DNA from: Alphaproteobacteria bacterium
GTDB taxonomy: Bacteria; Pseudomonadota; Alphaproteobacteria; SP197
Direction of reading: 5' to 3'
DNA: 64,000 bases
Assembly: GCA_964291415.2 (NCBI GenBank)
Contig: OZ219920.1
Coordinates: forward strand, 1,280,001 to 1,344,000
Part shown: positions 1-64,000 of the stretch, piece by piece
How the letters are laid out: each line of letters begins with the position of its first letter
How positions within the stretch are numbered: the stretch's first letter is position 1
Made by a program: the position numbers and the translations under genes
The notes under the pieces: model-generated
Told to the model about the DNA's origin: nothing
Databases searched by the model: none
What the model saw: only the letters and a program-made list of their open reading frames with translations

Positions 1-204
1 GTCCCGACGATCGACAGTTTGTTCTACTCTGGTTGCGGAGTGACAGATTTTATCGAGTATTTCACAACCATGTGTCGGAACGGGCCGTCCTGTCCGCAAG
101 AACGGAGTAATCTTGCACCGTGCCATTCCAGCCAGTGAAGCGTTGGGCGTCAGGTGGCAGTTGTCGGGGCACGTCACGCTTGTTCGCAACGGGGAGAAGA
201 ATAC

Positions 205-804
205 GTGAACCGTCTTGTTCCAATTCCGCCGGGTGAAGCGCGCGGGATCATCGCGGAAGCTGGTGACATTGTGCGAATCGTCAACACGGAAGGCCACCAG
301 GTCGTCGATACCTGGGCGTTCTGCACCCCGGACCCTCTCGAGTTCCTTTCAATGGAACACAGCAGGTCCGCGACATACCGGATCCTGTTCAAACCAGGCG
401 ATACACTGGTCAGCAACCGGTTCCGGCCCATGCTGACAATCATGGCCGACACCTCTCCAGGAATACACGACACGCTGCATGCTGCCTGCAGCGCCGAGAG
501 CAACCGCTTCTTCGGCACGACGTCGATCCATCCCAACTGCGAGAACAACCTGAAGGGTGTCATGGCGGATCGCGGAATCTACCTTGGAACAGTTCCCTGT
601 CCCTGGAACCTGTTCGAACACGCCATTGTGAAGTTCGATGGTTCGCTGAAAGATGAACCCGCCTCCGCAGCGGCGGGCGATTATATCGAGCTACGCGTCG
701 AGACATCTGTTGTGCTCGTCTGTTCCGCCTGCCCATCTAGCGTGGGCAACATCAGCCTGGGCACACCTCGGGGCGCCGCCATCGAGCTGATCGACCTGGC
801 TTGA
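205..804 (+). CDS. DUF1989 / urea carboxylase-associated family protein
   Basis: Motifs EGHQVVDTWAF, HDTLHAAC, NCENNL, PCPWNLF, GDYIELR and VCSACP. GTG start at 205 follows a GGGGAG RBS. Confidence 0.8.
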   Translation: MNRLVPIPPGEARGIIAEAGDIVRIVNTEGHQVVDTWAFCTPDPLEFLSMEHSRSATYRILFKPGDTLVSNRFRPMLTIMADTSPGIHDTLHAACSAESNRFFGTTSIHPNCENNLKGVMADRGIYLGTVPCPWNLFEHAIVKFDGSLKDEPASAAAGDYIELRVETSVVLVCSACPSSVGNISLGTPRGAAIELIDLA

Positions 805-1083
805 TCCCTTTGCTGCCCTGACGGGGTGGCTTGACGACTGGCTTTCCGGGGTCGAGGCCGCAGAGACGCAAAACGGAAACGCAACCCCCGAAGTTGCCAA
901 TCCTGAAATTGGAAACGTCCCTGACTTGCGGCTGTGACAAGGCCAGGAATCACCTCTGAAGGAACCGGCACCGCCTTCGACCTCAATCGTCACGTGACGA
1001 GACAGGATGGCCCGGCGGCCTCCCTTGTGATCCGGTAGTGAAAGCGCGATATCCTGATCGATATCAGACAGGCGGAGATCGAC

Positions 1084-1839
1084 ATGGGTGGCAGACTGGA
1101 AGGCAAGCGCGCCATCGTCACCGGCGCATCGAGAGGGATCGGCAAGGCGATTGCAGAGAGCTTTGTCCGTGAGGGCGCGAAGGTCGTCGCCACGGCGCGT
1201 AGGTCGCCGACGGGCCGGGACAGTGATTCCGTGATCTGGGTTCCGGGCGACGTCTCTTCCGCAACCCACGTCTCCACCGTCGTTGAGACCGCAAGGGAGC
1301 GTCTCGGCGGAATCGATATCCTGGTCAACAATGCGGCCATGCAGGTCGAAAAAACGATCATCGAGACCAGTGAGGACGAGTGGAACGCCATCTTCCGCGT
1401 CAATGTGGGCAGCGTCTTCCTGTTCTGCCGGGACTCGATTCCCGTCATGATGCGCCAGGGCGGTGGCGCCATCATCAACGTCGGCAGTTACGACGGATTC
1501 GTGGCGGACCCCGGTCTCGCCGCCTACTGCGCCACCAAGGGCGCGGTTCACGCGCTGTCACGCGCCATTGCCGTCGACCATGGCACTGATGGCATCCGCT
1601 GCAACGTCATCTGCCCGGGTTGGATCCAGACCGACATGATGGATGCATACCTGGCAAGCGTGCCCGATCCAGCCGAGGCCGCCCGCACTCTTGATGCCAA
1701 TCAGCCCGTTGGACGTATCGGTCAACCGGCGGATATCGCCGCCCTTGCCCTGTTCCTTGCCAGTGACGAGGCCGCATTCACCTCAGGACAACTCTTCGTG
1801 TGCGATGGTGGACTCACCGCCAAGGCGTCCCAGCCCTGA
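1084..1839 (+). CDS. SDR family NAD(P)-dependent oxidoreductase
   Basis: TGASRGIG, NNAA, YCATKG (YxxxK) and ICPGWIQT motifs. Confidence 0.92.
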   Translation: MGGRLEGKRAIVTGASRGIGKAIAESFVREGAKVVATARRSPTGRDSDSVIWVPGDVSSATHVSTVVETARERLGGIDILVNNAAMQVEKTIIETSEDEWNAIFRVNVGSVFLFCRDSIPVMMRQGGGAIINVGSYDGFVADPGLAAYCATKGAVHALSRAIAVDHGTDGIRCNVICPGWIQTDMMDAYLASVPDPAEAARTLDANQPVGRIGQPADIAALALFLASDEAAFTSGQLFVCDGGLTAKASQP

Positions 1840-1859
1840 ACGATGAACCGGCAAATGCC

Positions 1860-2504
1860 GTGAAGGACACCGTCGACATGTGGTCGGATCCGACCTGTCC
1901 GTGGTGCTATATCGGTCATCAGCGGTTGAAGACCGTTCTCGCCGGTCTTTCCGGCCGCCATCGCCCCCGGATCGTGTGGCGGGCCTTCCTGCTGAATCCG
2001 GCGATGCCGGCCGACGGCATGGAACGCAATGCATGGCTGGCACGTGCCTTCGGCAACGCCCGGTTGGCCGAGACCACGCTTGACCGCATCACGCGACATG
2101 GGCTTGCGGAGGGTATTCCCTTCGCGTTCAGCGCCATTTCAAGAACGCCTTCGGCCCTGCGGGCGCATGCACTCATCCTGGGAGTTCATGACCGCGGTCG
2201 GCAGAGGGACGTGATCGACGGCATATTCAGGAGCCACTTTGTCGCCGGCCGGGACATCGGCGATCCAGGGGTTCTGGCGGACATTGCCGAAAGCGCCGGG
2301 TTCGACCGTGCCGAGGCCCTGGCCTCAATCGACAGCATTCCCCTGGCAAGGCGTCTTCTCCACGATGCCAGAAAGGCGCGAGAGGGGGGTATCCGGAGCG
2401 TTCCCTTCTTTGTCTTCAACCGTCGCCTCGCCGTTGGCGGCGCCCAGTCAACCGACGTATTGCGCCGACTCGTGACCACCGCACGCGACTGCGGAGAGCT
2501 CTGA
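1860..2504 (+). CDS. FrnE-type DsbA family oxidoreductase
   Basis: WSDPTCPWCYIG, WRAFLLNP and GIRSVPFFVF motifs. Start uncertain. Confidence 0.85.
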   Translation: MKDTVDMWSDPTCPWCYIGHQRLKTVLAGLSGRHRPRIVWRAFLLNPAMPADGMERNAWLARAFGNARLAETTLDRITRHGLAEGIPFAFSAISRTPSALRAHALILGVHDRGRQRDVIDGIFRSHFVAGRDIGDPGVLADIAESAGFDRAEALASIDSIPLARRLLHDARKAREGGIRSVPFFVFNRRLAVGGAQSTDVLRRLVTTARDCGEL

Positions 2505-5500
2505 AGCAAGACGCTCGGCACCGTCAAGGCGATCCTTCACCCTGTCCCAGGAGCCGGTCACGACCAGCGTATGGTCAGGTCGCATCCTTGCCTTTCCATT
2601 CTGCCCGGTGATCCAGGAAATCAGTCGTTCCGGTTCAGCGAACGTCTCCTGGTGAAAGGCGACCACGGCGCCGAGCGGCCCGGCATCGAGCCGCGCAATT
2701 CCGGCACGTCGGCAGTCGCCCTTGATGGCAATGATTCGCAGCAGATTGTCGGCCTCCTCGGGAAGATCACCAAAGCGATCGACCAGTTCCTCTCTCAAAT
2801 CATCGATTCCGGCGCGATCCTCGAGGGCGGCAATGCGCCTGTAGAGAACGAGTCTCACATCAAGGTCGCGGACCCAGGTATCCGGAATCAGGACAGCAGA
2901 ACCGACACCCACTTCAGGAGACCAGGAATGCCGCGATTCCCGCAGCCGCCCTTCCTGTTCCGCACGAACCTTCTCGACCGCTTCCTCGACCATCTGCTGA
3001 TAGAGTTCCACTCCGACCTCGCGGATGTGACCGGACTGTTCCCGGCCGAGAAGATTGCCGGCGCCACGAATCTCGAGGTCGCGGCTTGCCAGCGAAAACC
3101 CGGCACCCAGTGAATCCATCTGGGACAGGGCCTTGAGGCGGCGCATCGCATCCTTGCCGGGTTTCATGCCGGGCGGCAACGTGATGTAGGCGTAGGCGCG
3201 CGCGCGCGAGCGTCCGATGCGCCCTCGCAACTGGTAGAGCTGCCCCAGCCCGAAGCGATCGCAACGGTGGATGATCATCGTGTTGGCATTGGGAATGTCG
3301 AGGCCCGACTGGATGATCGTGGTCGTGACCAGGACGTCGATCCGGCCATCGTAGAAGGCCGTCATGATGCTCTCGAGATTGTCTGGATCGAGCTTGCCGT
3401 GCGCCGAGGCAATTCGTGCTTCCGGAACCAGCTTCTGCAGATCCTTGCGCATGCGTCCGAGGTCCGCTGCCCTGGGGCACACGACATAGGTTTGGCCGCC
3501 CCGCACGCGTTCGCGCCTGATCGCCTCGCGAACGGTGACTGAATCGTACGTGCCTACAAATGTCCTGATGGCGAGTCGATCGACCGGCGGCGTGACGATG
3601 AGGCTAAGGTCACGCACTCCACTCAGGGCCATCTGCAGGGTCCGGGGTATCGGTGTCGCAGTCAGGGTGAGGACATGGACGTTGGTCTTGATCTGTTTGA
3701 GCTTTTCCTTGTGGGCCACGCCGAACTGCTGTTCTTCGTCGATCACCAGAAGGCCGAGGTTGGCGAAGGACATGGTGCGGGACAGCAGGGCGTGGGTGCC
3801 AATCACGATGTCGACGGTCCCGGCTGCCGCTCCCCTCTTTGCGCTGGCTGCCTCACCCGACGCCACGAGGCGGGACAGCAGGGCTATGTTGACGGGCAAG
3901 TGCCTGAACCGCTCGACAAAGGTCTCGTGGTGCTGCCGGGCAAGCAGTGTCGTGGGGGCCACCACTGCCACCTGGTATCCTTCAAGGACCGTGGCGAGTG
4001 CGGCGCGCAGAGCCACTTCGGTCTTGCCGAATCCGACGTCACCGCACACCAGCCGGTCCATGGCGTGGCCGGAAGCGAGGTCGTCGAACACCTCGCCAAT
4101 GGCTTTCGCCTGATCCTCGGTCTCCTCGTAGGGAAAGCGCGAGCAGAATTCCGCATACGTCTCCTCATCGACACGAATCACGGGGCCCGATTGCATGAGT
4201 CTCTCGGAGGCCGTCTTGAGAAGATCCCCCGCCATTTCCTCGATGCGACTGGCAAGACGCGCCTGGCGCGCCTGCCAGGCAGCGCTTCCAAGCCGGTCCA
4301 GCTGGACACGGGCATCGTGCGAACCGTAGCGGGACAGGGTGTCGATGTTCTCGACGGGCACCAGCAGCGCGTCACCGCCTGCATAGTGAACACGCAGACA
4401 GTCGTGCGGTGCGCCGCCAAGCGTGACGGTGTGAAGGCCCTCGAACACGCCGATACCGTGGTCGATGTGGACGACGTGGTCGCCCTCGGCGAGTTGCGAC
4501 ACCTCGAGAAGAAACCGTTCGGCATCGCGCTTCGTGCGACGCCGGCGTGGGGTCGTGATTCGGTCGCCGAGAATGTCCTGCTCGGCGACAACACTGAGGT
4601 CCATCGTCACAAACCCGTGTTCGAGCGGCAGAACGACGACGGGGACGGCTGAGTGCGGCATCCGGAGCCAGTCTTCCTCCCCTGCCTTGAGCACGTCAGC
4701 GACGCCGTGACTCTCCAGCATGGTCGCCAGATTGCCCTGGCTCGCCTCTCCCAGAGCCGCAACGATGACCCGACGGCCCTTCGACTTCTCGTCAGCGATG
4801 TGCCGGGCAACGGAATCGAAGAGCTGCATGCGGACATTCATGCGTTCAAGGCTGAAGTCCCGGGATCTCAGGCCACCGGCTTCGATCACTCTCCCGGATG
4901 TCGTGTCAGGGGTGTGAGCCAGCAGCCTGATCGCCGTGTGCGTCCGCGACATCGCCGTCCAGTCATCGATCGAAAGATAGAGACCATCGGGAGGCGGAGC
5001 GTGATAGGCGACGCCGTCATCCCCGTTTCCGGACGACCGGTGCTCGTAGTGGTCCTCAACGGTGTCCAGGTGGGCGCGCAACGCGTCCTCGACATCTCCG
5101 GTGAAGACCAGGATCCACTCCTCGCCAAGATAGTCGGGGAAGGTGTCGAGGGTCTGGTAAAACAGACCAAGCCAATGCTCCATACCCGGTGTCCGCATAC
5201 CCTCGATGGCCGATTCATAGACGGGATCGTTCAATGCATTCATGCCGAAGAGTTCGCGCCAGTGATCACGGAACTGCCTGATTGAGGCAGGATCGAGCGC
5301 GACCTCGCTCGCCGGGTCGATTGAGAGACTCTCCAGGAGTCCCGTCGAACGCTGGTTCAACGGATCGAAGGTGCGGATGCCGGTGATCTCGTCACCGAAG
5401 AAGTCGAGACGTGCGGGTTCGGCCATGGCGGGTGGAAAGACATCGAGAATATCACCCCGCGCCGCACAGTCTCCCTGCTCCATGACCACGCTTGTCCCGG

Positions 5501-5978
5501 AGTATCCCATGGTGAGGAGATCGCGAAAGAGCGCAGCCGGATCCATCTTGCCGCCCTTGTGAAGATGCCGGCGCCGGCCATGCCACGTCGAGCGCGGCGG
5601 AACCCGCTGCAGCATCGCCCGTGCCGTGGTGAGCACGACAAGACCTCCAGCGTCCCGGGGCCTCTCGCACAGATCTCCCATGAGCGCGAGACGCACCCCG
5701 GCCACAGCGGGGTGTGGCGACACCCTGTCATAGGGAAGACAGTCCCAGGCCGGAAAGAGCCTTGTACAATCGCCCGCCCCAAGGAACGAGAGAGCGCCCG
5801 CCAGCCGTCGTGCCCGCTCCTCGTCGTGAAGCACGACCAGGATATCGCGTTCGGGATGGCTCTGACGCAGTCCTGCGAGCAAGACGGCGTCCACTCCTTC
5901 CGGAACACCGGATACGGTATTCAGGACGTCTGGCCCCAGTGAATCAATGACATGGCCCTGTAATCTATCAATGTGCAT
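2448..5978 (-). CDS. mfd: transcription-repair coupling factor
   Basis: FPAWDCLPYDRVSP, VVHIDHGIG, CGDVGFGKTEVA, DEEQQFGV, LYQLRGRIGR, DLEIRGAGNLLG and a TRCF C-terminus. Confidence 0.97.
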   Translation of the reverse strand: MHIDRLQGHVIDSLGPDVLNTVSGVPEGVDAVLLAGLRQSHPERDILVVLHDEERARRLAGALSFLGAGDCTRLFPAWDCLPYDRVSPHPAVAGVRLALMGDLCERPRDAGGLVVLTTARAMLQRVPPRSTWHGRRRHLHKGGKMDPAALFRDLLTMGYSGTSVVMEQGDCAARGDILDVFPPAMAEPARLDFFGDEITGIRTFDPLNQRSTGLLESLSIDPASEVALDPASIRQFRDHWRELFGMNALNDPVYESAIEGMRTPGMEHWLGLFYQTLDTFPDYLGEEWILVFTGDVEDALRAHLDTVEDHYEHRSSGNGDDGVAYHAPPPDGLYLSIDDWTAMSRTHTAIRLLAHTPDTTSGRVIEAGGLRSRDFSLERMNVRMQLFDSVARHIADEKSKGRRVIVAALGEASQGNLATMLESHGVADVLKAGEEDWLRMPHSAVPVVVLPLEHGFVTMDLSVVAEQDILGDRITTPRRRRTKRDAERFLLEVSQLAEGDHVVHIDHGIGVFEGLHTVTLGGAPHDCLRVHYAGGDALLVPVENIDTLSRYGSHDARVQLDRLGSAAWQARQARLASRIEEMAGDLLKTASERLMQSGPVIRVDEETYAEFCSRFPYEETEDQAKAIGEVFDDLASGHAMDRLVCGDVGFGKTEVALRAALATVLEGYQVAVVAPTTLLARQHHETFVERFRHLPVNIALLSRLVASGEAASAKRGAAAGTVDIVIGTHALLSRTMSFANLGLLVIDEEQQFGVAHKEKLKQIKTNVHVLTLTATPIPRTLQMALSGVRDLSLIVTPPVDRLAIRTFVGTYDSVTVREAIRRERVRGGQTYVVCPRAADLGRMRKDLQKLVPEARIASAHGKLDPDNLESIMTAFYDGRIDVLVTTTIIQSGLDIPNANTMIIHRCDRFGLGQLYQLRGRIGRSRARAYAYITLPPGMKPGKDAMRRLKALSQMDSLGAGFSLASRDLEIRGAGNLLGREQSGHIREVGVELYQQMVEEAVEKVRAEQEGRLRESRHSWSPEVGVGSAVLIPDTWVRDLDVRLVLYRRIAALEDRAGIDDLREELVDRFGDLPEEADNLLRIIAIKGDCRRAGIARLDAGPLGAVVAFHQETFAEPERLISWITGQNGKARMRPDHTLVVTGSWDRVKDRLDGAERLASELSAVACGGHESAQYVG

Positions 5979-5999
5979 GAAACACTAGAATCCGCTTTA

Positions 6000-6227
6000 T
6001 CAAACCCTTGAACTTCCCGGGGCAGCATCGTCGCCGTTCATGATCCATGCCTGGATGAGGGGATCCGGGCACCCGAGAAACGCGGCAAACTCATCAAGCT
6101 CACTCTCGCTCATCGCCTCGAGAGCGTGTTCGGCATATCGACCGAGCAACAGATCGAGCTCACGGGAACCGCGGCGTGAGGCCCGATAACGAAGCCGTTG
6201 CAGGCGTGTGTCGTTGTCATCTGTCAT
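6000..6227 (-). CDS. sdhE: succinate dehydrogenase assembly factor SdhE/Sdh5 (C-terminus possibly frameshifted)
   Basis: RLRYRASRRGSRELDLLLG (RGxxE motif). Lies between recG and mfd, as is typical in Alphaproteobacteria. Confidence 0.85.
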   Translation of the reverse strand: MTDDNDTRLQRLRYRASRRGSRELDLLLGRYAEHALEAMSESELDEFAAFLGCPDPLIQAWIMNGDDAAPGSSRV

Positions 6228-6314
6228 GCGCTCGCCGGTCCCGGGACGGTTCCGTCTACAGCGTGACGAAGGCGATGTCACGGACACGCACACGCCGGTG
6301 TATGCTCCTTCCTC

Positions 6315-8399
6315 ATGAGGCCGGAGATTCTCTTTCCGCTGTTCGAGCCAGTGACCGCTCTTCCACGTGTCGGCCGCAGGACAGCTTCCCTGATTTCAAG
6401 CCTGGCCGGTCCCAGAGTTGTGGACCTCCTCTGGCACCTTCCAACATCGATCATCAATCGCCAGCAACTCTCTGATCTCGGGGAGGCAACCCCGGGAAGC
6501 CTGGTCAGTGTCCAGGTGACGGTGGAGCGCTACAGGCGCCCCGGAACACCGCGTCATCCCTGGCGCATCGTGACAACAGACGATACCGGCCGGAAGCTCG
6601 ATCTCGTCTACTTCCGTGCCCGCGAGTCGTGGCTTGCGAAGGTTCTCCCTGCCGGTTCGAGGAAGCTGGTGAGTGGCCGGATCGAGCAATATGCTGACCG
6701 CCTGGAAATGGTTCATCCCGATCACGTCGCGACGCCAGGTGACACCGACGGCCTGGCGCGCCTGGAGCCGGTCTACTCCCTTGTGGACGGTCTCGGTGCG
6801 CCGACCATGCGACGGATCATTTCACTCGTGCTGGAGCGCAGCCCGGAACTGCCCGAGTGGCAGGACCGGGCATGGCTGGAGCAGAACGGCTGGCCTTCAT
6901 GGTCCGACGCGCTCAGACGCGTTCACCAGCCCCGGGACCTGGAAGAACTTTCCGGGGATCCGGGGGCACGCGATCGCCTTGCCTTTGACGAACTCCTCGG
7001 CAACCAGCTCGCCCTGGCCCTGGTGAAAGCCGGACGGCGGTTGACGCCTGGCCGTTCACTCAGGGGCGATGGCGGCCTGCGCGCGAGAGTCACACACGCG
7101 CTTCCATTCCGCATGACCCAGGCGCAGGTCGACGCAATCCGCGACATAACTCTCGACATGGAGGCGCCCTTTCCCATGTTGCGCCTCCTGCAAGGCGATG
7201 TGGGGAGCGGCAAGACGCTGGTGGCCGTGCAGGCCATGCTAGCCGCCGTGGAGGCTGGTCATCAGGCCGCGTTGCTGGCGCCCACGGAACTCCTGGCCCG
7301 GCAGCATCATCGCACCATCACCGATCTGACGCGCAACACCGGCATCGACGTTGTTCTCGTCACCGGTCGCGACCGGGGAGCAAAGCGTGATGCGATTCTC
7401 CGGGGAATCGCCGACGGAAGGTCCCATCTGGTTGTCGGCACCCATGCCTTGCTTTCCGAAGGCACCGAATTCCATGATCTGGCGTTCATCGTCGTCGATG
7501 AACAGCATCGTTTCGGCGTTCACCAGCGTATTGCCCTGGCAGCCAAGGGACATGCCGTCGACACCCTTGTCATGACCGCCACGCCGATACCGCGAACCCT
7601 GCAGATGACGGGCTACGGCGGGCTCGATGTCACGCGCCTTGACGAGCGCCTGCCAGGACGCCAGGAGGTCGCCACGCGGGCCATGCCAATCGCACGCCTC
7701 GACGACGTGGTGGCCGCCCTTGGTCGCGCCATCGGGCGCGGCGGACGGGCCTACTGGATCTGCCCGGTCATCGAACGAAGCGAATCGGGCGACACGATCG
7801 CTGCCGAGGACCGCTATCGCCATCTCAGACGTGTCTTCGGAGAACGCGTCGGACTTGTGCACGGACGCATGAAGGCCGCGGCCAAGGACGACGTCATGGA
7901 GAGATTCGCAAGCGGCGCCGTTGCTGTCCTCGTGGCAACCACGGCGGTCGAGGTCGGTCTCGACGTGGGTGAGGCCACCATCATGGTGATCGAACATGCC
8001 GAACGCTTCGGTCTCGCCCAGCTGCACCAACTCCGCGGCCGGGTGGGACGCGGCAGCATCCCGTCATCGTGCCTGCTGCTCTATGCTCCTCCCCTCAACG
8101 AATCAGCGCGCAGACGTCTCGACATCCTCAGACACAGCAATGACGGTTTCGAGATTGCCGAGGAGGACCTGCGACTGCGAGGAGGAGGAGAACTGCTCGG
8201 TGCCAGACAAAGCGGCCTGCCGAGGTTTCGCCTGGCCGATCAGCACACGGCATCCCGGTTTCTCCAGGCCGCCCACGACGACGCCCGGCTCATCCTTGCC
8301 CGCGACCCGGATCTCAGGAGCGACCGCGGTTGCGCCCTCACGATCCTGCTCCATCTCTTCGAGCGGCAGGACGCCGTCAGGCTCCTCGCATCGGGGTGA
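6315..8399 (+). CDS. recG: ATP-dependent DNA helicase RecG
   Basis: MRPEILFPLF start, LLQGDVGSGKT, DEQHRFGV, QLHQLRGRVGRG and DGFEIAEEDLRLRG. Confidence 0.97.
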   Translation: MRPEILFPLFEPVTALPRVGRRTASLISSLAGPRVVDLLWHLPTSIINRQQLSDLGEATPGSLVSVQVTVERYRRPGTPRHPWRIVTTDDTGRKLDLVYFRARESWLAKVLPAGSRKLVSGRIEQYADRLEMVHPDHVATPGDTDGLARLEPVYSLVDGLGAPTMRRIISLVLERSPELPEWQDRAWLEQNGWPSWSDALRRVHQPRDLEELSGDPGARDRLAFDELLGNQLALALVKAGRRLTPGRSLRGDGGLRARVTHALPFRMTQAQVDAIRDITLDMEAPFPMLRLLQGDVGSGKTLVAVQAMLAAVEAGHQAALLAPTELLARQHHRTITDLTRNTGIDVVLVTGRDRGAKRDAILRGIADGRSHLVVGTHALLSEGTEFHDLAFIVVDEQHRFGVHQRIALAAKGHAVDTLVMTATPIPRTLQMTGYGGLDVTRLDERLPGRQEVATRAMPIARLDDVVAALGRAIGRGGRAYWICPVIERSESGDTIAAEDRYRHLRRVFGERVGLVHGRMKAAAKDDVMERFASGAVAVLVATTAVEVGLDVGEATIMVIEHAERFGLAQLHQLRGRVGRGSIPSSCLLLYAPPLNESARRRLDILRHSNDGFEIAEEDLRLRGGGELLGARQSGLPRFRLADQHTASRFLQAAHDDARLILARDPDLRSDRGCALTILLHLFERQDAVRLLASG

Positions 8400-8654
8400 G
8401 GTCCACCTTGCCTTCGGACCCCCGCACGGCAGGTCGTCATGATGGGACGGTCAGTCGCGTCGCAGCACAGAGTCGGCATTGGTTGTCTGACAACGCGCAT
8501 GATGCGCATCCGAACACTCCGCCGAACGGGTGTGGGCGCGGCAACGTGTTGCTGGCCTTTGTGGCGACGATTGACGACACTATGCTGCCGGGGCGGCGAG
8601 CCGGAGGCGGCCTCGATCCGCTGGATTGTTGATGAGGCGATAACGGGGGCCGGT

Positions 8655-9656
8655 ATGGGAAGCAGGTTCTTTGCGATTGTGGCGATGCTGTGGATCCTTG
8701 CGACAGGAATGGCGTTCGCCGAAGAGTTCAAGCCCGCTGTCGTCTATGACATTGGCAGCAAGTTCGACAAGAGCTTCAACGAGGGCGTCTGGAACGGTGT
8801 CCAGAAGTTCTCGGAAGAAACCGGCGTCAAGGTCGCCGAGTTCCAGATCGTCAACGAGACCCAGCGGGAGCAGGCGATGCGGCGCCTCGTGGAGCGCGGC
8901 GCCACCATGGTGATCGCGGTTGGCTTCTCCCAGGCCGATGCGCTGGACGCGGTTGCGGCGGACTATCCCGATCGCCAGTTCGCGATCATCGATGTTTCCT
9001 GGCTGGACCGGCCAAATCTGCGCCAGTATGTCTTCAAGGAGCATGAAGGGAGCTATCTGGTCGGCATCGCCGCGGCCCTTGCCAGCAAGACAGGCAAGGT
9101 CGGCTTCGTGGGCGGCATGGACATCCCCCTCATCCGCAAGTTCCATTGCGGCTATCTACAGGGAGCGAAGTCGGCGAATGCCGACATCGAAGTGTTCCAG
9201 GCGATGACCGGAACGACCCCCGCTGCCTGGAACGACCCGACCAAGGCGTCGGAGCTTGCCAGAAGCCAGATGGATCGAGGGGCTGACGTCGTCTATCACG
9301 CTGCGGGCAGAAGTGGCATCGGCGTGATCCAGGCAGCAGCCGACGCCGGCATGCTCGCGATCGGCGTCGATTCGAACCAGAACGGGCTTGCGCCCGGTTT
9401 CGTGCTGACCTCAATGCTGAAACGGGTCGATGTCGCCACCTACCAGACGCTGAAGGACGGGTTGGCCGGAACGTTCTCCTCCGGCATCCACAGCCTCGGC
9501 CTTGCAGAAGACGGTGTAGGCTGGGCGCAGGATGAACACAATGCCGGGCTGCTGACGGACGAACTGACGGACGCAGTCGAAGAGGCCAAGGACGCCATCA
9601 TCGCAGGCAACATCGTCGTCCACGACTACATGAGCGACTCGAACTGCCCGGACTGA
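8655..9656 (+). CDS. BMP family ABC transporter substrate-binding protein (purine/nucleoside type)
   Basis: Signal peptide, KFDKSFNE, FKEHEGSYLVG, GVDSNQN and SMLKRVD motifs. Confidence 0.9.
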   Translation: MGSRFFAIVAMLWILATGMAFAEEFKPAVVYDIGSKFDKSFNEGVWNGVQKFSEETGVKVAEFQIVNETQREQAMRRLVERGATMVIAVGFSQADALDAVAADYPDRQFAIIDVSWLDRPNLRQYVFKEHEGSYLVGIAAALASKTGKVGFVGGMDIPLIRKFHCGYLQGAKSANADIEVFQAMTGTTPAAWNDPTKASELARSQMDRGADVVYHAAGRSGIGVIQAAADAGMLAIGVDSNQNGLAPGFVLTSMLKRVDVATYQTLKDGLAGTFSSGIHSLGLAEDGVGWAQDEHNAGLLTDELTDAVEEAKDAIIAGNIVVHDYMSDSNCPD

Positions 9657-9664
9657 GACCGTCC

Positions 9665-11218
9665 TTGTCCGACGACGACGGCGCTGGAGAAACCAGCCCC
9701 GCGGCAGTCCGGCTGCGCGGGATCACGAAGCGTTTCGGCGCCGTGCTCGCCAATGACGATGTGGACCTGGACATACCGGCCGGCACCGTCCACGGCATTG
9801 TCGGCGAGAACGGAGCGGGGAAGTCCACGCTCGCATCAATCGTCTACGGACTCCATACGCCCGATCGTGGCAGGGTGGAAATCGACGGGCGCCCCGCCCT
9901 GCTGCGCAGCCCGGGGGACGCCATCGCGCTTGGCGTCGGAATGGTCCACCAGCACTTCATGCTGATCCCGACCTTCACCGTGCTGGAAAACGTCGTGCTC
10001 GGCATCGAGGGCAGCTTCCGGCTCCGTAGAGGAGAGGCCGACAACCGCGCGAGGCTGGAAGACCTGAGCCTTGCGCATGGGCTGGAGATTGATCCGGACG
10101 CCCTCGTCGACGACCTGCCGGTCGGCCTGCGCCAACGGGTCGAAGTCCTCAAGGCGCTATTCCGGGGCACCCGTATCTTGATCCTCGACGAGCCGACCGG
10201 TGTGCTGACCCCGGAGGAAACCGATCGGCTCTTTGCCAACCTGCGCGCAATCTGTGATGCCGGGGGCACCGTTGTTCTGATCACCCACAAACTCCGGGAA
10301 GTGATGGCGGTCTGCGACTCGGTTTCGATCATGCGTCACGGACGCCTCGTCGGCAGCCGCAAGACGAGTGAAACGACGCCAGGCGAACTCGCCGAACTCA
10401 TGGTCGGGCGGAAGATCGGCCGGACTGAGCGGATGCCGGAGAGCAACGTGCGAAGTCCGGTCCTGCGGGTGACGGGGCTTACCTGGAAGAGTCCAAGCGG
10501 CGCACCCGGCCTGCAGGACGTCTCGCTGGAGTTGCGGTCTGGTGAAATCCTTGGCGTGGCAGGTGTCTCCGGCAACGGCCAGTCGGAGTTGCTCGATGTG
10601 CTGTCCGGTCTGTCTGTCGTTCAGGAGGGACATATCGAGTTCGCCGGACGACGCATTGACAGGGCCAGTCCGGCGACACCCGCCGGAATGCGTGCGCTCG
10701 GCCTCACCCATGTGCCGGAAGACCGCCATCGGCGGGGGTTGGTCCTGCCGTTCGAAGCCAGGGAGAATGCGGTATTGGGTCGTCCGGAGCGCGCAGGTCC
10801 CGGCCTCTGGACGAGTGGCACGGCGATGCAGGCACAAGCCGAACGACTGATTGAGCGCTTCGACATCCGCCCACCGGAGCCGAGGTTGCCGGCCATGGCC
10901 TTCTCGGGCGGCAACCAGCAGAAGATCGTGCTCGCGAGGGAGTTCGAGTCCGAGCCTGTCGTGCTCCTGCTTGGCCAGCCTACGCGCGGTGTCGATATCG
11001 GCACCGTTGAGATCGTCCATGCCTGGGTCATGGCGTTGAAGGAGCGGGGCACGGGCATCCTGCTCGTCTCGACGGAACTCGACGAAATCCTGGCGCTCGC
11101 CGACCGCATCATGGTGATGAGCGGCGGGCGGGTGGTCGGCACGATATCGGCGGCAGACGCAACGGTTCGTCAGCTTGGGCTGATGATGACCGGTGCGGGC
11201 GAAGGAGCCGGCGCGTGA
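9665..11218 (+). CDS. nucleoside/sugar ABC transporter ATP-binding protein (two ABC domains)
   Basis: GENGAGKST, ILDEPT, SGGNQQK and GQPTRGVD motifs. Confidence 0.92.
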   Translation: MSDDDGAGETSPAAVRLRGITKRFGAVLANDDVDLDIPAGTVHGIVGENGAGKSTLASIVYGLHTPDRGRVEIDGRPALLRSPGDAIALGVGMVHQHFMLIPTFTVLENVVLGIEGSFRLRRGEADNRARLEDLSLAHGLEIDPDALVDDLPVGLRQRVEVLKALFRGTRILILDEPTGVLTPEETDRLFANLRAICDAGGTVVLITHKLREVMAVCDSVSIMRHGRLVGSRKTSETTPGELAELMVGRKIGRTERMPESNVRSPVLRVTGLTWKSPSGAPGLQDVSLELRSGEILGVAGVSGNGQSELLDVLSGLSVVQEGHIEFAGRRIDRASPATPAGMRALGLTHVPEDRHRRGLVLPFEARENAVLGRPERAGPGLWTSGTAMQAQAERLIERFDIRPPEPRLPAMAFSGGNQQKIVLAREFESEPVVLLLGQPTRGVDIGTVEIVHAWVMALKERGTGILLVSTELDEILALADRIMVMSGGRVVGTISAADATVRQLGLMMTGAGEGAGA

Positions 11219-12309
11219 CGAACCTGCCACGCTGGTTCGATATCGGCGTCTTGCCTCTCGTCAATCTCGCGCTCGCACTTGTGTCGACAGGTGTCGTGGT
11301 GGCGTTGGTGGGCGAAGACCCGCTGGAAGTGCTTGCCGTGCTGTTGCAGGGAGCCTTTGCGCCGAGTTCGCTGGGCTACACGCTCTACTATGCAACCAAC
11401 TTTGTCTTCACGGGTCTCGCCGCTGCCATTGCCTTCCAGGCTCGGCTGTTCAACATCGGGGCGGAGGGCCAGGCTCTCCTGGGCGGTCTCGGCGTCGCAC
11501 TCGCCTGTCTCTCACTCGAGACCGCATTGCCGGGCTGGCTCGTCGCGATGGTTGCAATTGCGGGCGCCGGGTCGTTCGGTGCGGCATGGGCTGCGGTGCC
11601 GGGATGGTTGCAGGCCTATCGCGGCAGCCATGTCGTCATCACCACGATCATGTTCAACTTTCTCGCATCAGGGCTGATGGTGTGGCTTCTTTCAGGGCCG
11701 ATCATGCGGGCTGGCCAGGGCTCGCCGCAGACTCGCCTGTTCGGTGAGGCCGTACGGCTGCCGGCCCTCCACGACATCGCCCACGCCCTTGGTTTCGAGG
11801 TCGTGCGCTCGCCGCTCAACCTGTCGTTCCTGTTCGCTCTCCTGGCGAGCGCAGCGGTTTGGGTGCTGATCTGGCGCACCAAGTTCGGCTATGCGCTCCG
11901 GGCCATTGGCCAAGGTGAGGAAGCGGCTCGCTACGCCGGTGTTCCCGTCCGCCGCATGGTGGTCGCCGTCATGGCCATTTCCGGCGCGCTTGCCGGTTGC
12001 ATGGCACTCAACGAAGTGCTCGGCGCTCAGCACAAGCTGGTGCTCAACTTCTCCGCCGGTTACGGATTCACCGGCATTGCGGTGGCGCTCATGGGCCGCA
12101 ATCATCCCCTTGGAATCCTCGCGGCGAGCCTCCTGTTCGGCGCACTCTTCCAGGGCGGCGCGGAACTCAACTTCGAGTTCGAGACCATCACTCACGAGCT
12201 GACCCTGGTCATGCAGGGGCTCGTGATCCTGTTCTCGGGCGCCCTCGCCTACATGTTCACACCCTGGCTGGCACGCCTGCTTCTCACCCGGAGGCCCGTT
12301 CATGGTTGA
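11215..12309 (+). CDS. ABC transporter permease
   Basis: Hydrophobic; LFNIGAEGQ, HVVITTIMFNF and GFTGIAVALMGRNHP motifs. Overlaps the upstream stop. Confidence 0.92.
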   Translation: MTNLPRWFDIGVLPLVNLALALVSTGVVVALVGEDPLEVLAVLLQGAFAPSSLGYTLYYATNFVFTGLAAAIAFQARLFNIGAEGQALLGGLGVALACLSLETALPGWLVAMVAIAGAGSFGAAWAAVPGWLQAYRGSHVVITTIMFNFLASGLMVWLLSGPIMRAGQGSPQTRLFGEAVRLPALHDIAHALGFEVVRSPLNLSFLFALLASAAVWVLIWRTKFGYALRAIGQGEEAARYAGVPVRRMVVAVMAISGALAGCMALNEVLGAQHKLVLNFSAGYGFTGIAVALMGRNHPLGILAASLLFGALFQGGAELNFEFETITHELTLVMQGLVILFSGALAYMFTPWLARLLLTRRPVHG

Positions 12310-13285
12310 GGTCTGGATTGATATCCTGGCGATCCTCGACGGAACGGCTCGACTTGCCACGCCGCTCATGTTCTGCGCGATGGCGGGTCTCGTTTCCGAA
12401 CGGTCCGGAATCGTCGACATCGGCCTTGAGGGCAAGCTTCTGGCCGGCGCTTTCGCTGCCGCCGCCGTGGCTACGCTCTCCGGCTCCCCCTGGGCCGGCC
12501 TCGCGGCCGCGCTTGCATCCTCCACCGCCCTGGCGTTGGTTCACGGCTTCGCCTGCATCACCCATCGCGGCGAACAGATCATCTCCGGCGTCGCGATCAA
12601 CATTCTCGCCCTGGGCATGACGGTGGTGGTGGCGAATGCACTCTTTCACCATGGCGGCCACACGCCCGCGCTCGGCGCGGGAGAGCGTTTCGCGCCTGTC
12701 ACGCTCCCGCTTGTCGAGACTCTGCGCGCCGTCCCCCTTGTGGGTTCGCTCTATGCGGAGCTGATTTCCGGCCACAACCTGCTGGTCTATGCGGCCTTCA
12801 TGTCGGTCCCGCTGGTCTGGTGGCTCCTCTGGCGCACGCGTTTCGGACTTCGGCTTCGCGCTGCAGGCGAACTGCCCGAGGCCGTGGACAGCGTCGGCGT
12901 GTCGGTACCGGCACTGCGCTATCGCGGCATCCTCATAGCCGGCCTGCTTTGCGGCCTCGCGGGCGCATACCTCTCGACCGCCCACGGCGCGGGCTTCGTG
13001 AGGGACATGAGTGCGGGCAAGGGTTTCCTTGCGCTCGCGGCGCTGATCTTCGGGCGCTGGAAGCCCCTTCCCGTCCTGCTTGCCTGCCTGCTGTTCGGCC
13101 TTCTGGATACGGTCGCGCCCAGATTTCAGGGAGTGGATCTGCCGCTCATCGGCCCTGTGCCCGTGGCGCTCGTCTCGATCCTGCCATACGTGATGACTGT
13201 CGTGCTGCTCGCAGGCTTCTTCGGCCGCTCCATTCCGCCCCGCGCCCTCGGCCGCCCCTTCTTCAAGGAGCATCAGGGCCCATAG
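12302..13285 (+). CDS. ABC transporter permease
   Basis: SERSGIVDIGLEG, TRFGLRLRAAGE and GFLALAALIFGRW motifs. Confidence 0.92.
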   Translation: MVEVWIDILAILDGTARLATPLMFCAMAGLVSERSGIVDIGLEGKLLAGAFAAAAVATLSGSPWAGLAAALASSTALALVHGFACITHRGEQIISGVAINILALGMTVVVANALFHHGGHTPALGAGERFAPVTLPLVETLRAVPLVGSLYAELISGHNLLVYAAFMSVPLVWWLLWRTRFGLRLRAAGELPEAVDSVGVSVPALRYRGILIAGLLCGLAGAYLSTAHGAGFVRDMSAGKGFLALAALIFGRWKPLPVLLACLLFGLLDTVAPRFQGVDLPLIGPVPVALVSILPYVMTVVLLAGFFGRSIPPRALGRPFFKEHQGP

Positions 13286-13636
13286 CGGCGCCCGGTGGAA
13301 GAAACTCAATCAAGGAACGCGTGGTCGGCTCGCCTCCTCCCCCGCTTGCGCGAGAGCGGACACGTGACTGCAGCGTCACGCAGCGAATCGCGGTCCATAT
13401 CGGCGGCTCGCCTTGCGGCGTGGCAGTCGGCAAACCGCAGCGTCGAACACTGTGTCCAGAATGATCTGCAGTCTGCGCATGGCTTCCGTCGTGGTGTGAT
13501 GGTATGGCCAAAGGTGGGAAAATTGGTGCACGACCGCGAAACACGAGGTTCACGGACCAGGAGTTGCAGAAGTGGCGCGCGTTGCCAACATCCTGATTTC
13601 CTTCCCGTATCGAGAGGCCTTGTGGAGAACAGGAAA

Positions 13637-14008
13637 ATGACCTGCGACGACGTTCTGATCGACCGGATGCGCCGGGTTCTCTCCGGGCGGGAGGGGTGCT
13701 CCGAGCGCAGGATGTTCGGCGCCACCTGCTTCATGATCCACGACAACCTGTGCGCCGCGGCCTGGAAGGGTTCGCTGATCGTGCGGCTCGACAAGAAGCA
13801 TCACGATGCAACGTTGGCCGAACCGTACACCCGTCCCGCCGACATGAACGGTCGCACGATGAAGGGCTGGGCGCTGGTCGAACCGGCGGGCATCGCATCC
13901 GACGAACAGCTTTCAGTCTGGCTCGAGCGGGCTGCGAGGTTCGCCGATTCCCTTCCAGCCAGGGAGCGCGGCCCAAAGCGCTCCCGGGCGGCACTCGGGC
14001 AGGCATGA
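13637..14008 (+). CDS. TfoX/Sxy N-terminal domain protein
   Basis: ERRMFG, LIVRL, GRTMKGWALV and W..RA..FA.SLP motifs. GGAG upstream. Confidence 0.8.
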   Translation: MTCDDVLIDRMRRVLSGREGCSERRMFGATCFMIHDNLCAAAWKGSLIVRLDKKHHDATLAEPYTRPADMNGRTMKGWALVEPAGIASDEQLSVWLERAARFADSLPARERGPKRSRAALGQA

Positions 14009-14377
14009 ATGGATCGCAATGAACTGTCGTCCCAACCGACTGCCGGACGGCCCATGACCGATGAATTCACGGCGACCGGCAGCAGAACTTCATTTCCCGA
14101 ATCGCGCACGCAGAAGGCAGGCCCGCGACGTATCGGCATTCGGCCGCATAGTGCCGGGGGGACAAGCCACCGGGCGGTCCGGCCCGACGATACCATCTTG
14201 AGTCACCCGCCAGGCACGACACCCGCGAACGCCAATACGACACCGCCATGTTTCCCGATTGTCTTCCTGTCCCCGGTCGCGCGACCGGAGATGCAAGGGA
14301 AGGAGCACAATCGGGAGAGACGAGTTCCGGGACAGATGTACGGCGTCACGTTCATGCGCTCGGTCGGATGCCGGCAC

Positions 14378-15352
14378 CTAGATCGGCACCGTGAGGCCAT
14401 TCCATTCCTGGAACTGGTACACGATGTAAATGCAGTACAAAGCCAACAACAGCAGCGCCTCCCCGCGCCCCAGACGCCAGCCGGTCAACAGCAGCGGGAG
14501 CAGAAGAAGCGTCATTGCGCCGAGCACCCAGAGGTCGAAGTCAACGATTTTGTCGGAAAAAGGCACGGGCACCGCGAGTGCGGTGACACCGAGGATACCG
14601 AAGAGGTTGAAGATGTTGCTGCCGATGACATTGCCGATACAGATGTCAGCGTGCCTGCGATAGGCGGCGACAATCGCGGTGGCGACTTCCGGCAGCGACG
14701 TGCCGACAGCGACAAGGGTGAGCCCAATCACCTCGTCCGGCACCCCGGCATTGCGTGCCAGTGCGGTCGCTCCGTCGACCAGTTGGTCCGCTCCGACTGC
14801 GACTGACAGCAACCCCCCAACAACCAACAGGATCATCAGCCAGAGACGCGTGGGCAGTCCGGTCATCGACTCCGCTTCCTCGCGGTGAAGCTGTGACGCT
14901 CCGCTGCTGACCCTGGCGTCCTGCCACAGTGACAGCGCGACATAGCCCACCAGCGCCGCCAGCATCAGCGCGCCTTCGTAACGATCCGCCAAGCCACCAA
15001 GGGCAATCATGACGAAGACTGCGGTGAATGCCGCCATGACCAGGCCGTCACGGCGAACGGCACCCGGATTGACCGCCAGGGGAGCGACCAGCGCCGCCAC
15101 CCCGAGGATCAGCATCATGTTCGCCAGGTTGCTGCCGATCACGTTGCCAACCGCGATGCCGGGCGCGCCGGTCACTGCAGCGTTGAGGCTGACCAGCAGT
15201 TCAGGAAGGGACGTGCCAAAGCCGACGATGGTGAGGCCGATCACCAGCGGCGAGACCGCGAAGCGCCGGGCGAGCGCGACAGCGCCCCGGACCACCATCT
15301 CGCCGCCAGCAATGAGGAGCAGGAAACCGGCGACGAGGGAGAGAAGTGTCAT
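14378..15352 (-). CDS. calcium/sodium antiporter (YrbG / CaCA family)
   Basis: Two alpha repeats, GTSLPE...GNVIGSN. Confidence 0.93.
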   Translation of the reverse strand: MTLLSLVAGFLLLIAGGEMVVRGAVALARRFAVSPLVIGLTIVGFGTSLPELLVSLNAAVTGAPGIAVGNVIGSNLANMMLILGVAALVAPLAVNPGAVRRDGLVMAAFTAVFVMIALGGLADRYEGALMLAALVGYVALSLWQDARVSSGASQLHREEAESMTGLPTRLWLMILLVVGGLLSVAVGADQLVDGATALARNAGVPDEVIGLTLVAVGTSLPEVATAIVAAYRRHADICIGNVIGSNIFNLFGILGVTALAVPVPFSDKIVDFDLWVLGAMTLLLLPLLLTGWRLGRGEALLLLALYCIYIVYQFQEWNGLTVPI

Positions 15353-16484
15353 GGGTCGGACATCGCCAGGCAGAGATCGGAAAAGCAGTCCAGCACGACT
15401 CGGGCGCGGCGATGCCGCTCGTTCGGGCCGTGCCGGCAACGACTGATATAGGTCACAGGAGCAAAGGGTTCCAGAACGCCTCCGGTCCCTGCCCGCGCGC
15501 GTTCCGCGTCTCGACTTGCAGGGCCTCGAGCCGAAAGAAATGTCTCTCAAGACTGCCGCCAAGCCACCCTCTTGCTCCATCGAAGAGGCCATGGCACGGG
15601 AGCGTTTCCTGGCGGTCTGCGACATGAGCCCTGACTCCGCGGTCATGCGAACGAAGGCGCCGCAGACGGGGGTGTTGCCGCCGCGAACGGAACCGCCGAC
15701 ACACGAGAGTGGACGGAGGTGGCGAAGCCGGTGACAACGAGAACGGAGTGAACTGGCGGTAGCCCACTTGCTGCAGCAGGCACCTTGAAACAACTCCGGA
15801 TCCGCTCTGCCACGATCGGAGACGGAGTATGGGCGAAGCGCGTGTCGTGACGTGGATCATGGCCGACCGACCGCGCCGGGATTGCATTTCGAGCTGCGGT
15901 CGTCCGCGATTGGACACCCTCATCTCACGCTGCCGGGCTGTTTTTTGGACAAGCAGATCGGCGGAACCTGGCGGCAGTTCGCTGGGCATCGCGGAAAGGC
16001 CGGGAGGAGCGACCTGGTCACAGATCCATGGGACTGCGCCGATATGCGAAATCGGCTTCATGATGAGCCTGGCCTTCGAGAATCCTGCCGACAACCAGAG
16101 TTCCGCAGCCCCGATACGTCTGGCGAGCTTGCCTGGTCGATCCTTTTCGGCGTGTTTGGTTGCCTGCTTGTCCGGTTCGGCACCTTCCGCCGGCCTGAAG
16201 AGTCGTCTCGCGAACGTCAACCTCGCCAGGCCTGAAACCGATGCGGCGCTACAACGCCCACTATGGAGACACTCTGCACTCTTTCCGAAGATACCCCACT
16301 CAACTTCGCAGGCAGCAGTATGACGATCCGTACCGGAACGAACCTGAAGACTGACGAGACGATCAACAGTGCGGCGCTCCGATCACGTGCAGTCGGGAAG
16401 GCGCCAGGTGCGAGATGCGCACGGTTGAGCAGTGGCAGTGCGTGTGCACGATGCATCCTCGAGGAGAAGGGATTCCGGGGCCGG

Positions 16485-17177
16485 TCAGCGGCTGTTGGCG
16501 GCCACCATCTCGGGCGTCACCACACCACCGGAAATCACCAGCTTGATGCCCTGTTCGACGGTCATGTCGAGGAAGACCACGTCTTTCTTGGGCAGAAACA
16601 GGAGGTAACCGGACGTCGGATTGGGCGTTGTCGGCAGGAAGACATTGACCACGTCGTCGCCGATGGCGTCCCCCACTTCGCCTTTCGCCGATCCGGTGGC
16701 AAACCCGACCGCCCAGCATCCCGGTCGCGGCCACGAGATCAACACGACATCGCGAAACGCTCTGGAATCGTGTGAAAAGACGGTTTCGAAGATCTGCTTG
16801 AACACCGAATAGACCGAACGGACCACCGGCATGCGTTCGAGCAGCCGCTCTCCCATGCTGACCACGGTGCGGCCGATCAGTCCGGTCGCCATCCAGCCGA
16901 TGAGGGTAATGGCCACCACGAAGATGAGCACCCCGATGCCAGGCACGGCAAAGGGCAGGTAGTTTTCCGGATTCCAGGTCTCGCCGAGCAGCGGCAGCAC
17001 GTTCTCGTCGATGAATCCGACGATGAACGTGACGAGGTAGACCGTCAGGGCCAAGGGCGCCACGACGATGATGCCGGTAATGAAGTAGGCCCGCAGGCGC
17101 GTCCATATCCTGCGTCTGGGCTGCTCCGGTGGATGTGGTTGCGCGTTGGTCATGTTCCGCATCTCCTCACCGGTCAC
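16485..17177 (-). CDS. DUF502 domain membrane protein
   Basis: YFITGI, P.VRSVYSVFKQI, VFLPTTPNPTSGYL and M.VE...K..ISGG motifs. Confidence 0.9.
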   Translation of the reverse strand: MTGEEMRNMTNAQPHPPEQPRRRIWTRLRAYFITGIIVVAPLALTVYLVTFIVGFIDENVLPLLGETWNPENYLPFAVPGIGVLIFVVAITLIGWMATGLIGRTVVSMGERLLERMPVVRSVYSVFKQIFETVFSHDSRAFRDVVLISWPRPGCWAVGFATGSAKGEVGDAIGDDVVNVFLPTTPNPTSGYLLFLPKKDVVFLDMTVEQGIKLVISGGVVTPEMVAANSR

Positions 17178-17854
17178 GATTCAATCCATGCGGGCCGGAC
17201 CAGACGGTTCCCTGGAATGCGCCGCATCCCCTTGCCCCCGACAAGCCAGACGTCGAAACCCGCCGGGAACAGTCCGGAAAAAGCCCTTTCGTGAACATCA
17301 AGTCCGCCCGCATAGGCGCCAAAGGCCGGCAAAATGACCCGCCTCCCGTCGCTAGCAAAGCAGCGGCGTCGAATTCTCGTCCCCTTCGGGGCAATGACGG
17401 CCGAAGGATGGAGGTGACCCGAGACCTCACCTGTCACCATAGTGCAAGACGGTTCGTGGCGGAATGTCAGCCTGCCCTTCGTGAAGGTCTCCATGGCGTG
17501 CCCGGAGAGCGTGACAGGCGGCGCCGGGTCATGATTGCCGGCAATCCAGATCCAGTCGCGCCCGCGAGCCAGATCCTCCAGTGCCGTACGCGAGGCCTCC
17601 TCCATTCCGCAAACTGCCTCGCGGTCGTGAAAGCTGTCACCGAGACAGACGACGCATTCGGGCTCTAGACGGGTGACGGCCTCAGCCAGATGCCGGATGG
17701 TGGCCCTCGTGTCATGGGGAGGCAGCAGCGATCCGTAACGGGCAAAGGCCTCTCCCTTCCCGAGATGGAGGTCGGCGACTGCCAGCAGGCGCATTTCGGC
17801 CCAGTAGAGGACTCCGGTAGGGTCCGGCTGCAGCGCCACGCCATTGACGATCAC
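17174..17854 (-). CDS. pdeM: ligase-associated DNA damage response endonuclease PdeM (metallophosphoesterase)
   Basis: ADLHLGK, LPPHDT, LGDSFHD, GNHD, SGHLHP and LPAFGAYAGGL. Translationally coupled to the Lhr gene. Confidence 0.9.
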   Translation of the reverse strand: MIVNGVALQPDPTGVLYWAEMRLLAVADLHLGKGEAFARYGSLLPPHDTRATIRHLAEAVTRLEPECVVCLGDSFHDREAVCGMEEASRTALEDLARGRDWIWIAGNHDPAPPVTLSGHAMETFTKGRLTFRHEPSCTMVTGEVSGHLHPSAVIAPKGTRIRRRCFASDGRRVILPAFGAYAGGLDVHERAFSGLFPAGFDVWLVGGKGMRRIPGNRLVRPAWIES

Positions 17855-20289
17855 GGATCACCGCCAAATGCTTCGATGAGATCATCGAGGGCCGAGGAAG
17901 CCACCATCTGACGTCCGACCTCGAACATCACCGGAAGGGCCAGGGGCGAGACCGTGTCAAGGTCACGCTGGATAATGCGTCCCCTCACCCTTACCAGCAT
18001 GTTCTCGAGGCGCCGGGTTTCCAGAAGTGTGTCCATGGCTTCCTTTCGCGCAGCTTCGAGAAGGACATGGTCGGGCTCGTGGCGACGCAGCACATCATAG
18101 ATGAGGTCGGTAGAGAACGTGACCTGGCGCCCGGTCTTGCGATAGCCGGGATGCTGGCGCTCGATGAGTCCGGCCACCGTCGCTACCTTGCGGAAGGACC
18201 GTTTCAAGAGGCTGGATCCGGCGAGCCAATCGTCGAGATCCTCCAGCAGGAGCGACTCATCGATGAGAGCCGCGGTATCCCTGACGTGCCGGAGACTCCA
18301 GATGGCAAGGGCATAGTCATTGGCGACAAACCCCAGCGGCCCGGCTCCCATGTGCTCCATGCGCCTTGTCATCAGCATGCCCAGAGTCTGGTGTGCAGGC
18401 CTCCCCTCGAAGGGGTAGGCGACGAGAAACTCCTTGCCGGCGCGAGGAAAGGTCTCGACCAGGAGATCATCGACGCCAGGCAGGACCGAGAACTCCGCCT
18501 GGAGATCGAGCCATTCCCTCACGTCTTCAGGCAGGACGGCGCGCCGATCCGGTTCTGCCACGATCTTTCTCAAGAACCCCGCAACGTTGGTGGTGGGAGG
18601 AAAGGAGCCGCCACCATAAATCGGCACACGCGGCTCTCCGCCTCGCGCCCTCGTGACAATCGCATCGGTCTGCCTGATGCCGACGAGCGCCCACACCTCA
18701 CCGGCAAAGGCAAAGGTTTCGCCGGGAGAAAGGCCAAGCATGAAGTGTTCCTCGACCTCGCCGATGACCTTGCCGTTCTTCATCCGCACCTTCAGCTTGG
18801 CATCCTCGACAATGGTGCCCGCGTTCATGCGTAAACGCCGAGCCGTCGCTTCGTCGACAATGCGCAACGTCCCATCGTCACCTGCCGTGAGGCGCCGGAA
18901 GCGCTCGTAGGCCACGAGCGCATATCCACCCGTGGCAGCATAGTCGACAATCCGGTCGAACAGACTGCGTTCGAGGTTCGCATAGGGAGCAGCCTTGACC
19001 ACGTCGCGGTAGAGAGTGTCCGGATCAAAGGGCCCGCTGGCAGCGGTTGCGAGGACGTGCTGGGCAAGAACATCAATGCCGCCGCGCTCCCGCGGAGCTC
19101 CGTCAAGGACGCCCTCTCCTATGGCATCGAGAACCGCCTGGCACTCCAGGAGTTCGAAGCGGTTAGCCGGCACCAGCAAGGCTCGCGAGGGTTCGTCCAT
19201 GCGGTGACGAGCCCGGCCAATGCGCTGCAGCATGCGGGCCACGCCCTTCGGGGCACCGATCTGGACGACCAGATCGACCGCTCCCCAGTCGACACCGAGA
19301 TCGAGAGTCGAGGTCGCCACCACGGCCCGCAAGGATCCGTCGGCCATCGCCGACTCGACTTTCAGTCTCTGCTCCCGGGCAAGGGAGCCGTGATGAAGGG
19401 CGATGCCGAGGTTGTCGTCATTGATCTCCCAGAGATCCTGAAACACCCGCTCGGCCTGACTGCGCGTGTTCACGAAGACGAGAGCGGTGCTGACGTCGCG
19501 AATCGCGCGATAGATGTCGGGTACCGCGTGCCGTGCAGTATGGCCGGCAAGTGGAATACGGTTGGCGGTCTTCATGATGGCGATGTCGGGAGAAGCCCCG
19601 CCATCGGCCCTGATGATCATGACGCCGGCGCCATCATCGAGATAGCCCCCGAGCTTCACCGGTTCGGCCACGGTGGCGGAGAGACCGATACGGCGTTGGT
19701 CCGGAGCCATTGCCGAGAGACGCGTCAGGGCGAGCGCCAGCTGATCGCCCCGCTTTGTTCCTGCCAGTTCGTGGATTTCATCAATGATGACAACCCGGAG
19801 GTCGCCGAAAATGCTGCCCGCTTCCGGCCAGGAGGCCAGAAGGGCGACGGACTCCGGCGTGGTGAGCAGGATGTCGGGCGGATCGCTGCGCTGCCGGCGC
19901 CGGCGAGCCTGAGGTGTATCGCCGGTACGGGTCTCGATCCTCGCGGCAATGCCGGTCTCCTCAACGAAGGCGCCGAGATTGCGCGCCATGTCGACACAGA
20001 GAGCCTTCAGCGGCGCCACGTAGAGGGTATGCAATCCGTTGTTGCCGGAGGCGGCAAGATCGGCCAGGGAAAAGAGAAACCCTGCCATGGTCTTGCCACC
20101 GCCGGTAGGCGCGATGACGAGACAGGAGCGGCCCTGTGTCATCGCGGCAAGGGTGTCAAGCTGATGCCGGCGGGGTTGCCAGCCACGCTCCATGAACCAG
20201 CGGTCGACAGCTTCCGGCAAGGTTGGCGAAGGCCGTCCGTATGGTTCCGGCCCGGGTGACATCACCTGAAGATCATTGGGCAGAACCAT
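17851..20289 (-). CDS. lhr: Lhr-Core ligase-associated DEXH box helicase
   Basis: APTGGGKT, LLTTPES, DEIH, TKRG, HHGSL, LDLGVDWG and QRIGRARH. Start estimated. Confidence 0.92.
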   Translation of the reverse strand: MVLPNDLQVMSPGPEPYGRPSPTLPEAVDRWFMERGWQPRRHQLDTLAAMTQGRSCLVIAPTGGGKTMAGFLFSLADLAASGNNGLHTLYVAPLKALCVDMARNLGAFVEETGIAARIETRTGDTPQARRRRQRSDPPDILLTTPESVALLASWPEAGSIFGDLRVVIIDEIHELAGTKRGDQLALALTRLSAMAPDQRRIGLSATVAEPVKLGGYLDDGAGVMIIRADGGASPDIAIMKTANRIPLAGHTARHAVPDIYRAIRDVSTALVFVNTRSQAERVFQDLWEINDDNLGIALHHGSLAREQRLKVESAMADGSLRAVVATSTLDLGVDWGAVDLVVQIGAPKGVARMLQRIGRARHRMDEPSRALLVPANRFELLECQAVLDAIGEGVLDGAPRERGGIDVLAQHVLATAASGPFDPDTLYRDVVKAAPYANLERSLFDRIVDYAATGGYALVAYERFRRLTAGDDGTLRIVDEATARRLRMNAGTIVEDAKLKVRMKNGKVIGEVEEHFMLGLSPGETFAFAGEVWALVGIRQTDAIVTRARGGEPRVPIYGGGSFPPTTNVAGFLRKIVAEPDRRAVLPEDVREWLDLQAEFSVLPGVDDLLVETFPRAGKEFLVAYPFEGRPAHQTLGMLMTRRMEHMGAGPLGFVANDYALAIWSLRHVRDTAALIDESLLLEDLDDWLAGSSLLKRSFRKVATVAGLIERQHPGYRKTGRQVTFSTDLIYDVLRRHEPDHVLLEAARKEAMDTLLETRRLENMLVRVRGRIIQRDLDTVSPLALPVMFEVGRQMVASSALDDLIEAFGGDP

Positions 20290-20315
20290 CGTCAGGCGAA
20301 GACCGGGGGCGGACC

Positions 20316-21029
20316 CTAATCGATGCCGAGAATGGTCTCGAAGTCCCCCGGTCTGATGGCGCCGGGATAGAGATCGCCGTTGATGATGAATGCCGGCGTG
20401 CCGTTGATTCCGATGGCGCTGGCCAGCTGGTGGGTCCGCTCGAGATAGGCCTCGATGGCAGGATCGTTCATGTCGGTGCTCAGGCGTCCGGTGTCGAGAC
20501 CCACCGATTGCGCCAGTGCCATGAGACCGGCCTCGCTGTAGTCGTCTCCCTCGAGCATGAGGGCCCGATGGTAGGCCTCGTAGAGTCCCTGCTCGCGGGC
20601 TGCCAGGGCCGCCTTCGCGGCACGCAGGGAATCCTCTCCCAGAATCGGGAACTCCTTGTAGATCACCTTGGCGCCGGGAACCGTGTCCCTTACGGCGAAG
20701 AGACCGGGCGCGCTCATGCGGCAATAGCCACACCGGTAGTCGAAGAATTCGACGATCACGACATCGCCGTCGGGATCGCCTCCCCAGGGTGTTTCGGGAT
20801 CATGATGAATATCGTCGTCCAATCGGGCAATGGCCTGTCTTGCCGCATCAGCTTCACGTTCTTCGCGCAGGCGTTCCCACGCCTCCAGCGCCCGGATGAC
20901 GATCTCCGGATTGCGGGTGAGGTAGTCCTCGATGATTGCCTCGACATCGGTCCTGGTCATCGGCGGATCGTCCGCCACCGCGGGCGTCAGCATGAGCAGC
21001 AGAACAGCTGCAACAATGGCTCTCGTCAT
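20316..21029 (-). CDS. DsbA (Com1-like) thioredoxin-fold protein
   Basis: Signal peptide, YLTRNPE, EFFDYRCGYC, KEFPILG and GINGTPAF motifs. Confidence 0.9.
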   Translation of the reverse strand: MTRAIVAAVLLLMLTPAVADDPPMTRTDVEAIIEDYLTRNPEIVIRALEAWERLREEREADAARQAIARLDDDIHHDPETPWGGDPDGDVVIVEFFDYRCGYCRMSAPGLFAVRDTVPGAKVIYKEFPILGEDSLRAAKAALAAREQGLYEAYHRALMLEGDDYSEAGLMALAQSVGLDTGRLSTDMNDPAIEAYLERTHQLASAIGINGTPAFIINGDLYPGAIRPGDFETILGID

Positions 21030-21070
21030 GGTGTTTCCGTGTCCTTTCCCGCGGGTTGCTGGTGAGACCT

Positions 21071-21775
21071 TCATCGGTGCGCGAATTTGGCGACAAGGTC
21101 CTTGAGACTGGACGAATCGACAAACCCTACAATCATCTGGTCCCCGATGACGGTGGTCGGCACGTTCTCGATGCCCAGTTGTGATGCGAGTGCGCGGTTG
21201 GCGGCAAGGGCGTTGGCAACAGTTGGTGATCCGGCGTCGGCGGACAGTCGACCGGGATCGAGTCCGAGAGCTCCGCCGAGCCCTACGAAATCGGCGTCAT
21301 CCACCGGAACGGCGCCATACATCATGGCCCGGTGGTAGGGAGGCCACGCTCCCTGAAGCCCCGCGGCAAGGGCGTGGCGTGCCGCACTCAGCGATTGCCC
21401 TGCCTCGCCGGGAAGATCGATGACAGCCACCCGGACATCGGGGTTCGCCTCCAGGAATTCGTCGATGGCAAGGGCGAGGCGACGACAGTGACTGCAAAGA
21501 TAGTCGGAAAAGACAAAGAGTACGGTTTCGCCGTCGGGAGTGCCAAGACGGTTGACCTGCGGCAGGTCCGCCACCAGGGCGGCCGTGTCGCCGGTCACCG
21601 TGCTGTTGACGTCATGCGTTTCACCGATGAGTCCTGTCTCGCGCAGGGCGAAGGCGATGACAAGCACGCCGACGATGAGGAGGACGTTCCTCTTCGAGGA
21701 CCGGCCGCGCCGCTCCTGCGAGAAGGCCCTGTTGACGGCTTCGCCAATCCTCTTCTTTCTCTCGTCGCTCTCCAA
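21071..21775 (-). CDS. membrane-anchored DsbA-like protein
   Basis: N-terminal TM segment, FSDYLCSHC and GIENVPT. TTG start inferred from a GGAG RBS. Confidence 0.75.
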   Translation of the reverse strand: MESDERKKRIGEAVNRAFSQERRGRSSKRNVLLIVGVLVIAFALRETGLIGETHDVNSTVTGDTAALVADLPQVNRLGTPDGETVLFVFSDYLCSHCRRLALAIDEFLEANPDVRVAVIDLPGEAGQSLSAARHALAAGLQGAWPPYHRAMMYGAVPVDDADFVGLGGALGLDPGRLSADAGSPTVANALAANRALASQLGIENVPTTVIGDQMIVGFVDSSSLKDLVAKFAHR

Positions 21776-21788
21776 TGGACTCCGCCCT

Positions 21789-22580
21789 TCAGAATTCGAG
21801 CAGCCGGGCCAGTCGCTCGACAACCGTCGGCGCACCAAGCAGTACGTCGTGTCCCCGGCCACGGCCCGTGTGGCGCACGAGGACGATGCCGCCAGCCTCC
21901 TCGATGAGGATGCGGGATGCGGCAAAGTCCCACAAGGAGAGATCGGGATCGACGACGGCGTCGACCGCGCCGCGCGCCGCCGCCACATGGGCGAACACGT
22001 CGCCGAAGATGCGCAAGTCTTCGACCGCCTCGGCAAGCGTTCCGACAAGATGTTCGATGCCGCTGATGCGGAACTGCCGGAGGAGGCCTGCGGCCACCGT
22101 CGCCCGGGAGAGCTCCGTGGTATCGGCCACATGGATGCGCTCGCCGTTGCGCCAGGCGCCGCCTCCCCGCCAGGCCCAGAAGGTTTCATCCGTGCCCGGG
22201 AGTCTGATGGCGCCCGCCACCACATGTCCTGTCTCGACACACTGCAGGGCCACCAGGGTACCCCAGACAGGAATATCGCGAGCGAAGGCCGTGGTGCCGT
22301 CGATGGGGTCGACGACCCAACGCCACGGTGAGCCCTCTCCCGTCTCGCCCTCTTCCTCTCCGAGAACGGCTGCTCCGGACGGATAGGCGCTCTCCTGGAG
22401 CGTCCGGCGCACCAGGCGCTCCGCCATGGTGTCGGCCGTCGTTTGCGGACTGCCATCGTCCTTGAGCGATGTCCGGAACGATCCTGTTCGCGCAATCTCG
22501 AGGAGACGCGAAGACGGCGCCTCGGCCGCCAGTCGCGCAACCGACGCGGCCTCTGCCAGATCGATCGAATGCGCCGTCAC
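21789..22580 (-). CDS. inositol monophosphatase family protein (HisN-like)
   Basis: KDDGSPQT.AD, GEE, WVVDPIDGT..F and WDFAA..ILIEEAGG motifs. Confidence 0.88.
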   Translation of the reverse strand: MTAHSIDLAEAASVARLAAEAPSSRLLEIARTGSFRTSLKDDGSPQTTADTMAERLVRRTLQESAYPSGAAVLGEEEGETGEGSPWRWVVDPIDGTTAFARDIPVWGTLVALQCVETGHVVAGAIRLPGTDETFWAWRGGGAWRNGERIHVADTTELSRATVAAGLLRQFRISGIEHLVGTLAEAVEDLRIFGDVFAHVAAARGAVDAVVDPDLSLWDFAASRILIEEAGGIVLVRHTGRGRGHDVLLGAPTVVERLARLLEF

Positions 22581-24556
22581 GGTTCCAGCACCAGGGCCGG
22601 CCCCGACAGTCGTCCCGATACGGTATCGCCCGTGACGAGATCACACACCACTCCCTGGACCTCCGGCACAGGCACATCGCGCATGCCGGGCGACGGAAGC
22701 AGCAGGGCCCGGGCGGCGCCCTCGAGGCCCAGAAGCGTGATTGACGGTGTCTGCGTGCGCGAAGTCAGCCGGCACCCGGCTCCCAGCATGCGGTGGAGGT
22801 TGCGCACGATGGCCGCACCCGCTTGCGGGTTGTAGAGGCGATCGACCAGCCCACCGCAAAAGTGGTATCCGCGATCGATACCGGTGAAGTTGTCGAGCAC
22901 CACCGCAACATCATCGAAGCACATGGCCGCCGTGACGGATTCGGCCACCCGGTTTTCATCGAACTCCGCGTCCTCGTCCCGCTCCGCAGGGGTGTGCCGG
23001 GTGAATCGGACATGAACGACGGCCTTGACGTCCAGCCCCGCGACGCTGGTTCGCGCGGCCTCGATTGCTTGCGCCGGAGAGTCCTTTCTGTCGACGCCGA
23101 ACACCACACCGTCGAGAACGCGGGGAGCGTCCTCGAGAGCGAGGAGACTATCCACGACACCCCGCTCGTCGACGCCGAGGCCGTGACTGCAACTGAACAT
23201 GCCGCTTTCCGGACGAAAGGCATTGAAGAGCACGGGAACATCGCCCCGAAGTCCGGCGATCCCGCCAAGCAGTTCGGGCAGGGCAAGGACAGGGGCAACG
23301 ACTTCCCAGAAGGCAAGATGGTGGCCGTGTTCCATGAGGGCACGGCGCGCCTCTGTCCCGGGCAGACCATACGAGAAGGCGGTAAAGCGGTGGCCGAGAG
23401 AAGCGAGTTCGGCCATGCGCTGGCCGGTGTCCGGATCGGCCAGGTCGTCGAGAGGCACCCGCAACTGGCCCACGCCCATCTCCCACAGGGCCAGCAGGGG
23501 GTAGTCGTTGCGGATGGGCTTGCGCCTGAAACTGTCGAGGCCCCAGGGCGTGGGGATGTTGGCGCTCTCGCACCATGGCTGGCGCAGGTCTAGGCCGATG
23601 CCGCGCTGACCCGGCCCGAGGCCATGAACGGGAGGCGTTGCAATGGCCCTTTCCGCTTGGCGCGTACGGCCGAAGGTACGGACGACATGCAGGAGATGCC
23701 CGGTTTCGTGCACGTCGACGACGCCATAGCCAAGTTTCGCGGTATCGTGGCGGCCCTGTTTGAAACCGGGCGCCGCGCGAAAGAGCTCGTGGTAATCGTG
23801 ACGCAGGAAACTCGTCGACGGAAGAACGTACATGCTTGTCGCGTGATGTCGATTGAAGAAGAAGTTGTGTACGTGGCCGGCGAACTGCGCCTCCACCCCA
23901 TGACGCGCAAACAGCCCGAGCAGCCATGACCGTCCCGGTTCGTCGGTGGCGTCATAGTGGCCGGTCTCACCGGCATGAGACAGGTAGGGGGGGTAGTGGG
24001 AAAAAACGAAGATGCGCCGGCCGCCGTTGTCGGCCAGCAGCGTTTCGAGCCACCGCCTCTGGCGATCCTCTGCCACAAGACCCGAATTCACGATCATCCC
24101 GTTCATCACCACGAACAGGCAGTCCGCGTGTTCAAACGCGTAGTACTGGGACTGAAAGTAACGTTCGTACTCGGCAATCATGTCGTCGTTGACCGTCAGT
24201 CGCGCATCCTGGTCTGCCAGGGGATCGCCGGGAAAGGCCTTCTCGCCAATGTCATGGTTGCCGGGGACGAGATGGAGTGGACATTCGAGTTCCTCGAAGA
24301 CCTGATGAAATCTCTGCGCTGACTCCTCGTAGGCCGGCGTGCCGGGTCCGGGATGCGTGATGTCTCCCAGATGAACCACGAAGTCAGGGGCCCGGCGATT
24401 GATCTCCTCAACCACGTAAAGGCATCGCTCGACATTGAGGAGGATCGTGTCGACGTCATATCCGCCGATGGCCATGGCCTCCTCCTCGGTAACGTGGGAA
24501 TCGGCGACGACAGCAAAGGTGAAGAGACGCCTGCCACGCGTGCAAGATTCATGCAT
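22577..24556 (-). CDS. calcineurin-like metallophosphoesterase with long C-terminal domain of unknown function
   Basis: ADSH, HLGD, PGNHD, H and AGHVH in the N-terminal ~270 aa. Confidence 0.8.
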   Translation of the reverse strand: MHESCTRGRRLFTFAVVADSHVTEEEAMAIGGYDVDTILLNVERCLYVVEEINRRAPDFVVHLGDITHPGPGTPAYEESAQRFHQVFEELECPLHLVPGNHDIGEKAFPGDPLADQDARLTVNDDMIAEYERYFQSQYYAFEHADCLFVVMNGMIVNSGLVAEDRQRRWLETLLADNGGRRIFVFSHYPPYLSHAGETGHYDATDEPGRSWLLGLFARHGVEAQFAGHVHNFFFNRHHATSMYVLPSTSFLRHDYHELFRAAPGFKQGRHDTAKLGYGVVDVHETGHLLHVVRTFGRTRQAERAIATPPVHGLGPGQRGIGLDLRQPWCESANIPTPWGLDSFRRKPIRNDYPLLALWEMGVGQLRVPLDDLADPDTGQRMAELASLGHRFTAFSYGLPGTEARRALMEHGHHLAFWEVVAPVLALPELLGGIAGLRGDVPVLFNAFRPESGMFSCSHGLGVDERGVVDSLLALEDAPRVLDGVVFGVDRKDSPAQAIEAARTSVAGLDVKAVVHVRFTRHTPAERDEDAEFDENRVAESVTAAMCFDDVAVVLDNFTGIDRGYHFCGGLVDRLYNPQAGAAIVRNLHRMLGAGCRLTSRTQTPSITLLGLEGAARALLLPSPGMRDVPVPEVQGVVCDLVTGDTVSGRLSGPALVLEP

Positions 24557-24649
24557 GACTCAACACTCCCGGGTGAATATCGAACCGGAACCTCGCTCGA
24601 CCGTGATCCTGACGGACCTGGAGACCGGATGAGGCGGCGGTCCCGGCTG

Positions 24650-25831
24650 TCATCTGCCGGCGCCCGGGGAATGCCCGAGTTCCCGCCTCTCACGCATCAT
24701 GTGGCGAGCAATCAGAAGCTTCTGGATTTCGGACGTTCCCTCGTAGAGCCTGTAGAGACGCACATCCCGGTAGAGACGGGCCACCGCTGTCTCGTTGACA
24801 TAGCCGGCGCCGCCATGAATCTGCACCGCCCGGTCCGCCACCCGTCCCACCATCTCGCTGGCGAGATACTTCGCCTGGGAGGCGAGCCTGGTGATGGACT
24901 CACCGGCCACTGCCCGCCGTGCCACATCGCGTACGAATGCCCAGGCGGAATCGTGCTCGGTGCGGCTGTCCGCCAGCATCGCCTGAACCAGCTGGAAATC
25001 GCCGATGGGCCTGCCGAACTGCCGGCGCTCCAGTGCGTGATCAAGGGCTTCGTCAATGATCCTGTCGGCCAGTCCGCAACATGTAGCAGCAAGGTGGAGG
25101 CGGCCGCGGTCAAGAACCTGCATGGCGATCCTGAAGCCCTCGCCCTCGACACCTCCGATCAGCGCTTCGGCGGGAACGTGGCAATCCTCGAAGATGACAT
25201 CGCATACCTGCGCTCCCTTCTGGCCGATCTTGTCGTAGGGGGATCCGAGGCGGATGCCGTCGCTGGCGGCATCGACAATGAAGGCGGAAATGCCATCAGC
25301 CCCCGACTTGTGCGGGTCGGTGCGGGCCATCACCGTGAAGACATCGGCCACCGGCGCGTTCGTGATGAACCGCTTGACACCGTTGAGTACATAGCCATCG
25401 CCCTGTCGCGCGGCCAGGGTCTTCAGGGAGGCAGCATCGGATCCGGCTTCGGGTTCGGTGAGTGCGAAGGACGCGATGACCTCGCCTCGCGCCATGCGCG
25501 GCAACCAGGTCATCTTCTGCTGTTCGGTGCCGCCGATGACAAGGCCCTGGGAACCGATTGTCACGTTCGTGCCAAAGACGGAACGGAAGGCCGGCGCCGC
25601 GTGGGTGATGGTCCATGCCACCTCAACCTCTTCCGCTGTTGTCAGGCCCATGCCTGAGTACCTTTCGGGGATTGTCAGGCCGAAGAGACCGAGATCCCTC
25701 ATGCCGGTCACGATATCGTCCGGAATGCGGTCTTCGGCATCCACCGCGGCTTCCGCCGGAATCAGGCGCTCGCGAACAAATCGCGACAGGGTGTCGAGAA
25801 GCTGATCGAGGGTCTGCTGGTCGAGCGCCAT
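24650..25831 (-). CDS. acyl-CoA dehydrogenase
   Basis: FALTEPEAGSDA, NGVKRFITNA, RRQFG, QIHGGAGY and LYEGTSEIQ motifs. Confidence 0.95.
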   Translation of the reverse strand: MALDQQTLDQLLDTLSRFVRERLIPAEAAVDAEDRIPDDIVTGMRDLGLFGLTIPERYSGMGLTTAEEVEVAWTITHAAPAFRSVFGTNVTIGSQGLVIGGTEQQKMTWLPRMARGEVIASFALTEPEAGSDAASLKTLAARQGDGYVLNGVKRFITNAPVADVFTVMARTDPHKSGADGISAFIVDAASDGIRLGSPYDKIGQKGAQVCDVIFEDCHVPAEALIGGVEGEGFRIAMQVLDRGRLHLAATCCGLADRIIDEALDHALERRQFGRPIGDFQLVQAMLADSRTEHDSAWAFVRDVARRAVAGESITRLASQAKYLASEMVGRVADRAVQIHGGAGYVNETAVARLYRDVRLYRLYEGTSEIQKLLIARHMMRERRELGHSPGAGR

Positions 25832-25963
25832 GGCGGCATCCTGCGGAGGGCGCCACGACCCTACCCCCGTCGCCGAACCTTCGCCAATCCCGAACGCGGC
25901 GAATTCTTGACCGCGAACGCGTGTTTCCGGCAAAGAGTGCGCACGGCGGCACGTGAGCAGGCG

Positions 25964-26380
25964 ATGGGTACACCAACGGGCATTCCTGATGGCTTTGTCG
26001 CGGTCGAACCGGATGATCCCTTCGAAGGCGTCATCGGCGTGTGCTGGTACAACGACATGGGCAACGGCCGCATCGAAGTCGGCGTCCTTGCCGACGAGCG
26101 CCATGCCAACGAGTACGGGTGGGTTCACGGGGGCGTCATGATGACCATGGCTGATGCAGCGCTCTGCATGAATTCGCGCTGGCACGATGCGGCAGAAGGC
26201 GCCATCACGGTGAGCGCCACCAGCAACTTCGTGGCGGGCGCGAAGATTGGCGATTTCCTGGAGACCCGGACCAGGGTGGTGCGACGCACCCGGCAGTTCA
26301 GCTTCGTGGCCTGCGAGGTCGTGGCCGGCGACAGGGTCTGTCTCACATCAAGCGGCGTCATCAAGCGCCTTCTTCCATGA
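25964..26380 (+). CDS. PaaI family thioesterase
   Basis: HANEYGWVHGGVMMTMAD hotdog-fold motif. Confidence 0.88.
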   Translation: MGTPTGIPDGFVAVEPDDPFEGVIGVCWYNDMGNGRIEVGVLADERHANEYGWVHGGVMMTMADAALCMNSRWHDAAEGAITVSATSNFVAGAKIGDFLETRTRVVRRTRQFSFVACEVVAGDRVCLTSSGVIKRLLP

Positions 26381-26467
26381 CACCGCAGGGCAACAGGCGC
26401 TTGTGCCCGTGATTTCGCGGGACAACTCTGCCCCGGACCCGGTCCCTTTCGGAACCGGACCGGTCAT

Positions 26468-28642
26468 TCAGGCAAAGCGGACACCGTTCTGCGCCATGGG
26501 CAGCATGGTGATGCGCGGGCCGTCGACAGCAATGGCATTGGCAAGCGCCGGACCGGCCGGCGGCACACCCGGTTCCCCAACTCCGGTCGGTGGTGCAGAC
26601 GATGGCATGATGTGGACGTCGATGCGGCCGATGTCGGACGTCCGCAACGGTTGGTAATCGGGAAAGTTCCACTCGACGACCTCACCCTGATCGAACGTGA
26701 TCTCGTTGCGCATCACGTGGCCGATACCGTAGCCGATTCCGCCCTCCATCTGCGCCCTGACGATATCGGGATTGACCGCCACGCCGCAGTCCACGGCGCA
26801 GGTGACCCTTTCGATCGCAGTCGTTCCCGCAGCGTCACGCGAGATCTCGATCACTTGAGCGACATACGTGCCGAAGGATTTGTGGGCGGCGACGCCACGT
26901 GTCCGTCCAGGCTTCGTTGGCCGGTCCCAGCCCGACTCCCTTGCGGCCATTTGCAGGACACCGGCAAGGCGCCGTTGGTCCATCGAGCCATCCCGCAGAT
27001 GGTCAAGCCGCCAGGTCACGGGGTCACGTCCAGCGGCCCTGGCCGCCATGTCCATCATGGATTCCATGACGAAGGCGGTATGGCTGTGACCGACCGAACG
27101 CCACCAGCTCACGGTGATGGGCGACTCGAGATCAGTCAGGCCGACGAACATTCCGGGTATGCGGTAGAGCGTGTCGGGCACGCCTTCGACGGAGGAATGA
27201 TCGACACCGTTCCTGACAATCCACTGCTCGAACGATGATCCCTTGAAAATGGACTTGCCAGCGATGCGATGGTCCCAGGCGACGACGTTCCCGTTTCCAT
27301 CGAGACCAACGCGCACCCTGTGTGCCATAGCCGGCCGATAGGCGCCGCCGGCAAGGTCGTCCTCGCGTGACCAGACGAGCTTGACCGGCCGGGTGCGGTC
27401 GGTCATGGCAAAGGCCTGTGCGGCCTCGACGATGTAGTCCGCCGTCATGGTGGCACGGCGCCCGAACGAGCCACCGGCGTAGAGTGTGTTGATCCGGATG
27501 CTCTTCATCGGCAACCCGAGAACCGCCGCAAGCGCCTGGTGTGCACTGGACGGGGACTGGCATCCGTCATGGAGCGTGATCCCGTCGGCCGTCGGCTCGA
27601 TTGTGCATGTCAGGGGTTCCATAGGCGCATGACAGAGCCAGGGAAGAAAGAACTCGCCCTCGACGGTTCGCGCGGCGCGATCGAGACGTGCCCCCGCCCC
27701 GTCCATGCCCGGGCCTTCCCTGGCAACGAACCGGGGCGGCACCCTGACCGCATCGAGAAGTGTCGATGTGATCTCGGCGGAGCTTCGGTTCTCCGCATTC
27801 GCGAAGTTCCACTCGACAGTGACCGCATCGCGAGCCTGAAACGCCGCCCAGGTGTCACGGGCGTAGACAACAACCCCGGCATTGGACGGCAGGATGGCGG
27901 CATTGACGAATCCCGGCACGTCGGTAGCCGCCGAAGCATCCATGGACACCACCGTTCCCCCGAAGCGGGGACTGTGCCTGACGACAGCGACAATCTGGCC
28001 CTCCAGCTGCACATCCATGGCAAAGCGGGCCGATCCGTCGATCTTGGGTCCGTTGTCGCGCCGCGATGTCTGCGGGTTGCCGATCAACGTGAACGTACCG
28101 GGATCCTTCAGCGCCGGTCGCTCCGGCACCCTCATGGCCGCGGCCGCGCCAACGAACCGGGCAATGGGCGCGCTGCGTCCGGCGCCGGCGATCATGCCCT
28201 CCGACAGCACAAGGGTTGACGGATCGGCCTTCCATTCGTCGGCGGCTGCGGCAAGCAGCATCTCCTTCGCAGCTGCTCCTGCCTGTCGGTACTGCAGGTA
28301 GGAGTTGGCCATCGAGGTCGATCCTCCCGTCGCCTGTGAGCCAAAAAGGAGATTGGCGTAGCGCCCGGCATCAGAGGGTGCGAATTCGACTGCCACATCG
28401 TCGAGGTCGACACCGAGTTCTTCCGCGATCAGGGTAGGAAGGCCGGTACTCGTTCCCTGGCCCATCTCGAAATGCTTGACGATCACGGTCACACGGCCGT
28501 CCGCATCAATCTTCACGAAGGGGTTGAAGTGACTGCCGTCCGTTGGCGCGACCGCCAGCACGCCACTTGGCGAGAAGCCCACCACGAGCGCCGCGGTGGA
28601 GGCCGTCTGGAGAAAACTCCGGCGAGACAGGATCGCGGCCAT
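26468..28642 (-). CDS. IorB-like molybdopterin oxidoreductase large subunit (isoquinoline 1-oxidoreductase beta family)
   Basis: Tat signal SRRSFL, EMGQG, TGGSTS, HAPMEP, GGSFGRR, WWRSV and GVGEPGVPP. Confidence 0.92.
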   Translation of the reverse strand: MAAILSRRSFLQTASTAALVVGFSPSGVLAVAPTDGSHFNPFVKIDADGRVTVIVKHFEMGQGTSTGLPTLIAEELGVDLDDVAVEFAPSDAGRYANLLFGSQATGGSTSMANSYLQYRQAGAAAKEMLLAAAADEWKADPSTLVLSEGMIAGAGRSAPIARFVGAAAAMRVPERPALKDPGTFTLIGNPQTSRRDNGPKIDGSARFAMDVQLEGQIVAVVRHSPRFGGTVVSMDASAATDVPGFVNAAILPSNAGVVVYARDTWAAFQARDAVTVEWNFANAENRSSAEITSTLLDAVRVPPRFVAREGPGMDGAGARLDRAARTVEGEFFLPWLCHAPMEPLTCTIEPTADGITLHDGCQSPSSAHQALAAVLGLPMKSIRINTLYAGGSFGRRATMTADYIVEAAQAFAMTDRTRPVKLVWSREDDLAGGAYRPAMAHRVRVGLDGNGNVVAWDHRIAGKSIFKGSSFEQWIVRNGVDHSSVEGVPDTLYRIPGMFVGLTDLESPITVSWWRSVGHSHTAFVMESMMDMAARAAGRDPVTWRLDHLRDGSMDQRRLAGVLQMAARESGWDRPTKPGRTRGVAAHKSFGTYVAQVIEISRDAAGTTAIERVTCAVDCGVAVNPDIVRAQMEGGIGYGIGHVMRNEITFDQGEVVEWNFPDYQPLRTSDIGRIDVHIMPSSAPPTGVGEPGVPPAGPALANAIAVDGPRITMLPMAQNGVRFA

Positions 28643-29109
28643 CAGCCGTCGTCCTTCAGGAGTTCCGCGGCACGCGCCACAGCCGCCCTGATTCTCTGAT
28701 ATGTGGCGCACCGGCACACGTTGCCGGCCATGAATTCGTCGATCCCGGCGGCATCTGGTTGGCTGTTCTCCGCAAGGAGACCCGCAGCCGACATGATCTG
28801 TCCCGACTGGCAATAGCCGCATTGCACAACATTGAGCTCTGCCCAGGCCTGCTGCACAGCGCGTCCTTCTGGCGTGGCGAGTCCCTCGATGGTCGTGACC
28901 TCGGTGCCTTCGACATCCTCCGGCAACGTCACGCAGGACCGGACAGGAACACCATCCACGTGCACCGTGCACGCTCCACAGGACGCCACGCCGCAGCCGT
29001 ACCTGGTACCGGTCAACTTCAGTTCGTCGCGCAGAACCCACAGCAGTGGCATGCCGTCCGGCACATCGACATCGACAACGTGGCCGTTGATTTTCAACAT
29101 CGTTGGCAT
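28642..29109 (-). CDS. IorA-like (2Fe-2S) small subunit
   Basis: PLLWVLRD, GCG...CGACTV, QCGYCQSGQ and CRC motifs. Confidence 0.93.
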   Translation of the reverse strand: MPTMLKINGHVVDVDVPDGMPLLWVLRDELKLTGTRYGCGVASCGACTVHVDGVPVRSCVTLPEDVEGTEVTTIEGLATPEGRAVQQAWAELNVVQCGYCQSGQIMSAAGLLAENSQPDAAGIDEFMAGNVCRCATYQRIRAAVARAAELLKDDG

Positions 29110-29490
29110 GCCAGACTCCCTGACTGTTCGAGCGGACTGCATCGCGAGAACCGCGCCCGGTTCCCGACAACCGCATGTTACCCGGTCTTCCAGGTGCTTT
29201 CGCGCTGCGGCTGCAAACTCCTCAAGAGATCCTGGTTCGCCAGCCGGTGCAAGGCTGTAGCCCGGGAACAACTGAACGCAATCCGTTCTGGCTCAAGCGC
29301 GGTCCTGGAACCCGGTCACGCCCGGAAGCGCCGCATACGCGGAGCAACCGCCACGATGAACACCCGCCATTCCCAAGCTTGACGCGCGATCTGGCCTGCG
29401 GCAAACACACAGTCCCGGGAGAGGCCAATCACGTTTCCCACCCTCCGTCGCCGAAGACTGGACTGCACGGGGCATCGCGAGGAGACCGCC

Positions 29491-30789
29491 ATGGGCCGAT
29501 ACGACACCTCGATTGCGCGTTTCCGGGAAGCATGCACGGTGCTGGCCGGAGGTGTATCGAGCAACTTCCGCTATCACCCCATTCCCGTTCCACTCGCCAT
29601 CGAGCGTGGCGAAGGTCCCTACCTGTGGGATGCCGACGGCAACCGCTACATCGACTATGTCAGCGGCAACGGTCCGGCATTTCTCGGACACAGTCCCGGA
29701 CCGGTGCTTGATGCGGTCCGCGCCTCCCTGGACACCGGGCAGGCCTTCACCACCGTCCATGCCGGAGAAATTGCCCTGGCGCATCGCATCAGGGACATCG
29801 TTCCCTGTGCTGAACTTGTGCGGTTCGACACGTCCGGAACACAGGTCGACCAGATCGCCATGCGCCTCGCCCGCCATCACACCGGCCGGACCAGGGTGGT
29901 GAAGTTCGAGGGCCACTACCACGGATGGGCGGACAACATCTTCGCCAGCGTGGCTCCCGAGCTCAACCGTGCCGGTCCCCGGGACCACCCGGAAGTGCTT
30001 GCCCAGAGCAGCGGCCAGCCCGACAACATCCGCGACAATCTCATCGTTCAGCCCTTCAACGACATTGCGGTGCTCGAGGAGACCCTTTCGCGCCACGGCA
30101 CGGAGACTGCCGCCATCGTCGTGGAGCCTGTGGCGTGCAATTGCGGGGTTATCGAACCCGCACCCGGCTATCTCGAGGCATTGCGGCGCCTGTGCGACCA
30201 GCATGGGATCGTGCTCATCTTCGACGAAGTCATCACAGGCTTCCGGGTAGCCCTGGGGGGAGCCCAGCAGCGATACGGCGTGACCCCCGATGTCGCAGTC
30301 TTTGCCAAGGCCATGGCCAGCGGCTTCCCTCTGGCCGCGGTCGCCGGACGGCGCACCATCATGGAAGGGGTCACCAAGGGCGCCGTTCACGGCGGCACCT
30401 ACAACGGCATCACCTCGAGCATTGCCGCCGGCATCGCCACCCTTGACTTGCTTGCCGCCGACGGCGCCGCGATCTACGACAAGGTGGAACGGGACGGAAG
30501 CCGGCTCATGTCCGGACTTGCAGAATGCGGCCGAAGACGTGGTGTTCCGCTGCACGTCCAGGGGCTTGGCACCATCTTCTCGACCGTCTTTACGGACACT
30601 CCACCTCTTGTCGATTATCGCGACTACAAGGCGACCGACACGCCCATGCGCGAAGCTTTCATCCGGGCACTGCAGGACCGCGGAGTGCGCACGACGCTTC
30701 GCGGAACCTGGTTCGTTCCGGCTGTGTTGAGCGATGACGACATCGCCATGACTCTCGATGCTGCCGATGCAGCCCTTGCCGCCCTGTAG
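29491..30789 (+). CDS. class III PLP aminotransferase (GSA aminomutase-like)
   Basis: GGVSS, WDADGNRYIDY, KFEGHYHG, LIFDEVITGFR, FAKAM and HGGTYNG motifs. Confidence 0.9.
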   Translation: MGRYDTSIARFREACTVLAGGVSSNFRYHPIPVPLAIERGEGPYLWDADGNRYIDYVSGNGPAFLGHSPGPVLDAVRASLDTGQAFTTVHAGEIALAHRIRDIVPCAELVRFDTSGTQVDQIAMRLARHHTGRTRVVKFEGHYHGWADNIFASVAPELNRAGPRDHPEVLAQSSGQPDNIRDNLIVQPFNDIAVLEETLSRHGTETAAIVVEPVACNCGVIEPAPGYLEALRRLCDQHGIVLIFDEVITGFRVALGGAQQRYGVTPDVAVFAKAMASGFPLAAVAGRRTIMEGVTKGAVHGGTYNGITSSIAAGIATLDLLAADGAAIYDKVERDGSRLMSGLAECGRRRGVPLHVQGLGTIFSTVFTDTPPLVDYRDYKATDTPMREAFIRALQDRGVRTTLRGTWFVPAVLSDDDIAMTLDAADAALAAL

Positions 30790-30873
30790 CAGCAGTCACT
30801 GGCTCCGGGCGTTTACAAATCCGGTGAATCCGGTCAGGCTTGACCAAGGGACGTCAGCCGGGGAAGGATCCTG

Positions 30874-31929
30874 ATGAGTGGCCTGTTACTAAACAACATT
30901 TCCAAGAAGTTCGGATCCGTCACAGCCGTCACTGACATCAACCTCGAAATTCCGGAAGGCCGGTTCGTCTCATTCCTGGGCCCCTCCGGCTGCGGCAAGA
31001 CCACCCTGCTGCGCCTGATCGCCGGTCTTGAGCACGCGACGACGGGCCGCATCATGCTCGACAACGAGGATCTGACCGACACGCCGACCCACCAAAGGAA
31101 CATCGGCATGGTGTTCCAGTCCCTGGCGCTGTTTCCTCATCTCTCCGTGGGCGAGAACATCACGTATTCGCAGCGAATCAGGGGCGTCGACAAGGCGGCG
31201 CGACGGCGGCGCGCCGAGGAACTCCTCGAGATGGTGCGTCTGCCTGGAGTTGCCGATCGCAATATCGCGCAGCTCTCCGGTGGCCAGAGGCAACGCGTGG
31301 CCATCGCCCGGGCCCTCAACCTGGAACCGAAACTGTTCCTGCTCGATGAACCGTTGTCGGCACTTGATGCCAAGTTGCGCGAGGATATGCAGGTCGAACT
31401 GCGCATGCTGCAGGAACGCCTCGCCATCACGACCATCGTTGTCACCCACGACCAGCGCGAGGCGATGACGATGTCGGATGAGGTAGTGGTCATGTCGACG
31501 GCACGCATCCAGCAGATGGGAGAGCCTCTGGAGATCTATCGCAACCCGGCTTCCGCTTTCGTCGCCGAATTCATCGGCACCAGCAATCTCATCAAGGCGC
31601 GCCTGGACACCGGTTCGACCGTTGTCATCGCCGGGTGCCCCTGCCAGACCAGCGGGGTCCCGGACCAGCTTGGCGCGGGATCCAGCGTCATTGTCTCGAT
31701 CCGCCCGGAAGACGTTCACGTGTTTCCGGAAAGCCGTGACGGCGGCAATCAGCTCGACGGTGTCGTCACGTTCGTGCGTGATGTCGGTGCCAGCGTCGAA
31801 ACCTTCGTCGATTGCGATGGCCTGCAGATCATCGCCATGGCAACACCGAAGGAACGGCCTGACGTTCACAAGGGCGAAAAGGTCAAGGTCGAGCTGCCGG
31901 CCGAAAGTTGCGTGGTCCTCAAGGCATGA
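30874..31929 (+). CDS. PotA-like ABC transporter ATP-binding protein
   Basis: GPSGCGKTT, LSGGQRQR, LLDEPLSALD and a TOBE C-terminus. Confidence 0.93.
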   Translation: MSGLLLNNISKKFGSVTAVTDINLEIPEGRFVSFLGPSGCGKTTLLRLIAGLEHATTGRIMLDNEDLTDTPTHQRNIGMVFQSLALFPHLSVGENITYSQRIRGVDKAARRRRAEELLEMVRLPGVADRNIAQLSGGQRQRVAIARALNLEPKLFLLDEPLSALDAKLREDMQVELRMLQERLAITTIVVTHDQREAMTMSDEVVVMSTARIQQMGEPLEIYRNPASAFVAEFIGTSNLIKARLDTGSTVVIAGCPCQTSGVPDQLGAGSSVIVSIRPEDVHVFPESRDGGNQLDGVVTFVRDVGASVETFVDCDGLQIIAMATPKERPDVHKGEKVKVELPAESCVVLKA

Positions 31930-32834
31930 GTGATGCCGCCGTCAATCGGCTCGAGGAAGACACCGTCGGACCGATGTGGCGGGAGCAGTTCCTGCTGCCG
32001 TTGAAGCGCTTCCCGATCGGTCTCTACCCGACGTTCATGATGGGCGTCTTCTTCCTCATTCCCTTCTTCATCATGCTCGTGGTGAGTTTCTTCGCGCGGA
32101 CGCAATCGACCTACGAGCCCGGCTTCGAGTTCACGCACTATGCCCGGTTCTTCTCACCGCTCTTCACCACGCACCTTCTTGTCTCGGTGCAATTCTCCGT
32201 TCTCGCCAGCATTCTGTCCGTTGCGGCAGCGGTTCCCTTCACCTACTTCATAAGCCGGTTCCGGCGGCGCCCGCAGGTCATTGCGCTGGTCTTCCTGTTG
32301 TGCGTCCTGACGCTCTCCGAAGTGATCGTCGCCTACTCCCTGTCGGTCGTGATGAGCCGATCGAGCGGTCTGCCGAGCTTTGTGGAGTGGCTCGGTCTGA
32401 TTGACAGGGCACGCTCCTGGTATCCTGGATATCTGGCCAATCTCTTCGGCTTGAGCTTCTTCAACATTCCGTTTGCCGTGCTCATCCTGTTTCCCTCCTG
32501 CACCAGGCTTGATCGGGAACTGACAGAAGCGGCGCAAACCATGGGGGCATCGCCGATCAGGAGTTTCACGACGATCGTGCTGCCCCTACTCGACCGGACG
32601 ATCATGGCAGCCCTCGTACTGCTCTTCGTGTTCACCATGGGAGCCTTCGTCACCCCGACCTGGCTTGGTCGCCCCGAGGACACGATGATGGCCCAGCTGA
32701 TCGCCAACCAGGCGCTCAATCGCGGCAACATTCCGTTTGCGGCGGCGCTCTCCATGTTCTTCATGGCGGTGACCATCGTTCTCACCCTCATCACCGTCAG
32801 ACTGCGCCGCGGCGATCCGGTGAGGCGGACATGA
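31926..32834 (+). CDS. PotB-like ABC permease
   Basis: Hydrophobic; EAAQTMGASP EAA loop. Confidence 0.9.
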   Translation: MSDAAVNRLEEDTVGPMWREQFLLPLKRFPIGLYPTFMMGVFFLIPFFIMLVVSFFARTQSTYEPGFEFTHYARFFSPLFTTHLLVSVQFSVLASILSVAAAVPFTYFISRFRRRPQVIALVFLLCVLTLSEVIVAYSLSVVMSRSSGLPSFVEWLGLIDRARSWYPGYLANLFGLSFFNIPFAVLILFPSCTRLDRELTEAAQTMGASPIRSFTTIVLPLLDRTIMAALVLLFVFTMGAFVTPTWLGRPEDTMMAQLIANQALNRGNIPFAAALSMFFMAVTIVLTLITVRLRRGDPVRRT

Positions 32835-33634
32835 ACCTGGTGCGCTGGAGCAAGGCGGCCTTCATCACGGTCATGTTCGGCATGCTCGCCGCGCCGCTGC
32901 TCATCGTTGCCGGGGTGTCGCTCAACTCCAAGAAGCTCATGTTCTTTCCGCCCAAGGGGCTCTCGTTGAAGTGGTACCCGGCGGTGTTCGAAACCAACCA
33001 GTGGCTGGAGGCCCTGACCACAAGCGTGATCATCGCCTTTAGCGCGGGCATCATCGCCATTTCGATTGCCTTGCCGACCGCCTACTTCCTGTGGCGCCAC
33101 AAGGTGCTCTACGCCAAGGCACTCTTTCTGGCCGGAGTCGTTCCCTTCGCCTTGCCGCCCGTGATCACGGCGCTTGGCATGCTGATCTTCTGGGTCGAGG
33201 TCGGACATGTCGGGCAGATCTGGAACATCATGATCGGACACGGTGTCTTTCTGGTGACCCTGCCGCTGGTGATGATTTCCCTGGGCCTGGAATCCATCGA
33301 TGACGAGATACTCGAGGCCGCGCGCACCATGGGAGCAGATTCGCGGCGCATCTTCACGACCATCATCTTTCCCATGGTGCTTCCCTACATGGTGGCCGGC
33401 TACGCCTTCGTCGTCGTGCTGTCGATGAACGAATACATCATCTCGTATTTCCTTGGGCAGCACGCCACCATCACCCTGCCGGTGCAGCTTCTTGCCAGCC
33501 TGAGATCCGGCTACTCGCCGATCATCGCTGCCGCTTCGGTGATGTTCATCCTGTTCGCCGTCGTGGTTTTCAGCCTCGTGGCCCGATTTGGTGATCTACC
33601 GAAACTGCTCGGCGCATGGACACCTAAGGAGTAG
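32831..33634 (+). CDS. PotC-like ABC permease
   Basis: FPPKGLSLKWY, EAARTMGA and TLPV motifs. Confidence 0.9.
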   Translation: MNLVRWSKAAFITVMFGMLAAPLLIVAGVSLNSKKLMFFPPKGLSLKWYPAVFETNQWLEALTTSVIIAFSAGIIAISIALPTAYFLWRHKVLYAKALFLAGVVPFALPPVITALGMLIFWVEVGHVGQIWNIMIGHGVFLVTLPLVMISLGLESIDDEILEAARTMGADSRRIFTTIIFPMVLPYMVAGYAFVVVLSMNEYIISYFLGQHATITLPVQLLASLRSGYSPIIAAASVMFILFAVVVFSLVARFGDLPKLLGAWTPKE

Positions 33635-33640
33635 ACGCCC

Positions 33641-34297
33641 TTGTACATTCTCCATGGCGGCAACCTGACCCGGGCGCTGGCAGTCCAGATGGTGCTGGAA
33701 GAATCCTCGCTTGCCTATGAACTGCGCGATGTCGACATCGCGGCCCAGGAGCACCGCAGCGAAGCGTTCCGTGCCATCAATCCGGCCGGATACGTGCCCG
33801 CCCTGGTGACTCCCGAGGGCACGGTGCTGCACGAGGCCGCAGCCATCTGCCTGTGGCTGGCGGACAGACACGCAATCGAGGAGATGGCGCCCCTGCCGAC
33901 GGACCCGCTGCGCGGCATCTTTCTTTCCAAACTCTTCTACTTCACCAACGACATTCAGCCGGCACTCAAGCACTGCTACTATCCCCGGCGCTGGTCGCTG
34001 AGAGACAAAGACGCACAGGCTTTCCGAGAACTCTCACAGGCCATGGCGGCGGAACGCTGGCAGGTCCTCGAGGATTGGCTGGAAGCCAATGGGCCTTATC
34101 ATCTCGGCGATCGCCTCAGTCTGCTGGATCTCCATCTCAGCGTCTGGGTCTGCTATGGTTTCGACACGACCCTCGACATCCTCGTCACCATGCCGGCGAC
34201 ACGACGTCTCTTCGACCTGGTTCACGCCCGCCCGGTCAGCGGACCCTTGCTTGACAACCTGATTGCGACCCTGGAGAGCCACCGGGAGAATCCCTGA
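33641..34297 (+). CDS. glutathione S-transferase family protein
   Basis: INPAGYVPAL, EAAAICLWLAD and GPYHLGD..S..DL motifs. Confidence 0.88.
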   Translation: MYILHGGNLTRALAVQMVLEESSLAYELRDVDIAAQEHRSEAFRAINPAGYVPALVTPEGTVLHEAAAICLWLADRHAIEEMAPLPTDPLRGIFLSKLFYFTNDIQPALKHCYYPRRWSLRDKDAQAFRELSQAMAAERWQVLEDWLEANGPYHLGDRLSLLDLHLSVWVCYGFDTTLDILVTMPATRRLFDLVHARPVSGPLLDNLIATLESHRENP

Positions 34298-34333
34298 CCC
34301 GCAGTACCCGTGCCAGGGCGAAGGATTACCGGT

Positions 34334-35338
34334 TCATCCCCAGTTGGCGCGAAAGGCCCGCAGGAAGTTGCCGCCGAGGAGCCGGGCAATGTCGGCCTCG
34401 TCCCAGCCGGACCCGAGAAGGCGGTCGGTGATGCGGTGCAGTTCACCATGGCTGCGGCAGTCGGCCAGATAGCGGTCCTCGATACGGTTGCTGAAGGCCT
34501 CGGCGTAAGCCCTGATGGCGGCCGGATAATTCTCCAGGGTGAAGGCGGTGATGTGGTTCACCGCCTTGCTGTCGGCCACCGCCGGCAGATCGGTGCCGAT
34601 GCCGACATGATCGATTCCGGCAAGGGCCACCACATGATCGAGATGACGCATGAAATCATCCAGCGACGGGGGCCGCCGGGTGTCGCCGTCCCAGCACATC
34701 GGTCCATAGATGCTGATGCCGATGACACCCCCCGAATCGGCTATGGCCCGAATGGCGTCGTCGGACTTGTTCCGCAGGGCCGACGTGATCGAGCGGGCGT
34801 TTGCATGGGTGGCGAAGACAGGCCTTGTCGACGCCGCGGCTGCCTCGACGGACGTCTTCTGGCCGACATGGGAAAGATCGATCGCCATGCCAAGGGAGTT
34901 CATCATGGCAACGACCTCGCGGCCGAGCGCCGTCAGACCCCGATCCTCCGGTTCGAGACATCCGTCGCCGAGGAGAGAGCGGCGATTGTAGGTGAGCTGG
35001 GCCACGCGCAGGCCAAGTTCGTGGAGCATCACCAGCCTCTCGAGCCTGTCGCCGATGGGGCGGAGATTCTGCCAACCCATGATGAGACCGGTGTCGCCGT
35101 CCGCGTGGCAGGCCTCGATGTCCGCGACCCGTCTCACCAGACGCCAGCCCGAATCGGGTTTCGCGAGGATGGCAAGCCAGCGCGCCAGACCATCCATGGC
35201 CTCCTCGAAATCGGCCTCGAAGTGGCTCACCGTCATGTTGACCGCCGTCACCCCGGCGCGACGCAGTACGCCCGGGTCACCGTCGCCGTGGAAGTTGAGA
35301 CCATCGATGACGAGAGAGCGCTCATGGAGAGTCGTCAT
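34334..35338 (-). CDS. membrane dipeptidase (peptidase M19) family protein
   Basis: VIDG, QLTYN, IDLSH, THAN, RNKSD, DHVGIGTD and GGNFLR motifs. Confidence 0.88.
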   Translation of the reverse strand: MTTLHERSLVIDGLNFHGDGDPGVLRRAGVTAVNMTVSHFEADFEEAMDGLARWLAILAKPDSGWRLVRRVADIEACHADGDTGLIMGWQNLRPIGDRLERLVMLHELGLRVAQLTYNRRSLLGDGCLEPEDRGLTALGREVVAMMNSLGMAIDLSHVGQKTSVEAAAASTRPVFATHANARSITSALRNKSDDAIRAIADSGGVIGISIYGPMCWDGDTRRPPSLDDFMRHLDHVVALAGIDHVGIGTDLPAVADSKAVNHITAFTLENYPAAIRAYAEAFSNRIEDRYLADCRSHGELHRITDRLLGSGWDEADIARLLGGNFLRAFRANWG

Positions 35339-36363
35339 GGCGTCCCCTCTTTCGCGAAGTGGGGCATGACGTCACGGGTGAATCTCTCCATGGAGGCCAT
35401 GACATCCCGGTGACTGGCGCCAAAGGACATGTTGCAGAGGAAATCCATGACGTCGAGGTCTCCATAGACGCCCAGCTTGTCAACGACCTCCCGGGCGGTT
35501 CCGATCGGCAGTGCATCGGCGATGTCATCCACCGTCTCGTCGACATCCAGGGGCACGATCTCCCCGTTCGACACCGTGCCGGACGTGAGGAAGACGTTGC
35601 AGAACCTGCGGTGGTTCTCGTGGGCCATGGCGATCTTCTCCCGCTTGTCGGCCTCGTCTGCCGCGACGTAGACCATGCGCAGCATGGAAAACCGTGCTCC
35701 TCTGCATGCCGCACCACCGTCGCGGCGGGCATCGTTGAAGGCGCCGGCCTGCATCCGGACCGTCTCCAGGCCCCCCCTCAACGGTGTCGTCTGCACGTGA
35801 TAGCCGCGGCGGACACAGTGGTAGATCGCCTCGTAGCCCAGGGCGGCAATCCACAGTGGAATGGATTTCTGTACCGGCCGGGGCGTGATGGTGATGGGCT
35901 CGAAGTCGTACCACCGGCTCTTCCAGCCGGTTTCCCGGCCCGACAGCAGCGCCTCGAGGAGGGCCAGGGCATCGTCGAAACGCTCCCGGCTCTCTTCGGG
36001 CGGCACGTTGAACCTGTCGAACTCGTAAGCGAAGGCGCCGCGACCGACACCAAGTTCCAGTCTGCCTTCCATCAGGCAGTCGGCCTGACAGATCTCACCG
36101 GCGAGTCGGCGCATGTCGTGGACGGGAAGAACGAGGACGGAGGTGATGATGCGGATCGCACGCGTCCGGCTGGCGACCTTGACGGCCGTCAGCAAGGGCT
36201 GGGGGTGCGTGAGATAGTTGATGAAATGATGTTCGGGGATGCACAGGGTGTCGAAACCGAGGGCTTCGGCATGGACGCTTTCCTCGACCGCGTCCTCATA
36301 GAGACGTTGCGCCGAGTAGGAGAGATCGGGCCAGTAGCACGGGAGATAGAAGCTGAATCGCAT
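35335..36363 (-). CDS. luciferase-like (LLM) flavin-dependent oxidoreductase
   Basis: AEALGFD....EHHF, GRLELGVGRG and P.P.Q motifs. Confidence 0.9.
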   Translation of the reverse strand: MRFSFYLPCYWPDLSYSAQRLYEDAVEESVHAEALGFDTLCIPEHHFINYLTHPQPLLTAVKVASRTRAIRIITSVLVLPVHDMRRLAGEICQADCLMEGRLELGVGRGAFAYEFDRFNVPPEESRERFDDALALLEALLSGRETGWKSRWYDFEPITITPRPVQKSIPLWIAALGYEAIYHCVRRGYHVQTTPLRGGLETVRMQAGAFNDARRDGGAACRGARFSMLRMVYVAADEADKREKIAMAHENHRRFCNVFLTSGTVSNGEIVPLDVDETVDDIADALPIGTAREVVDKLGVYGDLDVMDFLCNMSFGASHRDVMASMERFTRDVMPHFAKEGTP

Positions 36364-36522
36364 GACGCGACAAAGGTGACGAATGATCATCCCACGTCAA
36401 CCCGGGATGATGGTTCTTTCGCCATTGGGCCGGATCGCATAAGGTTCCGGCACAGATGGTCCCGTCTCGCAGGCGAGGCCTGCCGCACATGTGGACCAAC
36501 CGCAGCTCACGGGAGGAGCACA

Positions 36523-37686
36523 ATGACCCCGATCATGGATCTTGAAGAATTCCGTTCACGCCTGGCGAACCACGACATTTCGCGCCGCGACATCAACAGG
36601 GTTCTCGCGTCGGCTGGTGTCGCCACCGTTGCCGTGCCGCTCGTCGCGAGCCACGCTCAAGATGAAGAGGACGAGGCAGACTACGAGATCGACAGCGACC
36701 TGACGGTCTTCACCTGGTCCGGTTACGACATTCCGGAGCTTCACACGAGCTACATCGACAAGAACGGCACGACTCCGGCCTTCACGCTGTGGGGTGAGGA
36801 AGAGGAAGGATTCCAGAAGATGCGCGCGGGGTTCAAGCCCGACATTGCAGCGCCTTGCACCTACAGCCTGCAGCGATGGTGGGATGCCGGACTGCTTGCG
36901 CCTCTGGACACCTCCCGTCTCGAGTACTGGGACAACGTGTTTCCCGCCCTGCAGACCGTGACCGGTGCGGTCATCGAGGGGAACCAGGTGTTTCTTCCCG
37001 TCGACTGGGGCAACAGTTCGGTCCTGTTCCGTCCGGACCTGGCGCCGGAGTACGCCGGACCCGAGAACCATTCATGGAAGATCCTGTTCGACGAGAAGTA
37101 TGCCGGACGCCTCGGAATCTATGATTCGGTAGACGGTGTCTTCGGTGTGGTTGGCGCCGTCATCGGCGCGGAGAATCCCTTCGACATGACCGACGAGGAA
37201 CTCGAGGAAGCGGCCAAGTGGATGCGCAAGCAGCGTGAAGTTCTGCGCTGGTACTGGACCGACATCACAGCTGTCGAACAGGGCCTCGCAACGGGCGAAC
37301 TCGTCGCCTCCTATGCATGGAACAGTTCTGTCGTCGAACTCAAGAAGCAGGGTGTTGAAATCGAGTACATGAACCCGAAAGAAGGCATCTACACCTGGGT
37401 GTGTGGAAACGTGCACATCGCCACGGGCGAAGGGTCTGACGACAAGACCTACGATTTCCTCAATGCCATGTCGTCACCCGAAACCGGTGAATACATCATC
37501 ACCAATTACGGGTACGGCCACTGCAACCAGCAGTCCTTCGACCTGGTGGATCAGAGCACGCTCGACGATCTCGGCCTCTCCGATCCGGTCGCTTTCATGA
37601 AGGACAGCCGCTTCTTCGATGAGATCCGGCCCGAAGTCCGCGAGAAGTACATCGCGCTGTTCGACGAGATCAAGGCCGGTTTCTGA
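36523..37686 (+). CDS. PotD/PotF-like extracellular solute-binding protein (Tat-exported)
   Basis: GGAGG RBS, twin-arginine SRRD motif, FTWSGY, P.DWG and PKEG..TW. Confidence 0.88.
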   Translation: MTPIMDLEEFRSRLANHDISRRDINRVLASAGVATVAVPLVASHAQDEEDEADYEIDSDLTVFTWSGYDIPELHTSYIDKNGTTPAFTLWGEEEEGFQKMRAGFKPDIAAPCTYSLQRWWDAGLLAPLDTSRLEYWDNVFPALQTVTGAVIEGNQVFLPVDWGNSSVLFRPDLAPEYAGPENHSWKILFDEKYAGRLGIYDSVDGVFGVVGAVIGAENPFDMTDEELEEAAKWMRKQREVLRWYWTDITAVEQGLATGELVASYAWNSSVVELKKQGVEIEYMNPKEGIYTWVCGNVHIATGEGSDDKTYDFLNAMSSPETGEYIITNYGYGHCNQQSFDLVDQSTLDDLGLSDPVAFMKDSRFFDEIRPEVREKYIALFDEIKAGF

Positions 37687-37744
37687 TTCTGATCATGATG
37701 CGTCAGCGGGCTTCCAGGGCACGCTGACGCATCAGTTGTGAACG

Positions 37745-39355
37745 ATGCCGCAAAGGGATCCTCCTGACCGGCAGAGTGTGGGACACGTTCTTCGCTGCCG
37801 GGCAGACGCGACGCCGGATGCGCCCTTCATTCTGTCCGACCAGCGCACCCTCACCTATCGTGAGGCACATCGTGACTCCAACAGGCTCGCCAACGGTACG
37901 ACGGCACTTGGGATCAAGTCCGGAGAAGCCGTCCTGGTGGTGATGCCGAATGTCGTCGAGTTCATCCTCGTGTGGCTTGGCCTGGGCAAGACCGGAGCCA
38001 TCCAGGTCCCTGTCAACACCGCACTGCGCGGCACTCTTCTCACCCACATCATCAATGATTCCGCTGCCCGCACGATGATCGTCGCGGCGGGTTTCCTTGA
38101 CCGCATCGGCGAGGTCGCCGGTGATCTCGAGTATCTCGAGCGCCTCATCATCTTCGATCCCACAGGCGTACAAGCCACGCTGCCACGCGCGCTTTCTCAC
38201 CTCGAAAGGATCGATTTCCCTCAGCTGCTCGACGCGGAGGACACACCGCCTGACGACCTCCCTCGCCACCATGATCTCAAGGCGGTTATGTACACTTCGG
38301 GCACCACGGGACCTTCCAAGGGGGTCATGATTTCCCAGCGCCAGGCCTATGGCTACGCCCATGGCAACTTCGAACTCATGGACCTCAAGCCGGGCGATGT
38401 CTACTACGCACCGCTGCCGCTCTTCCACATCGCCGGACAGTGGGCCATGTGCTACTCGTCGATGATCGCCGGCTCGGCGGCTGTGGTGACGGAACGGTTC
38501 AGCGTCGAACGCTTCTGGAGCGATGCCAGACGGTTCGGAGCCACCGTCACGTTCTTTCTCGGGGCCATGGCAAACTTTCTGGCGCGCCAGCCCCGGGAAC
38601 CGGACGACAGCAGCGTCCCCATCGAACGCGCACTCGTCGTCCCGATGTTTCCGGACGCCGGCAGCTTCGCGAAGCGATTCGGCATGAAGATCAAGACCAC
38701 CTACGGATCGACCGAGGTGTCCGCGCCACATCGCATGGACTGGAACGACCCCGACTGGAAGACCTGCGGCAGACTGGCGGACGAGCTCTACGAGGCGCGG
38801 ATCGTCGATGCCGACGACGAGGAGGTGCCGGACGGCACTGTCGGCGAGTTCGTCATTCGAGGCAAGGAACCCTGGCTCCTCATGTCGGGCTACTGGCGGC
38901 ACCCGGAGTGGACGGAGAAGGCCTGGTCCAACCTGTGGCTGCACTCGGGCGATGCCATGATGAAGACCTCGGACGGCCGCTACTACTTCGTCGACCGGAT
39001 GAGTGATTCCATCCGCAGGCGCGGCGAGAACATTTCCTCCCTTGAGGTGGAGAACGAAATCAACCTCCACGCGGATGTCCTTGAATGTGCGGTCTATCCC
39101 GTGCCGAGCGAGCATACCGAGGACGAGGTGATGGCAACGGTGATCCCGCAACCCGGATGCACGCTCGACCCGGAGAGCCTCATCCGTTTCCTGGAACCGA
39201 GGATGGCCCGATTCATGGTGCCGCGTTACATCGATGTTGCAGAGAGCCTTCCCAAGACCCCCACCGGCAAGATCAGGAAGGTGGCCCTGCGCAATGCGGG
39301 TGTCACGTCCTCTACCTTCGACCGCGAGAAGGCAGGTATCATCCTCAAGCGATGA
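37745..39355 (+). CDS. AMP-binding acyl-CoA ligase (CaiC-like)
   Basis: YTSGTTGPSKG, YGSTE, HSGD, IRRRGENIS and PKTPTGK motifs. Confidence 0.92.
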   Translation: MPQRDPPDRQSVGHVLRCRADATPDAPFILSDQRTLTYREAHRDSNRLANGTTALGIKSGEAVLVVMPNVVEFILVWLGLGKTGAIQVPVNTALRGTLLTHIINDSAARTMIVAAGFLDRIGEVAGDLEYLERLIIFDPTGVQATLPRALSHLERIDFPQLLDAEDTPPDDLPRHHDLKAVMYTSGTTGPSKGVMISQRQAYGYAHGNFELMDLKPGDVYYAPLPLFHIAGQWAMCYSSMIAGSAAVVTERFSVERFWSDARRFGATVTFFLGAMANFLARQPREPDDSSVPIERALVVPMFPDAGSFAKRFGMKIKTTYGSTEVSAPHRMDWNDPDWKTCGRLADELYEARIVDADDEEVPDGTVGEFVIRGKEPWLLMSGYWRHPEWTEKAWSNLWLHSGDAMMKTSDGRYYFVDRMSDSIRRRGENISSLEVENEINLHADVLECAVYPVPSEHTEDEVMATVIPQPGCTLDPESLIRFLEPRMARFMVPRYIDVAESLPKTPTGKIRKVALRNAGVTSSTFDREKAGIILKR

Positions 39356-40269
39356 CACTGGCCGGCGCGCCACCAACGGTGCATGATGCGCTTCCACCTT
39401 GCGGTTCGGTCATGACACTCGCTCCAGACGACATTGCCCGATATCACCGGGATGGCTATCTGCTGCGACCGGGATTCTTCTCGACGTCGGAACTGGCACC
39501 GCTGTACCAGGCGATCGAAGAGGACCCGGGCATTGGCGGACGCCTTGCGACCATTCACGATGGCAGCGAGAAAACGCGGCACGACTACCTGGGCTGGGTA
39601 CGTCATGGCGACGACTGGCTCGGCACGGCAACGCGCCTCGCCCGAATCGTGGAGGGTGCCGAAGCCCTGATCGGAGAACCCGTGTATCATTACCATTCGA
39701 AGCTCGTCCAGAAACCCGCCGGTCGCAGTGGCCGGGTTGTCTGGCACCAGGACTTCGGCGGCTGGTACCAGGACGGCTGTCTGAAGCCGGACATGCTGAC
39801 CTGTATCGTGGCGTTGACCAGGGCGACGGAGGAAAGCGGATGCCTCCACATGCTGAAGGGCTCGCACCACATGGGACGAGTTGATCGCATCCGTGATGAG
39901 CATGCTTACGCCAACATCCACCCGCAGCGCGTCCAAGCCATGCTGGAACGCTTCGAGGATGTGGCCATCGAACTCGAACCCGGAGATGGCCTCTTTTTTC
40001 ACTGCAATACCGTGCACGCCTCGGGCGACAACCGGGCGTCCTGGAACCGCATTCTCCTGGAGTTCTCCTACAACGCGGTCAGCAACCCTCCAGTGTTCCG
40101 GAACCAGGATCACCATGCATTCAAAACGATGACAAAGGCTGCTGACAATTCACTTCAAGACGGCACGTACGACGGTGTCTTGTCCTCCACCCCGCTCATC
40201 GATCTCGAGGATCCCGACGACGAGGGCTACACGATCTTCGTGCGCGACAGTTTTCCCGACCTCAGCTGA
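39352..40269 (+). CDS. phytanoyl-CoA dioxygenase (PhyH) family 2OG/Fe(II) oxygenase
   Basis: YHYHSK, WHQDF..W, GSH and HCNTVH.S..N. Alternative start at 39412. Confidence 0.88.
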   Translation: MTLAGAPPTVHDALPPCGSVMTLAPDDIARYHRDGYLLRPGFFSTSELAPLYQAIEEDPGIGGRLATIHDGSEKTRHDYLGWVRHGDDWLGTATRLARIVEGAEALIGEPVYHYHSKLVQKPAGRSGRVVWHQDFGGWYQDGCLKPDMLTCIVALTRATEESGCLHMLKGSHHMGRVDRIRDEHAYANIHPQRVQAMLERFEDVAIELEPGDGLFFHCNTVHASGDNRASWNRILLEFSYNAVSNPPVFRNQDHHAFKTMTKAADNSLQDGTYDGVLSSTPLIDLEDPDDEGYTIFVRDSFPDLS

Positions 40270-40407
40270 AGACATCCACACCTCCGCGTTGCCGACGGAT
40301 GCGCCGGCACGCGACCAGTGTGACGCCGTCGCTTCATGAACTGATGATGCGGTGAGCGAGGTCGTTCATGATCTCCGCGAAACAGGTTTCCAACTCGGTT
40401 CGGAATC

Positions 40408-40430
40408 GGCTGTGTTCCGTCGGCACAGCC
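40408..40430. terminator. possible terminator hairpin between convergent PhyH genes
   Basis: GGCTGTG / CACAGCC 7-bp inverted repeat. No clear U-tract. Confidence 0.3.
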
Positions 40431-40483
40431 TGTCGAACTTTGGGGAAACTCCGTCCCGCAATGTCAACCCCGGCCTCGCCGGA

Positions 40484-41377
40484 TCACGCAACCCTGACGC
40501 CAGCTCCCGTTACAGGTCTGGTGGCGCCCTCGGCGTAGAGATCATTGCCACCGGACGACAGTTCCTCGTAACCCCTGATAACGTCGTAGGGATCCTGGAA
40601 ATCCTGAACCCAGCCAAGGAAGGGCCGGTGGATGTTGAAGCCCAGCAGGCGTGCCAGCCGCTCGGGCATCTCCCTCACCTCTTCCGGCGTCACGGAAAGA
40701 TACCAGTTCTGTTCCTGACGCAACCAGCCAAGGGCGAAACCGGTGAACATGCCGATGCGCCAGACGTCGGGTGTGAGATTGCGCCCCCCACCGTGATAGA
40801 CGCCACCGACAAAGACGCAGAACGACCCCTTCGTCATGGCCGCAGCACAGGTGTCGTCGTCACGCGGCACCCTGTGGTCGTCCCACTTGTGGCTTCCCGG
40901 GATGATTCGTGTGGCGCCATTCTCTTCCCGGAAATCGGTGAGGGCCCAGAAGACGGTGGATGTGGCGTTACGTTCGCTGGGATGAGAAAGGGGATAGAGC
41001 AGATCGTCGCGATGCAGCGGCTGTGGCGTTTCGTCCGGCCCGATCGCCGTGATCGAGTTCGAGTTGAGCTGGTAGTTCTCGCACCACGGCAACAGCGTCA
41101 GATCCATGATGTCGAGCACCCTCTCGTGGAGGACAAAGTCCTGGACTCGCCGCGATTTTCCGAAGAGTGAATGCAGGCGCTTGGTCTTGTAGCCGACGAA
41201 GTTGCCGTTGCCGCAGGGCTTGCGCCGGAGATAGGGATCGAGATCCGCGAGAAGGGCGTCGATCGTTGCATGATCGACGGCGTCCCTGACGATGATGCAG
41301 CCATCGCGCTCGAGAATGGCGCCGATCTCTTCGCTCGGCGTATCGGGTTCGACCGTCGTGATGGTGGCAACGCTCAT
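40484..41377 (-). CDS. PhyH family dioxygenase
   Basis: QPLHRDD, WALTDF..ENGATR.IPGSH, YHGGG.N and GWLRQE motifs. Confidence 0.9.
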   Translation of the reverse strand: MSVATITTVEPDTPSEEIGAILERDGCIIVRDAVDHATIDALLADLDPYLRRKPCGNGNFVGYKTKRLHSLFGKSRRVQDFVLHERVLDIMDLTLLPWCENYQLNSNSITAIGPDETPQPLHRDDLLYPLSHPSERNATSTVFWALTDFREENGATRIIPGSHKWDDHRVPRDDDTCAAAMTKGSFCVFVGGVYHGGGRNLTPDVWRIGMFTGFALGWLRQEQNWYLSVTPEEVREMPERLARLLGFNIHRPFLGWVQDFQDPYDVIRGYEELSSGGNDLYAEGATRPVTGAGVRVA

Positions 41378-41758
41378 CTTCTCTCCCTCCCCGCAGTCTG
41401 GTCCTTTCGGCAGTCTACATGATTCGGCAGCCACCGGGCACAGGACATTGCCCAGTCCGGTGATGCGACACGAGTGCGAATTCCGGAAATCACTGCCATA
41501 CGGGCCGTCGATGCTTCGATGCCTTCCACGCGTTCCCGGATTGCGCCGGTTGTCCTTCCACCAGACCCTGTCCACCTGCCACCGCTCGCGTGATGGCGGC
41601 GCCTTGAACAGATAATGAGAGAGGTGCCACGACCTCCGCATTCGGACTCACGGCATTGTGGGACATTGACGAGAGGACGTCCCGACATCGCGGGGAATGG
41701 AACCGTGTCACAGCTCATCCCTGGACAATTGCGGCCTTCGTGCCGCCGCACCGGGCGG

Positions 41759-43153
41759 TCAAGACGACCTCCTTGCTCTCCCTTGACGGTCCACGTACTT
41801 GCGTTTCAGTTCGGCCCGATGGCGGCGTTCGCCGACCCACCGGAATCCGCCAAACCAGACCTCGTTCACCTTGCCATCGCGCCCTCGTTCCAGTCGTGCC
41901 GGCTCGCCGTGAAGGCCGTAACCGCCTGAAAGGCTGATGGTCCCCTGGTCCTCTCCGGAAAGGGTAATCTCGTCGGCCGCGTTGAACGGGTCAAGACGGT
42001 CCGGCGGCGCCACGAGGACGCGGTTGCCGAAGGCCACGAGATCGACCGCCTCTCCGGAATTCCACCACCTGCCGGTCCATGAATGTGCGGAGGATCCGGG
42101 AAGTTGATTGTCCCGGAATGTCCTGAGGATTCGCACGATGCCGTCCGCCCACGCCTCGGCGGGGCCGTCGGTGGCATTGGTCAGAACGCAAAAACAGACC
42201 CTCGAGCCCGGCAACATCACCGTGCGGCTTCTGACACCCTGGAACGCACCGCCGTGGCCGGCCCACTCGAGTCCGCCAACGAACCCCAGACACATGCCGA
42301 GGCCATAGCCGTCATCTTCGGAGGTGTGGGGATCACGCCACTGCCAGCGGATCATGGCCCGCCGGCTTTCGGGTGTGAGAACGCTTCGTGGTGAGTCGGG
42401 ATCGAGGCTTGCGAAAAAGCGGACCAGATCGCCTGCCGTCGAGACGAAGCCGGTCGCCGCCGCCAGGGCATGGGTGGGATTGTCGGCGGGAATGACGAAA
42501 CGCCTGTCCAGCGGAAGGTTGGTGCCGTGCCCCCGTGCCAGGGGCGCCCCCCTGGCAACCGGCATGTCGGGCGTCGTTTCGCCGAGACCTGATGCGCGAA
42601 GGATGTTTCGCGTTGTCCACGACGCATAGGTTTCGCCGGTCACCGATTCGATCACCAGGCCGAGCAATCCGAACCCGTGATTGGAGTACTTCATGCGGCT
42701 GTCAGAGGGAATCACGAGCGGCTGGGCAAGGGCAGCGCGAAGTTCAGCCTCGTCGGCGAACGCACGCTCGTCGATCCATTGACCGGCATCCCTGCCGTCC
42801 CGCACCACGCCGGCGCCGTGGGAGAGGAGTTGAGAGAGCGTCGCGCTGGACACAGACGGGTGAAGTCCTTCGATGTAGTCTCCCGCCGGATCATCGAGGC
42901 GCAGCTTGCCTTCCTCCTTCAGACGAAGGATGGCCGCTGCGGTGAAGCTCTTCGAGTGGGAGGCGACCCGGAAACGGTGGCGCGGAGTCATCCGTTGCCG
43001 TCGCACGATGTCGGCATGGCCATAGGCCCTCTCGAACGTGACGCGCCCCTTGTGGGCGAACGCAAGGACACAGCCCGGTTGCCGGGTGAGACGCATCTGG
43101 AAGTCGAGCCACTCGTCCACATAGCGAATTGCGTTGCCGAGCCATTTCCTCAT
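41759..43153 (-). CDS. serine hydrolase, beta-lactamase class C / AmpC-like family
   Basis: FRVASHSKSF (SxxK), KYSN (YxN) and GHGG motifs. Confidence 0.9.
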   Translation of the reverse strand: MRKWLGNAIRYVDEWLDFQMRLTRQPGCVLAFAHKGRVTFERAYGHADIVRRQRMTPRHRFRVASHSKSFTAAAILRLKEEGKLRLDDPAGDYIEGLHPSVSSATLSQLLSHGAGVVRDGRDAGQWIDERAFADEAELRAALAQPLVIPSDSRMKYSNHGFGLLGLVIESVTGETYASWTTRNILRASGLGETTPDMPVARGAPLARGHGTNLPLDRRFVIPADNPTHALAAATGFVSTAGDLVRFFASLDPDSPRSVLTPESRRAMIRWQWRDPHTSEDDGYGLGMCLGFVGGLEWAGHGGAFQGVRSRTVMLPGSRVCFCVLTNATDGPAEAWADGIVRILRTFRDNQLPGSSAHSWTGRWWNSGEAVDLVAFGNRVLVAPPDRLDPFNAADEITLSGEDQGTISLSGGYGLHGEPARLERGRDGKVNEVWFGGFRWVGERRHRAELKRKYVDRQGRARRSS

Positions 43154-43199
43154 GCCTTGCCTCCCTTCACCTTCGGGTTTGGTGGATGCCCGTCATGCC

Positions 43200-44160
43200 T
43201 CATTCCGGTGCGTGCATGCGCTCGCCCTCGCGCAGAAGGACACCGGCACGTGTTGCGAGAAGAGTGTCGAGCCAGTCAGGGTCCATCTCCGGCACCGATG
43301 CGAGAAGCATCTCCGTGTACTCGCGATGCGGCGGTTCCAGGATTTCGCTGGTGGCTCCATGCTCGACCACCCTGCCCTCGAGCATGACCACGATCTCGTC
43401 CGAAATGACCTTCACTGTGGCAAGGTCCGTGCGTGATGAAGAGGTAGGATACACCCAGTTCGTTCTGCAGCCGTTGCAGGAGTTTCGGGATCTCCGCCGC
43501 AACGAGCTGGTCGAGTGCCGGCGTCACTTCGTCACAGTTGATGAGATCCGGCTGTGCGGCAAGGGTGCGGGCGATGGCGACATGCTGTTTCTCGCCACCC
43601 GAGAGTTCGGACGGATAGCGGCCGGCATAGTGGTCGGGCAGCTCGATCTGCTCCAGTAGTTCCCTGACCCGGTTCTGTTTCTTTGCACCTCGCATGGTAG
43701 AGAGTCCCAAGAGGATGTGTCCGGCCTCGGCCGGCAGGAGACCGGTGATCACGCGCGCCAACGTACTCGTGCTGCCTCCAGATTCACCAACCAACGCGAC
43801 CGTCTTGCTTCTGGTAACTTCATGTCTGAGCCCCGGGACGCCATCAACGCAGGTAGCCGACACGTCACTCATCTCGAGAAGACGCTGTCCCTTCTCCGGG
43901 TGCGCAACCCTCTCACCACCTCCCTTGCGTACTGACAGGAGTTCCCGCGGGTCGCTCCTGCGAGGATTGGCACGAAGGAACTCCGTGCGGCCTTCCTCCA
44001 CGAGATCGCCCTGGCGCAGGACCATGATGCGATCGGCGACCTGCGGGACCACGGCCAGATCACGTGTGATGCACATGGCTGCCGAATTGAGATCCTTGAT
44101 GGCCGCGAGGACCTCGATCTGCGTGGTCACGTTGAGTGCCATTGTCGTCCCTCGAGCCGG
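43200..44160 (-). pseudogene. degraded dipeptide/oligopeptide ABC ATP-binding gene
   Basis: Fragments ALNVTTQIEVL, broken Walker A GESGGSTST, YPSELSGGEKQ and CDEVTPALDQLV, with internal deletions. Frameshift near 43430 into DLATVKVISDEIVVM...HREYT..LL.SVPE. Confidence 0.85.
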
Positions 44161-44354
44161 TTCTGGGCACGCATCATGATGGCGGGATCGACCGCTGTGG
44201 CAACGAGCCTCGACAACCAGGTCATATGGCCTCATTCCATGTGTTCCGGCGCGGAAGATCCGGCGTGAGCAGCCGGCTGCGTTCACGCGATTGATCGCGT
44301 GACGGAGTTCGGATTAGGGTGCCGCTGACCCGTCACTTCAGGAAGACATCGACC

Positions 44355-45545
44355 GTGAACACGATCCCTTCCCGCCCCTCCTTCAAGTGGGACGACCCGT
44401 TTCTGCTCGACGAACAGCTCGACGAGGACGAACGCATGATCCGCGATTCCACGCGGCAGTTCTGCGAGGACTACCTGGCGCAGCGGGTGACGAAGGACTT
44501 TCGCGAGGAGGCCGGGGACCGCGAGATCATCCGCCGCATGGGCGAGATGGGACTGCTTGGGGCGACAATCGACGGCTATGGCTGTGCGGGCATCAGTCAG
44601 GTCGCATACGGTCTCATCGCCTTCGAGATCGAGCGGATCGACAGCGCCTACCGTTCCTCGGCCTCGGTGCAGTCGAGCCTGGTGATGCACCCCATCCACG
44701 CTTTCGGAACCGAGGAACAGCGCCAGAAGTACCTCCCGGCACTGGCCAGCGGCGCCATGGTCGGGGCATTCGGTCTCACCGAGCCCGATCACGGCTCCGA
44801 TCCCGGTTCCATGACCACCCGGGCGCGCGCGGTGGCCGGCGGATACCGGTTGAACGGCGCGAAGATGTGGATCTCGAATTCGCCAATCGCCGATGTGATG
44901 GTGGTCTGGGCCAAGGATGACGAGGGCGCCATCAGGGGTTTCCTTATCGAACGAGGCATGGAGGGACTGTCGACTCCGGAAATCGAGGGAAAATTCAGTC
45001 TGCGCGCCAGTCCGACCGGCGAGATCGTCATGGAGAATGTCTTCTGTCCGGAGGAGAACGCATTCCCGGAGATCCGCGGTCTGAAAGGCCCCTTCAGCTG
45101 TCTCAACAACGCCCGCTACGGCATCGCCTGGGGAGCACTCGGGGCAGCGACCTACTGCTGGCAGGCAGCCCGCTCCTACACGCTGGAACGCACCCAGTTC
45201 GGGCGGCCGCTGGCCGCCAACCAGCTCATTCAGAAAAAACTTGCCGACATGCAAACGGAGATTGCCGTCGGACTGCAGGCCTGCCTGAGGGTGGGTCGCC
45301 TCAAGGCAGAAGGCCGGGCAACACCGGAGATGGTCTCTCTCATCAAGCGCAATTCATGCGGCAAGGCACTCGATGTTGCCCGCGCATCCCGCGACATGCA
45401 CGGCGGCAACGGGGTGAGCGATCAGTACGGTGTCATTCGCCACGTGCTGAACCTCGAAGCCGTCAACACCTACGAGGGCACTCATGACATCCACGCCCTC
45501 ATTCTCGGCCGCGCCCAGACCGGAATTCAGGCCTTCACTGGCTGA
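44355..45545 (+). CDS. gcdH: glutaryl-CoA dehydrogenase
   Basis: [34 protein letters not shown] and [20 protein letters not shown]. Confidence 0.93.
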
Positions 45546-45553
45546 CGAGAGCG

Positions 45554-45582
45554 TTGACAATTGCGATCCGGAGACATAGTTA
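45554..45582 (+). promoter_or_regulatory. sigma70-type promoter
   Basis: Perfect TTGACA at 45554 and a weak -10 (CATAGT/TAGTTA) directly upstream of the riboswitch-like element. Confidence 0.5.
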
Positions 45583-45635
45583 ACCGGATCAAGGGGAATG
45601 ATCGCCCCTGGATGATCCGCCTTCTCAAGGCGGGT

Positions 45636-45685
45636 CCGCGGGATTTGATAGGGCAGCTTGCGTCCGCGATACCAACCGCTAAAGC
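45636..45685 (+). ncRNA. SAM-II (SAM_alpha) riboswitch
   Basis: CGCGG-GATTTGA-...-CTTGC-GT-CCGCG-...-GCTAAAG. P1 (CGCGG/CCGCG) plus the conserved GAUUU, UUGC and GCUAAA elements of SAM-II. Confidence 0.75.
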
Positions 45686-45851
45686 GCCACGGATCGTTCT
45701 CCGTGGGCCCTGAAGGGACCGGAGACCGATCTTGCCTTCTCCTACAGCATTACAGGATCACCACTGTCGGCGCGAGACGGCAGCGGAGTTCCACGGGATT
45801 GTCCCGGCAGCGGCCATGCCTTCTGGCGGCGGAGCGGCCCTGACGGGATAG

Positions 45852-46976
<1,125 letters not shown>

Positions 46977-47035
46977 TGGACGAAAGGCCCTGCTTCATGT
47001 GATGGTCCGGCCCCACTCCAGGAGGGTTGCCGTTC

Positions 47036-48199
47036 ATGCCCGACGGGCCGCTCAATGACATCACGGTCATCGACCTGACACGGGTCCTCGCCGGACCCTA
47101 CTGCACCATGATGCTGCACGACCTCGGTGCGCGGGTCATCAAGGTCGAACAACCGGGATCAGGCGATGATGCCAGGGAAATCGGACCATTCCTGGGGCCG
47201 CTCTCGGGCTACTTTGCCTCGATCAACCGCGGCAAGGAGAGTATCGCGCTCGATCTCAGGAACGACAGTGACCGCAAGGTGTTCGAGCTGCTTCTTGGTT
47301 CCGCCGACGTGCTCATCGAGAATTTCCGGCCCGGCGTCATGGAGCGCCTCGGCTATCCGTGGGCAGTTCTGAAGGAACGGCATCCAGGCCTCGTCTATGC
47401 TGCCGTGTCCGGATTCGGCCAGAATGGCCCCTACAGCAACCGACCGGCATACGATCTGGTTGTCCAGGCCATGGGCGGGGTCATGAGTCTCACCGGACAT
47501 CCGGGAGGCGAACCGACGCGTGTCGGCACCTCGATCGGTGACATTGCGGCGGCTCTCTTCACGACAGTCGGCATCACGTCGGCCCTCCACCACAGGGCGC
47601 GAACCGGTGAAGGGGGCATGATCGACGTGGCGATGCTCGATTGCCAGATCGCCATACTGGAGAATGCGATCGTCCGCCATGCCGCCACCGGCGAGATCCC
47701 CGGTCCGCTTGGCACACGCCACCCTTCGATCGTGCCCTTTGACGCATTCAGGACCGGTGACGGCCACATCGTCATTGCGGCAGGAAATGACGACCTCTTC
47801 CAGAAGCTCTGCGATGTCCTCGAACTCCCGCACCTTGCCGCCGACGGCCGCTTTGCCACCAACGCCATGCGGGCGGGTCACGTCGATGCCCTCCAGGAGG
47901 AGCTCGAGAAGGTGCTGACCGGCAGACCGGGTGAGCACTGGCTCGCCCTGCTTCAGGATGCCGGGGTTCCCTGCGGTTCCATCAACACGGTCGCGGATGT
48001 CATGGCTGACCCACACGTTGCGTCGCGCAACATGATCGTCACTGCCGAGGATGCCCGGGCGGGTGCCATCAGGATGTCAGGCAACCCCATCAAGTTTTCC
48101 GCGTTCGATGATCCTGCGCGACGCGGCAACGTCCCGGGTCTCGACGAACATCGCGAGTCGATTCTCCGGGAACTTCGCGACAGGGAATCAGCCGGATGA
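47036..48199 (+). CDS. class III CoA transferase (CaiB/BaiF)
   Basis: DLTRVLAGPYC, GARVIKVE, NRGKES and ENFRPG motifs. Confidence 0.93.
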   Translation: MPDGPLNDITVIDLTRVLAGPYCTMMLHDLGARVIKVEQPGSGDDAREIGPFLGPLSGYFASINRGKESIALDLRNDSDRKVFELLLGSADVLIENFRPGVMERLGYPWAVLKERHPGLVYAAVSGFGQNGPYSNRPAYDLVVQAMGGVMSLTGHPGGEPTRVGTSIGDIAAALFTTVGITSALHHRARTGEGGMIDVAMLDCQIAILENAIVRHAATGEIPGPLGTRHPSIVPFDAFRTGDGHIVIAAGNDDLFQKLCDVLELPHLAADGRFATNAMRAGHVDALQEELEKVLTGRPGEHWLALLQDAGVPCGSINTVADVMADPHVASRNMIVTAEDARAGAIRMSGNPIKFSAFDDPARRGNVPGLDEHRESILRELRDRESAG

Positions 48200-50586
48200 G
48201 GAGATTCGTGCGCCGTATGGCCAGCGTCCTCCTTGTCATCCTGCTGATGGTGCCGGCCATCGGCGCCGGCCTTTACGTCTGGCTCAGGACCTCGCTTCCC
48301 GACATTGACGGCACGATTGCAGTCGAAGGCGTCTCCGGGCCCGTCGACATCCTGCGCGATGAATGGGGCATTCCCCACATCCACGCAAGCTCGCCCGAGG
48401 ACGCCTACTTCGGACTCGGTTTCGTTCACGCCCAGGACCGCTTCTTCCAGATGGAGATGCAACGCCGTGGCGCTCAGGGACGGATCGCGGAACTCGTGGG
48501 TTCGCTGGCTGTCGACAACGACCGGTTCCTGCGCTTGCTTGATCTCTACCGAGCGGCACGTTCGTCCCTTGCCTCCCTTTCTCCCGAAACGCGTGCCGTC
48601 CTCGAGGCCTATTCGGCAGGCGTGAATGCCTGGCTCGCCACACACTCCGGGCCTCCGGCGCCGGAACTGGCGCTTCTGCTGGCCGGCGAGCCTGGACCCT
48701 GGCATCCCGCCGATTCCGTCTCCTGGCTGAAGGTCATGGCCCTATTGCTCTCGGGAAACTGGCGCGAAGAGGCGCTGCATGCGGCGCTGGTGCAGCGACT
48801 GGGAGCGGAGAAGGCTGCGAGTTTCTTTCCCTCCTCTCCCGACAGTGGCACAACCGTCATCGGCCTCGATGAAGGCTTTGATTTCGCGGAATTCGCGACA
48901 CTCTTCGCCCGTCTCCTTCCCGACACCAACAACGGCTCCAACAACTGGGCGGTGAGCGGCGAACATACAGTTTCGGGATTCCCGCTCGCCGCCAACGACC
49001 CCCATCTCGGCTTCGCCATCCCCGCGGTCTGGTATCTCGCCCACCTGGCGGCGCCCGGACTGAACGTTGCCGGCGCCACCATGCCCGGCTTGCCGCTGGT
49101 TCTCGTCGGCACCAACGGCGCCATCGCCTGGACGCTTTCCAACACCGGACCCGACACCCAGGATCTCTTCATCGAACGTCGTGACCCCGACAACCCGGAT
49201 CGCTACCTGACGCCTTCCGGATCGCTGCCCTTTGCGGTGCGCGATGAAACCATCGCCGTCAGGTTTGCCAGAAATCAGCAGGTCACGATGCTTGAAACCC
49301 GCCACGGTCCGGTCCTGACAGGCATGGTCAGTTCCCTCGAAGGCGACACCGACGACGACGAAGTGCTCGCACTCGCCTGGACCATGCTGCATGACGATGA
49401 TCAGAGCGCGACTGCGGCACTTCTCCTCCACACGGCCGAGAACTGGCAGGCCTTCAACAGCGCAGGCCGCAACTTCGCCGGTCCGATGCAGAACATCATC
49501 TATGCCGACAGGGACGGTTCAATCGGAATGCTGTCTCCAGGGCTCGTGCCCGTGCGCCGCTCCGGTGACGGCCGCCTTCCGGTCGAAGGGAGTTCCGGCG
49601 AAGCGGACTGGATAGGACGCATCCCCTTCGACGAACTGCCCCGCGTGCTGGACCCGCCGTCCGGAATCGTCGCTGCGGCCAACAGCCGCCCGGTCGGCAA
49701 GGACTACCCCTACTTCCTCAGTCATCGTTGGGAACCTGAATGGCGGGCGCAGCGCATTCATGGCGTTCTGGAAGGCGGGACACCTCACGACCCGACCAGC
49801 TTCTTCCGCCTCCAGCTTGACACATGGTCGGGTCTTGCCTCGGCCCTGGTTCCCCATGCGCTGGCCGGCGAACCGCAGACCACGGCCGGCCGATTGTTGC
49901 AGATTCGCCTGGAGGACTGGGACTACTCCATGGATGCCGACCTTGTAGCGCCCACGATCTTTCATACCTGGTATCGCGCTCTCACGCGGGCCATCTACGC
50001 GGACGAACTGGGCGACCTCTTCGCAAGGGCATGGAGGGACCGCCCGCTCTTTACTCTTGCAACGCTCGGCGATGACGTCCATGGCTGGTGCAACGATACC
50101 CTGACCGGCGAGACCCTCACGTGTGCCGAGGTCTCCGGCCGCGCCCTTGACGAGGCAGCGGACACGCTTGCCAGGGCACATGGCAGTGACCCGTCCCGCT
50201 GGGTCTGGGGTGATGTCCACGCGATGCACCTGCACCACCCTCTGTTTGGTCTCGTTCCCGTTCTCGACGCCCTGACCGGTGTCAGCATCCCGTTGGGCGG
50301 TGACGGCTACAGCGTCGCTGCCACGAGCTACCGTCTCGCGTCCGGAGAGGAGACGTTCAACACCTTCCACGGTCCGGTACTGCGCGCCGTGATCGACCTC
50401 GACGATCCCGTGACAGGACACTTCATCACCATGCCCGGACAGTCAGGCAACCCCCTGTCGCCGTACTATGACAACCTGGTTGAGCGCTGGCATGCCAATC
50501 AACCTGTGGCCATTGTTCCAGGCGGCAGGATCGCCAATGCCGCCCATCACCTCGTTCTCACGCCCGCCAGCCCGACAACACCGTAA
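48196..50586 (+). CDS. penicillin acylase family (Ntn hydrolase) protein
   Basis: RDEWGIPHI, GFVHAQDR, GSNNWAV, ANDPHL and GQSGNP.SPYY motifs. Confidence 0.93.
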   Translation: MRRFVRRMASVLLVILLMVPAIGAGLYVWLRTSLPDIDGTIAVEGVSGPVDILRDEWGIPHIHASSPEDAYFGLGFVHAQDRFFQMEMQRRGAQGRIAELVGSLAVDNDRFLRLLDLYRAARSSLASLSPETRAVLEAYSAGVNAWLATHSGPPAPELALLLAGEPGPWHPADSVSWLKVMALLLSGNWREEALHAALVQRLGAEKAASFFPSSPDSGTTVIGLDEGFDFAEFATLFARLLPDTNNGSNNWAVSGEHTVSGFPLAANDPHLGFAIPAVWYLAHLAAPGLNVAGATMPGLPLVLVGTNGAIAWTLSNTGPDTQDLFIERRDPDNPDRYLTPSGSLPFAVRDETIAVRFARNQQVTMLETRHGPVLTGMVSSLEGDTDDDEVLALAWTMLHDDDQSATAALLLHTAENWQAFNSAGRNFAGPMQNIIYADRDGSIGMLSPGLVPVRRSGDGRLPVEGSSGEADWIGRIPFDELPRVLDPPSGIVAAANSRPVGKDYPYFLSHRWEPEWRAQRIHGVLEGGTPHDPTSFFRLQLDTWSGLASALVPHALAGEPQTTAGRLLQIRLEDWDYSMDADLVAPTIFHTWYRALTRAIYADELGDLFARAWRDRPLFTLATLGDDVHGWCNDTLTGETLTCAEVSGRALDEAADTLARAHGSDPSRWVWGDVHAMHLHHPLFGLVPVLDALTGVSIPLGGDGYSVAATSYRLASGEETFNTFHGPVLRAVIDLDDPVTGHFITMPGQSGNPLSPYYDNLVERWHANQPVAIVPGGRIANAAHHLVLTPASPTTP

Positions 50587-50598
50587 AGGACCCCGCTT

Positions 50599-51456
50599 GT
50601 GCAGACATCCATCGTGAAACGCGGTCAAGCCCCTCTACTCGTCAGTTTCCCTCACGTCGGCACCTGGCTTCCCGCGGCAATCGCCGACCGGATGACACCG
50701 ATTGCCCGGCACCTTCCTGACACCGACTGGCATGTCGACAGGCTCTACACCTGCACTGATGACCTCGATGCGACCGTGGTGACCGCCACCCATTCCCGCT
50801 ATGTCGTCGACCTCAACCGGGCGACGGACGAACGGATCCTCTATCCGGGAGAGGACACCTCCGAACTGGTCCCCCTCACGACCTTCGACCACGAGGAAAT
50901 CTACCTCCCCGGACAGCGTCCCGACTCCCGGGCAATCGAGGAACGCATCGCGCTTTACTGGAAGCCCTGGCACGACACTCTCGCTGGCGAAATCGCCAGG
51001 CTGCGGAAGCACCATCGGCAGATCGTCCTTCTCGATGGTCACTCGATCCGCTCCGAAGTGCCGCGCCTCTTCGATGGCAGGCTGGCCGACTTCAATGTCG
51101 GAACGGCGGACGGCGCGGCGGCCCACCCGGAACTCCTCGAGCAGGTGGTGGCCCCTCTGACAGCGCAGAACGCGTTCAGCGTCGCCGTCAATGGTCGCTT
51201 CAAGGGGGGCTACATCACCCGCCACTACGGCAGGCCATCACGCGGTGTCCATGCCATCCAGCTGGAACTCTCCCAGGCGATCTACATGGAAGAGATCCTG
51301 CCCCTGCGCTGGCGTGACGACTCTGCGCGGAGCGTTTGCGACATCATCAGGCGATACGTGACAGCAGCCCTCGACTGGATCAACAGCGACACCGGCTCCG
51401 GCGTACCTCTTCAGGACCATTCAAGGTCTGAAACATCGGGTGTCAGCGAACGGTAG
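50599..51456 (+). CDS. hutG: N-formylglutamate deformylase
   Basis: PLLVSFPH.GT, DTDWH, SRYVVDLNR, DGHSIRS, NGRFKGGYITR and HAIQLEL motifs. Confidence 0.9.
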   Translation: MQTSIVKRGQAPLLVSFPHVGTWLPAAIADRMTPIARHLPDTDWHVDRLYTCTDDLDATVVTATHSRYVVDLNRATDERILYPGEDTSELVPLTTFDHEEIYLPGQRPDSRAIEERIALYWKPWHDTLAGEIARLRKHHRQIVLLDGHSIRSEVPRLFDGRLADFNVGTADGAAAHPELLEQVVAPLTAQNAFSVAVNGRFKGGYITRHYGRPSRGVHAIQLELSQAIYMEEILPLRWRDDSARSVCDIIRRYVTAALDWINSDTGSGVPLQDHSRSETSGVSER

Positions 51457-51926
51457 TGTCCCTGGAAGTAGAGAAGAGGATCGGCCGGATCACCCAGCAT
51501 CATCGAAAAGGCCTCGCCGACAAAGATGACGTGATCACCGCCATCGTAGTGGAACCGCGTGTAGCACTCGAAGCGCGCCAGTGAACCCGGAAACATCGGG
51601 CATCCCGTCACGCCGGTCTCATAGGCGACATCCTTCCACTTGTCGACCGATGCCCGGGCGAAACGATCGGAGAGGGCGCGCTGGCGCGTCGACAGGATGT
51701 TCACGGCGAAGAAATCCGATGTTTCGAACTTGTTGAGACTGTGCGCTTCGCGGGACAGGCTGAACAGCACCATGGGCGGATCGAGCGACACCGCGTTGAA
51801 GGAATTCGCCGTGATTCCGAGGAGTTCGCCGTCGCGCGTCGAGGACGTGATGATCGTCACGCCAGTCGCGAACATGCCCAGTGCATCGCGCAACTGGCGT
51901 TTGGTGAAGGTCCGCTTGCGACTCAT
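51411..51926 (-). CDS. flavin reductase family protein
   Basis: RDALG.FATGVT, TANSF..VSLDPP, GGDHVIFVG and PLLYF motifs. Confidence 0.92.
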   Translation of the reverse strand: MSRKRTFTKRQLRDALGMFATGVTIITSSTRDGELLGITANSFNAVSLDPPMVLFSLSREAHSLNKFETSDFFAVNILSTRQRALSDRFARASVDKWKDVAYETGVTGCPMFPGSLARFECYTRFHYDGGDHVIFVGEAFSMMLGDPADPLLYFQGHYRSLTPDVSDLEWS

Positions 51927-52069
51927 GCCACCACCCATGCCTCCCCAGCCGTTGTACCAGCTAAGGCTGCCAACCGCCACTAGGACCTTTGTCTCGTGGA
52001 ACGCAACCGTGGCCGGCTACACCTGTCAGCCGGCCTGGCGCGGGCGCGCAGTGCGCCGCCAGATGCCGG

Positions 52070-52960
52070 TCACGTCTGCGCTGTTCTGCGTTCCGTGACG
52101 AGATACATCGCCACGGCCAGCAGGGCGACCGCTCCCCAGACCCACGCCGAATGGCTCTCCTGCCACAGCACGATGCCCCAGATGACACCGGACACCATGA
52201 CGAGGTAACCGGCGAACATCGCGAATACCGGACCCGCCGCAGAGATCAGGTAGAGAAAGATCACGTAAGAGGTCACGTTGATGACGGCAATGCTGCCCAC
52301 GGCCGCGGACACTCTATCCCACCCGGGCAGCAGGGCATCTGCAGAACCGCCAAGCAGCACCACTGGCAGCAACACAAGAGCGCTGGAAAGCAGCATGCCC
52401 GCCACCAGCATGATGGCATCGCCTTCCGGTGGTCGCCTGAGAGCAACGATCAGGCCTTCAATGGCATAGCACGTGGGAATGAACAATGTGATGAGGAGCC
52501 ACGCGGTCAGGGACTCCAGCCCGATCTCGAGATCCGGGAGAACGATGAGAAGCACGGCGGCAAAGCCCAGGGCAACGCCGGCAAGACGCCAGAATCTGTG
52601 CGGTTCAAATCCGAGAACGAGTGCGCCGAAGTAGGTGAAGATGGGTGCAAGCGCGATCACTATGGCGATCATGCCGGCCCCGACTTCGGGGGAGGCCGCA
52701 AAGATGATGGCCGTCGGGATCGTGGTCCCGGTGAAGCCGCACACCGTGTAGAACCACATGTGACGCCAGGACAGGTGGAACCTCTTGCCACGCACAAGCG
52801 TCAGGGCCAGGAGCACAAGTCCGCCGGCCAGGGATTGCAGGAACGTTGCATTGAGAGTATCCGCCCCCTCGGTCGTGGCCAGCCGCGCCAGACTTGGCAC
52901 CACGCCCCAGGCGATACCGATGAAGAGCAGGCAGGCTGTCAGCCACAACTGTCGACCCAT
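52070..52960 (-). CDS. DMT/EamA family transporter
   Basis: About 10 hydrophobic segments in two EamA repeats; AGPVFA..GYL. Confidence 0.85.
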   Translation of the reverse strand: MGRQLWLTACLLFIGIAWGVVPSLARLATTEGADTLNATFLQSLAGGLVLLALTLVRGKRFHLSWRHMWFYTVCGFTGTTIPTAIIFAASPEVGAGMIAIVIALAPIFTYFGALVLGFEPHRFWRLAGVALGFAAVLLIVLPDLEIGLESLTAWLLITLFIPTCYAIEGLIVALRRPPEGDAIMLVAGMLLSSALVLLPVVLLGGSADALLPGWDRVSAAVGSIAVINVTSYVIFLYLISAAGPVFAMFAGYLVMVSGVIWGIVLWQESHSAWVWGAVALLAVAMYLVTERRTAQT

Positions 52961-53329
52961 GGTGATGCACTCTTCACTGTCGTTCCGTCGCCAGGAAGAC
53001 AGCTGAGCTCTCGTCCCGTGAGTGGCGCAAACCACTCTATCCCGGGAACCCCTGCCAGCAACAGGGTCCGATGATCGGGGTCCCGCATCCGGGTGCATCG
53101 GCGATCAACGCCCTGAACACCTGCGTTCCGTTTTGCCAACAGCGCGTCGAGGCGCAGGCTCTCGCCGGAAGCACCGTTCAACCCAACCGGTGTTCGCGCG
53201 GACGTGCGCCGTTCCCGTCACCGCATGGCCGCAATGCGACGTAGTGCTCGGCGATCGGATGTTTCGGACGAGCGAGGCTTGCCCGTTTTCGGAATTGCAC
53301 CTGCACCCGGGGCGTGACAACAATTTTCC

Positions 53330-54859
53330 ATGAGCCGGACCGACAACCAGCAGGCGGCGCGGTCGAGAAGCCGAAGATCGGCCAGCCCCCCGGCAAGCGC
53401 TCCCCGCAGGGACCGGGGCGGCCGGTTCTCGCCGCTCGATGACACGTCCCGCGACACGATCATCGACAGCGCGTTTTCCATTCTGGAAAGGATCGGCATG
53501 GCATCGGCTCCGGACTGGTTCATGCGGCTGGCGATCGACGATGGCGCCAGGCGGCACGGGGACGGGCGCATTCTCTTCCCCCGGCTGCGGGTCGAGAAGG
53601 CCGTGGCGCGGGCGGCGAAGAGCGTGACCGTGCCGGGCTTTGTGGAGGACCGGGGTATCGATGCGGGCAACGGTCTGGTCCATACCGGCACCGGCGGTGC
53701 CGCGATCGATGTGCTCGATGCCGCCACCGGATGCTATCGGGCCTCCACACTTCGTGATCTCCTTGCCATCATGCGGGTGGTGGATGCGTGTCCCAACGTG
53801 CATTACGGCATCCGCCCCCTGGTGGCGCGGGACATGACCGACACCTTCGAAATCGACATCAACACCGCCTATGCCTGCCTTGCCGGAACAGGCAAGCCCA
53901 TCGGCACGTCATTCGTTCATGCCGACCACGTCGCCCCGGTGGCATCCATGTTCGACTGCGCTCTTGGGGCCGAAGGCAGCTTTCGCCGGCACCCCTTCTG
54001 CATGGCGGTTGTGGTGCATGCGGTCTCGCCTCTTCGCTATGCACCCGATGGTGTCGACATCATGCGTGCCGCCATGGCCGAAGGCATGCCGCTGCAGACA
54101 TGTTCGGCGGGCCAGGCGGGCGCCACAAGCCCCGTCACACTGGCCGGCGCCCTCGCCCAGGGACTCGCCGAGACCCTCGCCGGCCTCATGGTGGTGGACC
54201 TCCTCAAGCCCGGCTATCCCGCCATCCACGCCTTCATGCCATTCATCTCCGATCTCAGAACCGGCGCCATGAGTGGTGGAGGCGGCGAATCGGCCATTGC
54301 GAATGCCGCGGCGGCCCAGCTCCTGCGCCATCTCCAGCTGCCGTCCACGGTTGCCGCCGGCATGACAGACTCCAAGGAGGCGGACGCCCAGGCCGGGTAT
54401 GAGAAGGCCTACACCATTGCCCTGGCGGCTCACGCGGGAGCAGACATGATCAACCTTTCCGTCGGCATGCTGGGATCCATCACGGTGGCCTCACCCGAGG
54501 CCCTGGTCATCGATGACGAAATGCTGGGGGCCATCCTGCGCTCCGTGCGCGGCGTTGACGTCACGCCGGACGCCATCGATCTTGACGGCATGAAGCGTGT
54601 TGTCCTCGGTGATGGCCACTATCTTGGCGAACCGCAGACACTGGCGCTCATGAAAAGCGAGTATGTCTATCCGTGCCTGGGTGACAGGCGCAGCGTTCAC
54701 GAGTGGGTGGAGTCCGGTCCGGTGTCAATCTGGGACAAGGCACGGTCCAGGGTCACCCGCATCGTCGACGCCCCGGCACCGGCTCACCTCGAGGCAGCGG
54801 CGGATCAGGCCATCCGCTCGCGCTTCCCCATCAGACTTTCGGCAACTGGAGACACGTAA
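53330..54859 (+). CDS. trimethylamine methyltransferase (MttB) family protein, non-pyrrolysine
   Basis: ILERIG, GTGGAA, SPLRY, GATSPVTLAG, SDLRTGA, DSKEADAQAGYE and HYLG. No internal TAG. Confidence 0.9.
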   Translation: MSRTDNQQAARSRSRRSASPPASAPRRDRGGRFSPLDDTSRDTIIDSAFSILERIGMASAPDWFMRLAIDDGARRHGDGRILFPRLRVEKAVARAAKSVTVPGFVEDRGIDAGNGLVHTGTGGAAIDVLDAATGCYRASTLRDLLAIMRVVDACPNVHYGIRPLVARDMTDTFEIDINTAYACLAGTGKPIGTSFVHADHVAPVASMFDCALGAEGSFRRHPFCMAVVVHAVSPLRYAPDGVDIMRAAMAEGMPLQTCSAGQAGATSPVTLAGALAQGLAETLAGLMVVDLLKPGYPAIHAFMPFISDLRTGAMSGGGGESAIANAAAAQLLRHLQLPSTVAAGMTDSKEADAQAGYEKAYTIALAAHAGADMINLSVGMLGSITVASPEALVIDDEMLGAILRSVRGVDVTPDAIDLDGMKRVVLGDGHYLGEPQTLALMKSEYVYPCLGDRRSVHEWVESGPVSIWDKARSRVTRIVDAPAPAHLEAAADQAIRSRFPIRLSATGDT

Positions 54860-55297
54860 ATGAACGTTTATCGCAGTATCGTCATCGAGGCCCCCATCGA
54901 CAGGACATGGGCAGCCGTCAGGGAATTCGACAGCGTGGGAGTGTGGAATCCGGCCGTCTCGTCCGCCCGCATGGAGACAGGAACATCGACCTCGGTCGGG
55001 TCGGTGCGGCATCTCGACGTTGTCGACGGCACCATCTTTCGCGAAACGCTGCTGGCGCATTCCGATGTCGACCATTTCTACACCTACGACATCATCGAGG
55101 GCCCTCTGCCCTGCACCGGTTATCTCTCGACCCACCGCTTCGTCCCCATTACGGAAGGCAACTGGACGCTTGGCATCTGGGAGGGAACATTCGACTGTGC
55201 CAGGGAGGATGAAGCGAAGCTGGAATCGATCGTCGGCGATCTCATCTACCGCGACGGGATGAAAGGGCTCGCCGCCTGGCTGATGGAAAACAGCTGA
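54860..55297 (+). CDS. SRPBCC / polyketide cyclase-like protein
   Basis: I.AP.DR.W..VR.F...WNP and GSVRHL...RETL motifs. Confidence 0.85.
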   Translation: MNVYRSIVIEAPIDRTWAAVREFDSVGVWNPAVSSARMETGTSTSVGSVRHLDVVDGTIFRETLLAHSDVDHFYTYDIIEGPLPCTGYLSTHRFVPITEGNWTLGIWEGTFDCAREDEAKLESIVGDLIYRDGMKGLAAWLMENS

Positions 55298-56002
55298 ATG
55301 ACCGACACTCTGGGCTATCGCTCGATCATCGGTGTGATGACACCGGCGATGAACACCGTCGTGCAGCCGGAACTCGAATCCCTGCGCCCACCTGGCGTGA
55401 CAAACCAGATGCAGAGATTCCGTCTGGGCGGCGAGAGGATTTCGGACGACCTCGACAGCGAGGCCGCCAGGTTGATGGACTGCAATCCGACAGCCCTGGC
55501 GATCGGCCTGACCACGGACGCCGGGCGAGGTGGCGTGACGAAACTCCAGGAGCGCTGCCGCGGTCTGGCTTCGTCGCTGGGAGTCCCGGTCTTCAATGCC
55601 TCATCCGCCTGTCACGAGGCCCTGCGGCGCCTCGATGCCAGCACGATCTCCATCGTCACACCCTTCAATGCCGCCACCAACGAGGCTGTCGCCGGCAATG
55701 CGGTGGATGCCGGGTTCACCGTGGCTGCGGTCGCCGGTACCGACGCTCCATCTCTGCCGGAGATCTGCGAGACGTCGCCGGAGGACATCGAGGCGGCCTT
55801 TCTCGAGGTCGCAGCCAGTGACTGCGATGCCATCCTCCAGGTGGGAACGGCTCTTCCGGTCTGTCACCTCCTCGCCTCCCTGGAGACACTGACCGGCAAA
55901 CCCGTGGTTGCCTGCAATGCGGCCCTCTACTGGCAGACCCTGCGGCATCTCGGGATCACGGACCCGATCGACGGCTTCGGTCAACTCCTGGCAGAACACT
56001 AG
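55298..56002 (+). CDS. maleate isomerase / arylmalonate decarboxylase (Asp/Glu racemase) family protein
   Basis: D.LGYR, P..NTVVQPE, TPF, AILQVGTAL and KPVVA.N.A..W motifs. Confidence 0.82.
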   Translation: MTDTLGYRSIIGVMTPAMNTVVQPELESLRPPGVTNQMQRFRLGGERISDDLDSEAARLMDCNPTALAIGLTTDAGRGGVTKLQERCRGLASSLGVPVFNASSACHEALRRLDASTISIVTPFNAATNEAVAGNAVDAGFTVAAVAGTDAPSLPEICETSPEDIEAAFLEVAASDCDAILQVGTALPVCHLLASLETLTGKPVVACNAALYWQTLRHLGITDPIDGFGQLLAEH

Positions 56003-56007
56003 AGACG

Positions 56008-58413
56008 ATGCGGAGAACGGCCAGGGTCGTTGTCATCGGCGGCGGCGCCGTCGGTGTTTCCTGCTTGTGGCACCTGGTCAGGGCCGGTGTCACCGAGTGC
56101 CTGCTGATCGAAAGGGACGAGCTCACATCCGGTTCCACATGGCATGCTGCGGGCAACATTCCGATCTATGCGACAAGCTGGCTCGGAATGCGTGCAGGGG
56201 CCTATGCCCGGCGTCTCTATGGCGATCTCGGAGAGGACGTCACTTATCACCATACCGGCGCCTTCTGGCCGGCGCACGGTGAGGATCGCATCGATCTGTT
56301 CCGGCATCTCGCCGGCCTGGCGATCTCGGCGGGCGTGGAACTCGTGATGATCACGCCTGGCGAGATGGAGGCGCTGCATCCTCACTACACAGCCGGACCG
56401 GACGTCATCGGCGGCATTCTCGATCCCGGTGAAGGGGACATCGATCCCTCCCAACTCACGCAGGCGCTCGCCGGACAGGCCCGCCAGGCCGGTGCTGCAA
56501 TCGAGCGGTTCACCCGGGTCACGGAGCTATCAGCCACGCGCAGCGGTGAATGGCGCGTGACGACCGACAAGGGTGACGTGATCGCCGACACCATCGTCAA
56601 TGCCGCCGGCTTCTACGGCGGAGCCGTGGCGCGCCTTGCCGGGCAGTCCATTCCGGTGGCGACACTCAAGCACCAGTACCTGGTCACCGAGCCCCTCCCC
56701 GCTCTCGGGGAATCACATGACGCCTTCCCCCTGGTGCGGGATCCCGATCTTGGGTTCTACCTGAGGCGCGAAGGCGACGGAATGCTGGTGGGTTCCTATG
56801 ATCATCCAGGCAGGCCTGCCTTCACCGACGGGCTGCCACGGGACTTTGCCCACCAGCTCTTCAACGAGTCGCCCGATGATATCGCCGTGGCCTTCGAAAA
56901 GGCGCTTGGTCATTTTCCGCTGCTTCGGGAGGCCGGAGTCCGGCGTTTCGTCAATGGCCCCATCGCCTACGCCCCGGATGCCCTGCCGCTGTGCGGTCCG
57001 GCCTATGGCCTGAGGAACTTCTTTCATGCCTGTGGCATCCAGATCGGCATCACCCATTCCGCCGCCGCCGGCAAGGCCATCGCGGAGTGGATCAGCGAAG
57101 GCGAAACCGAGTGGGACATGGCGGCCTGGGATCCCCGCCGCTTTGGCGACTGGGCCACGCAAGAGATGGCTGTCGAGAGAGCTGTCGAGGTCTACGGCCT
57201 GCAGTACGCCATCCCCTACCCCCGGCGCCTTCTCTCCTCATCGCGGCCCATGAGGACAACTCCCCTCTATCACTCCCTGGCTTCCAGGGGAGCGGTCTTC
57301 GGTGAAATCGGTGGCTGGGAGCGCGCCTTCTGGTTCGACACCGACGGCAGAAGGGACGATAAACGCTTGAGTTTCCGCGACTGTGAACCGTGGCGCGACG
57401 CGGTGCGGCGCGAGTGCCAGGGAGTCCGCGATCGTGTCGGCATCATGGACCACGGCGGTTTCTCCAAGTTCGAGGTCGAGGGACCGGATGCAACGCGCTA
57501 TCTGGAGCGGGTGTTCTGCGGGCGGATTCCGGGAGATCTCCGCACGCGCCTTGCCTACATGCTCACCCCGTCAGGCCGGATCTGGAGCGAAGCCACCATC
57601 ACCCGCCTTGACGAGAACCGCTATCTTCTGTGTGGCCCGACCCTGGCCGAGCAGCGTGACCACGACTGGTTGCGAGAAGCCCTTCCGGCGGGATGGCGTG
57701 TCACACTGCGACGCGGATATGCGCAGGACGCCACCCTCATGATCGCCGGGCCCCTGTCACGCGACCTTCTGGCAACCGTGACCGATGCCGATCTAGGGAA
57801 CGATGTCATGCCCTGGCTCAGCGCGGCCACCGTAACTGTCGCGGGATATGCGGCGACGGCCCTGCGTGTCTCCTATGCCGGCGAACTGGGCTGGGAACTT
57901 CATCTCGCTTCAGCCGATCTCCAGGCGGTCCATGACGCCTTGCGGCACTCCGGACGGGGCCTTGGTCTCATCGACTTCGGCTCATGGGCCCTTGATTCAC
58001 TGCGGCTCGAAAAGGGTTATCACGCCTGGGGTCTCGACATCGGGATCGAGTACACCCCGTTCGATGCCGGACTGGACCGCTTCATTGCCTTCAACAAGAC
58101 GGACTTCATGGGCTGCGATGCCGTGGCGCGACAGCGCCGGACCGGGCCCACCTGGCGATTCGCCGGATTCACCATAGACGACAGCGACGCGGACGCGCTG
58201 CCCGGTGATCCGATACTCCTCGATTCGGTGCCGGTTGGCTACGTGACATCGGCCGGCACCGGCTTTCGCATGATGAAACGCCTTGCCCTGGGTTATGTCA
58301 GGGCCAACACGCCACCGGGCGCCTGGTCCATCAGGATCCTCGGGAACGACTGTCCCGCGGCACCGTCGCCCCTACCCTTCTACGATCCCGACAACGCCCG
58401 CCTGAAAGCCTGA
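56008..58413 (+). CDS. dimethylglycine/sarcosine dehydrogenase-like FAD oxidoreductase with GcvT domain
   Basis: VVIGGG, ELTSGSTWHAAG, NGP..Y.PD, GWER..WF, RVSYAGELGWELH, SLRLEKGY and YDP.N.RL. Confidence 0.92.
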   Translation: MRRTARVVVIGGGAVGVSCLWHLVRAGVTECLLIERDELTSGSTWHAAGNIPIYATSWLGMRAGAYARRLYGDLGEDVTYHHTGAFWPAHGEDRIDLFRHLAGLAISAGVELVMITPGEMEALHPHYTAGPDVIGGILDPGEGDIDPSQLTQALAGQARQAGAAIERFTRVTELSATRSGEWRVTTDKGDVIADTIVNAAGFYGGAVARLAGQSIPVATLKHQYLVTEPLPALGESHDAFPLVRDPDLGFYLRREGDGMLVGSYDHPGRPAFTDGLPRDFAHQLFNESPDDIAVAFEKALGHFPLLREAGVRRFVNGPIAYAPDALPLCGPAYGLRNFFHACGIQIGITHSAAAGKAIAEWISEGETEWDMAAWDPRRFGDWATQEMAVERAVEVYGLQYAIPYPRRLLSSSRPMRTTPLYHSLASRGAVFGEIGGWERAFWFDTDGRRDDKRLSFRDCEPWRDAVRRECQGVRDRVGIMDHGGFSKFEVEGPDATRYLERVFCGRIPGDLRTRLAYMLTPSGRIWSEATITRLDENRYLLCGPTLAEQRDHDWLREALPAGWRVTLRRGYAQDATLMIAGPLSRDLLATVTDADLGNDVMPWLSAATVTVAGYAATALRVSYAGELGWELHLASADLQAVHDALRHSGRGLGLIDFGSWALDSLRLEKGYHAWGLDIGIEYTPFDAGLDRFIAFNKTDFMGCDAVARQRRTGPTWRFAGFTIDDSDADALPGDPILLDSVPVGYVTSAGTGFRMMKRLALGYVRANTPPGAWSIRILGNDCPAAPSPLPFYDPDNARLKA

Positions 58414-58415
58414 CA

Positions 58416-59288
58416 TCACCCCGTCATCGGGCCACGACGGATGGTTCGATAGATGGCGGAGATGTCGAGGTCACCATGCCCGGAGGCGTCGAAGCGTGCG
58501 AAACGCCGTGCGGCCTCGGCTCCGAAGGGGGTTGTCTGACCACAGATCGTGGCCGCCTGCTGGGCAAGGGAAAGATCCTTGGCCATCAGCCGTGCGGCAA
58601 ACCCCGGGGCGTAGCCATGGGTTGCCGGCGCATCGGGCATCAGACCGGGTACCGGACAGCGGTTGTCCAGAATCCAGCTCTGCGCCGCGGCTCCGCGGCA
58701 CAGCTCGTGGAACTTCCCGGCATCGAGATCGAGGGACTCCGCCAGCGCGAAGGCCTCGCACACACCAAGCATGGTGATGCCGCAGATCATGTTGTGGCAG
58801 GCCTTGGCGGCCTGGCCCGACCCGGTCTCACCGAAATGAATGACCCGCTTTCCCATGATGTCGAGCAGGGGCCGGACTCGGGCGACATGGTCCGGCGCTC
58901 CGCCAACCATGAAACTCAGGGTTCCGTTCGCGGCGCCTTCGGGGCCACCCGACATTGGCGCGTCGACAAAGCCGCAATCCGCCCCATCGGCCATGATGGC
59001 AAGGCGGCGCGTGGCAGCAACGTCGATGGAAGAACAGTCGAGGAAGATTCGTCCCTCTCTCTGCCCGTGAAGAGCTTCGACAACGCTCGTGACACTCTCG
59101 CCGTCCGGCAGCACGGTGATCACGGTGTCCGCTTCAAGCGCTGTCTCCTCGAGGGATGCTGTGTCCAGTGCCCTTCTCACGTCGGCATCGGTGTCCCAGC
59201 CAGCGACGCTGCATCCCGCTGCAGCCAGGCGCCGGATCATCGGCCGACCCATGGTGCCCAGCCCGACCAAACAGATCTGTCCCGACAT
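58416..59288 (-). CDS. mmsB: 3-hydroxyisobutyrate dehydrogenase family protein
   Basis: GLGTMG.PM, DAPMSGG, L.FMVGG, GQAAKACHNM, CPVPG and LMAKDL motifs. Confidence 0.85.
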   Translation of the reverse strand: MSGQICLVGLGTMGRPMIRRLAAAGCSVAGWDTDADVRRALDTASLEETALEADTVITVLPDGESVTSVVEALHGQREGRIFLDCSSIDVAATRRLAIMADGADCGFVDAPMSGGPEGAANGTLSFMVGGAPDHVARVRPLLDIMGKRVIHFGETGSGQAAKACHNMICGITMLGVCEAFALAESLDLDAGKFHELCRGAAAQSWILDNRCPVPGLMPDAPATHGYAPGFAARLMAKDLSLAQQAATICGQTTPFGAEAARRFARFDASGHGDLDISAIYRTIRRGPMTG

Positions 59289-59330
59289 GACACTCCTCCT
59301 TCGTTCATGCAACCACGCTCATCCGGCCGG

Positions 59331-59545
59331 CATGCGCGGCGAGCTGACACGCATTATCCTCATTCTCACACGGGCAGCATTCCGTAGCCGAGACCATGCT
59401 GGTGGAGGTAAAGAAGCGCGTTGCGCTGACGTTCCGGATCCCTTTCTTCCCCATTGTGGTCATCCTGTCGGGCCGGTGTGTCGGCGGCTCGCAGCTGGCG
59501 GGTTGAAGAACAGCTCTTGTCGACCTGTCCTGGATTCTCCAAATG
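59331..59545 (+). pseudogene. probable decayed type I RM hsdM fragment (left of the tnpB element)
   Basis: Translates RGELT...RDHAGGGKEARCADVPD and, in another frame, PGFSK. Resembles the HsdM RELT..I..TYHAWRG...YADVPGFCK segment (recalled consensus). Confidence 0.45.
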
Positions 59546-59553
59546 AATGCATG

Positions 59554-59578
59554 GGGAATTGTATACGAAACTTGACAG
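59554..59578 (+). repeat. left terminal inverted repeat
   Basis: Imperfect inverted copy at 60858-60882. Confidence 0.75.
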
Positions 59579-59614
59579 AATAGACTTGACATCCAATGGT
59601 GTTATCGATATGAA
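59572..59614 (+). promoter_or_regulatory. candidate tnpB promoter(s)
   Basis: Two TTGACA hexamers (59572, 59586) with AT-rich -10-like hexamers 17 bp downstream (AATGGT, TATGAA). GGAG RBS before ATG 59656. Confidence 0.45.
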
Positions 59615-59655
59615 TTCGTGTCGTAAATCAGTGTTCGCAACACCGGAGTCCCCGC

Positions 59656-60855
59656 ATGTCGTCCTCTGTCGCCTATCGACAGATCACCTTTCGCCTGCTG
59701 CCCGAGAAACGCAGCACCTGGCGGCGGCTGGAGGCCATGCTCGACACGCAGCGCTGTCTCTACAACGCGGCGCTGGAAGAACGGATCGACTGCTACCGGA
59801 AGACCGGCAAGTCACTCACCTACTTCGATCAGGCGAAGTCCCTGACCGTGTGCCGCGAGGCGCTGCCGGACATGGCGGCGGTGCCGGTGGCCATTCAGCG
59901 CGGGACGCTCAAGCGCCTCGATCATGCCTTCAAGGGCTTCTTCCGGCGGGTGAAGCAGGGTGGGGCCGGGTTCCCCCGGTTCCAGGGACGCCGGCACTTC
60001 AACAGCCTTTCCGTGGTCTCCGGCGTCAGGGTCGAGGGCAGTCGCCTGCGCATCCCCGGCCTGGGCTGGCTGACCATCCGCCGCCGGGGCGGCAATCCCT
60101 GGCCGCAGGGCACGCCGGTGAGTGCGGTCCTCAAGCGCGAGGAGGGACGCTGGAAGGCTGTGGTATGCCATGCGGTGTCGCTGCCGGAATCCGACGACAA
60201 CGGCCATGCCGTCGGCGTGGACGTGAATGCGGGCCAGGTGGCGACCTCGGACGGGGAGATCCTGCGCCTGGAGAGGAGCCGGCGTCTCGAGGCCCGTGCC
60301 CGGCGCTGCGCCAAGCAACTGGCGCGGCAGCGCCGTGGCAGCAGGCGGCGGGAGAAGACGCGGCGGCGTCTGGCGAAGACCACCCGGCACATGGCCATGA
60401 AGCGCCATGACTGGCAGCACCACGTCAGTCGCCGGCTCAGTGAGACGGCCGGGACGGTGGTGGTCGAGGATCTGAAGGTCCGCACCATGACCCGCAGCGC
60501 CAGGGGCACGAAGGAGGAGCCGGGACGTCACGTGCGCTCCAAGGCGGGTCTCAACCGCGTCATCCTGGAGACGGGCTGGTCGTCGTTCCGGAGAATGCTG
60601 GACTACAAGGTTCACCGCGTCATCGCGGTGAACCCGGCCTACAGCAGCCAGACCTGTGCAGCGTGCGGCGTCACGAGCGCCCAATCACGCAGGACGCGGG
60701 ACCTGTTTCAATGCGTGGCGTGCGGCCATGCGGATCACGCCGACCTCAATGCAGCGGCGAACATCCTGGCCTCGGGGACTGAGGCATCTGCGCGGGGAGG
60801 TTGCCGGGTTGCCGGGCCTGTGAACCGCGAAATCGATCGGAGGATGGCAGCATGA
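59656..60855 (+). CDS. tnpB: RNA-guided endonuclease TnpB (IS200/IS605 OrfB family), catalytic residues intact
   Basis: R.LYN.AL, GFPRF, RuvC-I VGVDVN, RuvC-II VVVEDL, VNPAYSSQ.C..CG, C..CG and RuvC-III HADLNAA.NI. Confidence 0.95.
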   Translation: MSSSVAYRQITFRLLPEKRSTWRRLEAMLDTQRCLYNAALEERIDCYRKTGKSLTYFDQAKSLTVCREALPDMAAVPVAIQRGTLKRLDHAFKGFFRRVKQGGAGFPRFQGRRHFNSLSVVSGVRVEGSRLRIPGLGWLTIRRRGGNPWPQGTPVSAVLKREEGRWKAVVCHAVSLPESDDNGHAVGVDVNAGQVATSDGEILRLERSRRLEARARRCAKQLARQRRGSRRREKTRRRLAKTTRHMAMKRHDWQHHVSRRLSETAGTVVVEDLKVRTMTRSARGTKEEPGRHVRSKAGLNRVILETGWSSFRRMLDYKVHRVIAVNPAYSSQTCAACGVTSAQSRRTRDLFQCVACGHADHADLNAAANILASGTEASARGGCRVAGPVNREIDRRMAA

Positions 60856-60900
60856 CGCTGTCAACTTCTCGATATAAGTCCCCATGAATAATCAGGGCTG
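60765..60900 (+). ncRNA. predicted omegaRNA (reRNA) overlapping the tnpB 3' end, guide in the right flank
   Basis: Hairpin GCCTC-GGGGACT-GAGGC whose loop is complementary to the terminal AGTCCCC, a CGCGG/CCGCG stem, and a long stem ATCGA..GGCAGC/GCTGTC..TCGAT. Boundaries approximate. Confidence 0.65.
60858..60882 (-). repeat. right terminal inverted repeat
   Basis: Inverted copy of 59554-59578. Confidence 0.75.
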
Positions 60901-61081
60901 CGTGCTAACGTTGGGCTGCCATGCTGGCGCGGCTCCTGTGGAGGACGACGACGAGCCGTTCGAGGACAAGACGCTATGCCTCGTCAAGCAATTGCGTGAA
61001 CAGCAGGCCGAAGGCTCGCGGCTGTACCGGACTATCGAAGCGAGTCTCGAGGTGCTGGGGTTCGGGAGTGGCGGATCGTGA
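60884..61081 (+). pseudogene. type I RM methyltransferase HsdM C-terminal remnant
   Basis: VLTLGCHAG....DDDEPFEDK...L..QLREQQAEG.RL...I..SL..LGF matches the HsdM tail VLTPGRYVG...DDGEPFEEKM..L...EQ.AE..RLD..I..NL..LG. Confidence 0.75.
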
Positions 61082-61503
61082 CTATCGACACAACATTCCT
61101 GCGACGCTGCATCGGCGTGCTGGAGTGTGCCTCGGAGGAAATCTGTGCACACGACGAGTCGGACGACTTCGTCTACGACATCTATCGCGCGGCCTGCGTC
61201 AAGGAGTTCGAGCTGGTTCTGGAGCAGAGTGGCAAGCTGCTGCGCAAACGACTCGCGGCTTACTTCGCCAGCAATCGGCGGGCGGACCGTCTGACATTCA
61301 GGGATCTCTTCCGTCATGCCGGGAAACACGGCTTGATGGAACCGGAAGCGGTCGAACGCTGGTTCCACTACCGCGACAACCGAAACGATACCGCGCATGA
61401 CTACGGCAAGGACTTCGCCGAAGCGACGCTCAAGCTGTTGCCTGCGTTCATCGCCGACGCGAAGGCGCTGGCCGACGCGATCGAGGCGGGAAACGATGGC
61501 TGA
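61078..61503 (+). CDS. HEPN domain nucleotidyltransferase substrate-binding protein (HI0074 family), putative toxin
   Basis: YRAACVKEFEL.LEQSGKLL, F.DLFR.A and W..YRDNRNDTAHDYG (RX4H plus Y). Confidence 0.88.
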   Translation: MTIDTTFLRRCIGVLECASEEICAHDESDDFVYDIYRAACVKEFELVLEQSGKLLRKRLAAYFASNRRADRLTFRDLFRHAGKHGLMEPEAVERWFHYRDNRNDTAHDYGKDFAEATLKLLPAFIADAKALADAIEAGNDG

Positions 61504-61825
61504 TCGGCTGCATCTGAAACCGGAGCATCGCCGTACCCTTGAGGCGCTGTTGCAGAAGCACCTGCCCAAGACCGAAGTCTGGGCCTACGGCAGTCGCGTG
61601 GACGGTCGGAGCCACGATGGCAGCGATCTCGATCTCGTTCTGCGCGGCCCGGGCCTGAAGGAGATTCCGATCCTTCAGCTCGGAGACTTCGAGGATGCTG
61701 TGCGGGAATCGAGCATCCCCTTCCTGGTCGAGGCCCGCGACTGGGCCCGTCTGCCAGAGCGGTTTCATCGGGAGATCGAGCGCAATCATGAGGTGTTCTA
61801 TCAACACAATGAACAAGGCAAATAG
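61496..61825 (+). CDS. minimal nucleotidyltransferase (MNT), putative antitoxin
   Basis: VWAYGSRV.G.SH.GSDLDL, S.IPF.V...DW and F..EI. Overlaps the HEPN stop. Confidence 0.9.
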   Translation: MADRLHLKPEHRRTLEALLQKHLPKTEVWAYGSRVDGRSHDGSDLDLVLRGPGLKEIPILQLGDFEDAVRESSIPFLVEARDWARLPERFHREIERNHEVFYQHNEQGK

Positions 61826-61939
61826 GTTGAAATTTCGCCAGACGACATGTGTGGTCGGGTAGGCACTGGCGCGAGCGTGCGCGGGTGGAGGCCTGTTTGG
61901 TCCTGCTCTTTCGATTGCAGGTGGATTCACAGTCCCACG

Positions 61940-62092
61940 ATGGACCACATTTCGGGCAGCCGAGAAGGTGTCCAGTTCGTGCACGCCAGCCTCCGCCGTA
62001 CGGTCAAGCGCGGCCGTCCGCCTGTTGAGCAGGAGAGTGCGGCACGAGCCGTGCTCGAACAGGCCGAACTGCTGTCCGACGGCTGGGCGTCA
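61940..62092 (+). pseudogene. type I RM endonuclease HsdR C-terminal remnant
   Basis: LRRTVKR-GRPPVEQESAARAVLEQAELLSDGWA resembles the HsdR tail LR..VKR.L...GYPPD.QE.A...VLEQAELL...W. Confidence 0.7.
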
Positions 62093-62150
62093 GTCCTTCT
62101 TGCGACCCGCCTGTCACTCCCGAAGATGCGGCAAATGGAGAGTCCGGCCG

Positions 62151-63269
62151 TCAGGCGAGCAGGGCCGCCTTGCAATCTTTCCACGCCATGGCGTTGATGT
62201 GCTGTGCCGGTGCCTCACGCCCGGCGACATAGCGGTTGTGGTGCTGACGGGCACACTTGAGATTCTCGTACTGCACCGCCGTCATCTCGTTGTCCTCGCG
62301 ATAGGTGTCATCCCAGATCCTGAACCAGCCTTCGAGCCGTTCCTCGTCTGCTCCCCTGCGCGCCATGTAGAAGGCGGTGTGCCGCGTCAGGCCGGGTTCC
62401 AGCGGCGTCATGCCGGTCATGTGCATGAACTCATCCTGCGCGATGTAGGTCATGCCGGGAAAAAGCTGGAACGAGATATAGCTGTTCGCCATCAGGTCGT
62501 TGGCCGACCTTTCTGTCGGGCCCGTGAACGTGTACGACGTGAAGCCCTCGCCCAGGCGCATGTCGGTCAGACCGGGGTCCACGTTGAAGGCCTTGCCGAA
62601 GGATTCCGAGTGGATGTTGGGACAGTGGTAGCACTCGGTACCGTTGTCGTACCACAGCTTCCAATTGGTGGGGATGTCGTAGACGACCTCCCTGTAGGGG
62701 ATCCAGTCGTCCGTATCGATGTCGAATCCGGTCTCGCGGGCCGTGCGGAACATCTCCGGGTAGGTATCGCGCAGGGGTGCCGCATCGGGGTCGGGATGGA
62801 CCAGCACCATGGCGCCCCACTCGTCGACTGCCACCCGTCTGAGACCAAGGTCTGCAGAACAGAACCCGGCCTCTCCGGCGGCATCAGGCGCATGAGCCAA
62901 CGAACCATCGAGGTTGTAGGACCACCCGTGGTACCGGCAGACGAGGCGCACGCAGGAACGCTTGTCCCTCTCGACGACGGTGTAGCCGCGATGCCGGCAG
63001 ACATTGAGAAATCCGTTGAGGCGCCCGTCACGGCCGCGCACGACGACGACAGGATAGCGTCCAACCTGTCTCACCGCCGCATCTCCCGGATTCTTCACCT
63101 TGTGGAGCGGGCAGAAGAACTGCCAGCGCCGCGCAAAGATCGCTTCGAGCTCGAGACTGAAGATGTCCGGATCCGAGTAGAATCGGGTGGGCAGACTCCA
63201 GTTCTCCGCAAGTCTGCGGTCAATCTCCTCGATATCGATGCCCAGTGCAGCTGCTGAATGCGATGTCAT
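62151..63269 (-). CDS. Rieske ring-hydroxylating oxygenase alpha subunit (choline monooxygenase-like)
   Basis: NVCRHRG, CRYHGWSY, NWKL..DN..ECYHC...H and ED. Confidence 0.92.
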   Translation of the reverse strand: MTSHSAAALGIDIEEIDRRLAENWSLPTRFYSDPDIFSLELEAIFARRWQFFCPLHKVKNPGDAAVRQVGRYPVVVVRGRDGRLNGFLNVCRHRGYTVVERDKRSCVRLVCRYHGWSYNLDGSLAHAPDAAGEAGFCSADLGLRRVAVDEWGAMVLVHPDPDAAPLRDTYPEMFRTARETGFDIDTDDWIPYREVVYDIPTNWKLWYDNGTECYHCPNIHSESFGKAFNVDPGLTDMRLGEGFTSYTFTGPTERSANDLMANSYISFQLFPGMTYIAQDEFMHMTGMTPLEPGLTRHTAFYMARRGADEERLEGWFRIWDDTYREDNEMTAVQYENLKCARQHHNRYVAGREAPAQHINAMAWKDCKAALLA

Positions 63270-63280
63270 CAGGACCTCCG

Positions 63281-64000
63281 CTACAGGTCGAGGTTCTTGT
63301 CGTCGCCATGAGCCTGGCGATAACGCAGCGCCGCATACTCACCATAGGTGATGGGCGGGTACTTCGGCTGACACCCCGCCTGGCGAAACGGTTCCAGGCA
63401 CTCGATGGTGGTATCACGCGGCAGATTGTGGAAGTAGGCGATCGACTGGCGGCGCGTGGGCCTTGTCGAGTCACGCGGCGGGTTGACCACTCGGTGCCGG
63501 GTCGACACCCAGTGATCATCGGTCCAGCGCATCATCGCGTCCCCGATGTTGACCACGAATGTGCCGGCCACGTGGGGGACGGCACACCAGGAACCGTCCC
63601 GTTTGAGGACTTCAAGACCGCCCGGCGCATCATCCGTCGCGAGAATTGTCAGGACGCCATAGTCCGAGTGGGCGCCGGCCCGCAACTGGCCCGGACGTGG
63701 CGGGCAGGTCTGCTCCGGATAGTTGATGACCCTCAATGACGACAGATGCCCCTCAAAAAGCTCGTCGAAACTGTCGGCGTCAAGATCGAGGGCCCTGGCG
63801 AAAACATGGCGCAATGTCCGCGCCAGATCCGACATCGCCCGGTAATACGCCCGCCACGCCAACTCCAGATCCACCGGCTCGCGAGGCCACGCGTCGCCGT
63901 GGAATCCTGGTCCGAAGTCAAGGGTCTCCTTGAAGTCGCCGATCGATTCCGCACCCAGGGTGGCGCCAAGCGCTTCGGCGCCACGCCCGAAATACATCAA
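63281..64000 (-). CDS. isopenicillin N synthase-like 2OG-Fe(II) oxygenase (5' end outside window)
   Basis: LRVINYP, GAHSDYG.LTIL, GGLEV, NIGD, STRHRV and RQSIAYF motifs. Confidence 0.9.
   Translation of the reverse strand: MMYFGRGAEALGATLGAESIGDFKETLDFGPGFHGDAWPREPVDLELAWRAYYRAMSDLARTLRHVFARALDLDADSFDELFEGHLSSLRVINYPEQTCPPRPGQLRAGAHSDYGVLTILATDDAPGGLEVLKRDGSWCAVPHVAGTFVVNIGDAMMRWTDDHWVSTRHRVVNPPRDSTRPTRRQSIAYFHNLPRDTTIECLEPFRQAGCQPKYPPITYGEYAALRYRQAHGDDKNLDL

What the first reader, a model, noticed from the sequence alone, without database searches (positions are those of the whole stretch)
59550..60886. TnpB carried between DDE-style terminal inverted repeats instead of IS200/IS605 ends
Seen: an intact tnpB (all three RuvC acidic residues and the Zn finger) with no tnpA, serine recombinase or other transposase. 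It is enclosed by two exactly 25-bp inverted repeats, GGGAATTGTATACGAAACTTGACAG and revcomp GGGACTTATATCGAGAAGTTGACAG (18/25 identical, ungapped), each abutting CATG. CATG could be a 4-bp target duplication, or the ends could be GGGG with an AT duplication. Known: canonical IS200/IS605 and IS607 tnpB elements have neither TIRs nor TSDs, which are hallmarks of DDE transposition. As I recall, GGnnnTTAT-like ends resemble the IS1595 family, although that family usually makes ~8-bp duplications, not seen here. Inference: this is a non-autonomous TnpB cassette mobilised in trans by a DDE transposase, so an RNA-guided nuclease has been re-housed in a different transposon chassis.
Basis: partly seen in the sequence, partly recalled or inferred. 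Interest (0 to 1): 0.85.

Follow-up and report, generated by a model that had tools for sequence, protein, structure and literature searches.

The report
TnpB riding an IS1595-type transposon
An RNA-guided nuclease gene (tnpB) sits in a small mobile element with the inverted-repeat ends and 8-bp target duplications of an IS1595-family DDE transposon, not IS605 ends, and its insertion sites carry a one-sided G that looks like the nuclease's target-adjacent motif.

Summary
Window 59554-60882 is a 1329-bp unit with an intact tnpB (59656-60855) between 25-nt inverted repeats. Four more full copies in this genome share these exact ends in different flanks, each with an 8-bp target duplication. Seven relatives keep an empty site for one copy. 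The window copy's CATG is not the family duplication.

An IS1595-family DDE transposase element in the same genome has ends 23/25 identical to a cassette left end. No Y1 TnpA was found in 23 genus genomes. The same arrangement holds for TnpBs down to 35% identity and in Rhodothermales and Paracoccaceae MAGs. In one Rhodothermales MAG the DDE gene and tnpB move together as a 3.7-kb composite.

Covariation supports a pseudoknot between the last 6 nt of the element and a loop 103-108 nt upstream, the ISDra2 omega-RNA geometry. The guide should therefore start at the first flank base.

TnpB-bearing units have G just 5' of the left duplication in 59/62 insertions. DDE-only relatives have it at 13/42 ends. 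I read this as a TAM (about 50%).

TnpB inside DDE transposons, including solo copies moved in trans, was described in 2023 (PNAS). This is a new member of a known kind.

The parts
59544..59545 (+). TG immediately 5' of the left flanking 8-mer. This is the position of the one-sided G (TAM-like) seen across the family.
   Evidence: G at this place in 24/25 genus cassettes, with T before it in 16/25. G in 32/34 Rhodothermales units. G at 13/42 ends of DDE-only elements.
59546..59553 (.). Left flanking 8-mer, where the target duplication should be. It agrees with the right 8-mer at only 5/8 positions.
   Evidence: row L050.
59554..60882 (+). The whole 1329-bp non-autonomous element (tnpB cassette).
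   Evidence: Copy boundaries. Loose ends of other runs' contigs at 59554 and 60882.
59554..59578 (+). Left terminal inverted repeat, IS1595 type, with the inner TTGAC motif.
   Evidence: It is 20/25 identical to the repeat of the DDE element at C2:49518; copy C2b is 23/25 identical.
59656..60855 (+). tnpB, 399 aa, with RuvC D189/E271/D363 and a CxxC...CxxC zinc finger intact.
60767..60882 (+). Predicted omega-RNA scaffold of about 116 nt, overlapping the 3' end of tnpB and the whole right repeat. Helix 1 is 60769-60773 with 60781-60785. The terminal hairpin is 60842-60850 with 60858-60867. The pseudoknot pairs loop 60775-60780 with the element tip 60877-60882.
   Evidence: covariation. Geometry as in ISDra2, where the pseudoknot pairs -5..-3 with -103..-105 (PMC10097598). 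No RNA ends were measured.
60858..60882 (-). Right terminal inverted repeat. It doubles as the 3' part of the predicted omega-RNA scaffold.
   Evidence: It varies less than the left repeat among 10 close copies: mean pairwise differences 3.0 against 5.5.
60883..60898 (+). Predicted guide segment of the window copy's omega RNA (first 16 nt of the right flank). 60883-60890 is the right flanking 8-mer.
   Evidence: Inferred from the pseudoknot position. Not measured.

Best explanation
Window 59554-60882 is one copy of a 1329-bp non-autonomous transposon of the IS1595 (Merlin-like, DDE) family. Its cargo is tnpB and its omega RNA.

Shown:
- It has IS1595-type inverted repeats.
- Sister copies are flanked by 8-bp target duplications.
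- Empty sites exist for one sister copy.
- An IS1595-family transposase element with near-identical repeats lies in the same genome.
- No Y1 TnpA was found in the genus.
- TnpB has all catalytic residues.

Inferred, about 85%: the IS1595 transposase moves the cassette in trans by ordinary DDE transposition.

Inferred from covariation and the ISDra2 structure, about 70%: the right repeat is also the 3' end of the omega-RNA scaffold, and its last 6 nt form the pseudoknot. The guide would then be the 3' copy of the target duplication plus the next bases of the flank.

Inferred, about 50%: TnpB with this guide recognises only the unoccupied allele, which reads G or TG, then the 8-mer, then the flank. 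Cleaving it favours copying or keeping the element. On this reading, the insertions that persist are those that happened to land beside a G, even though the DDE enzyme itself shows no such preference.
For: Copies and ends:
- Four further full copies in the genome (92-97% identity) share the window copy's boundaries.
- Their duplications are AAAAAATG, CTTCCTTT, AATCGGAG and ATCGACAA.
- Empty site: 7 of 7 orthologous loci in relatives carry the uninterrupted gene with a single copy of the 8-mer.

Genus survey:
- 34 tnpB loci were examined. 5 were dropped because no credible ends were found. With copy C2c this leaves 30 cassettes.
- Of these, 18 have 8/8 duplications, 4 have 7/8, 3 have 6/8 and 5 are worse.
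- TnpB identity to the window protein runs from 35 to 100%.

Transposase partner:
- PF12762 hits twice in the own genome.
- The first hit lies in a 3161-bp unit whose repeats are 23/25 identical to a cassette left end.
- It is an IS1595-family transposase by NCBIfam and Pfam.
- Six DDE elements with both repeats and 8-bp duplications were found in 9 loci examined in the genus, and 11 more in 20 loci across the class. None contains tnpB.
- No Y1 TnpA in 0/23 genomes.

Other lineages:
- A Rhodothermales MAG has at least 53 copies.
- 11 of them, with verified duplications, are 3.25-3.7-kb composites of DDE IS plus tnpB cassette.

RNA:
- The pseudoknot is 91.9% paired, with 3 of 6 pairs changed on both sides.
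- Helix 1 is 100% paired, with GC to CG in 9/25.
- For the whole structure, 0/500 shuffles reach the observed score.
- The pairing is kept in other lineages.
- The ISDra2 pseudoknot lies at -5..-3 with -103..-105; here it lies at -6..-1 with -103..-108.

One-sided G:
- 59/62 TnpB-bearing insertions against 13/42 ends of DDE-only elements, Fisher p 1.5e-12.
- The far side of the TnpB units shows no such bias (16/57).
- Composites whose left end is the same IS repeat as the solo IS still have G in 11/11, or 16/16 left ends.
Against: - The window copy has no clean duplication (5/8). No empty site was found for it, because its two flanks lie at different places in relatives.
- The right repeat is only 18/25 identical to the DDE element's repeat.
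- One complete genome (G013) has three cassettes but no PF12762 hit.
- Own copies differ by 3-8%, so current activity is not shown.
- No RNA start or end was obtained, because only contigs were served. Rfam gives nothing.
- The omega-RNA structure was drawn by eye from these same sequences, so the slid-partner control leans towards it. RNAalifold's own consensus found helix 1 but paired the terminal region differently.
- A TAM of one or two bases is unusually short for TnpB.
- The same-genome control is small: 4 solo IS with perfect duplications, 3/8 ends G, Fisher p 0.0012.
- Near-identical copies in the Rhodothermales MAG already show the G, so the bias acts at or soon after insertion. That would also fit a target preference of the insertion complex.
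- Two decayed remnants (own C4:147769-147886, and one in G002) lose similarity right after the inner part of the right repeat. This is unexplained.
Confidence: 0.8

Rival explanations
1. The one-sided G is not a TAM. It is a target preference of the insertion complex that arises when one end is the TnpB-type right repeat. In DDE strand transfer, the 3' OH of the right end attacks the top strand exactly between this G and the first base of the 8-mer.
For: The G lies next to the phosphate attacked by the right end (established DDE chemistry, applied by inference). Young copies of 95-99% identity in the Rhodothermales MAG already show the G in 32/34. That fits a bias at insertion. Only 1-2 positions are informative, which is short for a TAM.
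Against: DDE-only elements with repeat tips very like the TnpB right ends show G at only 13/42 outer ends. I know of no DDE system in which the end sequence sets an asymmetric target base (recalled, not searched). The pseudoknot places the guide start so that this G is exactly the TAM-proximal base.
Confidence: 0.2
2. Nested origin only. An ordinary IS605/IS1341-type tnpB element (left end after TTGAC, right end at TCAA) inserted into a pre-existing IS1595-type palindrome or MITE, and the outer repeats are incidental to tnpB.
For: TTGAC and TCAA sit where IS605-like ends could be. Two decayed remnants keep the tnpB 3' end up to ...GTCAA(C) and lack the outer 18 nt.
Against: All full copies share the outer boundaries and have 8-bp duplications. 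The TTGAC motif is part of the repeat on both ends and is present in tnpB-free DDE elements. The association holds for TnpBs of 35-100% identity and in two phyla. The last 6 nt of the outer repeat covary with an internal loop. No Y1 TnpA in 0/23 genomes.
Confidence: 0.05
3. The guide lies inside the element. The omega-RNA scaffold ends at the terminal hairpin (about 60867) and the outer 15-17 nt of the right repeat are a fixed guide. TnpB would then target IS1595-type ends, either to compete with related elements or to help cut the end.
For: A conserved hairpin is followed by 15-17 nt that the helices I specified leave unpaired, in all subfamilies. The remnants end at this hairpin.
Against: The tip of this tail pairs with the helix-1 loop with compensatory changes, as the pseudoknot strand does in ISDra2. 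A fixed guide would match every copy's own right end. This model does not explain the one-sided G.
Confidence: 0.08
4. TnpB here is a domesticated or inert passenger (for example a TldR-like regulator) with no role in the element's spread.
For: TnpB is not needed for DDE transposition (established for transposases in general). No expression data were obtained.
Against: All RuvC and zinc-finger residues are invariant across 36-100% identity. ORFs are intact in most copies. The RNA structure is conserved, and the insertion sites carry an orientation-specific signature.
Confidence: 0.04

Closest known systems
DDE-transposase-associated TnpB branches (DDE-1 to DDE-6) of Altae-Tran et al. 2023, PNAS (PMC10691335; passages read, supplements closed)
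   Same: TnpB lies inside a transposon with inverted terminal repeats. The 3' end of tnpB is close to one transposon end (27 bp here; within 250 bp in the paper). Solo TnpBs have ends nearly identical to transposase-bearing units and are thought to be moved in trans. In the Rhodothermales MAG the DDE gene and tnpB lie in one unit.
   Different: The text I could read names only IS630 (DDE-6). A 2026 review (PMC13565253) lists ISL2, IS630 and IS1031. IS1595 occurs 0 times in the PNAS main text. The supplement, which I could not open, may still hold this clade. The 8-bp non-specific duplication that becomes the start of the guide, and the one-sided G, are not in the passages I read.
IS1595 family of insertion sequences (relatives of eukaryotic Merlin); by recall from ISfinder, the ISNwi1 group with ends like ggnnatTAT
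   Same: [quoted passage not shown]
   Different: The window element has no transposase. It carries tnpB and an omega RNA, and its right repeat has a second role as RNA. The ISNwi1 assignment is recalled, not tested.
IS200/IS605 family, IS1341 group (tnpB-only elements)
   Same: Same protein family and size. The omega-RNA scaffold overlaps the 3' end of tnpB, with the same pseudoknot geometry as ISDra2.
   Different: IS200/IS605 elements have no inverted repeats and no duplications, and they insert 3' of a fixed 4-5-nt site that is also the TAM (PMC13565253). Here there are repeats, 8-bp duplications and variable flanks, and no Y1 TnpA in the genus.
Fanzor (eukaryotic TnpB homologues) in DDE transposons
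   Same: An RNA-guided nuclease housed in TIR/TSD transposons of several DDE superfamilies (PMC3627910 passages; PMC13565253).
   Different: In the solved Fanzors, the 5' duplication is part of the TAM and the 3' duplication is part of the scaffold. Fanzor1 has lost the pseudoknot (PMC13565253). Here the pseudoknot is kept, and the variable 8-mer would be guide, not TAM. Merlin is not named among Fanzor hosts in PMC3627910 (0 occurrences).

Membership tests
IS1595 family (as a non-autonomous derivative) | Terminal inverted repeats beginning GG, shared with transposase-bearing family members | tested here: met
   The window left repeat is 20/25, copy C2b 23/25 and the right repeat 18/25 identical to the repeat of the DDE element at own C2:46358-49518.
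IS1595 family (as a non-autonomous derivative) | 8-bp target site duplication | tested here: met
   Met for 4 of 4 other full copies in the genome, and at 6/8 or better for 25 of 30 genus cassettes. An empty site with a single 8-mer is found in 7/7 relatives. The window copy itself has only 5/8.
IS1595 family (as a non-autonomous derivative) | Transposase with Zn_ribbon_IS1595 and DDE_Tnp_IS1595 domains | tested here: not met
   The element encodes none. A partner is present in the genome: NF033547 at 187 bits, PF12762 and PF12760. The element is therefore filed as non-autonomous, not as an IS in its own right.
IS1595 family (as a non-autonomous derivative) | Mobilisation by that transposase | not testable with these tools
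   This needs a transposition assay.
IS200/IS605 family (IS1341 group) | No inverted repeats, no target duplication, insertion 3' of a fixed tetra- or pentanucleotide | tested here: not met
   Repeats and 8-bp duplications are present. Only one or two flank positions are conserved.
IS200/IS605 family (IS1341 group) | Y1 (HUH) TnpA available in cis or in trans | tested here: not met
   PF01797 in 0 of 23 genus genomes; the control rang in 6 of 14.
TnpB RNA-guided nucleases (OMEGA) | RuvC D-E-D triad, zinc finger, family profile above cut-off | tested here: met
TnpB RNA-guided nucleases (OMEGA) | Omega RNA from the 3' end of the gene, with a pseudoknot next to the guide | tested here: inconclusive
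   Covariation supports helix 1 and the pseudoknot, and the geometry matches ISDra2. No transcript ends are available and Rfam gives no match.
TnpB RNA-guided nucleases (OMEGA) | TAM-dependent cleavage of guide-matched DNA | not testable with these tools
   There is only the indirect insertion-site signature.
DDE-associated TnpB branches (Altae-Tran 2023) | TnpB within inverted terminal repeats of a DDE transposon, 3' end near one end, solo forms with the same ends | tested here: met
   Placement in one of the branches DDE-1 to DDE-6 could not be tested because the supplements are closed.

The most novel reading that the evidence does not exclude
The insertion sites are a natural record of TnpB at work on a DDE transposon. 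The IS1595 transposase inserts without regard to the base 5' of its 8-bp staggered cut. Units that carry tnpB are nevertheless found almost only where that base is G (TG in some subfamilies).

The right inverted repeat is at the same time the pseudoknot strand of the omega RNA, and the duplicated 8-mer is the first half of the guide. On this reading, RNA-guided cleavage of the empty allele (homing or drive) decides which insertions of a cut-and-paste element persist, with a TAM of only one or two bases.
Probability: 0.45. Interest if true: 0.8.

Novelty: new member of a known kind. Interest (0 to 1): 0.6.

Why it matters
In IS605 elements the TAM equals the TnpA target site. Genomes therefore cannot show whether TnpB itself shapes where copies survive.

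Here the transposase and the nuclease have separable preferences. tnpB-free elements of the same family, one of them in the same genome with the same left end, serve as built-in controls. This makes a debated question directly testable: does TnpB help DDE (double-strand-break) transposons at all? The 2026 review PMC13565253 argues that the benefit may be small.

The system also offers a compact TnpB with a possibly minimal TAM. And it shows how one 25-nt sequence can serve both as a transposase binding site in DNA and as guide-RNA scaffold in RNA.

If the G turns out to be a property of the insertion complex instead, the finding is simply one more DDE family that carries TnpB.

Tried and rejected
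- Nested IS605-in-palindrome reading. I took it seriously, where a remnant stops at ...GTCAA. I rejected it for present-day mobility; see the rivals.
- Remnant as a stand-alone omega RNA with a new guide. The 20 nt after the remnant have no second match in the genome beyond chance-level 14-mers with 2 mismatches.
- RNA evidence. The look-up of sequencing runs gave 4 runs, all served as contigs. Laying them gave no RNA starts or ends. One contig of an RNA library runs from inside the element 145 nt into a different flank, but such libraries may hold DNA, so I do not count it.
- Rfam: 0 matches at E up to 1.
- Promoter and terminator scan: 0 sites.
- Empty site for the window copy: not found. 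The left-flank gene and the right-flank genes lie at unlinked places in relatives. A 4-nt loss at the right junction would turn an 8-bp duplication into the observed CATG, but I could not test this.
- RNAalifold on 26 right ends recovered helix 1 but gave a long-range pairing for the terminal region. I did not adopt that pairing. The structure tested was specified by me.
- Automatic end-finding failed for 5 of 34 genus tnpB loci (L060, L069, L070, L075, L077) and for 9 of 20 class-level DDE loci. These were left out of the counts.
- In one search, 16 of 50 Rhodothermales rows had duplications below 7/8 and were left out. The labels 'cassette' and 'composite' in that output are unreliable, so I sorted the rows by length.
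- Supplements of PMC10691335 could not be read. They may already list this clade or IS1595.
- Literature searches for prior description: TnpB+IS1595 gave 9 papers, none on this. TnpB+ISXO2 gave 0. ISNwi1 gave 2 unrelated papers. TnpB + TIR + TSD + DDE gave 17.
Full report
What is in the window. One search shows a left repeat at 59554-59578 and a right repeat at 60858-60882. They are 18/25 identical as inverted repeats, and each is next to CATG. The repeat finder ranks the pair first. Between them lies one long ORF, 59656-60855, 399 aa. It is a TnpB by Pfam OrfB_IS605 and Cas12f1-like_TNB and by NCBIfam guided_TnpB at 205 bits. It aligns end to end with ISDra2 TnpB (8h1j, E 2e-33). In an alignment of seven clade members of 36-100% identity, D189, E271, D363 and four zinc-finger cysteines are invariant.

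The unit is a repeated, bounded element. The own genome (5 contigs, 4.44 Mb) holds four more full-length copies at 92-97% identity and one 400-bp left-end fragment. All begin and end exactly where the window copy's repeats do, and all lie in unrelated flanks. The four have 8-bp direct repeats of the flank: AAAAAATG, CTTCCTTT, AATCGGAG and ATCGACAA. One copy is itself split by a 1805-bp insert that encodes an IS110-family transposase. For the ATCGACAA copy, which interrupts an oxygenase-like gene, 7 of 7 orthologous loci in related genomes are uninterrupted and hold the 8-mer once. The window copy is the odd one out. Its two flanking 8-mers agree at 5/8 positions, and its left and right flanks are not neighbours in any relative. 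It probably sits at a later rearrangement or small deletion. CATG is not the family's duplication.

Who moves it. PF12762 (DDE_Tnp_IS1595) hits twice in the own genome. One gene (327 aa; NF033547 at 187 bits; Pfam DDE_Tnp_IS1595 plus Zn_ribbon_IS1595) lies in a 3161-bp unit at C2:46358-49518. Its repeats are 23/25 identical to the left end of cassette copy C2b and 20/25 to the window's left end. In the genus, 17 of 22 relatives have PF12762 hits and 11 of 22 have clade TnpBs at E of 1e-20 or better. Six DDE elements with both repeats and 8-bp duplications were resolved in 9 loci, and 11 more in 20 loci from other Alphaproteobacteria. They are 1.8-3.9 kb, often carry other passenger ORFs, and none holds tnpB. 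No Y1 TnpA was found in 0 of 23 genus genomes, while the control rang in 6 of 14. According to the introduction of PMC8101967, the IS1595 family is flanked by 8-bp duplications and has exactly these two transposase domains, and its eukaryotic relatives (Merlin) have terminal GG. My memory that the ends fit ISfinder's ISNwi1 group is recall only.

The association is old and wide. Of 34 genus tnpB loci, 29 gave credible ends. With the split copy this makes 30 cassettes: 18 have 8/8 duplications, 4 have 7/8, 3 have 6/8 and 5 are worse. Their TnpBs are 35-100% identical to the window protein, and the repeat subtypes track those of DDE elements in the same genus. Within the order, the clade was found only in this genus (0 of 10 other genomes at E of 1e-40 or better). 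A scan of one genome per species found 452 relatives. Among the best 80 are a Rhodothermales MAG with at least 53 copies, a second Rhodothermales MAG, two Paracoccaceae MAGs and other alphaproteobacterial MAGs. Where the ends could be resolved they have the same kind of repeats and 8-bp duplications. In the first Rhodothermales MAG, 11 copies with verified duplications are composites of 3.25-3.7 kb. Each composite is a 1775-bp IS1595-family IS, a spacer, and then the tnpB cassette, and it moved as one unit. 17 of 30 copies of that IS are in this arrangement. DDE gene and tnpB are thus linked in cis there and in trans here.

Where the guide should be. The last 160 nt of 26 cassettes align across subfamilies. 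Three elements were tested on that alignment:
- Helix 1 (window 60769-60773 with 60781-60785) is 100% paired, with GC changed to CG in 9 of 25 distinct rows.
- A terminal hairpin (60842-60850 with 60858-60867) is 77.6% paired.
- A pseudoknot between the helix-1 loop (60775-60780) and the last six bases of the element (60877-60882) is 91.9% paired, and three of its six pairs change on both sides.

No shuffle in 500 reaches the observed score, and slid partners fall to 32-48% paired. I drew this structure from the same sequences, so those controls lean towards it. Other lineages keep the loop-tip pairing, with further compensating changes: 6/6 in a second Rhodothermales MAG and in another alphaproteobacterial MAG, and 5/6 in two others. 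In the ISDra2 structure the 116-nt scaffold has its pseudoknot between -5..-3 and -103..-105, and the guide follows at +1 (PMC10097598, section on omega-RNA architecture). Here the partners are -6..-1 and -103..-108, counted from the element's last base. By this homology the right repeat is the 3' end of the scaffold. The guide is then the 3' copy of the duplication plus the flank. The right repeat also varies less than the left among ten close copies, with mean pairwise differences of 3.0 against 5.5.

The one-sided G. If the guide starts at the 3' duplication, the base just 5' of the 8-mer in the unoccupied site is where a TAM would end.
- That base is G in 24 of 25 genus cassettes with duplications of 6/8 or better, and T precedes it in 16 of 25.
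- It is G in 32 of 34 Rhodothermales units with 7/8 or better, and in 3 of 3 clean cases from other lineages.
- The mirror position on the other side shows nothing (C in 16 of 57).
- DDE-only elements of the same family have G at 13 of 42 outer ends.
- The difference is 59/62 against 13/42, Fisher p 1.5e-12.

The Rhodothermales composites give the sharpest control. Their left end is the very repeat of the solo IS. They still have G in 11 of 11 (16 of 16 left ends), while four solo IS with perfect duplications have G at 3 of 8 ends (p 0.0012). The G therefore goes with the tnpB-bearing right end up to 3.7 kb away, and the two meet only in the empty site. I read it as a TAM at about 50%. The main rival, at about 20%, is an asymmetric target preference of the insertion complex, because the right end's 3' OH attacks next to this G. 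The six empty sites with TG and one with TC show the predicted target in relatives.

What remains open. No RNA ends were obtained, because only contigs were served. Those contigs do confirm the element's two boundaries in other insertion contexts. Rfam has no match. Two decayed remnants lose similarity just after the inner part of the right repeat, and I have no explanation for this. One complete genome has cassettes but no DDE hit.

Comparison with what is known. The IS200/IS605 and IS607 families lack inverted repeats and duplications (PMC13565253), so the element fails that membership test. TnpB in DDE transposons is, however, in print. Altae-Tran et al. 2023 (PMC10691335; passages read) describe DDE-associated branches, all with inverted terminal repeats. 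[quoted passage not shown] Only IS630 is named in the text. The 2026 review adds ISL2 and IS1031. IS1595 is not in the PNAS main text (0 occurrences). My searches found nothing that joins TnpB with IS1595 or ISXO2. The closed supplements may hold it. I therefore file the element as a new member of a known kind. The separable points I did not find in the passages read are the pseudoknot-in-the-repeat architecture, the duplicated 8-mer as the start of the guide, and the insertion-site G with its tnpB-free controls.

Verdict. Core confidence is 0.8 and interest is 0.6.

Noticed in passing
own genome C2:85682-87486 (L021 1682-3486): A 1805-bp insert splits tnpB of one cassette copy. It encodes an IS110-family (bridge-RNA type) transposase, NF033542 at 169.5 bits.
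   Followed up: partly
own genome C2:344481-344778 and about C4:1169.2-1169.6k: Two MITE-like units of about 298 bp have IS1595-type repeats of the GTCAC subtype. The first has a 7/8 duplication. They carry 68 bp homologous to window 60768-60835, the helix-1/pseudoknot-loop part of the predicted omega RNA, apparently inverted relative to the repeat polarity.
   Followed up: partly
own genome C2:46358-49518 (L020 1358-4518): The autonomous IS1595-family element carries a 464-aa passenger ORF (lipoprotein-like N-terminus, no Pfam or NCBIfam hit) and a small ORF. A second, divergent IS1595 transposase gene (321 aa) starts 10 bp beyond its right end.
   Followed up: partly
own genome C4:147769-147886; G002:C1:3198224-3198707: Decayed tnpB remnants with internal deletions. 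Their similarity to the cassette stops just after the inner part of the right repeat (...GTCAA/C). The outer 18 nt are missing in both, and the two lie in unrelated flanks.
   Followed up: partly
window 61078-61825: A HEPN-like/nucleotidyltransferase gene pair lies right of the element (PF08780 NTase_sub_bind, then NTP_transf_2). It looks like a toxin-antitoxin module. It sits at unlinked places in relatives.
   Followed up: no
window 59416-59492: A stretch of about 65-75 bp in the left flank recurs at about 80% identity in several places in related genomes (three in G004, and others in G002, G006 and G010). It may be a small dispersed repeat.
   Followed up: no
L144-L208 (record OY760427.1, Rhodothermales MAG): A burst of at least 53 tnpB copies and about 33 copies of a 1775-bp IS1595-family IS in one 5.9-Mb genome. 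tnpB there ends 5 nt before the element's last base, so the right repeat lies inside the coding sequence. A second repeat-like site 179 bp inside the left end gives a 1278-bp variant.
   Followed up: partly
runs X1 and X2: Contigs from two sponge metatranscriptome libraries hold the element in other insertion contexts, so the family occurs in sponge-associated communities.
   Followed up: no

Follow-up and report, generated by a model that had tools for sequence, protein, structure and literature searches.

A tnpB element with IS1595-type ends and a predicted omegaRNA pseudoknot that shares the tip of the right terminal inverted repeat

A 1,329-bp element carrying tnpB and bounded by IS1595-type terminal inverted repeats (TIRs) was found at 59554-60882 of the window, a stretch of 64,000 nucleotides from an alphaproteobacterial genome. 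We consider it likely, taking the explanation as a whole, that this is a non-autonomous IS1595-type element with tnpB and an omegaRNA, that the pseudoknot of this RNA shares the tip of the right TIR, that the guide stems from the flanking DNA and that the element is moved in trans. Direct observations carry this reading: the ends, the TIRs, the target-site duplications (TSDs), a partner element with a transposase, the covariation of the RNA helices and a bias towards G beside the insertions. Cas12 descends from TnpB, whose biology is known in detail from IS605 and IS607; in these families, guide and TAM both follow from scarless excision together with a fixed target motif. Reviews ask why prokaryotic TnpBs rarely ride DDE transposons; rigid target recognition has been suggested as the obstacle.

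The element, its ends and its partner transposase

The boundaries (Table 1) were obtained by comparison of copies and from contigs of RNA libraries. Five copies of the element are present in the genome. Their comparison places the last element base at 60882 (…AAGTCCC); the following base is A, C, A and A in the other four copies, and C60883 already belongs to the flank. RNA-library contigs leave the window sequence exactly at 59554 and 60882, the right end being marked by three contigs from two runs that diverge after it. The TIRs are imperfect and about 25 bp long. Perfect 8-bp TSDs flank the other copies (AAAAAATG, CTTCCTTT, AATCGGAG and ATCGACAA). The window copy lacks an intact TSD (AATGCATG on the left versus CATGAATA on the right), and its two flanks represent non-contiguous DNA. 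In a census of 33 elements the TSDs agreed in 8/8 positions in 26 and in 7/8 positions in seven. The relative G002 contains an unoccupied homologous site with the same flanks as copy L002 and one single 8-mer; the empty-site comparison is readable for this pair only, the site for L003 offering just flanks of 66-71% identity that stop short of the junction.

Table 1. Features of the element and its flanks in window coordinates
Feature	Position	Strand	Evidence
G adjoining the left 8-mer on its 5' side, candidate TAM position	59545..59545	+	G at 32/33 independent insertions
Left flanking 8-mer AATGCATG, TSD copy of the original left-side insertion	59546..59553	+	5/8 identity with 60883-60890
Left TIR GGGAATTGTATACGAAACTTGACAG	59554..59578	+	copy comparison; RNA-library contig diverging before 59554; TIR pairing
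tnpB, 399 aa, RuvC D/E/D motifs and zinc-finger cysteines	59656..60855	+	Pfam, NCBIfam, alignment to 8h1j
Predicted omegaRNA scaffold, 114 nt	60769..60882	+	conserved in 71 nhmmer matches among fetched loci; helix covariation
SL1 hairpin, stem 60769-73/60781-85	60769..60785	+	98.8% of cells paired; pair 3:15 GC in 36 rows, CG in 13
P2 helix, 60791-95 with 60825-29, inner hairpin inside	60791..60829	+	94% paired; pair 39:79 AU in 35 rows, GC in 12; in MFE fold
SL3, base AUCG/CGAU 60836-39/60870-73, upper helix 60846-51/60857-62	60836..60873	+	84.3% (base) and 85.8% (upper helix) paired
Right TIR, reverse complement GGGACTTATATCGAGAAGTTGACAG	60858..60882	+	copy comparison; TIR pairing; contigs diverging after 60882
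TIR tip AGTCCC, 3' strand of predicted pseudoknot	60877..60882	+	loop/tip covariation
Predicted guide CAUGAAUAAUCAGGGCUGCG	60883..60902	+	inferred; first base differing between copies; start ±1, length assumed 16-20 nt
hsdM C-terminal remnant	60884..61081	+	52% identity to residues 484-537 of G010 HsdM, E 2e-15

The sole gene of the element is tnpB: the ORF list and Pfam gave no reading frame for a transposase or recombinase in the 1,329 bp, and a promoter and terminator scan found neither a sigma-70-like promoter nor an intrinsic terminator. The protein scored above the cutoffs of the Pfam models OrfB_IS605 (48.6 bits, cutoff 30.5) and Cas12f1-like_TNB (67.5, cutoff 26.3) and of the NCBIfam model guided_TnpB (205.4 bits, cutoff 100), and it aligned over its full length to the TnpB of ISDra2 (8h1j, E 2e-33). 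The alignment contains GVDVN, VVVEDL and HADLNAA as well as CAAC…CVAC; the motifs were called present by the residues D-E-D, which we take to be the catalytic RuvC residues of ISDra2 TnpB. The 399-aa reading frame was intact in all seven other copies checked. In the right flank, an hsdM remnant had been recognized by an earlier reading from the sequence alone, and the similarity to HsdM of the relative G010, a protein of 542 aa with N6_Mtase and HsdM_N domains, bears this out.

The element is not of IS605 type. Assignment to the IS200/IS605 family, including the IS1341 group, was rejected on the presence of 25-bp TIRs and 8-bp TSDs and on an NCBIfam IS200_TnpB score of 161 bits, below the cutoff of 425. 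The IS607 family was rejected on the TIRs and TSDs, the lack of a recombinase ORF and an IS607_TnpB score of 96.6 bits, below the NCBIfam cutoff of 350.

The same genome holds a partner element (L018; G000:C2:46358-49518) with the TIRs GGGGATTATATACTGA(A/G)(C/T)TTGACAAG. It encodes a DDE_Tnp_IS1595 transposase (Pfam 1e-36; NCBIfam transpos_IS1595 187 bits, cutoff 75) with an N-terminal Zn ribbon, and its right TIR matches the left TIR of copy L004 in 23 of the first 24 bases. Two other TnpB subfamilies own cognate transposase elements with matching TIRs. Positions 2 and 7 of the TSD are occupied by A or T in 32/33 and 30/33 of the TnpB elements and in 11/12 and 11/12 of the transposase elements; on the transposase loci, the TIR/TSD finder yielded clean elements in 12 of 50, the rest being chance pairs or longer than the fetched DNA. 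Merlin elements are the eukaryotic relatives of IS1595 (ISXO2-like DDE). On these sequence features the element is a non-autonomous relative of IS1595 and not an IS proper, since it encodes only tnpB. It is probably moved in trans by an IS1595-family transposase, because its ends match an IS1595-family element in the same genome; the TIRs and the W2/W7 pattern of the TSDs, common to both classes, point to the same mobilisation. TIRs starting with GG, AT-rich TSDs of 8 bp and a cognate transposase with Zn ribbon and DDE_Tnp_IS1595 domain agree with the IS1595 family, which is characterized by 8-bp TSDs and a Zn-finger DDE transposase (PMC8101967). Unlike the family, the element is without a transposase and carries as passenger an RNA-guided nuclease whose RNA would make use of the TIR. 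The IS1595 type was absent from the sequence-only reading.

The conserved G beside the insertion

Among independent insertions with a TSD of at least 7/8 identity, the base 5' of the left TSD (position -1) was G in 32 of 33 cases, compared with a background frequency of 27.5% (binomial p 3e-17); the window copy presents this base, G59545, only with the left end placed at 59554, not at 59553. The mirror position at the right end had G in 15/33 (Fisher p 4e-6 versus the left end), and the cognate transposase-bearing elements had G at 6/24 ends (Fisher p 7e-9). The G holds across TnpBs that are only 28-40% identical to each other. From these counts the G at -1 is a candidate one-base TAM, and its place fits the sequence-only reading, which had expected a TAM upstream of the duplicated bases. 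A TAM of one base is unusually short.

The one-sided G may alternatively reflect the target choice of the mobilising transposase and not a TAM of TnpB, either by an asymmetric transpososome assembled on unequal TIRs or by an unsampled subfamily with a preference for G-N8-C. We regard this as rather unlikely. The TIRs of the TnpB elements are indeed unequal, with 13-21 of 22 positions identical. Two distant IS1595 families in G030 have a strong preference for symmetric A-N8-T flanks, with A at -1 in 11/12 and T at +1 in 10/12, thus a transposase is able to read the position adjoining the TSD. C shows a mild excess at the mirror position of the TnpB elements (15/33, p 0.02), and part of the G bias may therefore stem from the transposase. 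However, the preferences in G030 are symmetric, while the two sides of the TnpB elements differ strongly, and the cognate transposase elements, which share TIR types and W2/W7 pattern with them, show no comparable frequency of G. The G is found on the side required of a TnpB TAM, and its conservation among such divergent TnpBs also argues for the TAM.

The predicted omegaRNA, its pseudoknot and the guide

The last 114 nt of the element are predicted to be the scaffold of an omegaRNA with an ISDra2-like architecture. The scaffold has a minimum free energy (MFE) of -50.8 kcal/mol (z -2.6). Rfam searched in evalue mode with 59400-61100 gave only two chance snoRNA-like matches (E 5-9). RNAalifold on alignment A3 returned SL1 alone, owing to a misaligned middle part in the L039 family; named structures were used to test the other helices. 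The L050 family (five loci, whose scaffolds measure about 152-164 nt and contain a second hairpin) was left out of all alignments, and the longer loops of the L048 family were misplaced by MAFFT (A1, A2), so that eight rows were removed from the A3 count and scored by anchored extraction. RNA-library contigs from four of seven runs were compared with the window; they are silent on RNA ends, strand and level, and continue 145-200 nt beyond the tip.

The hairpin GCCTC (60769-73), GGGGACT (60774-80), GAGGC (60781-85) lies exactly where the sequence-only reading had drawn it. A long second stem proposed there was retained in its upper helix, which also varies in a compensated manner (pair 101:111, GC in 16 rows and AU in 14). 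Its lower register, ATCGA/TCGAT with GGAG/CTTC, is paired in 56.5% of cells and was replaced by the AUCG/CGAU base of SL3 (Table 1). The stop codon of tnpB (60853-55) sits in the loop of SL3.

The 7-nt loop of SL1 is the reverse complement of AGTCCCC at 60877-60883, as had been noted before. Since the element ends at 60882 and C60883 is flank, only six of these pairs are encoded by the element, between the loop bases GGGACU (60775-60780), the 5' strand of the predicted pseudoknot, and AGUCCC. Covariation between loop and terminus across homologues, proposed earlier as a check on the pseudoknot, was found: in 51 homologous scaffolds the pairing is kept in 91.7% of cells, compared to 34-68% with the partner slid by 1-3 columns, and 11 cells had changed on both sides, a number that none of 500 shuffles attained (2.4±1.3). 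Double changes occur at three of the six pairs. One pair varies between C:G, U:A and A:U, with G·U intermediates, among TnpB relatives of 28-100% identity. Five haplotypes of loop and tip are fully Watson-Crick paired: GGGACT/AGTCCC (19 sequences), GGGATT/AATCCC (3), GGGAAT/ATTCCC (5), GGGACA/TGTCCC (2) and GGGGAT/ATCCCC (1). Six standard pairs are formed in 35 of 59 sequences; in the other 24 the 6-bp pseudoknot is imperfect, with one non-pair in 18 scaffolds and two in 6. In some lineages the tip has changed and the loop has not (L032; L033/L036 with A·C), and the five loci of the L050 family pair in register at 3-5 positions only. The MFE fold of the window family lengthens SL1 by 2 bp into the loop, in competition with the pseudoknot. 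The loop is nearer to the right tip in 18 of 31 elements, nearer to the left TIR in one and tied in 12. In these alignments the pairing of loop and tip is beyond chance. Loop and tip covary, the loop tracks the right tip and the geometry is that of ISDra2; together this supports the earlier suggestion that the tip of the right TIR forms the 3' strand of an omegaRNA pseudoknot, and it would place the guide in the right flank from 60883 (±1), here within the hsdM remnant. For ISXfa1 TnpB a pseudoknot is needed for activity (PMC10711439).

The guide would thus open with the TSD. The ISDra2 pseudoknot is followed by one unpaired base (-1) before the guide begins (PMC10097598), and a guide start at 60884 could correspond to this arrangement. 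The 16-mer at the guide position has no second perfect match in the genome. For Fanzors in eukaryotic TIR/TSD transposons, the 3' TSD is reported to be a component of the scaffold and the 5' TSD a component of the TAM (PMC10711439, PMC13565253). Such an arrangement, with the right TSD copy belonging to the scaffold, the guide starting at about 60891 and the TAM inside the left TSD, is improbable for the element described here. Its TSD of 8 bp is variable, with only W at positions 2 and 7 kept and a last base of T (11), G (9), A (8) or C (5) in 33 insertions, hence it is unable to supply a fixed scaffold or TAM. The location of the ISDra2 pseudoknot within 1 nt of the guide (PMC10097598) speaks against a TSD in the scaffold, and the conserved base outside the TSD, at -1, against a TAM inside it.

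The resemblance of loop and tip might also have its origin in the DNA, as an internal copy of the TIR tip that serves as transposase-binding site, and not in RNA pairing. Subterminal transposase-binding repeats are common in transposons and would suit such a copy, and the loop resembles the tip of the left TIR by construction (GGGGACT versus GGGGATT). This origin is nevertheless very unlikely: the likeness ends after 6-7 nt, in most elements that differ it is the right tip and not the left TIR that the loop fits better, and transitions yield G·U pairs, as with the AGTTCC tip of 4 sequences and in L046, where a GGGATT loop faces AGTCCC. Furthermore, the site occupies the loop of a hairpin that covaries and corresponds in position to the pseudoknot strand of ISDra2, and no such internal tip copy was seen on reading the transposase-bearing cognate L018.

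A tnpB-only element of IS605/IS1341 type that ends at TCAA (60865), with the guide from 60866, may be suggested by the resemblance to ISDra2 TnpB and by the TCAA itself, but has practically no likelihood, since 60866-60882 is conserved in every copy across different loci, which excludes the guide start after TCAA that the sequence-only reading had named as counter-evidence, and since TIRs, 8-bp TSDs and the low IS200_TnpB score contradict this type. The TCAA (60862-65), mentioned earlier as the usual mark of an IS605 end, is part of TTGACA, the inner motif of the TIR, and no IS605 cleavage site.

Known systems and the proposed mechanism

The element shares with ISDra2 (IS200/IS605; solved structures 8H1J / 8EXA) a TnpB that aligns over the full length and a scaffold that overlaps the 3' end of tnpB. 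In ISDra2, too, a pseudoknot is formed between the loop of the first hairpin and the end of the scaffold, just before the flank-derived guide; the ISDra2 scaffold has 116 nt, and its pseudoknot joins -5..-3 to -103..-105, compared to 114 nt and a loop at -109..-103 in the element (PMC10097598). In contrast to the element, ISDra2 has no TIRs and no TSDs, is moved by a Y1 TnpA and has a 5-nt TAM, TTGAT, identical to the TnpA target. For the element, the 3' strand of the pseudoknot would be the tip of a DDE TIR, the guide would open with an 8-bp TSD, and one G is the only conserved flank base.

TnpBs associated with DDE transposons have been described before. The branches DDE-1 to DDE-6 described by Altae-Tran et al. 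2023 have inverted terminal repeats, a tnpB 3' end at most 250 bp from the element end and solo TnpBs that share their ends with transposase-bearing elements, implying trans-mobilisation (PMC10691335). The element resembles these branches in its inverted repeats, in a tnpB near the end and in being a solo TnpB with the ends of a transposase element; it differs in that omegaRNA structure, relation of TSD and guide, and TAM are not part of the text of PMC10691335. The main text of that study names only IS630 and contains 'IS1595' and 'ISXO2' 0 times, its supplements may list the family, and a 2026 review (PMC13565253) cites it for ISL2, IS630 and IS1031. A literature search on TnpB with IS1595 or ISXO2 retrieved nothing on such elements, and a search combining TnpB, DDE, TSD, TAM and TIR gave nothing on prokaryotic DDE-TnpB guide RNAs among the matches listed. 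With the reservation on these supplements, the search found neither the link of TnpB to IS1595 nor the dual use of the tip nor the G at -1 in print. The reRNAs of Fanzors and TnpBs in IS607 and in eukaryotic TIR/TSD transposons (Yoon et al. 2023, PMC10711439) are similar in that the scaffold adapts to what the transposase demands of the sequence at the transposon end and in that the pseudoknot is kept whatever the transposon association. They absorb a flanking nucleotide or a fixed TSD into the scaffold, whereas in the element the variable TSD is most likely part of the guide.

In the mechanism that we propose, tnpB and a matching omegaRNA would occupy the place of the DDE transposase in an IS1595-type element, and the element would be moved in trans by an IS1595-family transposase from other loci, where elements with almost the same ends encode it. 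The GGGACU loop would pair with the last six bases, AGUCCC, to a pseudoknot adjoining the guide. Because the same six bases are TIR tip and pseudoknot strand, they would be under a double constraint, and the right TIR would have drifted away from the left TIR while staying complementary to the loop. Transcription would continue into the flank, so that the guide would open with the right TSD copy (60883 ±1). The target would be the unoccupied site, consisting of G, one TSD copy and the right flank, with the conserved G 5' of the TSD as minimal TAM. The occupied site would be spared, because there the base before the guide match is the invariant C of the tip. RNA ends, start and length of the guide, TAM function, trans-mobilisation and homing are what we infer in this mechanism. 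Tentatively, and as a possibility we would not put at even chances, the TAM of TnpB may have been cut to a single G outside the variable 8-bp TSD, with essentially only G-adjoining insertions persisting and the right TIR remodelled as pseudoknot strand. If true, an RNA-guided nuclease and not the transposase would decide which cut-and-paste insertions survive, via homing into unoccupied alleles. The clade would then be a testable solution for TnpB on a DDE transposon: the tip of the TIR doubling as 3' strand keeps the pseudoknot, the guide opens with the variable TSD, and a single base beyond the TSD is left as TAM. In addition, the clade is a source of compact nucleases whose TAM may be close to minimal.

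TnpBs of this clade are present in Alphaproteobacteria, Gammaproteobacteria, Thermodesulfobacteriota, Spirochaetia and Dehalococcoidia. A quick tree of the TnpB relatives (39 rows, calculated without L043 and L044, which have less than 300 aa) is compatible with one origin as well as with several, the label 'IS1595 TIR' needing 2-3 changes on it.

A probable IS1595-type element carrying tnpB

Alignment of copies and flanks gave the element termini GGG(G)AATTGTATAC… and …TCGATATAAGTCCC, which make an imperfect 25-bp terminal inverted repeat (TIR). The genome holds three more full copies besides that of the window, a fifth interrupted by a 1.8-kb insert, and fragments (17 matches in the copy search, fragments included). 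Direct repeats of 8 bp are present at four copies: AAAAAATG, CTTCCTTT, AATCGGAG and ATCGACAA. RNA-library contigs of three studies depart from the window sequence precisely before 59554 and after 60882 into other flanks, and a relative, G002, has the site of locus L002 unoccupied, with a single 8-mer between the same two flanks. Copy alignment, contig divergence and empty site thus assign base 60883 to the flank. The sequence-only reading had described a hairpin GCCTC-GGGGACT-GAGGC (60769-60785) whose loop is complementary to AGTCCCC (60877-60883) at the tip of the right TIR; both motifs are present as written, but the last base of the heptamer is flank, not element. The TIRs, the 8-bp target-site duplications (TSDs) and the end at 60882 rule out an element of IS605 or IS607 type, and the TCAA taken as an IS605 end mark proved to be part of the TTGACA motif of the TIR. 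The encoded TnpB scores 205 bits against NCBIfam guided_TnpB (cutoff 100) and aligns over its full length with the solved ISDra2 TnpB (8h1j, E 2e-33); it retains both CxxC pairs and the RuvC D/E/D motifs.

An ORF scan found no transposase ORF within the element. A genome scan for the TIR motif revealed a 3.16-kb element with nearly the same TIRs that encodes a Zn-ribbon and DDE_Tnp_IS1595 transposase (Pfam 1e-36; NCBIfam transpos_IS1595 187 bits, cutoff 75), and 8-bp TSDs are a described trait of the IS1595 family (PMC8101967). The best reading of the tnpB element is that of a non-autonomous member of IS1595 type, which would be mobilised in trans. Relatives of its TnpB were obtained from 68 loci (28-95 % identity). 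Of the 39 loci on the TnpB tree, 31 have IS1595-like TIRs (GGGRNTTATATAC…) around tnpB, and none were found at the other eight; the hosts include Alphaproteobacteria, Gammaproteobacteria, Thermodesulfobacteriota, Spirochaetia and Dehalococcoidia. TIR variants differ between TnpB subfamilies, each variant having matching transposase-bearing elements in related genomes, and A/T at TSD positions 2 and 7 is common to both kinds of element. The 3.16-kb element is followed head to tail by a second IS1595-family element (2,468 bp, TIRs 22/22 identical) beginning 8 bp past its tip; within the first lies a 464-aa passenger ORF whose N-terminus is lipoprotein-like and which matched no Pfam or NCBIfam model.

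DDE-linked TnpBs are published. Altae-Tran et al. 2023 (PMC10691335) described six DDE-transposase-associated TnpB branches with inverted terminal repeats, some solo TnpBs being apparently mobilised in trans; IS630 is the sole family named in the main text, while a 2026 review lists ISL2, IS630 and IS1031 (PMC13565253). Our literature search found nothing on an IS1595-linked TnpB, a family that supplementary files may list, nothing on a TIR tip serving as pseudoknot strand and nothing on a target motif (TAM) outside a variable TSD.

Features of the tnpB element and of related loci (bare positions refer to the window; pairing counts from alignment A3)
Feature	Position	Details
Element	59554 (±1)-60882	1,329 bp
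tnpB ORF	59656-60855	399 aa; Pfam OrfB_IS605 and Cas12f1-like_TNB matches
Predicted omegaRNA scaffold	60769-60882	114 nt
Loop GGGACU	60775-60780	
Tip AGTCCC	60877-60882	
SL1 helix		98.8 % of cells paired; pair 3:15 GC 36 / CG 13
P2 helix		94 % of cells paired; pair 39:79 AU 35 / GC 12
SL3 upper helix		85.8 % of cells paired; pair 101:111 GC 16 / AU 14
SL3 base AUCG / CGAU	60836-60839 / 60870-60873	84.3 % of cells paired
Loop-tip pseudoknot		91.7 % of cells paired; AU 39 / GC 4; CG 38 / UA 3 / AU 1 / UG 1; UA 37 / AU 3
HEPN/MNT-like gene pair	61078-61825	
3.16-kb IS1595 element	G000:C2:46358-49518	
Two IS1595-family elements	G000:C2:46358-52000	L018, L163
Interrupted copy	G000:C2:85682-87486	L005, about 2681-4180
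Scaffold pieces	G000:C2:344616-344684; G000:C4:1169369-1169437	L011; L012
Third copy of the ~310-bp repeat	C4:883416-883589	
Solo right-end fragment	G000:C1:829080-829121	L017

Predicted pairing of the SL1 loop with the right TIR tip

With nhmmer, 71 copies of the element's 3' region were recovered from the fetched loci. Alignment A1 comprised 59 scaffolds (48 distinct full-length, 11 more distant); helix pairing counts and the shuffle test were run on A3, the 51 rows left after removal of eight L048-family rows, whose longer loops MAFFT could not register. Loop and terminus covary across homologues: the loop-tip helix contains 11 double-change cells, a count attained by none of 500 shuffles (2.4±1.3), and pairing falls to 34-68 % if the partner is slid out of register. 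Anchored extraction from all 59 scaffolds yielded five different fully Watson-Crick loop/tip combinations. Six standard pairs are formed in 35 scaffolds (30 of them all Watson-Crick), 18 have one non-pair and six have two. Departures from C:G at pair 5 occurred in at least three separate lineages of a quick TnpB tree (L025, L039/L070, the L048 clade); L096, absent from this tree, is a further departure by ωRNA family. Alternatively, the loop could be an internal copy of the TIR. Among 31 elements whose left and right tips differ, it fits the right tip in 18, the left in one and both equally in 12, which argues for RNA pairing and against such a copy. With this tracking and the covariation, the principal claim of the sequence-only reading holds, namely that the right TIR tip forms the 3' strand of an omegaRNA pseudoknot. 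The register proposed there for the lower part of the second stem was paired in just 56.5 % of cells (A3).

Loop-tip complementarity is real. Against the pseudoknot stand uncompensated changes in several lineages, poor pairing in the L050 family (five loci, outside the alignments) and the MFE fold of the window family, which adds two SL1 pairs from loop bases. The L050 family (L050, L051, L055, L062, L068; Paracoccaceae) is a TnpB subfamily that shares this TIR type and has a longer 3' region (152-164 nt), in which two successive hairpins have GGGA in both loops; either may pair with the tip. The geometry agrees with that of the ISDra2 omegaRNA, which is described with a 116-nt scaffold and a pseudoknot of -5 to -3 (plus non-canonical -6 and -2) with -103 to -105 in the stem 1 loop (PMC10097598); in the 114-nt scaffold studied here, the loop is at -109 to -103. 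Yoon et al. 2023 (PMC10711439) showed the pseudoknot to be essential; in IS607 and eukaryotic elements, they found scaffolds adapted to the ends of the transposon.

Guide start and candidate TAM

Bases 60866-60882 are invariant between copies, which excludes a guide starting after TCAA at 60866. By homology, the guide would begin in the flank at 60883, or at 60884 with one unpaired base between as in ISDra2; the guide of intact copies would thus open with the TSD. Five 16-nt guides each had their own locus as sole perfect match in the genome. In a census of 33 independent insertions (TSD identity at least 7/8), G was found just 5' of the left TSD in 32 (background G 27.5 %, binomial p 3e-17). 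Position -2 was T in 15, C in 9, G in 6 and A in 3, and TSD position 1 was G in none of the 33. At the mirror position of the right end, the equivalent of G occurs in 15/33 (Fisher p 4e-6 versus the left side), and the 12 cognate transposase-bearing elements have G at 6/24 ends (Fisher p 7e-9), or at 7 by an alternative parse of the ambiguous L167. Given the unoccupied site as target, the G at -1 would occupy the place of the TnpB TAM and is a candidate for this role; in the occupied site, the base preceding the guide match is the invariant C of the tip. The transposase may contribute to the G bias. In genome G030, the 8-bp TSDs of two distant multi-copy IS1595-type families (L204-L221; TIRs CGCGATTATCAACTTGACACGT and CCTGCTTATCC…) have symmetrical neighbours, A to the left in 11/12 and T to the right in 10/12. 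The implied target preference extends one base past the TSD, so a transposase can read the adjacent position.

The window copy and fragments elsewhere in the genome

The window copy is an exception among the copies, as its flanking 8-mers disagree (left AATGCATG, right CATGAATA, identical at only 5/8 positions). The right flank had been read as an hsdM remnant, and indeed represents the last 50-odd codons (52 % identity to residues 484-537 of the 542-aa HsdM of a relative, E 2e-15); a dehydrogenase gene adjoins the left flank. The two sides thus do not derive from one continuous stretch of DNA, suggesting a deletion or a recombination between two copies. The hsdM remnant is separated from a 429-aa ORF by a HEPN/MNT-like pair of genes, one for a nucleotidyltransferase substrate-binding protein and one for a nucleotidyltransferase. 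Beyond this pair, Pfam gave no match for the 429-aa ORF; the ORF at the equivalent position in genome G010 has a Methylase_S (HsdS) domain.

A solo diverged right-end fragment (…CGTCAACTTCTCGAAGTCAGTCCC) has no tnpB upstream. Two loci hold a 70-nt scaffold piece (SL1 and P2, window 60768-60835; 91-94 % identical) without tnpB or TIR tip, embedded in a different repeat of ~310 bp, whose third copy lacks the piece; in run X1, one RNA-library contig links this repeat to the scaffold piece. The interrupted copy is split at the equivalent of window 60746, and its 1.8-kb insert encodes an IS110-family DEDD transposase.
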